From NCBI RefSeq assembly GCF_902713615.1, contig NC_052149.1, positions 222,125,623 through 222,189,622 of the forward strand: a DNA stretch of 64,000 nucleotides, read 5' to 3'. The DNA is from Scyliorhinus canicula. Taxonomy: Eukaryota. The notes under the pieces were generated by a model. The model had not been told where the DNA came from. It made no database searches and was given only the letters and a program-made list of their open reading frames with translations. The position numbers were made by a program, and so were the translations under genes. This document shows, in pieces, positions 1 through 64,000 of the stretch. How positions within the stretch are numbered: the first letter of the stretch is position 1; every line of letters begins with the position of its first letter.

Positions 1-1089
1 GTGAGTTGGAATAAAATAAATAATATCAAAATTAACCAACTAATAGCACAAACACAATTGAAAGCGGTGGAAAGGGCCCAAATCTGTTAGAGACGATTGA
101 TTATTTATTTATGTTGTGCACAATTCCACCTCAGTTGTTTGCATTTTTTGACAAACGGCCGGTCTGGAAGCCTGAATGATGTTTAGCAGAGTGGCCACTA
201 GAGGGGACTTGAGGGATGTTGCTGAATCAGAAAAACTGATTGTCTGCTTAAAAGGGCTGGATTTTCAATTGTCAGTGGGCCCTGGAATGGGTGCAAGCGC
301 AATTTAAAAATCGTGTTCCCAGGCAGCTCTGACACCTCTGGGATGTGCCATGATTTTCAGAGCGAAAGCGGTGGGTGGGGGACGAGAGACCCTCGCACCC
401 CCAGTTACTCACCCATTAAGCTCCCTGAGGAGATTATCAATGTGCCCGGGAGGTCAATAAAGACATTTTAAACGTGGATCCAAACAATCTGATGCACATT
501 GACGGTGAGAAGTGTACGTTTTCTATATGCAGTGAAAAATGACGTACTCCTGGAGGATCCTGCACCGAATTGTGGGTATTACCTCTCATGTGGCTGCGTG
601 GCCACTTTTGTGAGCGTTTATGCAGCTTGCCCAGCAGCACCAGGCCTCACCATGGCTTCCGTCTGCCTTTGCCACTTGCACACGTCATGCAGCTCCCGCT
701 TCTTGGAGGCACTCAGCGTCATTAAATGGGCCTAAAAATTTAGGGATTTGCGTTCCAGAATGGTGCTGCCGGAGCGACACAGTGGTGGCACAGAGACGGA
801 ATCTGGAAATTATCTGGGTACCAGGTTCCCCATTTCAATTTGTAAACCTCACCCAAGCTGTCAGACAAAAGACTGATTTGAGTCCTCACCCACAATTAAT
901 AAAATTGTAGTTTTCCAGCAGAAATGTTCAGATCCTGGTCAGGAACAAGAGCCCAGCTGACTTATTCTCATCAGAGGCTAGGATGCCGATTCCAATTGGA
1001 GCTGAAATCAATTGACTCACAGATGCTTCTACATTTGACTCTTCCCATCTATACGGCCCAGTGACTTGATGCTGCATCAGGAACCTTGA

Positions 1090-1282
1090 ACATAGAACAT
1101 AGAACATAGAACAGTACAGCACAGAACAGGCCCTTCGGCCCTCAATGTTGTGCCGAGCCATGATCACCCTACTCAAACCCACGTATCCATCCTATACCCA
1201 ACAACCCTCCCCCCCCCTTAACCTTACTTTTTAGGACACTACGGGCAATTTAGCATGGCCAATCCACCTAACCCGCACATCT
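1090..1282 (-). mobile_element. HE1-type V-SINE, 5'-truncated, CR1 tail
   Basis: Near-identical to 20405-20600; (TTCTATG)n tail. Confidence 0.85.
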
Positions 1283-1879
1283 TGACAAACTGGACCTTCT
1301 ATTCAAATTTTTCTTTGAACCTGACTGAAATTTTCTCATTTTTTTTACTTTGGCTGATCTTGATTCCATGCCATCTTCAAAAGGCACAGTATGCAATGCA
1401 GCCTATTTAAGAGTTAGAGCAGGCTCATTTCAGATAAGAAGTAGTCAGCACGTGGTTTCATGATAAAAAGAAAGTAAGAAGGGAAAGGGCAGGAGAATGG
1501 GACTAAGTAGATATCTGTCAGAGAGCTGGAACAGCACCAATGGGCCGAATTGCCTCCACTGCTATGTGAGTCTAACTGTCTCAGCATTTCCTGTAGGCCA
1601 TTGGCAACGTTTACTACAGTGCCTCTGGGCTCGTAGCGGGTAGGTTTTGAGTAACCTCTCGCTCATCATTGAATCACACACTGGTTATTTTTATCCACCA
1701 TTTGCTTTCTATTTCCCAGTTGATCTACCAATCATTTACAGGCATTCACACCACTTACACCAAACACTTCAAAAGTTCTTCATTGGCTGTGAAGTGCTTT
1801 GAGACACCCTGATATCTTGAAAGGTGCAATGTAAATGCAGTTTTTTTTCTTTTTCCATCATGTTTGATGTTATTAGGCA

Positions 1880-2095
1880 GTATAAATCAAGGCCTATGTT
1901 CCACTGGAGTACTGAAAGAGTGCTGCACTATCATCTTTCAGGTGAGGTACTAAGCCACAGGCCAAGTACCACCATCAAGGTGGACGTAAAAGGTCACTTG
2001 GCACATTTTGAAGACAAGCAGGGGAGTTATCTTTCGTGTCCAGCCCAACAATCACCCTTCACCATTGCTTACATAGATTATCTGGTCAATTTGTT
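1880..2095 (+). mobile_element. Deu-domain SINE (SacSINE1-like); remainder at about 2442-2460, 2835-2933 and 3665-3685
   Basis: GTGGACGTAAAAGGTCAC.TGGCAC...GCAGGGGAGTT...GATTATCTGGTCA. Confidence 0.65.
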
Positions 2096-2104
2096 TTATT
2101 CATT

Positions 2105-2440
2105 CAGTGGGCGTTGACATCGCTGGCTGGGCCAGCATTTATTGGGCATCCCTAATTGCCCTTGAGGGGCAGTTAAGAGTCACCACATTGCCAGAGTCTG
2201 GAGTCGCATGGAGGCCAGAGCAGGTAAGGATGGCAGATTTCCTTCCCTAAAGGATGTCAGTGAACCAGATGGGTTTTTACGGCAATCAACAATGCTTTCG
2301 TGGTGATCTTTTAATTCCAGATTTTTGTTGAATTCAAATTTCACCACCTGCAGTGGCGGGATTTGAACCCAGGTCCCCAGAGCATTATCCTGGCTTTCTG
2401 TTTTACTAGTCTAGTGATAATACCACGCCACCATCTCCCC
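2105..2440 (-). mobile_element. tRNA-derived SINE built from the head and tail of the 41757-44400 LINE family
   Basis: Head matches about 41757-42045; joined directly to the GGGCAATTAGGATG...GCTGGCCCAGCCAGCGA tail. Confidence 0.8.
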
Positions 2441-2464
2441 TTTATCTCATTGTGGGAGTTTTTA

Positions 2465-2820
2465 AAAATTCATTCATGGGATGTGGACTCCACTGGCTAG
2501 ACCATCCCCAATTACCGTTGAGAAGGTGGTGGGGAGCTTCCTTCTTAAACCGCTGCAGTCCATGTGGTGTAGGTACACCCACAGCGCTGCTGTTAGGGAT
2601 GGAGTTCTAAGATATTGTAAGTGAAGGAGCGCCAATATTTTCCAAGTTAGGACGGTGAGTAACTTGGAGGGAAATTGCAAATGGAAGGGTTTCCAGGTAT
2701 CTGCTGCCTTTGTCCTTCGAAATGGTAGCAATCATGGGCTTGGAATGTGCTGCCCAAGGAGACTTGGGGAGTTCCTGCAGTGTATTTTGTAGATGGTACA
2801 CATGGATGCCACTGTCCATT
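2465..2820 (-). mobile_element. CR1/L2-group LINE 3' fragment
   Basis: Reverse complement is homologous to 43700-44390. Confidence 0.75.
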
Positions 2821-2933
2821 GAGTGAGTAAATATTTGCTATTGGCACTTCTTTCATTACAACCATGGCAATACTCAAAATTATTTTGTTGACAGTAAAGT
2901 ACATTGGGACGTCCTATGGTAAGGAAAGACATT

Positions 2934-3664
2934 GGGCGCGATTCTCCCAAAACGGGAGAAATCGTAAAGCTGCCGTAAAACCCGGGCGGGTTTTATGGCA
3001 GCGCGCCCCTTCCCGACCGGGGACCGATTCTGGTCCCCGGTCGGGGCTAGCAGCCCGACGCCGTAGGCTCCGGCAAGACGGGCTTAACGAAAATCGTTTA
3101 AGCCCGCTTGCCGGAGTTAGCGCCGGCTGACGCGTCATATGACGTCAGCCGCGCATGCGCAGTTTGGAAAACTCCAACCCGCGCATGCGCGGGTGACGTC
3201 ATCGCGTTTTTGCGCGAAACCCGCGCATGCACGGGCCGGGTTGCCCCTCAGCCGCCCCGCGAATGGATACTGCGGGGCGGCGGAAGGACAAGTAGTGCGC
3301 GGGCATCGGGCCCGCTGCCCGCGATCGGTGCCCACCGATCGCGGGCCCATGGCACCCTTGGCACGGCCGTGGTACGGCCGTGCCAATCGGTGCCATGGTT
3401 ATTAATAGCGAGTTTGTGACGCCGTTTTTACGAACGGCAAGACCAGGTGTGTTTGCCGTTCGTAAAAACGGCGGAAAGGGCTGGAACTTCGGCCCATCTA
3501 ACAGCTGAGAATCGCTGCCGGCCGTAAAAAAACGGCGGCAGCGATTCGGGTCGGGACTTCGGCGGGGGGGGGGGGGGGGGGGGAATAGCGGGAGGGCGGC
3601 AAAAATGTCGGGAAGGCCCTCCCGCTATTCTCCCACCCGTCGTGGGGGGCGGAGAATTTCGCCC
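2934..3664. mobile_element. GC-rich Harbinger-like MITE
   Basis: TIRs GGGCGCGATTCTCC / GGAGAATTTCGCCC; 3-bp near-TSD ATT/ACT; CpG-rich with internal palindromes. Confidence 0.75.
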
Positions 3665-4080
3665 ACTATATAAATGTAAGCTGTTTATTATTTTCATATG
3701 TTATCCTGGATGGTAAGAGTAATAGAACTACACAATCAGAAGTGGAAGACCCACAGCCTAAACTGTCCTTATCCATTATCTACATTTCCAAAAATGTCTT
3801 AGACTGTAGAATTCCAATGTTAGCTGATTTTTAAGCCCCTAACCCAGAGACATGAAAGCTAATTACAATGTGTCCTTGGTGTCACATTGGCTCATGCAGC
3901 ATACCTGGAGGACAAACGTAAGGTGTTTATGACACATTACTACAATACGTCAGGTCAAAATAAATGAAGATGCACGTCTAGACCCTGTGAAAGTCCAGAC
4001 ACATGGGCCTCTGTGAGAATTCCTGGAAAGTTACAAAGAAAATGGATAATTTCACTGTTTCCCGGCACCCTCCACAAATA

Positions 4081-4316
4081 TCTCTTTTTTTTGTTTTATA
4101 AATTTAAGAGTACCCAATTCATTTTTTTCAATTAGCGGGCAATTTAGGATGGCCAATCCACCTACCCTGCACATTTTTGGGTTGTGGGAGTGAGACCCTG
4201 GCAGACACGGGGAAAATGTGCAAACTCCATACGGACAGTGACCCAAAGCCGTGATCGAACCTGGGACCTTGGCGCAGTGAGGCAGCAATGCTAACCACTG
4301 TGCCACCGTGCTGCCC
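4081..4316 (-). mobile_element. Short V-SINE, AT-rich tail
   Basis: tRNA head and GTGTGGAGTTTGCAC V-domain; TSD CTCCACAAATA. Confidence 0.9.
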
Positions 4317-4479
4317 TCTCCACAAATACCTTGACTTGGAGATATTCGGAGATTCCGTACAGTTCTGTGGCACTTACCTGGGTAGTTAACCAGCAAATGT
4401 TAGGCACATTAAAACCTGGTCTAACAGCTAGCTAACTACACAACGAGCTTCCATTCAGCCCCCTATTCCCCTCAACTAC

Positions 4480-4840
4480 ACCCAAACCAACCGACTACCC
4501 CCCTTGACTACCTCCCAACGCTGACTACCTTCCTCGATCCAACTGCCTTCCAGACCAGACCCAATTAACCCTTGATCTGTCTACAATCCCAACCAGACCA
4601 AACCACCCACCAACCCAACCCAACCTCAATTTCTGCTTAAGTCTGGCACCTTAGACCACTCAGCCATCCTGACAACTTACCTACCCAGACACCTTACCCA
4701 CCTCACCAACTTACACACTGACCCACACACTCACCTACCTGCCCACCATCCTCTTACCCACATACACACCCATGAACCCATCCTACCCATTCACTCACTT
4801 ACCCATTAATCCATTCATCCATTCACTCATCCACTCACTA
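4480..4840 (+). repeat. C/A-rich low-complexity tract
   Basis: G-depleted, with degenerate ACCC/CCAT/CACT units. Confidence 0.7.
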
Positions 4841-4919
4841 AAATTAGACTGGACATTTTAATTTACCATACAGCAGCTAGTGCAGTAAAAGGGGGCATGA
4901 CCTGTTATGACCCGACGAC

Positions 4920-5270
4920 TTTGCGGATGACGCAAAGTTTGGCGGAGTTGCTGATAGTGCCGAGGATTGTCAGAGGATACAACAAGATTTAGATAGATTG
5001 GAGACTTGGGCACAGAAATGGCAGATGAAGTTCAATCCGGACAAATGCGAGGTGATGCATTTTGGAGGATCAGATCTCGGTTTGAATTATATTGTAAATG
5101 GCAGAACCCTGAGGAACATTAACTTATAGAGGGATCTGGGCATACAGGTCCACAGTTCCCTAAATGTGGCAACACAGGTGGCCAAGGTAATTAAGAAGGC
5201 ATATGGCATGCTTGCCTTCATCAGCCGAGGCATTTAGTACAGGAGTTAGGAAATCATGTTGCAGCTGTAC
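4920..5270 (+). mobile_element. CR1-type LINE RT fragment
   Basis: FADDAKFGG...IQQDLDRLETWAQKWQMKFNPDKCEVMHFG. Confidence 0.9.
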
Positions 5271-5499
5271 TACACTTTTCTTTGTTCTACTCCACACTGA
5301 GATTGTTCCCCAAATTAAGATGCACTCTGCATTTCTTTGGCAACCAGGCTTGGAAGATTGCACAGCAGCCTTGAGTTAGGAGAAATTCTGAGCGCAGCAG
5401 CAACCTATCTGTCATTACCTTGCTCCGAGGATTTGGGCCATTTATCATCGTTGACTGTACCTTGATATGAGGACAACGTCTGCCCAGAGTCACGAGCTT

Positions 5500-5975
5500 C
5501 TGCCAGAGGTCTTTGTGTGAGCGAGTAGACCTATTTTCCACCTGTTGACCTTTGAGTACATGGGGCAGGACCCCACAGGGTAATACAGGATTTGCTTCTT
5601 TTCCTTCTCTGCCATCACTCTGTCTCACCATTGGTGCATTGGGACCCAAAACAAGATGAAGATTGATGCCCAATTTGTTGCACTTTGCACAATTTGTGAG
5701 CAAGCTCTCCCACTTGTGGAGAGCTTCAGAGTGACTCTGAAGTGTTTTCTTTTGTCTTTCAGACATTTGAGTGTTGACAGAGGATCTGAACGGGGTGATG
5801 AATTTTGGCCCTGAGGACATAGTGGGCAGTCAATGGAACTCAATTTTGCAGGAGTTGTGCCTGAATGTTTGTGGAGCAGGCTTCAAGAAGGGCACAAGTA
5901 TTTGTTCGATGGTCCTTCTATTGAATCCGAAGGATGAGGCCGAGGCATTGCTGATGGAGATGGACCTTGGCCTGC
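5500..5975 (-). mobile_element. RTE/BovB-type LINE 3' remnant
   Basis: Frameshifted HQQCLGLILRIQ*KDHRTN...IQAQLLQ...KRKHFRVTLK...CPMYSKVNRWKIGLLAHTKT, resembling RTE C-termini. Confidence 0.6.
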
Positions 5976-6164
5976 GCCTGACTTTGTTTAGCATGGGGAC
6001 CTTGTTGTTTAACATGGGGACCTTGGACCACCGTCATTGTCCACACAGTTTTGACAGTTTTCAGTAACATGCCAAACTCTGATGATATGAACCATCTTGC
6101 CGTCTTCTGCCTTTGCGGTTGACGAGGCACAGGAGCCACCATGGATGCCGCTACCAAAAAGAAG

Positions 6165-6482
6165 ATTTTATTTTGGTTTGATTTATTGTCACATGTACCG
6201 AAGTACAGTGAAAAGTATTTTTCTGCGGCCGAGGGAACGTACACAGTACGTACATAGTAGACAAAGAAATAATCAACAGAGTACATTGACAAATGGTACA
6301 TCGACAAACAGTGTTTGGTTACAGTATGGAACAAGGGCCAAACAAAGCAAATATATTAGCAAGAGCAGCATAGGGCGTTGTGAATAGTGTTCTTATAGGG
6401 AACAGATCAGTCCAAGGGGGAATCGTTGAGGAGTCTTATAGATGTGGGGAAGAAGCTGTTCCTATGTCTGAATGTGCGGGTC
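6165..6482 (-). mobile_element. Rex1/Babar LINE 3' end
   Basis: Same 3' UTR as 45710-46070, ending CTTTTCACTGTACTTCGGTACATGTGACAATAAA. Confidence 0.75.
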
Positions 6483-6699
6483 ATCATCGGAATGCTCAAG
6501 CCTTGATCTCGACCACCTGCAGAGAACAGGGGACAACCTCCAAAAATCCCTCAGTACTGTACTTTAATTTTGTGCTCAGGTCCCAGAGGAACTTGAACCC
6601 ACGACCTTCTGACACAGAGGTGAGAGTGCTACCAACTGAGCCACAGCCGGTAGAATACACAGTGCAAATGCCTGTCGAGCCACTGATGCAAAACTACTT

Positions 6700-6995
6700 T
6701 GTGGTGAATGTAACTTAGTAATTCACACTGTATTTACCAATACCATTGTAAGCGCAGTAGCGTTATCCGACCACTAGGGGGAGTAGCTTTGGGAATGCTC
6801 AGGAGTTTGTACAGGGCTCCACCCTTGGCTCCGCCCATGACTCCTCCCCCTGGACTGCTGTATAAATACCCTTGTCCAGAGCCAGCCTGCAGTTCATCGA
6901 GAGTTCAACGGGTAACAGGCTGGCTCTGTAGTAAGTCGATTAAAACCACTGTTCATATCTTAAAGCACGTGTCTAGTGAATTGATGGTTCCATCA
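6700..6995 (+). mobile_element. Gypsy solo LTR
   Basis: TG...CA termini; 5-bp TSD TACTT (6695-6699 / 6996-7000); TATAAAT and ATTAAA inside; highly similar to the reverse complement of the LTR at 22492-22796. Confidence 0.92.
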
Positions 6996-8314
6996 TACTT
7001 TTCTTAATTCCTACAGCACTGTTGTAAAAAAAGGACATAATAAGCCTTCTAAAGGGAATTGGATCAATACTTGAAGGATAAAAAATTGTAAACTTTTGGG
7101 ACAAGAGTGGGGCTAACTGGTGGCCTTTTGAAAGGACTAGCATAGACATGATGGGCTGAATGGCCTCTTTCAGTGATAGATTTTATGATTCTCTAATGCA
7201 TTGTTTTTTTAAAAGACATAATGCTATTAATATCCACAAAGAGTTGAGATGCATGAAAGACACTGTGAGAAAGAAACTTTCATCTCTTCAGAGCGGTTTG
7301 GATCTGAGCCCAGGTCCTAGAGGTGAATGAACAATATTCGAACATATTGTACTTCCCAGTCCCACATCAGAGAGCAAGGCGCCCTCTATTCCATCTGGGC
7401 TGTTTTTGACCTCAGTTCCCAGATGGAGAGGGACAGTGTTCCAAAAAAAAACTGTCAAACCGTTCTGCAGCAAACATCTGGCTGCAATCTTTGTGTGTGA
7501 TAGGCCAGCAGTGAGATAGACAAAGAGGAACAGTAGAGGCCATACAATATTCAGTAACATAAGCTCTGAGGCAGCTACAAATATCGCATGTATAAATCGA
7601 ATTTGGTGAATAATGATCAAAAAAGCTTTGGACTTTTTGATTCAGAATCAAATCTGGTTTTATCCCAAAAATCTAGTGAGTTGCAGAATGCTGTGATGGA
7701 ACCATATGTTGCTGTAATTCTGCTTTACAGCATTCAGCAATAGAATCTTCCAGAATGTCCCATTTTTGCAGATGTTCCACACAAACTGTGCGTGTGTTGA
7801 AATCATCAAAGGACACACAGTATTTAAAGGATTAATCATTGTATCATGATATTTGCCCTCCAGGGAATAATAGTGTGTTAACAGTTTGTGAAATATTTCC
7901 TAAAACACAACACAAATTATGGTTTCAGTAGTTCAGCAAATTAAACTTCAGAAGCATTCCATCAGAGCAGAAGGGTACAATTACACAGATGAACCTGGGA
8001 AATTTTAAATCTTTGTGCCTGCACTAAAGATATCAGCAATTAAACATTCCTTCCCATGAGCCAATCCGATGGTCTTCCGAGTAGCCAAGTCGCGTAGATC
8101 CGAAAGGTCCTAGATTTGATCGCAAGGGTCTGATCCTACCCAGAGTATTACCAGAGGGTGTTCCAATTGGTTACTTGATGTTAAGAGCAGTATATGCACC
8201 AGTTGTGTCCTCTTTGGGCATCTGAGGTTTAGTTAACAGGCAGGTTTACCAACTAAACCATCACTAAAAGCACCGGTCTCTCATATTTTAAAATGGACTA
8301 TTTAGGGAACGCTC

Positions 8315-8540
8315 ATAGAAACCCTACAGTGCACAAGGAGGCCATTCGGCCCATTGAGTCTGCACCCGCCCTCCAAAGGAGCACCCTATCTAAGCCCACT
8401 TCCCCGCTCTATCCCCGTAACCCAACCTAACCTGCACATCTTTGGACTGTGGGACTCCTGGAGAAACCCCACGCAGATACAGGGAGAAAGTGCAAACTCC
8501 ACACAGTCACCCAAGGCCGGACTTGAATCTGGGTCCCTGG
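8315..8540 (-). mobile_element. HE1-type V-SINE, CR1 tail
   Basis: V-domain and ATGGGCCGAATGGCCTCC tail. Confidence 0.85.
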
Positions 8541-9729
8541 TCCACAAGGAATTTGGAAAATTTTAATTCAACTGATCCCCAAAAGAAGGCCTGGATGTTT
8601 GCCATAGGTGTAAAGAGCGCAGAATTCCACAAGAATTGGTAACGGGAATTATGCCCGCAAGAGTCCCTGGAGTAATAGTCCCCACCGCCCCCACCAGTGA
8701 CAAAATGGTTTCCCGCCTTGAAAGGTCGGGAACCCCATTATCATATATTTAAATTTCGTTAGCAAGTATGCCCCCCCCCCCATGTTGTAAATGCTCCTCC
8801 CCCACCCGGCACGTGACGTCAAGTTGGCGCAGTTTAAACAGGTTTGTAAAAATGGGAACTGGCGAACAGAATCCCAACATGGGCACACAGGTGTGTACAG
8901 CAACCAGGGGAGAAGGTCATTCTCAGGCACTGCCCCTGGCATTGCCCGGACACTACCGTTATGGGGAGGGCAGGGGGTTGGGGGGAGGGGTTCCATGGGA
9001 TGGGGGGCTGGTTCCATCATTCTATGTTTATCTTCCTGACTCCAATCTGTCAAGAGCCAAGGTTACTGGCAGGACGGGCACATTGAGAGCTCACTCCGCC
9101 AGCATGTCTTTGGGGGACCCACCTCCTTGATTGTTTTGCCTAAATGTCAAAATATATGGTGGGGGAAAACTGGCAGTGCAGCGGATAGGCTACACCCCAC
9201 TTTCCCTGCCTGAGTTACACTTCGTCAAAAAATTGGAAAATTCCGCCTGTAAAATTAAAACGTTACTATCAGTAATGGTGACCATGTAATAAAAGCATAA
9301 AATGCTAGCAGTGAGGGGGATCATAATCGGGCATTACCCCCACGAACTTGATCAGTGCCCATGGCAAAGCTGTGGGCCCTCTGGCCGGCTCAGTTGTGGG
9401 GGTTCACCTTATCCATTGGCCATCAGGGACGGTTCCCCATGCCTGTGGGTGAGGCCTCAATGTCTGTGGGGGGGATTCCCGTGTCCGTGGGGGGGGCGGG
9501 TCTGTGAGACGGTGCCTTTTACTTCAATCAAAGATTGGGGTACCCTTTTTTAAAAAGTGCTCCCATCTCAAATTCCCTTTTGGCCCTGCCCATCCAGCTG
9601 GCTTTGTGAATATTGCTTCAGCTTTGAAACTTCACAGAGTGCTGTTCAGTACAGGGAGAAAAGCCAGCAGTGCAGCCTCCAAACTTCACGCCTGAGGCAG
9701 CACCCATTTCATTTTTGGGAAGATTCCGA

Positions 9730-10360
9730 CCAATGCTTCAGGCCCATGATGACCCTCCATCAGAACTGAGCAAAGACAGAAATGCAATAGGTTTAGAACA
9801 AGCGAAAGGAACAGGGAAAGGAAGAACAAAAGGAAAGGTCTGGTTTGGGTCGAGGACAGGATTGAATGACAAAAGGTTTTGTGGTAATGGTAAAGTGAAT
9901 AAACAAAATATGTGTCTAGCTGGGGTAAGAATGGTTGGACAGCAGCTTTCCAAAAGAAAAGTGAACAAATAAACAAAATGGATGCAAAGTTTATGATCTA
10001 AAAATTTTCAACACAATATTGAGTGCAGAAGGCTGTAGAGTACCGAGTTGAAAGATGACTTCGAACTTGCATCGAGCTTCATTGGAACACTGTAGCAGGC
10101 CGAGGGCAGAAAGGTCAGAGTGGGAGTAAAGTGGAGAATTTTGAAATTACAAGTGACATGAAGCTCAGGTTCGTACTTGCAGATTGAATGGAGATGTTCT
10201 CCTCCGATCACCCAGTCTGTGTTTGGTCTCCCCACTGGAGAAAAAGGCCACAATGTGAGCAGTGAATACAATGTACGAAACTGGGTGAAGTACAACTAAG
10301 TTGCTGTTTCATTTGGAAGGAGTGTTTGGGGCCTTGGATGGTGAGAAGTGAGGAGGTAAG
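9730..10360 (-). mobile_element. Degenerate Penelope-like 3' fragment (GIY-YIG remnant, 3' UTR and decayed hammerhead)
   Basis: Frameshifted ...TIQGPKHSFQMKQQLSCTSPSFVHCIHCSHCGLF...EHLHSICK.EPELHVTCNF; CTGATGGA-GGGTC..GGCCT-GAAGC at about 9735-9767. Confidence 0.7.
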
Positions 10361-10529
10361 TGTTAATTGTTGCAAAAACTTACCGAGTTCACTAATGTCC
10401 TGAAGGGGAAAGGGCCTACCATCCTTACCTGTTCCGGCCTATACATAACTCCAGATCCACAACAATGTGGTTGACTGTTAACTGCCTTCAGAAAGCCATT
10501 CAATTGTATTCAAAAAGGCAGATGACCGT

Positions 10530-10870
10530 CTTTTTCTTCGAGAGTCCCTGGATTCTCCGGATGAAGAAGGATGACCTGCTTCCACATTAAAAATCAAATT
10601 CTCTGGTGGCTGGGGAGTCCTAGGTGGGACCTACAATCTGTCACAGGTGCGGTAGATGGCAGTTGGAGGAATGGGTGGGTGGGGTGCCAATGGGTGGGTG
10701 GGATGCCCAGGTTCCTTTTGCTGTCGGCACTTGGCTTCAACTTACTCTGGCGAGGCGTTCAGCACTTGCTGGGTGCTTTGGGCCCAGGATTCCCAGGTGC
10801 CAGTCAGGTGGCCGGGGGTGGCGGGTGGGGGGGAATGTTGCACTTTTTCCAAAGAGGTGTCACCTTCAAC
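10530..10870 (-). mobile_element. RTE-type LINE 3' remnant
   Basis: LKVTPLWKKCNI-like coding remnant and a GGGACT...GAAGAA tail. Confidence 0.5.
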
Positions 10871-10879
10871 ACCTTTACT

Positions 10880-11100
10880 TTTTTTTTAAATTTAGTGTAC
10901 CCAATCATTTTTCCAATTAAGGGGCAATTTAGTGTGGCCAATCCACCTAGCTTGCACGTTTTTGGGTTGTGGGGGCGAAACCCACGCAGACACGGGGAGA
11001 ATGTGCAAACTCCACACGGACACTGACCCAGAGCCGGGATCGAACCTGGGACCTCAGCGCCGTGAGGCGGTTGTGCTAACCACTAGGCCACCGTGCTGCC
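10880..11100 (-). mobile_element. Short V-SINE
   Basis: TSD CTTCAACACCTTTACT (10864-10879 / 11101-11116). Confidence 0.92.
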
Positions 11101-12129
11101 CTTCAACACCTTTACTGAGACGGAATACCATTATCCTTAACCATGGCAATAGGAAGAGGGCAATTCCAGCGATGACAGGAATGAATTAAGTAAACTGTCT
11201 GGGGTTAAAGTGTATATTTATCATAAAATCTATTTCTGCCACTGGATTTCATAGGCCTGAGTGTTTTTGCCCAAGGGGTGCTCGCTCTCGATTGGCCTGG
11301 AAATGGCGCAAAACACTCTTCCAACCATAATCGGCCCCGGATTCATGCTGACTAGCCAAAATAATGGGCAGCCTGTGTGAAATGTGTGCTGGCAAAGGCT
11401 CACCGATGCTGGGGAAGGGAGGAAGAGGGCAGGTGCTGAGTAAAAGGGAAGATTTGGGCTGACATTTCCAATGTGGTCCCTCAGGGGGACAGCTGCTGTG
11501 GAGATGTCTCAAGGAGCTGCTGACCTGAGAAAAATAAACTGTAATCGAAAGACAATGCATCGACTGTCTGGGCAGTGTATTGAAACACAAACCTCAGTCC
11601 CCAGGCAACTTTTTAAAATTTTATTTCAGCCCTGACATTTCACCCTGTCCTGGATCAAGGTTGCAGCTAAAAGGTAAAGGCCGCCCGCCAACTGTAAAAG
11701 CAGAGGGCCACTTAAAATTGCATTCAAATGGCTCCTTAATGGGCTAAGCTGCCTGCTTGATAGTCAGCGGGCGCGCTCAAAGATCGAAATATCGCATGAG
11801 TGCCCGATGATGCCAGGACGCGCACCCAAAGTCTCTTTGTAAGATTTAATCCGCTTCTAGTTCAGGCACACACCTGCCCAAGCACATAAAATTCTAGCCA
11901 TAATCTATAGAGCAGGATTCTACAGCCTCCCAGCCGCGTGTTTCTTGGCGGCGCGCTCGTGGCGGAAATCTTTGCTCCCGACACTGTCAATGGGAACCCC
12001 ATTGAAGCCGCCCCATGGCACCGGGAAACCCAGCAGGAGGGGCTGCGCTGCCAGCGGGACCAGAGCTTAAACAATCTTCAGAATATCACGTATCAGCAAA
12101 CCTTCTTAACAATTAGCTATAAGAAGCAA

Positions 12130-24680: not shown

Positions 24681-25770
24681 TGTTCCTCCGTGCCGGGCCC
24701 CTGTAGCGCTCTGCCATGTTTCCCGGGGGCCGGCACGGAGACGGCCGTGGCGCACACGTGCGGACCCACGCCGACCGTGCATTGCCAGCTTTCTGCACCG
24801 GAGCAGCGCACGGCACTCTGGCACCTCCGAGGAAGGTGACTGGCCCTGGAGGCCCGTTGATGCGCCGGTTTTGACGCCGGCGTCAACACTTGGCCGGGAT
24901 TTCGGAGAATCCCAGCCATCGTTCCTGGAAGTGTTACTGAAGCCAGAATTTGGACAGGTTATCCAATCTTCCCAGGGAATATAATCCAGGGATCAAAATA
25001 ATCCCCCCTTCTGATGGGTCACTTGCTGCAGGAAGGTGCCAAATAGGTTTACCTTTTAAGAGTCATGAACTGGACCCGGTACAGGTACCAGACCCCTTGT
25101 CCAGTGTTTCAAATCCCGGAAGGAGCTGAAAGCCGGCTATTTTCATATCTTCCACCCTGGGTGGCAAGTTGAATTTGATTCTTTATTTTTCGTACTTTAT
25201 TTTATATATTGTAAGTATATGCTGGGCACAGGGCCCAAAATCCAGAATATTTCCAAATCCGGCACATGCCTGATCCTGTGCTTCTTGGATATGGATCCAG
25301 AACATATACTGAACAGTCGCCAGTAGAACTGTCTGCCAATGACAAACAGTGCCTCCTGGAAAGAAAATTTCAAGATCTGGACAGATCATTTTGAAATGTA
25401 AGATTATTACAGTAAAATTATGATCCTTTCAAGAAACACCAGCTTCTCAATGGTGGTGTATAAACTGGTGGCAAACATCCTAGGATAACACTACTGTGAA
25501 TAATGTGCAATAACTAAAGGATGTAGGACAGGGAGCATTAATTGTCTTTTGCAATGGTTCCTGACACGTAGGAAACCCAGGCTTGATACTGATGGGGAGT
25601 GAAATCTGTACTGCCTCTTTTTGCCCCGACTTTGACTTGCTGGGGGCTGGTTCAGGAAACCGTCCGCCAAATGGTGGCCAATTCTCACAGGCAATGCATG
25701 TTTGAAATGCTATGCAAAAAAAAAATTGAACTTGATTTTCTGTTGTTTCCAGCCCCCCCCCCCCCCCCCC

Positions 25771-25847
25771 CCCCCTCCCCCACCCCCCTGAGTGCTGTAT
25801 AATCCCCCCCCCACCCCTCCCCCACCCCCCTGAGTGCTGTATAATCC
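25771..25847 (+). repeat. Tandem duplication of about 40 bp next to poly-C
   Basis: CCCCTCCCCCACCCCCCTGAGTGCTGTATAATCC occurs twice. Confidence 0.85.
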
Positions 25848-26674
25848 GCATACAACTGTCGGTGGCACCTAACTAGATGCCAATTTCTATCGAATTACAC
25901 AACCTTGCAAGGAGAGGAAGGAAAGAATGGCCAAGGGGCCCCCATATGTCAGAGGAAATGAAGGTTATTTGCAGAGAATGGGAAGTGCTTTGTCATGAAA
26001 CTACGTGTGAAATGGCCTTTGTTCTTTTATTGTGGAGTTCATAGGATTCCTCTTTCAATCTGCAGAGATTTGCACTAATTGCTGATGACACTATGTGGAG
26101 CGTCTGTGTAAGGCTGAGAGATCAGGCCTAGCTGATGTCTTTTCAATAAAAGAGTTTAGATCCTAATCCAATTGACACATGGACTACAAATAGCTGTTGG
26201 AGAACGCTGAGAGATTACAGGGCAGTTTTTCCCCTGTAAAGCAAATTTATTTATTAAAGATGCTTCACACAAGGTAGCTCCCAAGCGAAGCTGGAAAAAG
26301 GGGTTTGAAAGGAGTTTCTGCCTGAGGACAGTTAACAGACACAGCAAGGAAGCCAACAAAATTAGACGCAATCAGCAATTTGTACTCAATATTGCCCTCA
26401 TTTGTAGCCGATATCATTTGGGCCGATATCAATTTATTTGTTATCAATTTCCAAACTATTAACAGTGACCAATAGAAATAATATTGTTCGCTGCCCAGCA
26501 AAGTCTACTTTTAAACTACAAGTTTTAAAAAGCTATAAATGCTAGAAATTTGTGGCAAAACAAAAATGCTGGAAACAATCAGCTGGAGAATCAGCATCTG
26601 TGAACAGAACAGATTGGTTAACATTCCAGTAGTTTCTTCATCAGAATAAACATTAATTTCTGAGAGAAAAGAAA

Positions 26675-27055
26675 GAATTTACATTTGCATATATGTCACG
26701 AATTGAGCACATATTAATGAGCTTTACAGTCAATGAAATACTGTCATTGCTCACATGGCAGGAAGATCCTGCAAACAGCAATATACTCATTACAGGATCG
26801 AGTGTTTCGGAGTTGTTGTTAAATATTCATTAGGACACGAAGGAGAACCCCCATGCTCCTCTCAAATGGTGCCACAGGATCTTTTATGTCCACACTTGAG
26901 TGGGCAGATAGGAACTTCAGTTTACCTTTGACTGTGCATCACTCTCTCAATGCTGCACTGCATGTCTAAGCCCAGGCTTTGTGCTCAAGTCTCTGGAGTA
27001 GGATTTGAACCAATAATCTTGTAACTGAGGTGAGAGTGCTACTGGCAAAGCCAGG
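26675..27055 (-). mobile_element. Deu-domain SINE
   Basis: GTGGACATAAAAGATCCTGTGGCAC core and tRNA head. Confidence 0.7.
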
Positions 27056-27234
27056 CCTTACATGCTGCTCGTGCATCAACGACTTGCAAATCACTGCAGG
27101 GAAGGAAACTCTAGGAGAGAGCTAGAAAAATTACTTCAGAGACCACGACCATAGTGACTGAACAAATGGCTGTTATTGGTGGACTGGATGGAGCATGGCG
27201 TAAGTTCTGCTTACCAGGCCAGTGGGAAGGGGAA

Positions 27235-27572
27235 CCATAGAATCTACAGTGCAGCAGGAGGCCATTCAACCCATCAAGTCTGCACTGGCCCTTGGAAAGA
27301 GGACCCTACTTAAGCCTAAACCTGCACCCAATCCCCGTAACCCAGTAACTCCACCTAACCTGTTTGGACACTAAGGGCAGTTTGGCATGGGCAATCCACC
27401 TAACCTGCACATCTTTGGACTGTGGGAGGAAACCGGAGAATCCAGAGAAAACCCACGCAGACACGGGGAGAACGTGCAGACTCTGCACAATCAGTGGCCC
27501 AAGCTGGGAATCGAACCTGGCACCCTGGAGCTGCGATGCAACAGTGCTAACCACTGTCTTACCGTGCCACCC
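27235..27572 (-). mobile_element. HE1-type V-SINE, CR1 tail
   Basis: Head, V-domain and CR1 tail. Confidence 0.9.
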
Positions 27573-28123
27573 AAGATAAGGAGCACATTGGTGATGAATT
27601 TGCCAGTGGCTCTTGAGGTTTCTTGTTGGCTCTTTACAAGCTACCTCAAGGGACACATATATCAATCAATCCACGGCACACATATTTCTCAATGATAGGT
27701 CTCTGATTTGTTTTTCACCAGGGCAAATATTCTTGACACTTTTCTTATAGTTCTTATAGTTGTTGGACCAATCCACATGAGGAACACTCTGCGTTTGTAC
27801 TTGGAGTCAAATCTAGGAACTTTACTTGGCTTTGCCCTTTCCACCTTGTGTGAATGCAGAACTCACAGTTCACTGTTCCCCCAACAAGAACACTGTCACT
27901 GTGAATTCTAGCTTTTAATAAGGTGATGAAAGCACATTACAAATAAAGTAGTTCATTCGAAATATATGGACAGGAATAGGCCATTCAGCCCCTCAAAGCC
28001 TGTTCCACAGTTCAATTATATTGTGGCTGATCTATATTTAACTCCATCGACCAGCCACTAATGGCTCGGATAGGACATTGGCAGAGCTGTGAGGCCCTTT
28101 AAAGTAATGCTTTGGAACCTTAT

Positions 28124-28750
28124 GGGCGCAATTCTCCGAAATGGAGACAGAGCGTTCGCGCTGTCGCGTTTCACGGCAGCGCGAAACGGGCACGGGGACT
28201 ACCGATTCTGATGGCACTGGAGCGGTTCACACCGCTCCAGCCTCCCTTCCGGGGCCAAATGGGTGCCGTGCCAACCCGCGTATGCGCAGTTAGGCCGCGC
28301 CAACCTGGAAATGCGGGGGGACTTCCTCAACGCGCCGGCCCCGACGCAACATGGTGTGGGGGTTCAGGGGCCGTCCGCGTAATAAAATATTTGTGGGCCC
28401 TGATCGCGGGACAGACCCCATTGGAGGCCCCCCCCCCCAGTGAAGGAGCACTTTTCCCCGCCCCACAGCTGCACTCCGACTCTTCGCACAGAGTTCCCTC
28501 TGGCAGCGACCAGGTGTGAACAGCGCCGGCGGGACTCTGCCGTTTCCGCGCGGCCGCACGGCCCATCAAGGCCGTTGAATCGGCGGCCCGGCCACGGGCA
28601 GCGGCCCGCGACCGGCGCCACGCCAAACACGCTGGTGCAAATGGCGCCGATTCTCTGGTCCTCGGAGAATCGCCTGCTGGCATCGGACCGGGAACAAAAT
28701 GGCGCGAACGCCGATTCTCCCATACGGCGCCGCATGGGTGAATCGCGCCC
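28124..28750. mobile_element. GC-rich Harbinger-like MITE
   Basis: TIRs GGGCGCAATTCTCC / GGTGAATCGCGCCC; 3-bp TSD TAT. Confidence 0.8.
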
Positions 28751-28896
28751 TATATGTCTATCTGAAAGCTCAAAATGTTGAAAGGCAACAGCTCCAGCAG
28801 TCTGAGCCTGGAGTGGTGCATGAAGCACCAATTTCCGTAACCTTGAGGTGACAATGTTATCAACTGAGCCAAGACTGACACCTCAGTGGACATCGA

Positions 28897-29545
28897 GGGC
28901 GCGATTCTCTCAGCCCGAAGCCGGGCCGGTGAATCCACACGACCTGCGCGAATCATGCCACGCCGCCCCAACGCCAGCACGCGATTCTCCACCAAGTGGA
29001 GAATCGGCACCATTGGCACCACCGTGGTTGGCACGGTGCTGGTCGGGGGCCACTCTATGCAGCCAGCCTGCCGATTCTTGGACCGGGGGCCGAGCGGTCA
29101 TTGTAAAAAAGCCGAGTCCTGCCGGCGCCATCCACACCTGCTCTCAGCTGGCGGGAACTCGGCGTGGAAGGGTCGGGGGCGGCCTGAGTTGGGGGAGGGG
29201 TGGTCCGCCACCGATGTGGCCTGGCCCGCGATCGGGGCCCATCGATCTGCAAGCCGGCCTCTCTGGCTGCCGGCCTCCTTTCTTCCGCGCCAGCCCCTGT
29301 AGTCCTGCGCCATGCTGGTCAGGGCTGGCTTGTTGAAGGAAGCTACTGCGCATGCGCGCATTGGCGCTGGTGCCACTGCGCATGTGCGGACCCTTGACGC
29401 CCATTTGACACCGGGATCAGCAGCTGGAGCAGCATGAACTGCTCCAGTGCTGTGCTGGCCCCTTGTAGGGGTCAGAATTGCTGATCCTGAGGCCGTGTTG
29501 ACGCCATCGAGAAACGTTTAGCCTCAGGATCACAGAATCCCGCCC
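28897..29545. mobile_element. GC-rich Harbinger-like MITE
   Basis: TIRs GGGCGCGATTCT / AGAATCCCGCCC; a related right half lies at about 24680-24918. Confidence 0.72.
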
Positions 29546-30689
29546 CTGTTTCATAAGAGTAATCCAGTGCAAAGTGATCATCATGAGACACTAATTAAAT
29601 GAATTCACATTCTCTCAATGTAGATTCTCAGAACTGTAAAACATTGGCGGCAGATGGTGACTAACTCAGTGACAAATCTTGTTGTGGAATAAGTTGAGTG
29701 TATTTTAGGAAAGGGCAATAAATGTAATAAACCAAATTCTAAATTTATACGATGTAAGGCTTAAAAAGGATCAAGGAAAACAAAGAAAAACAAACAGTAA
29801 TAATTTCTGCCATTCTATTTTATATACCGAGTTTCCTTTGTTTATCACGGTAATAAAGGTCACTATTGCAAGAGTTTAAAAGAGCATGTAGTCACACAAA
29901 AATGACACCCACTTAATTGTGATCATATCTTCCTATCTGAATGACAACATTAAAATTCATTGAACTATTGTGTTAATAGTACCTTTACTAACTCGTGTTT
30001 CAAGCAGGTTCACAGTATGTGCTGAATTGCTAGTCATCTCGACAAAGTCCTAAATTGGGATGTTACCGGAGTCTCTAATGAAACATAAACAAATTACACT
30101 GGTGAGTCATTGCACGAGCATATGGTTTAATAACAATCATCAAAGTGAGCTGCAGTCAATGGGACACAATGCCATAGACAGGGCACAAGTTTATAAGGAT
30201 GATTCTGGATATGGTTAGGTCACCGTTTCAGGTGGTCCAGTAATGGCATTGTTCATAAATAAATTGGCCTAATTTGGACCTGAACTACACAAACTATGGA
30301 AGGTGACTGAGTTCAATCCCCAGCATGTGCTGAGTTCTTGCTTGTAAAGAGTAAATATTGACCATAGTAGGGGGAAAATAGTCCAAGATTCCGGGGGAAA
30401 GTAGCCCAAGATTCCAGGTCCAGTCTAACATCCATTGTCTCCTACGATTGGGCAAATCTGGGCTTTGTGCGATTGTGTATAGCAGCTGATATGAGAGTTG
30501 ACAGCTGATTTTTCATGCTATTGGCAACACAAGGAGAGATGTAGAACACGCTGCTGGCTTGCTGGAATCTTTTTTAGTACTACCAAACAAACTCAAGACC
30601 TACTCTGTTAGGTGAGACTCTGTCGAACACTCAGAAGGCTTTAATTTAATTAAAACCCTTTCATTAGGATTAGCACGCTCCACAATTGG

Positions 30690-30990
30690 CTCATTTGGAT
30701 GAGGCAGCAAGTGGTTGAGTCAGAGTGCAAAGGTTCCAGATTGACCCCCACTCTGTGCTACGATGCAGACCTCAAGCAGAGCACGGGCCCACCACATATG
30801 CTTCAGTGAGACCGATTTAGGGTGAGTAAAATTAGCCAGGGTTCGTGCTCCTAGTTGCTATCTAGCGATTCTTGCTGGAATGTGCGTGTGTGAGGACAGG
30901 ATGTTTTTTGTCCTTTATAGTCTGATACCTTGGCAACATTCACTGCCAAGGTTCACACATGAATAGTGATCACCTGGGCAACGTGGGAGT
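30690..30990 (+). mobile_element. Ancient tRNA-derived SINE (related decayed copies at about 13480-13940 and 30250-30450)
   Basis: AAAATTAGCCAGGGTTC..GCTCCT.GTTGCTATCTAGCGA..C.TGCTGGAA.GTGCGTGTGTGAGGACAGGAT core; family name not asserted. Confidence 0.45.
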
Positions 30991-31769
30991 AGCTCACGTG
31001 AAAAAAAAAACACCACAGCAAAAAGAGTTAGTGCGTTCTGAAGAGGTGAGGCGGGAGGGAGAGGAGAGGAGGTTAGACCAAATTAAAGAATACATCTCCT
31101 CAAAGTACCTGCATGATACTGTCTGCTGCAATTATATACAAAATTACAGGGGAAATCTGCAGGCTTACAACAAACACTACAACAATAATTGAATCAAGGG
31201 ATTTGTGTCATAAATTCTGGAGGAAAGATCAAGACATACATCATCAGAACTCCTTTGATTCAATTACTCAGTTAAACCTCTGCCAGATGCTGTTGTTCTT
31301 TACATTTTTAAGCAGCTTAGTATTTATTGTTTAAACTACATTAGGTTGATGCTGCTGCTAGCCTGCCAGTTTTGGCGTTATTGTTTATGCTTTGGCACAG
31401 TTAGTATGGCAATTCAGAGGCAACTGCATTTAATTTGAAGGTAGGCAGCCCCAAGGACATGTGATACCGCAAAATAATAATGGTGTTTGTTGGTTTAACG
31501 AGCTGGAAGCAGCTAAATATCTCAAAGTTCTTCAGCAAAGGGGGTCAAATCCAATGAGAGGTTGCAGACAATTTAAGGACTGTGGCCAACGGAAGTTTCC
31601 AAAGTGGGGATGATTTTTGAAAGTGGGGAGTGCTGCAGCAAAATAGACCTTCAGGATGTGGGGCCAAGATAAGATGGCTGAAGACTGCGTCACCAATAAA
31701 ACAGCAGAGAATGTAAGGAGTGATTGATGCTGGAAGATAGCACCCCTTAAGTCATTCATCGCGTTCGGT

Positions 31770-32990
31770 CAAAGTGGCCATTGCCCTTGACATCACGGCA
31801 GCATTTGACCGAATGTGACATCAGGACCCCTGTTGCAAAACTGAAGAAAATTGGAATCAGGAAAAAAGCTATCCACTGGTTGGAGTCAGACCTGCCACAA
31901 AGGACAATGGTTGTGGTTATTGGAGGTCATCATTGCAGCAGTTCCTCAAGGTAATATCCAAGACCCAATTATCTTCAGCTACTTCATCAATGACCTTCCC
32001 TCCACCAAAGATCAGAAGTGTGGATGTTCACTGATGATCACAGAATGTTCAGCACCATTCGCGACTTCTCATATATTGAAGCAATCCGTGTCCATATGTA
32101 GCAAGGCATGGACAACATTCTTGCTTTGGATAATAAATGGCAATAACAAAAGTGTCAGGCAATGACCATCTCCAACAAGAGAGAATCTAACCATCACCGC
32201 TTGACATTCAATGGCATTGCAACACCTGATTTCCCTCACTTTCAAAATCGTCAGGTCACCAATGACCAGAAACTGAACTGGACCAGCCACGTAAATACTC
32301 TGGCTACAAGAGCAGGTCAGAGAGTAGGATTTTTGTAGTGAATAACTCATTCCCTGACTCCTCAAGGCCTGTCTACCATCTACAAGGCACAAGTCAGAGT
32401 GTGATGGAACACATTTGCCTGGATAAGTGCAGTACCTTCCAAACAGCAACCATCTAGGACAAGAGCAGCAGACACTTGGGAACATCACCACCTGGAAGGT
32501 ACCCTCCAAGCCACTCACCATCCTAACTTGGAAATATCTTGCCATTCCTTTACTGTTGCTGGGCCAAAATCCTGGAAATTCCTCCCTAATATCACTATGG
32601 GTGGACCTACAGCACACGGACAGCAGCAGTTCAAGAAGGCAACTCACCCAGTACCTTCTCAGGGGCAATTAGGGATGGGAGATAAATGCTGGTCGAGCCA
32701 GTGACACCCACATCCCATATAAATAAACATATAAACACTGAAGAAGGTTGACACCATCCAGGACAAAACAGCCTGCATGACCCATCACCTTCAGCATTCA
32801 CTCCATCCACAACAATGCACAGTGGTAACCGTGTGTACCATCCACAAGATGTACTGCAGCAACTCACCAATGCTCCTTCGGCAACCTTCCAAACTCACAG
32901 CTTCTACCAGCTAGAAGGACAAGGGCATCAGTCGGTTAGGCATACTACCTGCAAATTCCCTCCAAGCCACACCATATTGTTATGGGCCAG
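31770..32990 (+). mobile_element. Rearranged fragments of the same CR1/L2-group LINE
   Basis: VALDITAAFDR and AVPQG remnants; GGGCAATTAGGGATGGG...CCCACATCCC tail at about 32660-32720. Confidence 0.75.
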
Positions 32991-33641
32991 TACGCAGAAG
33001 CTCCAAAGTGTATTATGAAGCTCACCTGACTTATAACTTTTATGGTGAATTTGGCTAGGATGAGCACAAGAGCCTTCCCTTCAGCTGTGATTCATCAGAC
33101 TTCTTAGGCACCTTTATGGAGTTTGCATATTCTCCCCAGGTCTGCGTGGCTTGATGGCCTACATCCTAGCATCTTAAAGGAAACGGCAGGGGAGGCAGTG
33201 GATTCATTGGTTATAAGATTCCAAAATTCCCTGGACATGGGAAAGGTTCCAGTGGATTTGAAAAATGCGAAGGTAACACCCTTTTTCAAAAAGGGGGGAC
33301 ACTGAAAGTAGGAAACTAGAGAAAAGTTAACCTGTTGTTGGGAAATTGTTAGAATCCATTATTAAGGAAGTAATAACAGGACATTTAGAAAGTCAAAATG
33401 CAATCTATCAGAGTCAGCATGGTTTTATAAAGGGTAGATCGTGTTTGACTAATTTGCTTGAATTCTTTGAAGTTGTAACAGGCCAAATGGACATCCTGTA
33501 GATATAATATTTCTGGATTTCCAGAAGGCATTTGATAAGATGCCACACAAAAGGTTAATACACAAGGTAAGATCACATGGGATTGAGGGTAATTTAGCAG
33601 CTTGGATAGAAGACTGGCTAACCAACAGAAGGCAGGGAGTC

Positions 33642-33870
33642 AGAGCAGCAAAGTGGCCCAGTGGTTAGCACTGCTGCCTCACGGCGCTGAGGTCCCAGGT
33701 TCGATCCCAGCTCTGAGTCACTGTCAGTGTGGAGTTTGCACATTCTCCCCATGTTTGCGTGGTTAGGCCCCCACAACCCAAAAGATGTGCAGGATCGGTG
33801 GATTGGCCTCGCTAAATTACCCCTTAATTGGAAAATATAAATTGGGTACTCTAAATTTATTTTAAAAAAA
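33642..33870 (+). mobile_element. Short V-SINE inside CR1
   Basis: Near-TSD GAAGGCAG(G/A)GAGTC. Confidence 0.9.
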
Positions 33871-33989
33871 GAAGGCAGAGAGTCGGAATAAATAGATCTC
33901 TTTTTGGTTGGAAAGATATAACTAGTATGGTGCCACAGGGTTTGGTCCTCGAGCCCCAACAATTTACAATATATATTAATGACTTGGAT

Positions 33990-34194
33990 GTAGTTAGCAC
34001 TGCTGCCTCACGGCGCCGAGGATCCGGGTTCGATCCCGGCCACGGTTCATTGTCCTTGTGGAGTTTGCACATTCTCCCCATGTCTGCATGGATCTCACCC
34101 CCACAAGCCTAAAGATGTGCAAGGTAGGTGGATTGGCCTTGCTAAATTACCCCTTACTTGGAAAAAAAGAATTGGGTACTCTATTTTTAAAAAA
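33990..34194 (+). mobile_element. Short V-SINE inside CR1
   Basis: Near-TSD ATGAC(T/A)TGGATGTAG. Confidence 0.88.
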
Positions 34195-34427
34195 ATGACA
34201 TGGATGTAGGGATAGAAGGTCATAGAGCCAAATTTGCAGATGACACTAAAATAAGTGGGACAGTACGTTACAATGAGGAAATAATAAAATTACAAATGGA
34301 AAAAGGTCTGTTTAGTGAGTGGGCCAAAATTTGACAGGTGCCGTTTATCATGGGATAAGTGTGAGGCTATCCATTTTGGTCATAAAAATGGAGGCAACTT
34401 ATTATCTAAACGCAGAGAAACGTTCGA

Positions 34428-34612
34428 GTGCAGGTTAGGTGAATTGCCCATGCTAAATTGCCCTTAGTGTCCAAAATTGCCCTTAGTGTTGGGTGGGGTT
34501 ACTGAGTTATGGGGATAGGGTGGAGGTGTGGGGCTGGGTGGGGTGCTCTTTCCAAGAGCCGGTGCAGACTCGATGGGCCGAATGGCCTCCTTCTGCACTG
34601 TAAACTCTATGA
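34428..34612 (+). mobile_element. HE1-type V-SINE 3' half
   Basis: CR1 tail; local duplication of AAATTGCCCTTAGTGT. Confidence 0.8.
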
Positions 34613-35222
34613 AATGAGGAGGCGTGTTTTATGAATAGAGATTTGAGCAGTTTAAGGCTGTACTCTCTTGAGTTTAGAAGAATGAGCGGAGATCTAACTG
34701 AAGTACATAAGATGATAAAAGGTATTGACAATGTAGACAAAGAGATGCTTTCTATTGTGGAGCAATCTAGAACGAGAGGTCACAGTTTTGGAATAAGGGG
34801 TGGCAGATTTCAACCAGAGATGTGGAGAAATTAATTCTCTCAAAGGGTTGTGAATCTATGGAATTCACCACCCCAGAATGCAGTGAATGCTGGGTCACTG
34901 AGTAAATATAAGAAGAAGATGGACAGATTTTTAATTAGTAATATGTTGAGGGGATAAGGAGAAAGGGCAGGAAAGTGGAGTTGAGGATGAGAGGAGATCA
35001 GCCATGATCTTATTGGACGGTGGATGAAGCTCGAGGGGCTCAATTTCCTACTCCTGCTCCTCGTTCTTACGTTCTTACGGAATCAGAGATGGATAATAAA
35101 CTCTGGCCTCGCCAATCATGCGCACATGCTGCGAAAAAACAAAAAATGTTACAGAGCAAGGGAGGAGGGATGTCAATGATCGAGGGATAGAGGCAAAGGT
35201 GAGGGGTGACTTGATAGATATG

Positions 35223-35911
35223 GGGCGGGATTCCCCGACCCCCCGCCGGGTCGGAGAATCACCGGGGGCTGGCTTGAATCCCGCCCCCGCCGTCTCCCGA
35301 AGTCTCCGGCACCAGAGATTCGGCGGGGGCGGGAATCACGCCGGTCTGTCGGCGGGCCCTCCCCCCTGGTGATTCTCGGGCCCGCGGTGGGCTGAAGTCC
35401 GCCGCTGTCATGCCAGTCCTGCCGGCATGAATTAAGCCACCTATCTTACCGGCGGGACCAGGCGGCACGGGCAGGCTCTGGGGTCCTGGGGGGGGGGCGC
35501 GGGCAATCTGACCCCAGGGCGGTGCCCCCACGGTGGCCTGGCCCGTGATTGGGGCCCACCGATCGGTGGACAGGCCTGTGCCGTGGGGGCACTCTTTTCC
35601 TTCCGCGTTCGCCATCATCTTCACGATGGCGGACGCGGAAATGACCCTCTCCCCTGCGCATGTGCGGGGATGATGTCAGCAGCCGCTGACGCTCCGGTGC
35701 ATGCGCGGACTTCCGCCGGCCGGCGAAGTCCCTTCGGCCCCGGCTGGCGTGGCGCCGTAGGGGCGCCAACCACTCCGGCGTGGGCCTAGCCCCTCAAGGT
35801 TAGGGCTTGGCCCCATCTCCGCACCTTTGGGGTGGCCCAACGCCAGAGTGGTTCGCCCCACTCCATCCCGCCGGAACCCCCCGCCCCGCCGGGGAGGGGA
35901 GAATCCCGCCC
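35223..35911. mobile_element. GC-rich Harbinger-like MITE
   Basis: TIRs GGGCGGGATTCCCC / GGAGAATCCCGCCC; colinear with 60510-61164. Confidence 0.78.
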
Positions 35912-36255
35912 AAGATTCTGAACGGTATTGACAAGATGGACGTTGAAAGGATGTTTCTCCTTGTGGGTGAGTCGAGAACGAGGAAGCATTGTTTTAAAAT
36001 TAGGGGTCACCTTATAGGACAGAAATGAGAAATGTTTTCTCTGAGAGGGTTGTGCGATTTTGGAACTCCTTGCCTCAGAACGCAGTGGAGGCGGGAAGCA
36101 CTGAATATTTTTAAGTGGAGGTAGGTCGATTCTTGCTAGGCAAGGGTATCAAAGGTTATCGGTGTACATGGGAACATGGAATTCAAAACACAAACAGAAC
36201 AGCCATGATCTTATTTAATGGCGGAGCAGGATCGAGGGGCCATATGGCATACCTC
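35912..36255 (+). mobile_element. CR1 LINE 3' fragment
   Basis: KILNGIDKMDVERMF...SRTR, WNSLP, CR1 tail. Confidence 0.8.
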
Positions 36256-36261
36256 TTGGAT

Positions 36262-37105
36262 TGGATCGGTTTTTGTTTATTGTCACGTGTACCGAGGTAC
36301 AGTGAAAATTAATTTTCGGCGAGCAGCTCAACAGATTATTAAATACATGAAAAGAAAAGGAAATAAATGAAAATACAGGGCAGCACGGTGGCGCAGTGGG
36401 TTAGCCCTGCTGCCTCACGGCGCCGAGGTCCCAGGTTTGATCCCTGCTCTGGGTCACTGTCCGTGTGGAGTTTGCACATTCTCCCCGCGTTTGCGTGGGT
36501 TTCGCCCCCACAATCCAAAGATGTGCAGGGTAGGTGGATTGGCCACGCTAAATTGCCCCTTAATTGTAAAAAATGAATTGGGTACTCTAAATTTATAATT
36601 TTAAAAAATACATAATAGGGCAATACAAGGTACACAATGTAACTATATAAACACCAGCATTGGGTGAAGCATGCAGGGTTGTAGTGTTAATCAGGTCAGT
36701 CCATAAGCGGGTGGTTTAGGTGTCTGGTAACAGTGGGGAAGAAGCTGTTTTTGAGTCTGTTTGTGCGTGTTCTCAGACTTCTGTACCTCCTGCCCGATGG
36801 AAGAAGTTGGAAGAATGAGTAAGCCGGGTGGGAGGGGTCTTTGATTATGTTGCCCGCTTTCCCCAGGCAGTGGGAGGTGTAGATGGAGTCAATGGATGGG
36901 AGGCAGGTTCGTGTGATGGACTGGGCGGTGTTCACGACTCTCTGAAATTTCTTGCGGTCTTGAACCGAGCAGTTGCCATACCAGGCTGTGATGCAGCCCG
37001 AGAGGATGCTCTCTATGGTGCATCTGTACAAGTTGGTGAGAGTTAATGTGACATACCAAATTTCCTTAGTTTCCTGAGGAAGAAGAGGCGCTTTTGTGCT
37101 TTTTA
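36262..37105 (-). mobile_element. Rex1/Babar LINE 3' fragment with a V-SINE in its UTR
   Basis: YRCTIESILSGCITAWYGNC...DPSHP...LLPSGRRYRSLRTRTNRLKNSFFP (ORF 36696-37031). Confidence 0.9.
36378..36603 (+). mobile_element. Short V-SINE inside the Rex1 UTR
   Basis: TSD AAAATACA. Confidence 0.9.
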
Positions 37106-37699
37106 AATGGAATCCAGCAAGGACAATCTGATAAATGAACAGATTGGCTGCATAGTACTTTGAGATGGCCTGAAGTCAGGGAAGGTGTTGTATGAATGCG
37201 TCTTTCATTCCTTCTCTTCTTCCTCCCTCCCTCTCATACGTCTGCCCAATGCATGTACCAGGAACTAGCAAACACCACCTGAGCACCAGCAGTTCACTAA
37301 TGACAAGATGATGAGTCCTGAACCCAGATTTGTTTCAGGATTTATACCAGTATGAGGGAGCAGAAGCAGAATTAGCCACACCAAAAACTCCTGTTTCTGG
37401 TGGGTCTGGCATTCCTCTCCCTCAACTTCGACATCTGCACTGTGCTGTGGGAGAAGAGGTTCGATCCAACCCCTCAAGGCTTGTGATATTTATATCCTGT
37501 CTTCCTGTGCTCATTGTCCTAAACAACTTGGTGACTTCCACCTCATACATTCCTTTCATTATTTTGAAGTCTTAGATCATGCCTCCCTTCAGCATTCTTT
37601 TCTCTAGAGAAAATATGTTTAGTTACTTGAACCATAACCGTCAGTCAGAATTAACCTGCTCTTTGCCACGGGCTAGTCGGGAAGAATCTAATTAGCAGA

Positions 37700-38040
37700 A
37701 TTCATAATCGCGGGATACCCCAAAACGCCTTACATCCAATTATATACTTTTGAAGTGTAGTCACTATTGTAACATTTGAACTTTGGCACCCAAGTTGTGC
37801 ACAGTAAGCTCCCACAAACAGCAATGTGATAATGACCAGATAATGTGTTTTAGTAAATTCATCTGAGGGATAAATAGTGACCGGGACAGATGGGAGAATG
37901 CCCATGCTCATCTTCAAAAGTGTGCTATGGGGCACTTTAAATCTTGGCAGAGCACCAGTTGAACAACCTGCTCTGCCAGAAGGTACCCCCAGCAGTGCAA
38001 CACTCCCCTAGAACTGCACTGGAATATCAGTCTTGATTAG
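37700..38040 (-). mobile_element. Deu-domain SINE
   Basis: Homologous to the other copies. Confidence 0.7.
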
Positions 38041-38074
38041 GGGAGGACCCACCATCCGTGGTTAACTAAATAAT

Positions 38075-38309
38075 TTTTTACTTTTTAAAAATAAATTTAG
38101 AGTACCCAATTCATTTTTTTCCAATTAAGGGGCGATTTAGCGTGGCCAATTCACCTACCCTGCACATCTTTGGGTTGTGGGGGCGAAACCCACGCAGACA
38201 CGGGGAGAATGTGCAAACTCCACACAGACAGTGACCCAGAGCCGGGATCGAACCTGGGACCTCGGCGCCGTGAGGCAGCAGGGCTAACCCACTGCGCCAC
38301 TGTGCTGCC
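38075..38309 (-). mobile_element. Short V-SINE
   Basis: TSD GTTAACTAAATAATT. Confidence 0.92.
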
Positions 38310-39517
38310 ACTGTTAACTAAATAATTAAAGAAAGCACTAAACTTGATTAAAAGCATTCCACTGTGCAAATATGAGTGGCAGGTCAGATGATTAGGCAGA
38401 ATATAAAGGACAGCAGAGAATAACTAAAAGGTTAATCAGGAGAAAGAAATTAGAGCATGAGAGGAAGCTAGCTAGATATGTAAAAACAGATAGTAAGAGT
38501 TTCTTCGGGTATTTAACTAGTAAAGTAAGTAAACTGTGTGCTGATCCTCCAGGGAGTGACAGTGGGGAGTTAATAGTAGATAATAAGGAAATGTCAGGTG
38601 AAAATAATAAATATTTTGTTTCTGACTTCACTATAGATAATACAAAAAATCCAGTAATGGTTGTAAATCAAGAAGTGGAAGGGAGAGAGGAACTTGATGA
38701 AATTACAACAGAGAAACTGAAAAAAACTAATGGAGCTATGGGCTGATATGTCTTGACCCTGATGGAGTTCACCTTGGTGTCCCAAAAGAGGTAGTTAATA
38801 AGATCGGAGATGCATTGGTGTTAATTCTCCAAAATGCACTCGATTTTGGAACGGTTCCAACAGACTAGAAAGTAGGAAATATGACCCATGTATTCAAGAA
38901 GTGAGGAAGGCAGAAAACAGGAAAACTATAGGCCAAGATAATTAAAATACTGCAAATGCTGTAATCTGAAAAAGAAAAGAGGATTTAAAAAAACACTCTG
39001 GTCTGGCAGCATCTATAAGGAGAGAAACATTGCAAGTCCTCTTTGTCAGAACTGAAGGGAGGGAGAATGTGTTAGATTTAAAGTGTACCTGTGAGAGATT
39101 ATAGGTCAGTTAGCTTGTCATGAGGATGGTGTTAGAGCTGATCATTAAGGAGGTTACAGTTGGGCACTTATAGAAACTCAAGGCAATCGCGAAAAGTCAG
39201 TGTTACAGCCATGTGCTCAGACTCCAACATTGGCTAAGGTACTGGACCAGAACCGCAATGTTTAAAACATTTTTAAGACTGCGGAAAGATCGATTGGCCC
39301 AAGAAATTATTGCTTGAGAAATAAGGCTTGGTTATTTTTACAAACAAAACTTTATTAAAACAAAAGAAAAACACTATTTAAACTTTTAAACTTCAAACCT
39401 AACAAGAACCGCTTACATGTATCTTTTAACCCAACACACAATTACCCATTGAACAGTAGGTAAAATGAACATACAGCTCTCAACTCCTTTGGCAGGCAGG
39501 CAACAATGATACTATAA

Positions 39518-39800
39518 AGGGTGGCATGGACGCACAGTGGTTAGACATTTGCTTCATAGCGCTGGGTTCGATTCCCAGCTTGGGTCACTGTCTGTGCGGA
39601 GTCTGCACGTTCTCCCCGTGTCTGTGTGGGTTTCCTCCCACAAGTCCCAAATGAAGTGCTTGTTAAGTGAATTGGGAATTCTGAATTCTCCCTCTGTGCA
39701 CCCAAACAGGTCCGTAGTGTGGCGACTAGGGGCTTTTCACAGTAACTTCATTGCAGTGTTAATGTAAGCCTACTTGTGACACTAATAAAGATTATTATTA
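39518..39800 (+). mobile_element. V-SINE with Rex1-like tail
   Basis: GGCGACTAGGGGCTTTTCACAGTAACTTC...GTGACACTAATAAAG(ATT)n. Confidence 0.88.
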
Positions 39801-42800
39801 CTTGCTTTACAGAACAAATTCCTAATGTTAGAGAAGCTCCTTCATACCCCTTTTCGAAAGCCTATCTCTGTGGCAGCTTTCCATGACCTCACCCGGTGGC
39901 TTTCCAAATTCTCCCCCCCCCCCCCCCCCCCCCCCCCACCCCCACCCACCTGTTTGCTGTGACTGACGCAGGGCACATCGGAATGTTATTTACATGGATT
40001 TCCAGAGGCGGTTGATCAATTCCCTCATAAGCGACTGTCAGCTAAAGCTGAAGCTCCTCGAATTGAGGGCAAATTATTGCCCTGGTTTTGAAATTGGCTA
40101 AGAGCCCTTGGGATGAGGGGACGGTCCTCTAACAGGCAGCATGTGACGACTGGTATCCCTCAAGTGTATATCACAACCGCAACTATTCAGTGTATTCATA
40201 AACAATTTAGGTGATGGGTTAGAAAGCTGCATATCCAAATTTGCCGATGATACAAAGATGGCAGCAAAGGTGCCATCTTTTTACATTTTCTTTCCCAATT
40301 TCTCTTTTCTTCCTTTCCTGATGGGAGTAAATGCTCGCCTCAGTTTAATTTTCCAGGCAGCCTCCAACACCTTGTCCTCTAATATCGCATCCAGATGGTC
40401 GGTCTTCATGTCTGAGCTTGAAAGTAGATGCTGGGAGGCTATTCAACTGTGAAAGGTACCACTAACAAATGCATTTTTTTCTCAACAGGCAATCTTTACT
40501 GGGTGGTAATCACTACGAAGCTTGGTTGACTTTGGTCTCCCTATATCAGGTGAGATAGGATCTCTGGCACAAACTACAGCAGAGGTTGTCTTGTCTCACA
40601 GTGGTAGCATCGTGGACCAGAATCTCTGGGTTCAAGTCCAACGCCAGGACTTGTTGGCCACAGAAAGAGTGTTCATAATGTGGCTGCTGATCACCTCAGG
40701 GATCCTTCCACCATTACCTTTCTGAAGAGTAAGAAACAGTGTGGGTGTGAAGAAATGCTCAAAAAGCAACTGTCGCCGTTATGATCATTGGGGAAATATT
40801 TCTCCCCTGAGCCAGAGGAATGTGGGCACACCACATCACTGTGCCCGAGGAAACACTGCATTGCTGAGACTTCCAAGGAAGTTTTGAAGGTATCCCCCAA
40901 ACTGCATCAGAACATTTTTATTACAAAAGGAGGGACGAAGAGTAATTTACCTCCAGAAGTTAAATGTAAGAGACTTAATAGCATTTTGCAACAGGTGTCG
41001 ACGCAGGAATGTTTTTGATAAAGAAAATCAAAAATAAAGACGAAGCAAACATTAGCTTCTTCCTTTAGACTCATAGCGCCTGAATAGTAGGTCAAGCATC
41101 AGCAATGTGAGGTTCTCATGAGAACCTTCTCCTGAATTGCATGTAGTGGTAGAGTTAACATGGGTGCTAAGGTCCCAGCATTCATTTAAATGCTGCGCCT
41201 ATCTCAGTTAAGCACGGAACTGTTGTATGGAAGATGTTTGCGTGCAGTGCTTTTTAGGAATAAGATGAGAGTGAAGGAATAGTGTCTACTTTTGTCCTCT
41301 GCATTACACCAAGTTCTTTTGGGTACCTTTTGAAGCAGGTCAGGGAAACAGCAGCTAACAGATTTTGCGCCTGAATAGTTCAGAGGAGAAGAACCATCTT
41401 TCTCTCTTGGCCTTATACCTCGTGCTTGCAAGGAGCAATTGGTGTGAATAGCATTTGGGATGAGTCAGGACCAGGCGCTGTACACACAAACATAGTCTTG
41501 GGTCTTAAAGAGAGGAACTTCCATGCGTCGCACTTGAGGATGGACTTTTAGCTGTGGGAACGATAACAGGGGAATAAGCCCAGTTAGAACCTGTGCTTTC
41601 AGGGTATCAACACCATGAAAAAGGGCAGAGAGAGTTAAAGTGACATGGGTGAGGCAGGAGAAAATGTTTGTTCTTTGCACCTTTCTGATGAAGCATGAGT
41701 AGATTTTAAATCAATGTGGGCATGGCTGAAGCCACTGTTTAAACGTGAGCAGCCTTGGGGGAGGCAGTGGTGTAGCGGTATTGTCCCTGGACTGGTGATC
41801 CACAAACCCAGGGTACTCTGGGGACCCGGGTTTGAGTCCTGACACAACAGGTGGTGGAAATTCAATATAATAAATATCTGGAATTAAAAGTCTAATAATG
41901 ACCATGAAACCATTGCCGATTGTCGTAACATACCCAGCTGGTTCATTAATGTGCTTTAGGGAAGGAAATCTGCCACGCTTATCTGGTCTGGCCGACATGT
42001 GACTTCAGATGCACAGCAATGTGGTTGACTCTTAACTGCCCTCTGAACTGGCCTAGCAAGCCACTCAGTTCTTTCAAAACTGCTACAAAGTCAATAAACA
42101 GGATGCCACCCAGCATCAAACTAGGCACTGGAAACAACGGTAAATACGCCCAGTCAATACTGCAAAGTCCTCCACATCTGGGGCTTGTGCCAAAATTGGG
42201 AGAGCTGTCTCACAGACTAGTCAAGCAACAGCCTGACATGGTCATACTCATGGAATCAAACCAGGCAGACAACGTCCCAGACACCACTATCACCATCTCT
42301 GGCTATGGCCTGCCTCACCGGCAGGACAGTCCCAGCAGAGGTGGTGGCGCAGTGGCTTACGGTCGGGAGGGAGTTCCCCGGGCAGTTCTCAACATCGCCT
42401 CTGGACCCCATGAAGTCTCATGGCTTCAGGTCAAACATGGGCAATGAAAATCCTGCTGATTACCACGTACCGCCCCCCCCTCAGCTGATGAATCATTACT
42501 CCTCCATGTTTAACACTGCTTGGAGGAAACACTGAGGGCAGCAAGGCAATGGGAATCAGGGGGAAAAAGCTCCACTGGTTGGAGTTAAACCAAGCACAAA
42601 ATAAGATGATTGTTGTTGGAGGTCAGTCACCTCAGTCCCGGGACATCACTGTAGGAGTTCCTTAGGGTAGTGTCCTAGGCCCAACCACCTTCCATTGCCT
42701 CATCAATGACATTCCAACGTAACAGATGTGGGAATGTTCGCTGATGATTGCACAATGTTCAGCATCATTCAGGACTCCTCAGACACTGAAGCAGTCCACG

Positions 42801-43046
42801 TGCAGATGCAGCTAGACCCGGGAAATATCCAGGATTGGGCTGACCAGTGGAAAGCAACTTTCTCGCCACACAAATACTAGGCAATGACCATCTCCAATAA
42901 AATAGAATTAAACCATTGCCCCTTGACATTCAATGACATTAACAGCACTGAATCCCCCACAATCAACATCATGGGAGTTACCTCTGATCAGAAACTGAAC
43001 TAGACTAGCCACATTAATACTGTGGTGCAAGAGCAGGTCAAAGGCT

Positions 43047-43212
43047 GGCCCTGGGTCATTGTCCGTGTGTGTCCGTGTGGAATTTGCACATTCTCCCCGT
43101 GTCTGCGAGGGTTTCACCCCCACAACCCAAAGATGTGCAGGATAGGTAGATTGACCAGGCTAAATTGCCCCTTAATTAGAAAAAATAATTGGGTAAAATT
43201 ATATTTAAAAAA
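43047..43212 (+). mobile_element. Short V-SINE, 5'-truncated
   Basis: TSD AGAGCAGGTCAAAGGCT. Confidence 0.85.
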
Positions 43213-43304
43213 AGAGCAGGTCAAAGGCTAGGAATCCTGCGGCGAGGAACTCCCCTCCTGGTTCCCCAAAGCCTGTCCAGCATCTACAAGGCACAAGTTA
43301 GGAG

Positions 43305-43530
43305 TTTAAAAAAAATAAATTTAGAGTATCCAATTCATTTTTCCCAATTAAGGGGCAATTTAGCATGGACAATCCACCTACCCTGCACATCTTTGGGTTG
43401 TGGGGGCGAAACCCACGCAAACACGGGAGAGTGTGCAAACTTCACACGGACAGTGACCCAGAGCCGGGATCGAACCTGAGACCTCGGTGCCGTGAGGCAG
43501 CAGTGCGAACTACTCCGCCACCGTGCTGCC
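43305..43530 (-). mobile_element. Short V-SINE
   Basis: Head, V-domain, AT-rich tail; near-TSD CAAGT(T/C)AGGAGT. Confidence 0.9.
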
Positions 43531-43871
43531 TGCAAGTCAGGAGTGTGATGGAATACTCCCCACTTGCCTGGATGAGTGGAGCTCCAACAACACTGAAGAA
43601 GCTCAACAACATCCAGGACAAAGCAACCCACTTGATTGGCACCCCTTTCACAAACGTTCACTCCCTCCACCATTGACGCACAGTAACTGACGTGTGTACC
43701 AGCTACAAGATGCACTGCAGGAACTCACCAAGACTCCTGAGGCAGCATCTTCCAAATCCACGACCACTACCATCTAGAAGGACAAGAGCAGCAATACATG
43801 GAAACACCACCAGCTGGAGGACCCCCTCCAAGTCGCTCACCATCCTGACTTGGATATATTTCGCCGTTCCT

Positions 43872-44209
43872 CATAGAATGCCTACAGTGCAGAAAGAGAC
43901 CATTTGGCCCATCGAGTTTGCACCGACCCTCCAAACTGACAATGACACCCCACCTAGATCTATGCCCCAACCCTATCCCTGTAACCCCACCTAACCTGCA
44001 CATCTTTGGACACTAAGGGGCAAATTAGCATGGCCAATCCGCCTAACCTGCACATCTTTGGACTGTGGGAGAAAACCGGAGCACTTGGAGGAAACCCATG
44101 CAGACACGGGGCGAAAGTGCAAACTCCACAAAGTCATGCAAGTTTGGAATTGAACCTGGGACCCTGGCGCTGTGAGGCAGCAGTGCTAACCACTGTGCCA
44201 CCATGCAGA
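43872..44209 (-). mobile_element. HE1-type V-SINE, CR1 tail
   Basis: Near-TSD CGC(C/T)GTTCCT. Confidence 0.88.
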
Positions 44210-45709
44210 CCGCTGTTCCTTCACTGTCGTTGGGTCAAAACCCTGGAACTCCCTCCCTCCATAGCACAGTGGATGCACCTACACTACATGGACTGCAGCT
44301 GTTCAAGAAGGCAACTCACCGCCAACATCTCAAAGGCAATTAAGGGTGGGCGACAATAGCTGGCCTTAGTCAGTGAAGCCCACATCCCGGAAAAAGGAAT
44401 TTTAAAAAAGTCTTTATATTTATTTTTTAGGTTCCATTACCATGAACTGCCTGAAGGGTGATGGAAGCAGATTTATTAGTAATACGCTAAAGGAAATTGG
44501 ATATTTTCTTTAAAAGGAAAAACAATTGCAAGGTTGTGCCTGAAGAAGAGGGGACTAATTGGCTAGCTCTTTCAAAGAGGTACGATGGAGTAAATAGCCA
44601 TCTGTCAGTGGTCAATAATTCATTCCCTTTGAATGGATTCCTGTCATTGATCGATGACTAGGCTGGTACATTCCTCAAGGAGTAATTTGGATGCCACCGT
44701 CCACTGTCCTGAAGTGTAGGTATGAGGACAGTGCCACGTGCCAGCTCTCGAAACTGGCAAATCGTCTCCAGGTATGAAGAATAACACTTGAAGCCCCAGG
44801 AGGAGGCAGCTGGACTGGGAAGCTGCTCTTTTCACACGAGGTTGGTCAAATCAGTTGTTCCGTCAGGAGGTGGGGGTTTTCTGCTTTGATCGGGAAACAG
44901 GTGTTTGCTACTCAGGAAATGGCTGAGTGAATTATTTGAGCAGCTGACAAAGGTACTTGTGGTTATTTCCCATGTCTATCTCCAAATAAATAATATCACA
45001 AAACACCAGGTGGCATCGTCCTGAATACAGCATCCGTCACTAATTGCAAAGGACGAACACCCTTTCTGTACTTCAGTGCAGAACGACAATGGCAACAACA
45101 GTTTGCTTTTATGCGGCAGATTGAATGCAGCCAAACCTCAGGGAGCCACGATTCAAAAAAAGCCAATGCCAAGACAAAGGAGGCGATATTAGGAGGGGAT
45201 GGTCAGAGGTGGGTTTTAAGGAGGCTCTAAAAGGAAGAGAAGGAGCTGGGAGGAATTGAAGCAGGGAATTCCAGAGTGTGGGATGGAGGTAAGGTCACCA
45301 ATGCTGGAACAAAGAAAGGGCGAAAGTGTTCAAGAGGCCGGGGAAAGAGGAACAAAGAGTTCAAGGGTATTGTAAGGCTGGTAAAGAGTGCAGAGGTAGG
45401 GAGGGGAACGGTCATTCAGGTATTTCAACACAAGGAGGAGAACTTTAAATTTGTGGTGTCAGAGGTCAGTACAGATCAGTGAAGACACGGGTGAGACGTG
45501 AACATGACTCAGCCCAGGGTGGGAGTCCAGGGTTGAGGATGACATAAAGTATGAATGAAAACCCAGTGAAACCTGGCAGTGACAGGTACTGGGCCAAACT
45601 AGAGCTCCATTTTAAGGCTAGTTCAGACCAGAACCAGTCATTTTGCAAGTTTCACTCTTTGTTTTCTGGAAAAGGATGGGAGATTGGTCAGAACAGCCTC
45701 AAGTTAGTC

Positions 45710-46070
45710 AAAGGTATTGATGAAACTGCTTCCATCAGGCATAAGGTACAGAAGTCTGAAGACCCGCACACCCAGACAAAGGAACAGTTTCTTCCCCACA
45801 GCTACTAGACTCCTCAACGATTCCCCCTCGGACTGATCTGTTCCCTGTGAGAACACAATTCACGACGTCCGATGCTGCTCTTGCTCAAAAATTTGCTTTG
45901 TTTGGCCCCTTGTTCCGCACTGTAATCACTGTTTGTCGATGCATCATTTATCAATGTACTCTGTCGGTTATTCTTTTTTTGTCTACTATGTACGTACTGT
46001 GTACGTTCCCTTGGCCGCAGAAAAATGCTTTTCACTGTACTTCGGTACATGTGACAATAAACCAAAGCAA
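45710..46070 (+). mobile_element. Rex1/Babar LINE 3' end
   Basis: KLLPSGIRYRSLKTRT...NSFFP remnant and a GTGACAATAAA tail. Confidence 0.8.
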
Positions 46071-46414
46071 ATCAACCACAATTTTAATCCAAAAATAATT
46101 TGCTTGCTCAGCGATACAGCCTGTTTTATTAGAGTCATAAACAACGGCCAGATTTTTACCCCCCCCCCCCCCCCCCCCCCCCCCCCCGAGGTTCCGAGGT
46201 TCCGAGGAATTGCATGGAAGGGATTTCCTCCAGGTTTCCGCTGTCCGACTTCGTAGTGATTTTACACTGAGGCACGCAGGCCCTTGGACGGGAAGCCCAC
46301 CTGTGCCCTAGTTAAGGCCCTTAAACAGCCATATAATGATCACTTAATGGCTGGGGGAAGGGGGGGGGTCGAGGGAGGGAGGCACGTGGCTTCCATCAGA
46401 ATCCCTCTTCTGGA

Positions 46415-46715
46415 GCGGCACAGTAGTGATTAGCACTGTTGCTTCACACCCTCGGTACTCTTGTTCAATTCACAGCTTGGGTCACTGTCTGTGCAGAGTC
46501 TGCATGTTCTCCCCGTGACTGCGTGGGGTTCCTCCGAGTGCTCCGGTTTCCTTCCACAAGTCCCGATAGACGTGCTGTTAGGTGAATTGAACATTCTGAA
46601 TTCTCCCTCTGTGTGCCCGAACAGGCGCCGGAATGTGGCCACTAGGGGCTTTTCACAGTAACTTCTTTGCAGTGTCAATGTAAGCCTACTTGTGACACTA
46701 ATAAAGATTATTATA
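46415..46715 (+). mobile_element. V-SINE with Rex1-like tail
   Basis: Same structure as 39518-39800. Confidence 0.88.
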
Positions 46716-47159
46716 TAAAAATAGATGCCCTCTTCTAACAGGGGGCCCATTGAGCTGTGGATCTCCCTCCTCCCCACTCGGCCTATCCCGCAGACCCCAA
46801 TCACCTCCCTGGCCTTCCCTACCCTCTCCCCAGCTCCCCTCCATCCCCTCTGATCCCAATATTTTCCTTTTGCCCCAGTCTCCTTAGGTTCAGGAAACTT
46901 CTTGTAGTGCGTCTCCTTGCTGTAGCTGCAGCGCTGCTCGTGGAGGGACTAGATAGCTGACAGCCAATCCGATAGCCCAGCCAATCTCAAGGCAGGCCTT
47001 CTTCCTGCGTGAGGGACAGAATTCCCACCTACTACCAATCAACGCTCATCAGAATGTAAAATAGCAGCAGGGCTGATGTAGTCGGCAGGGATATGTTCCC
47101 CACCGACTTTTCCGGTCTGGCCGAGGATTTCCTCGGGGTAAGAAAGGGCAGGGAGTTCT

Positions 47160-47445
47160 TTTTTTAAAACTAAACTTCGAGTGCCCAATTTTTTCCAATT
47201 AAGGGGCAATTTTTAGCGTGGTCAATCCACCTAACCAGCACATCTTGGGGGTGTGAAACCCAAGAAGACACTGGGAAAATGTGCAAACTCCACACAGAAG
47301 TTGACCAGGAGCTGGGATCAAACCCGGGTCCTCAGTGCCGTAGGCAGCAGTGCTATCCACATGGACAGTGACCTGGGGCTGGGTTCAAACCCAGGTTCTC
47401 AGCGCCGTAGGCAGCAGTACTAACTACCGCTCCACCGTGTCGCCC
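47160..47445 (-). mobile_element. Short V-SINE with duplicated head segment
   Basis: B-box segment occurs twice; near-TSD GGGCAGGG.GTT. Confidence 0.82.
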
Positions 47446-48059
47446 GGGCAGGGTGTTTCTGACAAAGTTATAGCTGCTGATCAGCAGAACCATCAAATAA
47501 ATTCCCAGCAAATGTGCCAAAACAGCAACTCAGAAAGCAGTAGCACCTCAATAGCGCCCAGTGCTATTAAAGGAAGTTGATGTGCATCAGTTTCTGACAG
47601 TCATTTACATGGAAATCACATTGCTGCATCCCCATTCAACACAGTCAGTTGCAGAAATCATTGTGCCGTGATAGTCCGGAACAAAATGCCTGCCTTTTTT
47701 CCGCTTGCATCGCCTTGTTTTTTTTGCCAACAGTAGTAAATAGATCACAAGAAAATTGGCCATCAAAAAGCTGCCTCAGAGCCATTATTTAGGGTGGATC
47801 CCTCCAACTGCTTCTTACATCAACCTCTTCCTGACTTCCTCCTTTCCCACCTGTCTGAATGTCGTTTCCTCTGCTTAAAGATTCCATGGTGGTTTTAGCT
47901 AAATTTGCAGCTCACACCTAGTTAAACGATATTGAAAACAGGAGACCCCCCCCCCCCCCCCCCCCCCCCACCCACTACCCCCCTCACCCCACGTCCAGGA
48001 GTGAATAACCTTGTCCAATATTCTTCAGCACCATCTCAGGCTGAAACAATAAGGCACCA

Positions 48060-48743
48060 GGGTGGGATTCCCTCCCTTTTGGGGAATAAGTCCCCACACC
48101 CGCCGGAAAACGAGCGAGAATCCCTCTGGATTTTTTCCTCGACAATCCCGGATGATTCTCCGTTTTCCAGGGGGCTAGCAGGACCCCGGCGTGTGTCCCC
48201 CAGCTCTGGCTGCTGGCGGGGTGATGCTGTCCAGATGTGCAGCTGCGTGTACGCACGGAGGCCGCAAGCGGGTCAGCACGTGTGCACAGCAGCCCACCTC
48301 GGCGCGGGCACAGCCGACATGGCGGAGCCACACAGCGGGCCTGCGCGGAGTAAGGTAGGTCCGTTTCAGATCGCGATGGCCCGCTGATTGGTGGCCCCTG
48401 GTCGCGGGCCTGGATCCCGCTGAGGCCCCCCCCCCCCCCCCGAGTCAGATTCCCCCCCCCGCCCCCCACCAGGGCTGCCATCGTGGACGCGAGTCCAAGC
48501 TCCCGGCGGGTGGTACCAGATGTAAATCACGCCGGCGGGAGTTCGGCCGGTCGACCGCGGAGAATCGCCGCGGAGGCCTGTTCCAACAGCCCCCGACTGC
48601 CAGTGTGTCGACCACGCGCGCGGTACTAGCGGGTCCCCGGAGAATCGCGGAAACACCATCGCGGCAGATTTCCAGCGTGAACGGCTACTCTCCGCCCCTG
48701 TGCCGGTTGCGATTCCGGCGCGGAGGGTCGGAAAATCCCGCCC
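48060..48743. mobile_element. GC-rich Harbinger-like MITE
   Basis: TIRs GGGTGGGATTCCC / GGAAAATCCCGCCC; CAG at both flanks. Confidence 0.72.
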
Positions 48744-48924
48744 CAGGTCCATAGATCTTCAAACATCACAGGAAAATCATTTACTTTCTTTTAATCATCT
48801 GCCACATTGTGCTGTGAAATTCTTGGACTTTGTGATATGCTTGTTTTCCGCTGAGGGTTAATGACCAATTTGATAATCATGCCATTGAGTGAACTGGTAT
48901 TACTTGATAAAGATTACAAAAACG

Positions 48925-49245
48925 TCAGGCCTTCGAGATTTCAGACCAGCCAGATCTATTCCTGGGGAGGAGGGCGGACGCCCTTGCCTTTGCCTCCCTG
49001 ATCGCCCGCCGTAGAATCCTGTTTGGCTGGCGGTCAGCAGCACCGCCCAGAGCTGCAGACTGGCTGTCCGACCTCTCGGAATCTCTCCAAATGGAGAAAA
49101 TCAAATTCGCCATCCGAGGGTCGGACGACGGCTTCCCAGAATGTGGGAGCCATTCATGCAATTGTTCCGGGACCTGTTTGTGGCCAACGAACAAGAGGAA
49201 GAATAGCCGGGTGGCCAAGAATCAGGGGAAAATGGACGGGAATCG
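48925..49245 (+). mobile_element. L1-type LINE ORF2 C-terminal fragment (5'-truncated, frameshifted)
   Basis: Translates to ...ASLIARRRILFGWRSAAPPRAADWLSDLSESLQMEKIKFAIRGSDDGF/WEPF..., typical of fish L1 ORF2 C-termini. Confidence 0.7.
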
Positions 49246-49247
49246 GG

Positions 49248-49396
49248 TACAGTAAGAAGCGTTACAACACCAGGTTAAAGTGCAACAGGTTTGTTTTTAA
49301 TCACTGGCTTTTGGAGCGCAGCGTACTCTTCTTATTCTTTAAAATAGACACTGTTGGACTTTAACCTGGTGTTATAACACTTCTTACTGTAGCCAC
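49248..49396. mobile_element. Older non-autonomous Penelope pLTR-derived inverted-repeat element (continues at 53213-53248)
   Basis: tacagtaagaagcgttacaacaccaggttaaagtgcaacag ... ctgttggactttaacctggtgttataacacttcttactgta: diverged inverted copies of the pLTR end. 53214-53248 is the reverse complement of about 52471-52503. Confidence 0.85.
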
Positions 49397-49522
49397 TGTT
49401 GCTCTTTAAAGTCGCCAGTATGATGTTATGTCCCAACAGCATCGCCAATACTGTCAACTACACCTTACAGCTACAATAATCTGTACTTAACTTCAGGGCG
49501 ACCGGCACTGTGCAAGTGGATA

Positions 49523-49684
49523 ACAGTAAGAAGTCTTACAACACCAGGTTAAAGTCCAACAGGTTTGTTTCAAACACGAGCTTTCGGAGCACGGCTCCTT
49601 CTTCAGGTGAATGGAAAGGCTTGTTCCAGAAATGTTTATATAGACACAGTCAGAGATGCCCCGGAATGCGAGCACCTGCAGGCA
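49523..49684 (-). repeat. 3' pseudo-LTR of the Penelope-like element
   Basis: acagtaagaagtcttac...gcacctgcaggca; identical by eye to 52507-52668. Confidence 0.95.
49575..49609 (-). ncRNA. Minimal type I hammerhead ribozyme (3' copy)
   Basis: Minus strand CAC-CUGAAGA-A-GGAGC-CGU-GCUCC-GAAA-GC-UC^GUG: CUGANGA and GAAA cores, 5-bp stem II, palindromic AGCU stem III, CAC/GUG stem I. Predicted cut between 49578 and 49577. Confidence 0.88.
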
Positions 49685-49754
49685 ATCAAATCATCAAAGA
49701 TGCAGAGAGAGAGGTAACTCCAGGTTAAAGAGGTGTGAATTGTCCCAAGCCAGT

Positions 49755-52508
49755 TCAGTCGGTAGGCATCTGCAAGTCCAGGCTTGTTGGTGGGGGCCGA
49801 ATGTAATGCGACATGAATCCCAGATCCCGGTTGAGTCCGCATTCATGCGTGCGGAACTTAGCTATAAGTTTTTGCTCAGCAATTTTGCGTTGTCGCGTCT
49901 CCTGAAGGCCTCCTTGTAGAATGCTGACCCGGAGATCAGAGGCTGAATGTCCTTGACTGCTGAAGTGTTCCCCAACTGGAAGGGAACAGTCCTGCCTGTT
50001 GATAGTCGCACGATGCCCGTTCATTCGTTGTCGCAGTGTCTGCATGGTCTCGCCAATGTACCACGCTTCGGGACATCCTTTCCTGCAGCGTATGAGGTAG
50101 ACTACATTGGTCGAGTCGCATGAGTATGCGCCGCGTACCTGGTGGGTGGTGTTTCCACGTGTAATGGTGGTGTCCATGTCGATGATCTGGCATGTCTTGC
50201 AGAGATTACCCTGGCAGGGTTTTGTGGTGTTGTGGTTGCTGTTCTGAAGGCTGGGTAATTTGCTGCAAACAATGGTTTGTTTGAGGTTGCGCGGTTGTTT
50301 GAAGGCCAGTAGTGGGGGTGTGGGGATGACCTTGGCAAGATGTCCATCCTCGCTGATGATGTGTTGGAGGCTGCGAAGAAGATGTCGTAGTTTCTCCGCC
50401 CCAGGAAAGTACTGGACGACGAAGGGTACTCTGTCAGTGGTGTCCCGTGTTTGTCTTCTGAGGAGGTCGGTGCGGTTTTTTGCTGTGGCGCGGTGGAACT
50501 GTCGATCAATGAGTCGAGCGCCATATCCCGTTCGTACGAGGGCATCTTTCAGCATCTGTAGGTGTCTGTTGCGCTCCTCCTTGTCTGAGCAGATCCTGTG
50601 TATACGGAGGGCTTGTCCATAGGGGATGGCTTCTTTAATGTGTTTCGGGTGAAAGCTGGAGAAGTGGAGCATCGTGAGATTATCTGTGGGCTTGCGGTAA
50701 AGCGAGGTGCTGAGGTGACCGTCCTTGATGGAGACGAGTGTGTCCAAGAATGGAACTGAATTTGGAGAATAGTCCATGGTGAGTTTGATGGTGGGATGGA
50801 ACTTATTGATGTCATCGTGTAGTCGTTTCAGTGATGTCTCGCCGTGGGTCCAAAGGAAAAAAATGTCATCGATGTATCTGGTGTATAGCATCGGTTGAAA
50901 GTCCTGTGTGGTGAGGAAGTCCTGTTCAAACTTGTGCATGAAGATGTTGGCATATTGAGGTGCAAATTTGGTCCCCATGGCTGTTCCGTGCGTCTGGATG
51001 AAGAATTTGTTGTCGAAGGTGAAGACGTTGTGGTCTAGAATGAAACGGATGAGTTGCAGAATTGCGTCTGGAGATTGGCAGTTGTCGGTGTTGAGGACTG
51101 AGGCTGTTGCAGCAATGCCGTCGTCATGGGGGATGCTGGTGTAGAGTGCCGAGACATCCATTGTGACGAGGAATGTTCCTGGTTCAACTGGTCCATGGGT
51201 GCTGAGTTTCTGTAGGAAGTCCGTCGTGTCGCGACAGAAGCTGGGTGTACCTTGTACGATGGGTTTCAAGATGCCCTCGATGTGGCCAGAGAGGTTCTTA
51301 CACAGGGTCCCATTGCCTGAAACGATAGGACGGCCTGGTGTGTTGGCCTTGTGTATTTTCGGGAGGCAGTAGAGATCTCCAATGCGGGGATTACGTGGGA
51401 TGAGAGCACGTAGGGTGTTCTGAAGATCTGGATCTAAGGTCTTGATCAGTCTGCTGAGTTGGCGGATGTGTTCCTTGGTTGGATCTGCGGGTAACTGCCT
51501 GTAGTGTTCCTGGTTGTCGAGTTGTCGGTATACTTCTTTGCAGTAGTCTGTTCTGTTCAGTATGATGGTGGCCCCTCCTTTGTCTGCTGGTTTGATGACG
51601 ATGTTGCGGTTGGTCTTGAGAGTGCGGATGGCGTTGCGTTGTGCTTGGGTGACGTTTGAGGCTGCCTTGTGATTGCGAGTGATGAATCTGGCATTGACAC
51701 GACTTCTGACGGCTTGAGCATACATGTCGAGTCTAGGGCAGCGGCCTTCCGGAGGGGTCCAATTTGACTCTTTCCTTTTCGGTTGCTGCACTGCAGATCT
51801 CGCGGTCTGCTGTTCCGGTTCATTGGTCGTGTCCCTGGGTTCGCTGTCGGCCTCTTGGGGTCTGTGGAAGAATTCCCGGAGCCTCATTCGCCTGATGAAT
51901 TCCTCCGTATCTGCCGCGAGACTGATGGGGTCCATTTTGGTGGTGGTGCAGAAATTGAGCCCTCTGCTGAGGACTTCGATTTCGTCTGGTTGAAGGGTGT
52001 AGTCTGACAAGTTGACAATGGATTTCCCTGTATTGTTTTCGACTGTTGTACCGGGAGAAGCTTGATTGCTGCTGGTGGTGATGCCAAGTTTCTCAAGCTT
52101 CCTGTTCTTGGTGTGCATGTAGGTGGCATAGTATTGCTGTCTCATCTGTTTGGCGGTGTTCCGCAGCTGGTCTGCTGTGTCCTGAGCGCAAGTTGAGAAT
52201 ATGGCCTCTCTCTTGGTTTCCAGGTTGCGTCGACTGCTGTAGAGTTGGTGTACGAGGTGTTTGAGGAGTGTGACAGAGGTGCGGTGGCAGAGTCTTTCAG
52301 CGTAGTCTGTGTTGTAAGTCGACTTGAGTGGGTTTTTGATCTGTAGTCCTTTCGGGATCTTGTCTGCTTTTTTGCATCTTTGTAGAAACTGAATGTCAGT
52401 GTCTATATGCGCGATCTTCCTGGAGATCCTCTCCACTTTGAGCCGGCAGTTTGCGGTGTCAATGGTAGCCATGATGTGGAGATGCCGGCGTTGGACTGGG
52501 GTGAGCAC
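49755..52508 (-). CDS. Penelope-like element (Neptune-type) reverse transcriptase + GIY-YIG endonuclease, intact ORF; likely ATG at 52472 (905 aa)
   Basis: Uninterrupted 917-codon ORF. RT motifs LPKIHK..PGRPIVS, LVTMDVSALYTSIP, QTHGTAMGTKFAPQYANIFM, YTRYIDDIF, PFLD. Cys-rich linker CQGNLCKTC, then GIY-YIG VVYLIRC...WYIGET...RMNGH. ATG lies in a strong Kozak context (atcATGG). Confidence 0.96.
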   Translation of the reverse strand: MLTPVQRRHLHIMATIDTANCRLKVERISRKIAHIDTDIQFLQRCKKADKIPKGLQIKNPLKSTYNTDYAERLCHRTSVTLLKHLVHQLYSSRRNLETKREAIFSTCAQDTADQLRNTAKQMRQQYYATYMHTKNRKLEKLGITTSSNQASPGTTVENNTGKSIVNLSDYTLQPDEIEVLSRGLNFCTTTKMDPISLAADTEEFIRRMRLREFFHRPQEADSEPRDTTNEPEQQTARSAVQQPKRKESNWTPPEGRCPRLDMYAQAVRSRVNARFITRNHKAASNVTQAQRNAIRTLKTNRNIVIKPADKGGATIILNRTDYCKEVYRQLDNQEHYRQLPADPTKEHIRQLSRLIKTLDPDLQNTLRALIPRNPRIGDLYCLPKIHKANTPGRPIVSGNGTLCKNLSGHIEGILKPIVQGTPSFCRDTTDFLQKLSTHGPVEPGTFLVTMDVSALYTSIPHDDGIAATASVLNTDNCQSPDAILQLIRFILDHNVFTFDNKFFIQTHGTAMGTKFAPQYANIFMHKFEQDFLTTQDFQPMLYTRYIDDIFFLWTHGETSLKRLHDDINKFHPTIKLTMDYSPNSVPFLDTLVSIKDGHLSTSLYRKPTDNLTMLHFSSFHPKHIKEAIPYGQALRIHRICSDKEERNRHLQMLKDALVRTGYGARLIDRQFHRATAKNRTDLLRRQTRDTTDRVPFVVQYFPGAEKLRHLLRSLQHIISEDGHLAKVIPTPPLLAFKQPRNLKQTIVCSKLPSLQNSNHNTTKPCQGNLCKTCQIIDMDTTITRGNTTHQVRGAYSCDSTNVVYLIRCRKGCPEAWYIGETMQTLRQRMNGHRATINRQDCSLPVGEHFSSQGHSASDLRVSILQGGLQETRQRKIAEQKLIAKFRTHECGLNRDLGFMSHYIRPPPTSLDLQMPTD

Positions 52509-52668
52509 AGTAAGAAGTCTTACAACACCAGGTTAAAGTCCAACAGGTTTGTTTCAAACACGAGCTTTCGGAGCACGGCTCCTTCTTCAGGTGAATGGAA
52601 AGGCTTGTTCCAGAAATGTTTATATAGACACAGTCAGAGATGCCCCGGAATGCGAGCACCTGCAGGCA
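52507..52668 (-). repeat. 5' pseudo-LTR of the Penelope-like element
   Basis: Identical by eye to 49523-49684. Confidence 0.95.
52559..52593 (-). ncRNA. Minimal type I hammerhead ribozyme (5' copy)
   Basis: Identical to the 49575-49609 motif. Predicted cut between 52562 and 52561, about 90 nt upstream of the ATG. Confidence 0.88.
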
Positions 52669-53689
52669 TTATCTTGATCTCACATGGCTGGTTTGAAGAA
52701 GTGGCTCTGAATCTGCTGGGCTCATCCGTCTGGTAGCGATCGTTGGTCTTGAACTTGGCTGGCTGTTCCTGCTACATTTGGCTGGCACGGGCCGAATTCA
52801 AAGGAGGCTAAACACATGGCTGTGTCTCTTTTTATCCCTCTAAGGTTTCGCGCTTTTTGGGGCAGTCCTTAATCTTGGACCCAATAATTCGCCAGGATTC
52901 GATTACTGTCTTCAAGTTCGGCCAATAAAGGGGCGGGTGCTTCGTGGCTGGGCGGGTCCTGAGCGGTCAGTGACCTTGGCAGTTGGGCTCTCTGAGTAAA
53001 GGGAGTGGCACCGATCAGTCTGTGGCTATACCGGTTTCTTGATTGGAGTCCTATTGTTCTGGGGAACGGGCCATTAAAATGCAAACGAGCGGGGGTTTCG
53101 ATCAGGTCTAGCTACCTGTGTTTCAGATACACATAGGCTCTGCATCTGTCTGAGTCCTGGGTTGGCCATAATTCCCATGGTCCTTTTCAGGTGGCCATCT
53201 CAGATGGCTACACCACCCCAGTCCAACACCCCCGCATCTCCACATCATTTTAAAGAGCAGTGTGGTTTGACCTTTAGAATCAAATAAACATCGAATTTCA
53301 TAGAATTGTCATGTCACTGAAAAGTAATGATTGAATTAGATTAGACAACCTTCCTCATATACTTAGAATTTTCAAAGTGATGTTGCAATACTGTATAAAT
53401 AGATTGATAGTTAGTGAAGCCACTTACTGTACAATTGAGTGACGTTAATTACCACAACTATTACAGTATATTATCTGTTAAAACTGTTTTTAAATAAATA
53501 TCTACTATTTTTAGATACTACCAAAGTAATATCTGTGGAAAAAAAATCCCAAAATTGGAAGAATAGGCTAAACTACAATAAAAACAGAAAATGCTGGATC
53601 AATTCAGCAGATCTGGCAGCATCCATGGAGAGAGAAACAGAGTCCACCGACAATATGGAAAATTGCCCGAGTCAGGATTGTCTTTAAAA

Positions 53690-54710
53690 GAGAGGCCAAA
53701 TCCAAATTGGCCAATTGTCATCCATCATACTCTCAAATATCAGCAAAATGATGGAAAAATTCTGCCGACAGTGATGTTAAGTGGCACTTACACAAAAATA
53801 ACCTGCTCACTAATGCTCAGTTTGAGTTTCACCTAGCCACTCAACTCCTCACCTCAAAGGGCAGCACGGTGGCCTAGTGGTTAGCACAGCTGCCTCACGG
53901 CGCTGAGGTCCCAGGTTTGAATCCCGGCTCTGGGTCACTGTCCGTATGGAGTTTGCACATTATCCCCGTGTCTGCGTGGGTTTCGCCCCCACAACCCAAA
54001 CAATGTGCAGAGTAGGTGGATTGGCCACGCTAAATTGCCCCTTAATTGGAAAAAATAATTGGGTAATCTAAATTTTTTTTTAAAATTAAAGAAAAAAAAA
54101 CTCCTCACCTCATTACAGCCAAATATCAACAAAAGTGCTGAACACAAGAGGTGAGGTGACAGTGACACGTCCTTGACATCAAGGCAGCATTTGACCGAGA
54201 GTGGCATCAATGACGCCAAGAAAATGGATGAAAATGGGAATTAGAGGAAAACTCTCCACCGGTTGGAGTCACACCTAGAACAAAGGGAGATGGTTATGGT
54301 TGTTGGAGGCCAATCATCTCGGTTTCAGGGCATCACTGCAGGAGCTCCTCTGAGACCCAACCATCGTTAGCTGCTTTATCCATGACCGTACCTCCTTCAT
54401 AAGGTCAAAGGTGTAGATGTTCACTGATTGCACAATGATCAGTAACATTGCAAGTCCTCAGATGCTGAGTAATCCATGTCCCATATGTAACAAGACCTGG
54501 ACAACATTTGCTTTGATAAGTGACAAGTAACATTCCTGCCACACAAGCATCAGCTGAGAGAATTGCTGGGAATACTGCAGCAAGTTACTTGCCTCTTGTT
54601 TCCTCAAAGCCTTCCCACTATCAGAATGAGGGAATACTCTCAACTTGCCTGGATGAGTGCAGTTCCAGTAACACTCAAGAAGCTCAACATCATCAAGGGC
54701 AAAGCATGTT
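53690..54710 (+). mobile_element. CR1/L2-group LINE RT fragment with a nested V-SINE
   Basis: Homologous to 31770-32400 and 42550-43620 (LDIKAAFDR, CACTGCAGGAG..CCTC). Confidence 0.7.
53858..54097 (+). mobile_element. Short V-SINE
   Basis: TSD AACTCCTCACCTCA. Confidence 0.92.
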
Positions 54711-55023
54711 ACAGCACAGAAGGAAGTGATTCAACCTCATTTAATCATGGAGCAGAATTTGACGATCCCCTTCCAGTGGATTTGCAGATGATGGGGTGTG
54801 TAAAATTTCCCAAGTGGCATTCCCATCGCCTTCCCCCCTACCCTCTGCCTAGTTGCGGTCCTTAAATAACAAATTATTGGCCACTTAAAAGCTTCTTCCC
54901 ACCTTGCCCCAATTTTGAGCAAGGAAAATCCTGCCTTCCCAAACATTCTGCTGTTGGAATCTATTAATGTTAGCGAGTACATCAGGAGCACTCCCTGCTC
55001 ATCTCCCAAGAGTATAATGGGAT

Positions 55024-56656
55024 TGTAATACGTCCACAGAGGCAGAAGTCCCTTCACCAGAATCCCTTTTATTAACAAAACCAACAGCAGTTCCACCATG
55101 TGCATTCAGTGTGCTGTCTACACTGGGAGTCCAGAGGATCTGACACTCCCTGTTACATACAAAGAAGACGTTCCCTGATTGGTCCACTAATCAGAGAATT
55201 TGTATTCCAATTGGCCAATCTCAAAGGCCTGGTCTAAGTCAATTCACCCCCCCACCCCCCACCCCCCGAAAGTCCGAGGAGCCCCGTGGTCCTCGTGACT
55301 ATGGGTCTCCTTCTTCATTTCTCCTATCACTGATACGGCTACTCCCTTGTTGACCTCCATTAATGTTGGACATCCAATCAGTCTTATGGTTAATTTAATG
55401 GGTTTTGATTTAACCATCATTTTACAATTTAGTTGTTCCTCGTCGGAGGTAGGTGGTGCTTCCAGGGTGTGCATGCTCCTGTACCCCGGTCTATGTGTCC
55501 TTCTCCAAAATGTTGGTTTTAGACTTTTATTTTTCCTCTCTGGCTCCAAACTCTGACAACAACGACAATATCTTGCCGGGCGGAAGTCTGCAGGGGTTGC
55601 CATCTGTCTGGTCCAAATATTCACTTGCTTGAGAGCAGGTTTGCGAGTGGGCCTGGGTTCCTTAGTATCCGAGTCATTCCTGAGGGTGGCTATACAGTTG
55701 CCTATCCCCCAGCTGTAGTCCTTCTAGGGGCTTTTCTCAGTAACTTAATTGAAGCCTACTTGTGACAATAAGTGATTATTATTAACTAAGTTGAATAGGT
55801 GTGGGTGTCTACCTCCGTCGGAGTACCCTGTAACTCATGTGCTCCGCTTGCCGCTTTTTCCAAGGACAAAACCAGCTGCAATGCCTGTTTGCAATACAGC
55901 TCGGCCTCTGCTAACGGACATTTTTGTATTGCTAAATTACTTATTCCACACACCAACCGGTCTCAGAGCAACTCATTTAGCATCAGGCCAAACTCGGAAG
56001 CCTCTGCTAATCATCTTAATCTTGTTAAAAAATTAGTGATTGACTTCCCCGTGAATCAGAATGCTGAGTTAAACTGGTACCTTCACAGGATCAGAGCTGG
56101 CTTAGGGTCATAGTGCTCTTTTACTAAGTACGCCAATTCCTGGAAAGTTTTTGTGACTGGTGCCTTCTGAAAAGTGAGATTCCGCATAATGGCAAAAGCT
56201 GTTGGCCCACACACGGTCAGCAGAATGGTCTGTTGCTTTTCATCTGGAACTATATTGTTCGCTCTGAAAAGGTACTTCATCCGCTCTACATATTGTGCCC
56301 AGTCTTCCATTGCAGGGTCAAAAGAATCCAATTTCCCAAATAAACGCATTTTGCCTTTCAGTGGCTTACCCTTAATATGTGGCAGCTGATAATGAGCAGG
56401 TTCCTTCAGGTCATTCCTTTATCCTCGTTGCCACTACAATAGTCCATGAAGGCAGAAGTCTCTTCACCAGAGTCCCTTTCATTAACAAAACCAACAGCAG
56501 TATGACCATGTGCATTTAGCTTGCTATCTATACTGGGAGTCCAGAGGATCTGACACTCCCTGCTATATACAAAGGAGAGGTTCCCTAATTGGCCCACTAA
56601 TCAGGGAACTCGTATTCCAATTGGCCAACCCCAAAGGCCGGGTCTAAGTCATTATA
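55024..56656 (-). mobile_element. Internally deleted two-LTR Gypsy element (LTRs about 55024-55246 and 56435-56656)
   Basis: Two similar ~220-bp direct repeats; PBS TGGCAACGAGGAT (56421-56433, tRNA-Ser-like); G-rich PPT (about 55247-55268); near-TSD GGGAT/GGAAT; gag fragment inside. Confidence 0.85.
56083..56349 (-). pseudogene. Gypsy gag N-terminal fragment
   Basis: MRLFGKLDSFDPAMEDWAQYVERMKYLFRANNI...ILLTVCGPTAF...LVKEHYDPKP, typical of Gypsy gag, just downstream of the PBS. Confidence 0.8.
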
Positions 56657-56692
56657 GGAATTTTTGACATAAAATCAGACTTAAAACACCTT

Positions 56693-57288
56693 GGGCATGA
56701 TTCAACTAAATGGGAACAAAGTTTTTAGCTAGCCCATTTGGCCGCGTGTTTCGCGAAGCTCACAGTGCCAACAAACACATGGCTACTAAACGGCACTCAT
56801 GCTAAATAAGGGGCCTCAATGGTGAACGTGCGGCCGAGACCGCACATAGCCCTGATTTCTACGCAGAAGTGCGCCGCTTGCCAGAACTCCTCAGAATAGC
56901 GAAGGATCGGGACGCCATTTAAAAATGGCATGCCGATGTCAGAGGCCCCCGCGTGACCCGTGACCTCCCCCAGCCCCAATACACTATAAAAGGATCCCTG
57001 TCGACACTCCCCCACCCTCCACGCACTCCCCCCCCAAGGCGAGGGAGTTAGATCCCATGCCTCGGGTATCTCAGAAACCGCCACATGTCTCGCTCTAATA
57101 TGCAGATTTGCTAAAAAGTGATCCCACCCATAATCGGCAAGATTTACATCGCAACGTTTCGCGTTGGATCTCGCGAGGCATTGCAATTCGGGTAGATCCC
57201 GGGAACGGGATCTCCCAGCTTCTATCAGCCATGCTGCACCATGGCAAGCTGCTTTTCAGGTGCAGTGTGGCCATTGGGTCGCGACCCT
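56693..57288. mobile_element. Older Harbinger-like MITE (further decayed relatives at about 8615-9250, 11253-11900, 18655-18746, 46145-47140, 61744-61901, 63741-63898)
   Basis: Degenerate GGGC..GATT termini and GC-rich body. Confidence 0.45.
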
Positions 57289-57377
57289 TATCTGATAAAT
57301 TGCTTCTCTGACAAAACATGCATGAATTATGATCTCAAACCGGGGAAGGGGGCTTTGAATCTGTGACCTCCAGAAAT

Positions 57378-57600
57378 AGGCTACGATGGCGCAGTGGTTA
57401 GCACTGCTGTCTCACTGCGCCGAGGACCCTGAGTTCGATCCCGGCCCCGGTTCACTGTCCGTGTGGAGTTCACACATTCTCCCTGTGTCTGCGTGGATCT
57501 CATCCCCACAACACAAAGAAAAAGTGTGCAGGGTAGGCGGATTGGCCACGCTACATTGCCCCTTAATTGGAAAACAAAATAATATGAAAGTACTCGAAAT
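57378..57600 (+). mobile_element. Short V-SINE
   Basis: Head, V-domain; near-TSD GAAATAGG. Confidence 0.85.
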
Positions 57601-58930
57601 AGGAATGTGATGAAATAACTCTCCACTTGCCAGGATGAATACAGCTCCGTGAACCGACAAGAAGCTCAACGTCATCCTGGACAAAGGAGTTACTAGATTG
57701 ACAACCAATCCATCACCTTAAATGTTCATTCCCTCCACCACTGCTACACAGTAGCAGCAGTTTGTGCACTCCTCAGAATGCACTTCAACAACTCACCAAT
57801 CTCCCTCTGACAGCACCTTCCAAACCACAACCTTTACCATCTGGAAAAACAAAGACAGCTGACTCATACCACCACCTTCAAATTCCTCTCCAAGCCACAC
57901 ACCATCCTGACTATATCACTGTCCAACACGGTCATTATCGGGAGTGAGTCTCCAGGAAGCCACAAAGTTAAGGGTCTGTCATCTTAGCAGACAGTTTGTG
58001 CAGGTCCAGCAGACTCTATTTCATATCACTCTCCATCTGCAGAGCTCTCCACACTGCCTCCAGAGCATTGGCCACTCATCCTGTTTCTTGTTGGCCTCCA
58101 AGACGATTTGGCTTTAGGAGTGTGATGGAATACTCTCCATATATTAGGGTGAGTGGAGCTCCATGAACACACACGAAGCTTAATACCATCCAGGACAAAG
58201 CAACAGCTTGATTGGCATCCCATGTTCTATCTTAAAGATCCATCCCTCCACCTCAACTGTCCCATGGCATCAACATTTATTACCTACAAGATGCACTGCA
58301 GCACGGTAGCACAGATGTTAGCAGAGTTGTTTCACAGCTCCAGGGTCCCGGATTCGATTTCCGGCTTGGGTCACTCTCTGTGCAGAGTCTGCACGGTCTC
58401 CCCGTGTGTGCAGGGGTTTCATCCGGGTGTTCCGGTTTTCTCCTGGTCCAAAGATGTGCAGGTTAGGTGGATTGGCTATGCTAAATTGCCCTTAGTGTCC
58501 ATAATAAGGTTAGGTGAGGTTACGGGGATAGGGTGGAAATGTGGGGATAGGGTGGAGGTATGGGCTTGGGTATGGTGCTCTTTCCAAGGGCTGTTGCAGA
58601 CTCGATGGGCCGAATAGCCTCCTTCTGCATTGTAAATTCTATGATTCTGTGAAGTCTTCTTCAAAATTCCCCTACTGTCTCGAAGGCCACGGGCAAGCAG
58701 GCATCGGAATACCACCATTCTAGCTCCAAATCACACACCTATCTTGAGTTGGAAATGCAGTTGCATTCCTTCTTTGTCATTGAGTTAAAAATGTGGAACT
58801 CACTTCCAAACAGAACTGTGGGTGTCACTACACCAGATGGAAGCAGTGATTCAACATGGTGGCTCACCACCACCTTTTCAAGGCCAAGAAATGCTGACCT
58901 TGTCAATGAGCCCACATCCTGGGCATGAAT
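57600..58930 (+). mobile_element. Two 3' fragments of the same CR1/L2-group LINE, one interrupted by a V-SINE
   Basis: Homologous to 43540-44390. Confidence 0.65.
58298..58650 (+). mobile_element. HE1-type V-SINE, CR1 tail
   Basis: Head, V-domain, TTCTATGATTCT tail. Confidence 0.88.
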
Positions 58931-59684
58931 CAAATGATCTGACAGAGTCAGATATTAGTCATCCTGAACATCACTTTGGCGTTTGGCGGTGCATTATCTA
59001 AGCTGATGATGCAAGACAGTACTGGGGAAATAAAGGAAAATTAGAAAATACTGCAACTAGACACTACGGCAGTCGGCACCCATAGACAGGCAAAATAAGC
59101 TAACATTTTAAGGAGAATTCCTGCTTTATAACTGCTTCAAAGATTAAGTGAAAGAAAATTGTGTTTAATACATATCTGAGAGGTAAGGTGCATATAAAAA
59201 ATAAAGTCCATTCTTGTGCAATCTTAAAATAATTTAGAATTGCATAAAATTCTTATTTTTTTTAAAGGGGCAATTTAGCGTGTCCGATCCCTGCATATCT
59301 TTTGGGTTGTGGGGGTGAAACCAACACAGACACGGGAAGAATGTGCAAACTCCACATGGACAGTTTACTAACGTGTTTCTTTTATTATATTCCTGGTATA
59401 GTGATTTAGTGGTTAGCACTTGTAGGTGTTCACACAAAAATAGAAAATGCTGGTAAAATTCAGCAGGTCATTTTTGACCCTTCTTCAGAATTCACAATTC
59501 TTTCATATTTCCAGCATCCACAGTCTTTTGCTTTTTTAAAAGTAAATTTAGAGTACTCAATTTTTATTTTTTTTTACAGACAGTGATCCAGGGCAGCAGT
59601 GCTAACCACTGTGCCACCATGCTGCCCCCTTTTACATTTGTTTATGTGTTCACATCCCAGTTTGTTAGGCTAATTTTAGTAAAT

Positions 59685-59866
59685 AAAATGAAATGAAAAT
59701 GGCTTATTGTCACAAGTAGGCTTCAAACGAAGTTACTGTGAAAAGCCCCTAGTCGCCACATTCCGGCGCCTGTTCGGGGAGGCTGATACGGGAATCAAAC
59801 CGTGTTGCTGGCCTGCCTTAGTATGCTCTCAAATCCTGCGATTTAGCCCTGTGCTAAACAGCCCCT
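59685..59866 (-). mobile_element. Short SINE with a different head but the Rex1-like tail
   Basis: GGGCTGTTTAGCACAGGGCTAAATCGC head, CCGAACAGGCGCCGGAATGTGGCGACTAGGGG...GTGACAATAAG tail, (CATTT)n end. Confidence 0.75.
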
Positions 59867-60509
59867 GTTCGCTTATGAGCTGGTATCAACTGTGGAAGTT
59901 ACTGGGCTATAGCTTCCCATCTCTCACAGTGTCCTGGTGAATCTAAATGGTTTTAATAACACCCCTTCTATAATGGAGCACCTAACACTGCACACAGTTT
60001 TCTCACTGCGACCTAACCAATGTTTTACTCTGTGTCTCTCCTCACAAAACCCAAACTTTACCACTGCTGGTCTGTCACCCTGTTTGCTCACTTATCTGCT
60101 CAGCTACTTTGGGCACCTCCCCATTCATTTTGCTGAATTCTCTTTTTCCAGTCCAGCATCACTTATCTTTGATTTATAATAATAATAATCATTCTTATCT
60201 CATAATTGCTTCCAGTTTAGGAGCCAGATGGTGGTTATGTTTCTCGTCCAATAATGAAGGGAGCATTGTTTGATCTATCTCTTCGAAACAATGTTGGCCA
60301 AACAAGGATGTGAAAGTCGGGGGACAATTGGAAAGCAGTGATCTGAATGGTCATTTGGCCAAATTCAAATAGCCATTTCACTAACATGAATGATCCTTAT
60401 CCCAACAATTTACATTTATGTCATGCCTTTCAATTTAAACAATCAACAATCCAAACCACTTCAAGGCAAAACAAAAATAATTGGATATGACTGCACTCTT
60501 AGTTATAAC

Positions 60510-61164
60510 GGGCGGAATTCTCTGCCCCCGCCGTGTCCCGAAATCTCCGCCCCCTGAGATTCGGTGGAGGCGGGAATTGTGCCGCGCCGGTCGGTGGGCG
60601 CCCCGTGGCGATTCTCCGGCCCGCGATGGGCCGAAGTCCTGCGCTGACAGGCCTTTCCCGCCGGAGTGGTTTAAACCACCTCTGGTACCGGCGGGATTGG
60701 CAGTGCGGGCGGGCTCCGGGGTCCTGGGAGGGGGGGGGGGGTGCGGGACGATCTGACCCCAGGAGGTGCCCCCACGGTGGCCTGGCCCACGATCGGGGCC
60801 CACCGATCGGCGGGCAGGCGTCCGCCGTGGGGGCACTCTTTTTCTTCCGCCCCGCCATGGCCTTCACCATGGCGGGGGTGGAAGAGACCCCCTCCCCTGC
60901 GCATGCGCCGGTATGACGTCAGCAGCCGCTTCCGCAGGCCGGCGAAGGCCTTTCGGCCCTGGCTGGCGGGGCGCCAAAGGCCGCTCGCGCCGACCAGCGG
61001 AGCGGGAGCCACTCCGGCGCGGGCCTAGCCCCTCAATGTGAGGGCTTGGCCCCTAAAGGTGCGGAGAATTCCGCCCCTTTGGGGAGGCCTGACGCCGGAG
61101 TGGTTCACGCCACTCTGTCCCACCGGGACCCCCCGCCCCGCCGGGTAGGGGAGAATCCCAGCCC
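60510..61164. mobile_element. GC-rich Harbinger-like MITE
   Basis: TIRs GGGCGGAATTCTC / GAGAATCCCAGCCC; same family as 35223-35911. Confidence 0.78.
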
Positions 61165-61422
61165 AGGTCACAAAACAATTATGTCTTCCAGTTTTGCCTA
61201 ATCCAGAATAGATTGGTGTTGCTGGAGAAAGTTGGGATTGTGGCTTCAGTTCTCTGAGTCAGACCTTCGCTGTCTGATGCCTAGTCCCTTTAACTCACGG
61301 TTGAACTTTCAGGTCTCTGTTGTCACTACTGTGGTTTCTTCTCTAACCCCCTTCTTCATTCCATCTCTTTCTCCTCCTTTAAAATTAATGCCAGACCAAA
61401 GTTTCAATCTCTCTCGTTCAGT

Positions 61423-61740
61423 GGGCGGCACGTTAGCACAGTGGTTAGCGCTGTTGCTTCAAAGCACCAGGCACCCAGGTTCGATTCCCGCTTGAGTCAC
61501 TGTCTGTGCACGTTCTCCCCATGTCTACATGGGTTTCCTCCGGGTGCTCCCATTTCCTCCCACAAGTCCCGGAAGACGTGCTTGTTAGGTGAATTGGACA
61601 TTCTGAATTGGGCATTCTGAATTCCCCCTCAGTGTACCCGAAACAGGCACCGGAATGTGGTGACTAGGGGCTTTTCACAGTAACGACATTGCAATGTTAA
61701 TGTAAGCCGACTTGTGACACTAACAAAGATTATTATTATT
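61423..61740 (+). mobile_element. V-SINE with Rex1-like tail
   Basis: Same structure as 39518-39800. Confidence 0.88.
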
Positions 61741-62434
61741 CAATGGGCAGTATTTTCCAGCTGTTCCCACCAGCAGAATCTTCTGGTTCCGCCAATGGGG
61801 AACTCTATTGATGGTGGCGGGACCAGAAGGTGCCCCCACCGGCCAATGGAGGGCTGGCCCCGCAGAACACGCCGCGAGGGGGATAGGTGGGAATCCCACC
61901 CAACATCTACACATATCTATATGAAATAAGAAAGGACTTGCATTTCTATAGTGCCTTTCCTGGCCTCAGAATGTCCCAAAGTATTTACAGCCAATGAAGT
62001 TTCTTTTGAATGCAATCAATGTTGTCATGTCTGTCCACCTGTCAAACACCTTGCTTGTTTCCACTGCTGGGTGGGTTAGTAATAAGAGGACACAGATTTA
62101 AGGTTACTGGTAAAAGAACGGGAGGGGAGACCAGGAAACTTTTCTTTTATACAGCGAGTATGTAATGCAATGTCTAAAAGGGTGGTGGAGCTGATTCAAT
62201 AACTTTCAAAACGGAATTGGCTTTACATCTATGAGTAAGATAACTTCAAGGTTATGGAAAAGGAGGAGGTCCTGTGAAGCAGTGCTAATGTCTTACTCTG
62301 GAGCAGAACCTTCAGGTTCAAGTCTCACTTCCCAATCTTCCACAATGGTCACAAAGATGACAGTATACCTCAGGACTGAATTCTGATCTGATGTTCAAGT
62401 GCCTGAGATTGCTTAAAGGAGCCACTTCATACTT

Positions 62435-62656
62435 TTTTTAAAAATTTAGAGTGCCCAATTATTTTTTCTAATTAAGGGGCAATTTAGCGTGGCCAATCCA
62501 CCTACTCTGCACATCTTTGGGTTGTGGGGGTGAAACCCACGCCAACAAGGGGAGAATGTGCAAACTCCACACGGACAGTGATCCAGGGTCGGGATTCGAA
62601 CCCGGGTCCTCAGTGCCATAGGCAGCAATGCTAACCACTGTGCCACCGTGCTGCCC
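62435..62656 (-). mobile_element. Short V-SINE
   Basis: TSD AGCCACTTCATACTT. Confidence 0.92.
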
Positions 62657-63677
62657 TAGCCACTTCATACTTAACCAAACTCATAAAACAAAGTTACATC
62701 TAGACATGGACCCAGTCATTTTCCACATTGACCTCTGTGCAAATAACCTGCAGTTGTAGCGTAACTCTAATCTGCTGGCACGCCCTTTCATTCGACAGCT
62801 ATTCAGTGACTGATAGTTGGCACGTCTGGCACTGTTAATGACACAATCTCTCACTAATTCAACTAGGAGTGGCACAGACCCTACAAGAATTGAGCCAAAG
62901 GGTCAAACCACTCAAGGAATTATTTTTAACACCATCAGTCCAAACACCTGAGAATTTTTAAAGATGTTCGAAATTCGAATCTTTTAGCTGCTTGTGGTTT
63001 TGCATGAATATTAATTTTGCGAAAGGTGAACAAATGTGAAAGCCAAACAAACATATGGAAAAAACAACGATGTTCACTGGGTTTAAAATAGCTTTGGTAT
63101 CACCAAAGATAAAGATCTCGAGTTCCGCAGTAAGTCTGTCGTGAGGTTGGAAAAACTGACGTTATAGGAAATGGTAAAATGGCCACTCAAATTAACTAGT
63201 TCTCTGAAGGGACTTTTGATATGAAAGATGAGATGTGGTTTACCAGTGCTCACAGTACCCGAGAAAATGCATTAGTTTCATACACACCACTCTTTTATCA
63301 GATTAGTTTTAACTTTTGCTATTTTCTCTGACTGTTTAAAAGTTCTGTTGTGCATGATCCCAGTGAAGTATTAACCAGTGCTGTAATTTTATGGTGTAGT
63401 TAGTGCTCGATGGTCTGAAGCCAGGGCATAACTTCCCCAGTGTCAAATGGCAACATGAAGCAAGTGAACCAAGGATAGCGATGCTTCTGGAGAAGGCAGC
63501 AAGCACAGAAAGTAAGGCTTGCATTTATGAAGCGTTTTTCCTGGGACTGGCCAATGGACGTTTTGCTGGGCTGCAGAAACCCCTGCGGTGGGTCCCTCTG
63601 TGGCAAATTAGGAAAATCCCACTTTAGGATACTCCAAAACGTTTCACAACCAACGAAGTACTTCTGAATTTAAAAAA

Positions 63678-63935
63678 AAGAAAGTGCTGGGAAAACCTCA
63701 GCAGGTCTGGCAGCATCTGTGGAGAGAGAAATGGAGTTACTGGGGGAATGCTCTGGTCCCACCCTCTGCATGAATTGCTGCAGGCGGGGCGCCAATTTGA
63801 CGGGCCTTTTAAAGGTCTGTTGACCTCGGGTGAGAAATTCCGGTCGGGGGTCAGGGGTAACCGGAACATCCCGCCCATTGGCTGCGAAAAAATGCCCAAA
63901 GCTTTGAGTCCATATGACTCTTCTTCAAAGCTGAG
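63678..63935 (-). mobile_element. Penelope-derived short element with decayed hammerhead, split by a MITE-like insert
   Basis: Minus strand TTGAAGA-A-GAGTC-ATATG-GACTC-AAAGC; conserved CTCAGCAGGTCTGGCAGCATCTGTGGAGAGAGAAA flank. Confidence 0.6.
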
Positions 63936-64000
63936 CTTTTGAACTTTAGTCACTGCTAACATAGGAAATGTAGCGGCCATTTTAGAAATAAAGAGCAATA

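Follow-up and report, generated by a model that had tools for sequence, protein, structure and literature searches.

Does the Penelope-like element (PLE) at this catshark locus carry a self-cleaving ribozyme in each of its terminal repeats, and if so, with which partner would that ribozyme act? The question arises from a 64,000-nt stretch of the Scyliorhinus canicula genome, the whole of which we refer to as the window. A sequence-only reading of it had proposed two minimal hammerheads with a palindromic stem III, able to pair and cleave together only in read-through transcripts spanning the full element. We followed this proposal from the layout of the element through the conservation of the motif in distant relatives to the likely pairing partner.

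An intact Penelope-like element with identical terminal repeats

The candidate ribozymes lie in two direct repeats (pLTRs) on either side of a long open reading frame (ORF), all read from the minus strand of the window:

49523..49684, minus strand: 3' pLTR, a 162-nt direct repeat, 100% identical to 52507-52668
49755..52472, minus strand: intact PLE ORF, reverse transcriptase (RT) plus C-terminal GIY-YIG, 905 aa from the ATG at 52472
52507..52668, minus strand: 5' pLTR, a 162-nt direct repeat

The identity between the pLTRs stops at both repeat ends, with no extension on either side, and the repeats are spaced 2984 nt apart. Joints that step back by 2984 were found in contigs from DNA and RNA libraries alike. 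Counted from the upstream GTG at 52508, as in the ORF list, the reading frame comprises 917 aa. Pfam recovered RVT_1 in it with an E of 9e-11 and GIY-YIG with an E of 3.7e-4, the latter at 21.2 bits and thus 1.4 bits under the Pfam cut-off of 22.6. A protein search with the ORF returned 4080 homologues, the best of them from Scyliorhinus torazame (91% identity), Heptranchias perlo (84%) and Mustelus asterias (83%); next after the sharks, at 35-45% identity, come turtles, ticks, echinoderms and amphioxus. The Pfam domains in the homologues are PF00078, PF28514 and PF26215, with PF01541 in some. In an alignment of 15 sequences (A1), the RT motifs are invariant, as are the GIY-YIG-type residues Y792, Y805, G807, R816, H820, E866 and N881. 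The element is an EN+ PLE with the arrangement pLTR-ORF-pLTR, and its sense strand is the minus strand of the window. The insertion is apparently young and intact; by eye, we saw no clear target-site duplication at 49522/52669.

A minimal hammerhead motif in both terminal repeats

Both pLTRs contain the same hammerhead motif, which we numbered base by base in the 3' copy:

49575..49609, minus strand: minimal type I hammerhead of the 3' pLTR, predicted cut 49578/49577
49609-49607, minus strand: stem I 5' strand, CAC
49606-49600, minus strand: C3-A9, CUGAAGA
49599, minus strand: extra unpaired A after A9
49598-49586, minus strand: stem II, GGAGC/CGU/GCUCC, 5 bp with a CGU loop
49585-49583, minus strand: G12, A13, A14
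49582-49579, minus strand: A15.1, G15.2, C16.2, U16.1
49578 and 49577, minus strand: C17 and G1.1
52559..52593, minus strand: hammerhead of the 5' pLTR, identical sequence, predicted cut 52562/52561

As RNA the motif reads CAC-CUGAAGA-A-GGAGC(CGU)GCUCC-GAAA-GC-UC^GUG, so that the catalytic core of a hammerhead (CUGAAGA, GAAA and U-C) can be read straight from the sequence. The G10.1-C11.1 pair corresponds here to G49598-C49586. Helix I consists of three contiguous base pairs (CAC/GUG), followed by a UU/UU internal loop and two further pairs, and the predicted cut falls 89 nt upstream of the ATG of the ORF. These positions agree with the sequence-only reading, which had placed the motif in both pLTRs on the sense strand (49609..49575 and 52593..52559, inside the identical repeats), with predicted 5'-OH ends at 49577 and 52561; the placement of these ends is right, and the claimed distance of 2984 nt between the copies is exact. 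It had also described the AGCU of stem III as unable to fold alone and as self-complementary. The sequence bears this out, since A15.1-U16.1 would close a loop of 2 nt, which makes a monomeric stem III impossible.

We then asked how often such a motif occurs in the window. The 32-nt motif has exactly two matches in the window and none in 100 dinucleotide shuffles, and the pattern CTGANGA-N8-24-CGAAAGCTC likewise has exactly two, with none expected. A strict structural descriptor of the min-HHR (minimal hammerhead) also selects these two sites only in the 64-kb window; it demands C3-G8 or U3-A8, a helix II of at least 4 bp with at most 2 unpaired nt at its 5' end, GAAA, a self-complementary 15.1-16.1 segment and a helix I of at least 2 bp. 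Two results could be taken to favor the view that a repeat sequence looks like a hammerhead by chance and is no ribozyme. A loosely written hammerhead pattern lacks specificity, with 13 matches in the window against about 5 expected, and the Rfam hammerhead families (Hammerhead_1, Hammerhead_3, HH9, HH10 and Hammerhead_II) match nowhere in the window at gathering thresholds, nor at E<=10 on 49200-49750. The Rfam miss is expected for a motif that lacks helix III, and it speaks to the coverage of the models and not to mechanism. Against the chance reading stand the full motif, with its chance expectation of zero, and the comparative data below.

Two relics lie beside the element, next to its 3' pLTR:

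49210..49331, minus strand: older pLTR-plus-tail relic with a dead hammerhead (local alignment to unit 81-205; repeat family D2)
49338..49390, plus strand: inverted relic of the 3' part of a pLTR (local alignment to unit 111-162; inverted repeats I1-I3)

The former has lost C3 and U4, has G12 changed to A and has a stem III that is not palindromic; the latter begins about 3 nt after the equivalent of the cut site. Within 49210-49394 the two relics stand head-to-head and make a 56-nt inverted repeat (84%). A sub-threshold Rfam match to MIR6027 is spurious and stems from this inverted relic pair (49243-49397), and two other such matches are noise.

Conservation of the motif in distant relatives

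Both copies in the window belong to a single insertion, as its two pLTRs, and do not count as independent evidence, and we therefore gathered relatives. In total, 85 loci were compared, 5 obtained by exact-protein look-ups and 80 by a metagenome scan with protein alignment (30-41% protein identity). On 358 kb of related loci, the strict descriptor matched 14 times, always on the sense strand. A covariance model (R1) built from 14 descriptor-picked sequences scored the window hammerhead at 40.4 bits (E 4e-7) and returned 41 matches: the two window copies, one weak extra match in the window and 38 in the loci. The matches in the loci are spread over 31 of the 85, all flank the RT match, and 37 of them are sense and one antisense. 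Matches lie on both sides of the ORF in L027 (17 and 3967), L025 (20 and 3439), L024 (1666 and 5090) and L058 (13 and 3468), and paired hammerheads in several loci are about 3.4-3.95 kb apart.

The helices of the motif are maintained by compensatory change. Since a MAFFT realignment of 11 sequences (A3) gapped stem I, we used alignment A2 and the model-based alignment A4 instead. In A4, which has 36 distinct rows, 91.2% of the cells are paired, compared with 57.0% after shuffling of the columns (none of 500 shuffles attains the observed value) and 31-39% after the partners were shifted by 1-3 columns. Covariation scores 0.857 in the alignment, 0.21 in the shuffles and 0.09-0.17 with shifted partners. 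Double-sided changes occur at all eight pairs of helices I and II across the 36 rows; pairing reaches 99.3% in helix II, three of whose four positions show 4-5 pair types, and 83.3% in helix I across the 36 distinct sequences. This covariation is partly circular, as the seeds were picked by a descriptor that asks for pairing and a palindrome and the model shaped A4. Neither seed choice nor model fit enters into the strand bias or into where the matches lie with respect to the ORF.

The core is conserved in the same set. C3-G8 occurs in 27 of the 36 distinct relatives and a compensated U3-A8 in 6, an unpaired nucleotide follows A9 in 35 of 36 (an A in 31), and the G10.1-C11.1 pair is G-C in 34 of 36. 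The sequence-only reading had expected a core shared across copies, and core and helices are indeed conserved, and covary, in distant relatives. Chance resemblance is scarcely credible to us and is refuted by these comparative data, in which the same architecture recurs on the sense strand beside the RT in 31 distant loci, with compensatory changes in helices and core and a strand ratio of 37:1. On these sequence comparisons, the identification as a predicted minimal type I hammerhead of the PLE min-HHR kind is well supported.

Several further matches were seen along the way. In Heptranchias perlo (L002), the one shark homologue whose DNA was compared, hammerheads stand on both sides of a shortened ORF (L002:3732-3780 and L002:6166-6214). 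They are partly decayed, with G8 changed to A in one and a helix II mismatch in the other, and the L002 element is a decaying member of the same family, from a distant shark. At L004:4001-10499, two PLE ORFs follow each other in tandem with a hammerhead (7751-7782) between them, and a tandem arrangement is expected for the family. The weak extra R1 match in the window, at 63889-63938 on the minus strand (16.7 bits, E 0.76), reads UUGAAGA-A-GAGUC...GACUC-AAA-GC-UU. It has an uncompensated C3-to-U change and no G12, and probably represents the decayed hammerhead of a different PLE family at the edge of the window.

Stem III points to pairing between copies

If the motif is a hammerhead that lacks its own helix III, the sequence between A14 and C17 should tell whether a second copy is involved. 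Among the relatives, the 15.1-16.1 segment is a tetramer in most cases (AUAU in 14, AGCU in 9, ACGU in 5, AAUU in 2) and otherwise a hexamer (ACGCGU in 2, ACCGGU in 1, ACUAGU in 1). Every one of these segments is self-complementary, and the only exceptions are the two weakest matches. None of the seeds had AUAU or AAUU, and no pair is modelled at these columns. As 15.2 and 16.2 are adjacent and unable to pair within one molecule, their covariation makes sense only with a second copy. The self-complementarity of stem III through four different tetramers and three hexamers thus points to copy-copy pairing, and it is the strongest argument for it that can be drawn from the sequences.

Folding energies were uninformative. 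The MFE fold of the pLTR RNA monomer is no better than its shuffles (z-score +0.78), and the explicit double hammerhead comes to -23.1 kcal/mol, compared with -23.4 kcal/mol for two open monomers. Cofolding yields an MFE dimer at -32.9 kcal/mol that swaps the near-palindromic stem II and not stem III; helix II at 49586-49598 (GGAGCCGUGCUCC) is itself nearly palindromic. Such a modelled helix II swap dimer could compete with dimer formation or help to nucleate it. The energy models are neutral on the double hammerhead; what speaks for dimer dependence is the maintained self-complementarity.

A promoter-like pair precedes the hammerhead

Immediately upstream of the motif, both pLTRs carry a box and an initiator-like sequence:

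49635..49642, minus strand: TATATAAA box of the 3' pLTR, 36 nt upstream of C3, putative promoter
52619-52626, minus strand: TATATAAA box of the 5' pLTR, the counterpart of the 3' pLTR box
49614-49608 and 52598-52592, minus strand: Inr-like CCATTCA, 30 nt downstream of TATATAAA

About 9 of 35 distinct relatives have TATAWA at 34-46 nt upstream of C3. From this arrangement, transcripts are predicted to start at about 49612 or 52596, some 6 nt before C3 and at the 5' edge of the hammerhead. If the predicted start is real, transcripts initiated in the 5' pLTR would hold the whole 5' hammerhead and would need no read-through from upstream, and cleavage would remove a capped leader about 35 nt long.

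The placement directly behind a TATA/Inr-like pair also fits another reading, that the motif is conserved mainly for a different role, as a structured 5' end or promoter-proximal element or in binding or positioning RT near an internal start of reverse transcription, with cleavage weak or incidental. The low in-vitro activity of metazoan min-HHRs (PMC4209133) would agree with this, as would the Poseidon PLE of Anolis carolinensis (PAc), whose insertion in vitro is unaffected by catalytic mutants of its hammerhead and whose cut site is without RNA-seq ends (PMC11167929). However, the conserved positions are those of the catalytic core (C3-G8/U3-A8, G5, A6, G12, A13, A14 and H17) and of the helices of the active fold, and a protein-binding hairpin alone would not be expected to keep a catalytic core. 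Moreover, plant, fungal and protist PLEs have efficient canonical hammerheads at the same place (PMC4209133). We consider a mainly non-catalytic role improbable, even when the contig ends described next are counted in its favor.

Contigs from RNA and DNA libraries

We compared 49300-52506 with assembled Logan contigs from three RNA-library runs and one DNA run. RNA-library contigs align with 0.8-1.2 kb of the ORF and differ from it at 0-1 positions, a match that could also come from DNA carry-over; it is compatible with transcription. Contig ends are piled up nowhere in this stretch, 49577/49578 included, as might be anticipated for a cleavage that is weak or incidental; assembled contigs display ends poorly, and the result decides neither for nor against a cut.

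The depth of the contigs is strongly uneven along the element. Summed word depth over 49514-49620 is 32352 in the DNA run and 3572-15017 in the RNA libraries, as against 18.9 and 11-45, respectively, over the 5' part of the ORF; the depth of the hammerhead-plus-tail segment is thus about 1700-fold above that of the 5' ORF, where summed contig depth is to be read neither as copy number nor as expression level. It is also enormous over 52403-52506, and depth increases along the element in the direction of its 3' end. This profile suggests 5'-truncated copies together with a hugely amplified short unit that bears the hammerhead, similar to a retrozyme or a SINE.

The ends of the homology carry further information on this unit. 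In many contigs, from DNA and RNA alike, the match gives way to unrelated sequence at 52471-52473, which implies that the usual 3' end of the family lies about 35 nt past the repeat, at the ATG of the ORF; the 3' pLTR of the present copy ends at 49523 without that tail of about 35 nt. At 49610-49613, close to the predicted transcript start, homology ends in some contigs. Fold-back joints between opposite strands, at 49566/49610, are present in contigs from two of the RNA-library runs, and one of their arms starts where the hammerhead has its 5' edge. On the right-hand side of the element, 53214-53248 on the plus strand is a copy of the 33-nt tail/leader segment that ends in ...CATCAT exactly at the usual 3' end of the family; it is a remnant of another, inverted copy.

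Proposed mechanism and pairing partner

We consider it very probable that this locus is a young, intact PLE with a min-HHR in each pLTR that acts as a double hammerhead. On its own, a copy would fold stem II (5 bp) and stem I, the latter made of CAC/GUG and a short continuation, and would lack stem III. Two copies that come together would pair through their AGCU segments in an intermolecular helix III of 4 bp and exchange the strands of stem I. The resulting double hammerhead would have two active sites. At each of them the RNA would be cut 3' of C17, so that one product ends in a 2',3'-cyclic phosphate and the other begins with a 5'-OH G (49577 or 52561). In vivo, such cleavage may trim PLE transcripts to the 2984-nt cut-to-cut unit or remove the short capped leader. 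The partner could be the other pLTR on the same RNA or the RNA of another PLE or mini-element, or the pair could be joined by a dimeric PLE protein.

The last two options make up a reading in which the ribozyme is the same but its partner acts in trans (full elements or short hammerhead-plus-tail copies) or within a PLE-protein complex, so that the 2984-nt cis geometry is incidental. As the terminal segment with the hammerhead is far deeper in the contigs than the ORF, trans partners should be plentiful, and hammerhead-bearing segments appear to vastly outnumber full elements; the fold-back joints in the RNA-library contigs fit this reading too. Separate molecules form min-HHR dimers in vitro (PMC4209133), and an Anolis PAc RNA with a single hammerhead is cut only with the PLE protein, a predicted dimer (PMC11167929). 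On the other hand, the relatives L027, L025, L024 and L058 keep paired hammerheads at unit distance, a partner on the same RNA is favored by local concentration, and the contig depths that suggest an excess of partners have the restricted meaning given above. We take action in trans or through protein to be a serious contender, though a little less likely than not. The claim of the sequence-only reading that pairing and cleavage could occur only in read-through transcripts nevertheless proves too strong, with trans partners seemingly abundant and cleavage in Anolis assisted by protein.

A more speculative extension of the double hammerhead, which we think unlikely, would turn the ribozyme at the 5' end of the transcript into a switch. 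Dimer-dependent cleavage would there separate capped, translatable uncut RNA from decapped RNA with a 5'-OH; the 2984-nt cut-to-cut form might be ligated to a circle that serves as a template of more than unit length; and the amplified module of about 125 nt, from transcript start to tail, might supply trans partners that tune the switch.

In summary, the locus provides an intact element with two perfect hammerheads and an apparent presence in RNA libraries, which makes it a reasonable substrate for cleavage tests. The comparative set of 36 sequences also re-derives the diagnostic features of the min-HHR independently.

Comparison with known hammerhead systems

The min-HHRs of PLEs were defined by Cervera & De la Peña in 2014, in both pLTRs and about 3 kb apart (PMC4209133). 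Their four emergent features are covarying families, a conserved nucleotide that separates position 9 from 10.1, a conserved G10.1-C11.1 pair and a palindromic 15.2-16.2, and a U3-A8 variant has been described among them (PMC4209133). Dimeric action was proposed for these ribozymes, of which dimeric and trimeric constructs cleave poorly in vitro and monomers not at all (PMC4209133); a later review summarises the dimer model, with Lünse et al. 2017 as its source for dimeric cleavage (PMC6765202). The shark motif and the PLE min-HHR are alike in being of type I, in both pLTRs, on the sense strand and about 3 kb apart, in lacking helix III and loop 3, in the palindromic 15.2-16.2, the short helix I and the dimer model, and in the unpaired nucleotide between A9 and G10.1 and the conserved G10.1-C11.1. 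They differ in helix II, which has 5 bp in the shark motif and 7-8 bp in the Schistosoma families, while the shark helix I has 3 contiguous bp. They also differ in what they are known from, PLE min-HHRs having been assayed in vitro (PMC4209133) and the shark motif being known from its sequence alone. We found no paper that describes the present shark PLE family. The locus therefore adds a clean example from a cartilaginous fish to the published rule that PLEs carry dimer-dependent minimal hammerheads in both terminal repeats. Dimer-dependent ribozymes of this type have been in the literature since 2014, which makes the example ordinary, if well supported.

The CChMVd (+) hammerhead belongs to a viroid and has a full helix III as well as loop-loop tertiary contacts. 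The work of De la Peña & Flores (2001), as cited in PMC4209133, places an extra A between A9 and G10.1 in the CChMVd (+) hammerhead, where the shark motif also has its unpaired A. Newt satellite 2 and ASBVd (Forster et al. 1988), to the extent that PMC4209133 and PMC6765202 recount them, have an unstable helix III, so that a single motif is inactive and paired copies share an extended helix III and cleave. In those same accounts they keep a helix III of 1-3 bp with a small loop, in tandem repeats of about 250-330 nt. The shark element, in contrast, has helix III cut down to a 4-nt palindrome and its copies 2984 nt apart.

The PAc element of Anolis carolinensis shares the RT plus GIY-YIG architecture of the shark element. 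Cleavage by its hammerhead depends on protein and on C3/G8, the hammerhead is dispensable for insertion in vitro, and no RNA-seq ends fall at the cut site (PMC11167929). Protein-assisted cleavage has thus been demonstrated for PAc, whereas the shark motif is a prediction from sequence.

The closest parallel to the depth profile is offered by non-LTR retrozymes and SINE-like hammerhead elements, whose type I hammerheads are related to those of PLE pLTRs and which are short, non-autonomous and highly amplified (PMC7229834; bioRxiv 10.64898/2026.07.22.740005). A 2026 preprint ties animal retrozymes to PLE pLTRs and includes one chondrichthyan (bioRxiv 10.64898/2026.07.22.740005). The amplified retrozyme units are probably matched by the excess of the shark hammerhead-plus-tail segment, and a circular RNA intermediate between two cuts has been proposed for retrozymes. 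The shark element itself differs from them in being autonomous and coding, with 2984 nt from cut to cut compared with about 170-400 nt in retrozymes.

Follow-up and report, generated by a model that had tools for sequence, protein, structure and literature searches.

Endonuclease-bearing (EN+) Penelope-like elements (PLEs) in their canonical form carry a single ORF for a reverse transcriptase (RT) with a C-terminal GIY-YIG domain, and direct pseudo-LTRs (pLTRs) derived from a partial tandem (PMC4209133, PMC8557442). Their minimal type I hammerhead has a bulged base before helix II, G10.1-C11.1, a palindromic 15.2-16.2 and no loop III; a 30-40-nt tail is optional, and 5'-truncated and inverted relics are found nearby. 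The partial-tandem geometry is the standard of PLEs, including clades lacking a hammerhead (Craig et al. 2021, PMC8557442). How these elements are copied, and the constant presence of partial tandem repeats and hammerheads, have been under debate since 2014, when PLE RNA circles, cut by the ribozyme and ligated, were proposed as templates for more-than-unit reverse transcription (Cervera & de la Pena, PMC4209133). The Poseidon element PAc of Anolis carolinensis (Frangieh et al. 2024, PMC11167929) has been reconstituted in vitro: its 3' ends lie at two adjacent internal stem-loop sites downstream of the hammerhead cut, its 'tail' is the stretch between these two end points, and its target site is AT-rich. 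Metazoan non-LTR retrozymes (Cervera & de la Pena 2020, PMC7229834; Li et al. 2026 preprint 10.64898/2026.07.22.740005) possess type I hammerheads one unit apart; ligation of their 5'-OH/cyclic-phosphate monomers to circles has been demonstrated, and they have been proposed to be derived from PLEs and mobilised by them.

The window analysed, a stretch of 64,000 nucleotides of the Scyliorhinus canicula genome (NC_052149.1), holds one full copy of an element with the following layout:

49523..52668, minus strand: whole PLE copy, pLTR-ORF-pLTR, 3146 bp, the sole full copy of its family in the window
52507..52668, minus strand: 5' pLTR, 162 nt, 100% identity with 49523-49684
49523..49684, minus strand: 3' pLTR, 162 nt, 49523 being the 3' end of the element (RT start point no. 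1)
49755..52472, minus strand: intact ORF of 905 aa plus stop (translation; ATG at 52472, TGA at 49757-49755)
49578..52561, minus strand: unit between both predicted hammerhead cuts, 2984 nt (by arithmetic on repeat and motif positions), the circle proposed in the initial annotation
52619..52626, minus strand: TATA-like box TATATAAA in the 5' pLTR, with a second copy at 49635-49642

The initial annotation had described a perfect 162-nt repeat, a 2984-nt unit containing the whole ORF between two ribozymes and a 55-nt extension past the 3' cut, and all of these were recovered. A repeat search of the window returned two copies of the direct repeat (49523-49684 and 52507-52668), 100% identical and 2984 nt apart from start to start; the predicted cuts at 52562|52561 and 49578|49577 enclose the ORF, and the copy runs 55 nt past the second of these, ending at 49523. 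Beyond this position the flank is unrelated to the element and begins TATCCACTTGC. The unit (52561..49578) is composed of an 89-nt leader, the 2718-nt ORF including its stop codon and a 177-nt 3' UTR up to the cut. An RT ORF, a C-terminal GIY-YIG domain, partial-tandem pLTRs, a hammerhead motif in the pLTR and a tail were all found, as in EN+ PLEs. The pLTR-ORF-pLTR layout is the standard of the class and nothing structural departs from canonical EN+ PLEs: the element is a very young, intact, canonical endonuclease-bearing PLE in the partial-tandem form typical of its class. This copy shows five private differences over 2822 nt (among them A at 49768, T at 51566 and A at 51426), which could mark RNA from this locus. 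Given this number, zero mismatches between the pLTRs would be expected with a frequency of 56% even with divergence since insertion; their perfect identity is therefore uninformative taken alone and was dropped as evidence.

The ORF encodes an RT (RVT_1, E=8.6e-11), with DKG and YIDD motifs in its translation. Its C-terminal GIY-YIG match (E=8.5e-4) scores 20 bits, slightly under the 22.6-bit Pfam cut-off; the endonuclease motif VVYLIRC...WYIGET...R..H is present in the translation, and PF01541 is carried by many of the ORF's homologues. These number 3919 at E<=1e-30, the best one carrying PF00078, DUF8422 and HTH_animal. Its closest protein matches, with 84-91% identity, are unnamed shark PLE ORFs (Scyliorhinus, Heptranchias). 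An exact-protein look-up gave no record and a sequence search against the PDB gave no match.

Two identical hammerhead motifs were identified, one in each pLTR:

52554..52598, minus strand: 5' minimal type I hammerhead, predicted cut between 52562 and 52561
49570..49614, minus strand: 3' minimal hammerhead, identical to the 5' one, predicted cut between 49578 and 49577

Helix I consists of CAC/GUG and two further pairs, and the core CUGAAGA is followed by a bulged A; helix II (GGAGC-CGU-GCUCC) then leads to GAAA, the palindrome AGCU and C17, with the predicted scissile bonds directly 3' of C17. The 32-nt motif CTGAAGAAGGAGCCGTGCTCCGAAAGCTCGTG has exactly two minus-strand matches in the window (49606-49575 and 52590-52559; chance expectation 0.00). 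No hammerhead model of Rfam matched, either in the whole window at the gathering threshold or in 49000-53200 at E<=10, so the call leans on the published minimal-hammerhead descriptor and on a comparison of six PLE lineages. The architecture is common to these six lineages and helices I and II covary among them through compensatory changes; at the level of sequence the hammerhead is confirmed by this covariation, and self-cleavage is predicted. The sole Rfam match returned, MIR844 (E=0.0038), was rejected as a false positive, corresponding to a relic hairpin at 49245-49394. In the reads, common variants of the shark hammerhead are confined to the free positions N7, loop II and H17 (52586, 52577 and 52562), which suggests selection for an active ribozyme. 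Through the dimer-type AGCU helix III, the two hammerheads of a single transcript, 5' and 3', would pair with each other and keep the ligatable ends together. In the shark element the cut lies 89 nt upstream of the ATG, whereas in canonical EN+ PLEs the hammerhead overlaps the start codon.

Downstream of the cut, the leader holds a conserved stem and the two points at which copies of the family end:

52490..52544, minus strand: conserved leader stem (by folding), GUUGGACU (52544-52537) pairing with AGUCCAAC (52497-52490)
52471..52506, minus strand: 'tail' of 36 nt, bounded by the two 3' end points of the family (52507, and ~52471 at the ATG; from reads, contigs and L003)

Within the stem lie a hairpin (GUAAG-ACUU-CUUAC) and, at 52507, RT start point no. 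1; L001 and L003 retain the stem, with a single compensatory change from C-G to U-A. The match to the window is lost at 52470-52473 in 569 X32 reads and at 52508 in contigs, and the 3' pLTR of L003 likewise ends at its own ATG. Copies of the family end at one of two 3' points separated by 36 nt, the known optional 'tail', and both points lie in the conserved, structured leader. It has been described that the 30-40-bp tail of PLEs sits between two RT start sites (PMC11167929). A start of reverse transcription in the leader, as put forward in the initial annotation, is in keeping with these data: the 3' end of the copy is internal to the leader, in agreement with the family-wide 3' ends in reads and with internal initiation by the Anolis PLE in vitro (PMC11167929). 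The positions differ between the two elements, the start sites of PAc being 111-118 nt inside the ORF with the cut 26 nt after the ATG, whereas the shark end points are 55 and ~91 nt after the cut, preceding or touching the ATG. Furthermore, PAc occurs in long tandem arrays while the shark copy is one unit plus 162 nt, and PAc is known from reconstitution, the shark element here from sequence alone.

From the TATA-like box, transcription is predicted to begin near 52596, ~35 nt on the 5' side of the cut, and TATA-like strings occur at the matching alignment position in L001 and L003. The 5' pLTR reaches 71 nt beyond this predicted start, so the template would have been longer than a single-unit transcript from the pLTR promoter. 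The initial annotation proposed a circular RNA. In this model a transcript would be cut at 52562|52561 and 49578|49577, and the RT would proceed from 52507 once round the ligated unit and a further 162 nt. This idea is already published (Cervera & de la Pena 2014, PMC4209133, Discussion), and we regard it as a real but doubtful possibility for this locus. It accounts for the exact geometry of repeats and cuts. Once both cuts are made, the complete ribozyme core would sit at the 3' end of the unit and the helix I partner at its 5' end, which allows the ends to re-pair, and the palindromic AGCU helix III implies two hammerheads acting together (PMC4209133). In the 3' pLTR of this copy the conserved leader stem is without its 3' half; should initiation depend on this stem, it could take place only at the 5' leader, which a circle would join to the ORF. 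The conservation of the hammerhead with covariation also favours a circle, as do the animal retrozyme relatives, which form circles (PMC7229834). These relatives resemble the shark unit in having two hammerheads that bracket one unit, but at 170-400 nt (class criterion 170-1000 nt) they encode no protein, are non-autonomous, carry canonical hammerheads and form circles in abundance, whereas the shark unit, at 2984 nt with an intact 905-aa RT/endonuclease ORF and a minimal hammerhead, falls outside the small, non-coding, non-autonomous class.

Against a circle, the PLE literature examined holds no report of a full-length PLE circle, and in vitro cleavage by minimal PLE hammerheads is poor (PMC4209133). 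Hammerheads are missing from Naiad and from most Chlamys PLEs, in which pLTRs, partial tandems and tails form nonetheless (PMC8557442). In Anolis PAc the C3G/G8C ribozyme mutants, used as ribozyme-dead templates in vitro, left insertion unchanged, and RNA-seq ends were absent at the cut (PMC11167929). Since hammerhead-less clades and ribozyme-dead templates give the same pLTR geometry, the template was most likely linear, with a covalent circle unneeded. The concession in the initial annotation that uncleaved tandem read-through would give the same structure was well placed, the geometry being equally that of linear more-than-unit templates. A stronger reading appears unlikely, namely that rolling reverse transcription depends on the excised and ligated 2984-nt coding RNA as its obligatory template and that this circle may double as a cap-less mRNA; it would explain how single-unit copies with a half-stem 3' pLTR found full-length copies with identical pLTRs. 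On the linear reading, the probable role of the hammerheads is in RNA processing or regulation (5' trimming or unit release, for instance) and not in creating the repeat. The confinement of hammerhead variants to free positions, the AGCU helix III and the retrozyme circles (PMC7229834) were counted against a linear template.

The initial annotation had called for a genome-wide check of whether 3' ends are fixed while the 5' repeat varies in length and the repeats within each copy are identical. This pattern was found in a related five-copy family: the 3' end is common to the copies, the 5' repeat length varies from 102 to 3918 nt, and within-copy mismatches amount to 0/201, 0/162, 0/1588 and 2/3918, both of the latter in a satellite stretch. 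The copies differ from each other by 0.2-4.8%, and the within-copy repeats are identical even in the lineage that has diverged by 4.8%, which argues against pLTRs inherited over long periods from old tandem donors. Identical repeats within copies that differ from each other point instead to every insertion having made its repeats anew from a single sequence. Over seven young copies of three lineages, within-copy repeats are likewise identical while the 5' repeat length varies, which is in favour of a circle; however, every genomic prediction of a circle is common to strand transfer. Tandem donors do exist among relatives (L005 with 1.97 units, L010 with at least 3.6 units). Read-through needs donors longer than their daughters and so predicts shrinking repeats and inherited mismatches. 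Three origins agree equally well with the pattern of the five-copy family: a circle, a linear RNA with redundant ends that undergoes strand transfer, and a tandem donor that is very young. Within-copy repeat identity, explained by a circle as well as by strand transfer, was counted against the linear reading.

Strand transfer of this kind has a parallel in the strong-stop transfer of retroviruses and LTR retrotransposons (R region), as a pLTR-ORF-pLTR RNA is terminally redundant too: a cDNA started close to the 5' end could move to the matching 3' repeat and yield identical repeats in every cycle. PLEs differ from those systems in priming from a nicked target and in lacking a tRNA primer, PBS, PPT and integrase. 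We know of no demonstration of strand transfer for PLEs; that it may operate in them is our own proposal, with no published source to cite.

Taken as a whole, the locus is probably best explained as a young canonical partial-tandem PLE which was copied, from an internal start, off a more-than-unit and likely linear template. The endonuclease would nick the AT-rich site GGATA^TTATC, and reverse transcription would be primed at the nick, with its start inside the leader, 55 nt beyond the hammerhead cut on the 3' side. The RT would copy one full unit and 162 nt of a more-than-unit template before stopping at an arbitrary point, and insertion would take place without target duplication. Such a template may have come from read-through transcription over several units of a tandem donor that was young and homogeneous; or it may have been one terminally redundant RNA on which the cDNA, on reaching the 5' end, was transferred to the matching 3' pLTR and copying went on reiteratively.

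Proof that a 3-kb coding circle serves as template would settle the question raised in 2014 and link autonomous retrotransposons to viroid-like RNA circles. The locus adds no new idea to it and is a good test object, being a single unit, intact and young. What is added here is a hammerhead missed by Rfam, the two 3' end points and the repeat pattern of the five-copy family. This small comparative result (identical repeats at 4.8% divergence, a fixed 3' end and a variable 5' end) may serve specialists; it gives no decision between circle and strand transfer.

Read data comprised one raw RNA run (poly(A) single-cell RNA-seq, reads <=151 nt), two RNA contig sets and one DNA contig set. Near-identical sequence is present in RNA-labelled public runs, not necessarily as a transcript of this locus. 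In the raw run, read ends did not accumulate at either cut (52561/52562 and 49577/49578), which speaks against a circle as weak evidence, the library being poly(A) single-cell and cleaved RNAs having no poly(A). A go-back joint was not observed either. The reads are shorter than the 162-nt repeat, and the Logan contigs (k=31) either stop there or fuse its two contexts irrespective of the molecules present, so that a circle or tandem junction cannot show in these data; contig connectivity was accordingly rejected as evidence for either. Two unit-sized metagenome contigs (L001 and L002), searched for the terminal overlap of a circular assembly, had none.

No target-site duplication of 4 nt or more was found at the two junctions. 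A paralogous empty-site read bridges 49523 to 52685, with 6 nt (AGACCT) seemingly missing at the filled site, as judged from a paralogue and not an allele. That the 162-nt repeat is an artefact of mis-joined tandem or permuted reads is extremely improbable: tandem and inverted arrangements of PLEs are a known source of assembly problems (PMC8557442), but here both flanks are unique, non-element sequence, the paralogous read bridges the site, and the same architecture was found in independent long-read assemblies of relatives. An origin in two events, either an earlier 162-nt 5'-truncated copy later joined by a full-length copy or unequal DNA recombination, is very improbable. The pLTR region is among the sites that a PLE's own endonuclease can target (PMC11167929), and short terminal fragments are ~40x commoner than the ORF body in the DNA contigs (X1 depth 672 versus 16.5); yet the junction 52506/52507 is seamless and in register, the repeats are identical, and the structure recurs in independent copies and lineages.

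Older fragments of the same family flank the element on both sides:

49249..49390, no single strand: older relic of two head-to-head terminal fragments (window repeat comparison)
53214..53248, plus strand: detached 'tail' of the plus-strand relic, matching 52503-52471 with 89% identity

The minus-strand part of the relic runs from 49249 to ~49338 and contains a decayed hammerhead, and its plus-strand part occupies 49338-49390.

One full retroelement copy lies in the window: an ordinary, though unusually clean, Penelope-like element (PLE) that carries pseudo-LTRs (pLTRs). It and the associated features are as follows, with L001 and L003 being two of ten sequences (L001-L010) that carry related PLEs.

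Features of the element and its surroundings
49523-52668, minus strand: the full retroelement copy
52626-52619, minus strand: TATA-like box (TATATAAA), aligning with TATA-like strings of L001 and L003
52544-52537 paired with 52497-52490, minus strand: leader stem (GUUGGACU with AGUCCAAC) obtained by folding, enclosing position 52507
49768, 50121, 51299, 51426 and 51566: positions private to this copy (three amino-acid changes, two silent)
49245-49394: hairpin with 56-nt arms, 84% complementary, formed by two terminal fragments of this PLE family that lie head to head

A repeat search of the window identified a 162-nt direct repeat (49523-49684 and 52507-52668; 100% identity, spacing 2984 nt), between whose copies an open frame runs uninterrupted from the first ATG at 52472 to a TGA at 49757-49755 (905 aa). 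The ORF possesses an RVT_1 domain (Pfam, E=8.6e-11), DKG and YIDD motifs are seen in its translation, and its C-terminal block (VVYLIRC...WYIGET...R..H) resembles GIY-YIG with E=8.5e-4, slightly below the Pfam cut-off. Its closest database proteins are unnamed shark ORFs (Scyliorhinus torazame, 91%; Heptranchias perlo, 84%; Mustelus asterias, 83%), followed in the protein search by thousands of Penelope-type RT proteins of other animals. Public reads and contigs were mapped on 49200-53000; against all of these, the copy has five private differences in 2822 nt, which are possible locus-specific markers and include M902 (R in the others), K392 (E) and I303 (V).

The initial annotation had placed the whole ORF within a 2984-nt unit released by two ribozymes, and this geometry was confirmed in every number by the repeat search, the motif and arithmetic. 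Cuts are predicted between 52562 and 52561 and between 49578 and 49577, and the unit between them consists of an 89-nt leader, a 2718-nt ORF with stop and a 177-nt 3′ UTR. The copy does extend 55 nt beyond the predicted 3′ cut, and its 162-nt repeat is perfect. No Rfam hammerhead model matched either the whole window (gathering threshold) or 49000-53200 (E<=10). By the definition of Cervera & de la Pena (PMC4209133), the putative ribozyme is a textbook "minimal" PLE hammerhead (minus strand, slash at the cut: CAC-CUGAAGA-A-GGAGC-CGU-GCUCC-GAAA-GC-UC/GUG). It has type I topology, with one base bulged out between positions 9 and 10.1, pairing of G10.1 with C11.1, the palindrome A15.1-G-C-U16.1 in place of loop III, and C17 at the cut. 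The window has just two occurrences of its 32-nt core (0.00 expected). The same architecture was found in all five further PLE lineages obtained via protein matches (L001-L005), where helix II is GAGCU/AGCUC, GGGGC/GCUCC, GAGGUU/AACCUC, GGCU/GGCC or GCCCUUUG/UAAAGGGC against GGAGC/GCUCC here. Helix I covaries too, the known U3/A8 core covariation is present in L002, and the palindrome is always AGCU or ACGU. Within the motif, common variants in the shark reads and contigs, which represent many family copies, fall only at N7, loop II and H17 (52586, 52577 and 52562; for the 3′ motif also 49602 and 49593), H17 changing from C to A and loop II at its first base; position 17 is A in every mapped contig of the DNA set X1. 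Such placement is the pattern expected if the ribozyme were kept functional.

Sequence from the final ~100 nt of the element is much commoner than the ORF body (depth 672 vs 16.5 in the X1 contigs), so that short 5′-truncated copies dominate. Match to the window is lost at 52470-52473, into heterogeneous sequence, in 569 reads of the mapped set X32, and at 52508 in a few contigs, which gives this family two 3′ end points separated by 36 nt. The present copy ends at the upstream one (52507, equivalent to 49523). Most short copies end at the other, at the ATG (~52471), as does the 3′ pLTR of L003 (59% identical) at its own ATG, and a relic at 53214-53248 is a tail of the ATG type. Anolis PAc has a pair of neighbouring internal RT start sites and a 30-40-bp "tail", demonstrated in vitro (PMC11167929), which these end points match. 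The 3′ end of the element is probably an internal initiation site. L001 and L003 retain the leader stem, with a single compensatory change, but not the sequence inside it; the 3′ half of the stem is absent from the 3′ pLTR of this copy. The TATA-like box predicts a transcription start at ~52596, about 35 nt 5′ of the cut. As the 5′ pLTR reaches 71 nt further upstream, TATA-like box included, a single-unit transcript started at the pLTR promoter would have been too short to be the template.

Zero mismatches in a 162-nt pLTR pair are expected 56% of the time with five private differences in 2822 nt, so the identity of the shark pair alone weighs little. A related family offered five copies in one long-read assembly (L005-L009; protein 43% identical to the shark ORF). 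Here the fixed 3′ ends, variable 5′ extents and identical within-copy repeats that the initial annotation had named as a test were borne out: all five have their 3′ ends at one shared element position in (TA)n, 68 nt beyond the cut, and 5′ repeats of 102, 162, 201, 1588 and 3918 nt. Mismatches within copies number 0/162, 0/201, 0/1588 and 2/3918 (both in a satellite stretch), and a single indel, in an A-run, separates the two copies of the 102-nt repeat. Copies differ from one another by 0.2-0.5%, and L009 from the rest by 4.8%; the repeats were thus born identical even in this long-diverged lineage, and their unchanged inheritance from old tandem donors is excluded for this family. L004, of another lineage, has a direct repeat of 190 nt and an inverted one of 474 nt, each 100% identical, and L003 (ORF broken) has 95.4% repeat identity. 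L010 contains at least 3.6 units in tandem, 99.55-99.9% alike.

This pattern does not single out a circle, as two linear routes give the same one. On a linear RNA with terminal redundancy, RT might begin in the 5′ leader, run to the 5′ end of the RNA and transfer, once or repeatedly, onto the matching 3′ pLTR, a route modelled on retroviral strong-stop transfer; or the donor might be a very young, homogeneous tandem that is read through. A linear template of either kind is considered the probable explanation. The covalent circular RNA template proposed by the initial annotation is a known hypothesis, published to explain the head-to-tail arrangement of PLEs (PMC4209133), and is still unproven; it appears unlikely here. 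Later work has not confirmed it (PMC11167929, PMC8557442, PMC7229834). PAc templates with a dead ribozyme inserted normally, the main substrate was unprocessed RNA, and no RNA-seq ends lay at the cut; the authors' model is a multi-copy mRNA (PMC11167929). Hammerheads are missing from Naiad and from most Chlamys PLEs, which nevertheless form pLTRs, partial tandems and tails (PMC8557442). Circles have been demonstrated only for small non-coding retrozymes (PMC7229834), which a 2026 preprint derives from PLE pLTRs (10.64898/2026.07.22.740005). The remaining probability belongs to two-step or artefactual origins and mechanisms not considered here.

Contigs from many runs labelled as RNA, all of one species, contain near-identical copies, as do DNA runs under three species labels. 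The sole raw-read run, poly(A) single-cell RNA-seq, shows similar sense and antisense depth, 3′ bias on the sense strand and low flank coverage. It contained neither read-end pile-up at the cuts, cleaved RNAs being without poly(A), nor go-back joints. Its reads (<=151 nt) are too short to span the 162-nt repeat and k=31 contigs cannot resolve it; with poly(A) selection added, the missing circle signal is no evidence against a circle. In the same run, ORF-antisense reads peak at 50470-50850 (depth 75-159 vs 11-21 sense) with several shared variants; a further copy lying antisense within a host transcript is their probable source.

Several further features of the related PLEs were observed. The 3′ junctions of L005-L009 all lie in (TA)n microsatellites (...CTATTTA/TATATATATA...), which fits the microsatellite/AT-rich target bias reported for PLEs. 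L005 carries ~900 nt of satellite-like internal repeats between ORF and pLTR (8499-9450 and 12538-13450), called as a spurious 303-aa ORF and only 27 nt long in the other four copies. In L008, an inverted pLTR (5421-5631) adjoins the 5′ pLTR and differs from the 3′ pLTR by four mismatches and two gap columns in 213 nt, unlike the identical direct pair; the inverted copy of L004 is 100% identical over 474 nt. L010 (1-11354; ENA ERZ21788738, ctg53201c) is an 11.35-kb contig of tandem PLE units only, with a period of ~3123 nt. Either a loop in the assembly of a tandem array or extrachromosomal circular DNA may account for it; the suffix c is given to circular contigs by some long-read assemblers.

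No target duplication was found at the junctions of the shark copy. The site is bridged in four reads (GGATAA-GACCT-TTATCTTGATC), which come from a paralogue of the host repeat and suggest an AT-rich target with perhaps a 6-bp loss. The host sequence itself lies inside an older relic (49249-49390 and 53214-53248) that belongs to the same family and is arranged head to head. One arm of its hairpin keeps a decayed hammerhead (GCTCCAAAAGCCAGTG), and an Rfam MIR844 match there (28.8 bits, E=0.0038) is spurious, made by the hairpin. The plus-strand relic is split between its terminal 53 nt (49338-49390) and the 35-nt tail by ~680 bp of another repeat and the young PLE, and the insertion is therefore nested. 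The other repeat opens with CCACTGTTGCTCTTTAAAG (49394-49412), which is nearly the reverse complement of TTTAAAGAGCAGTGTGG (53249-53265), the sequence directly following the tail.
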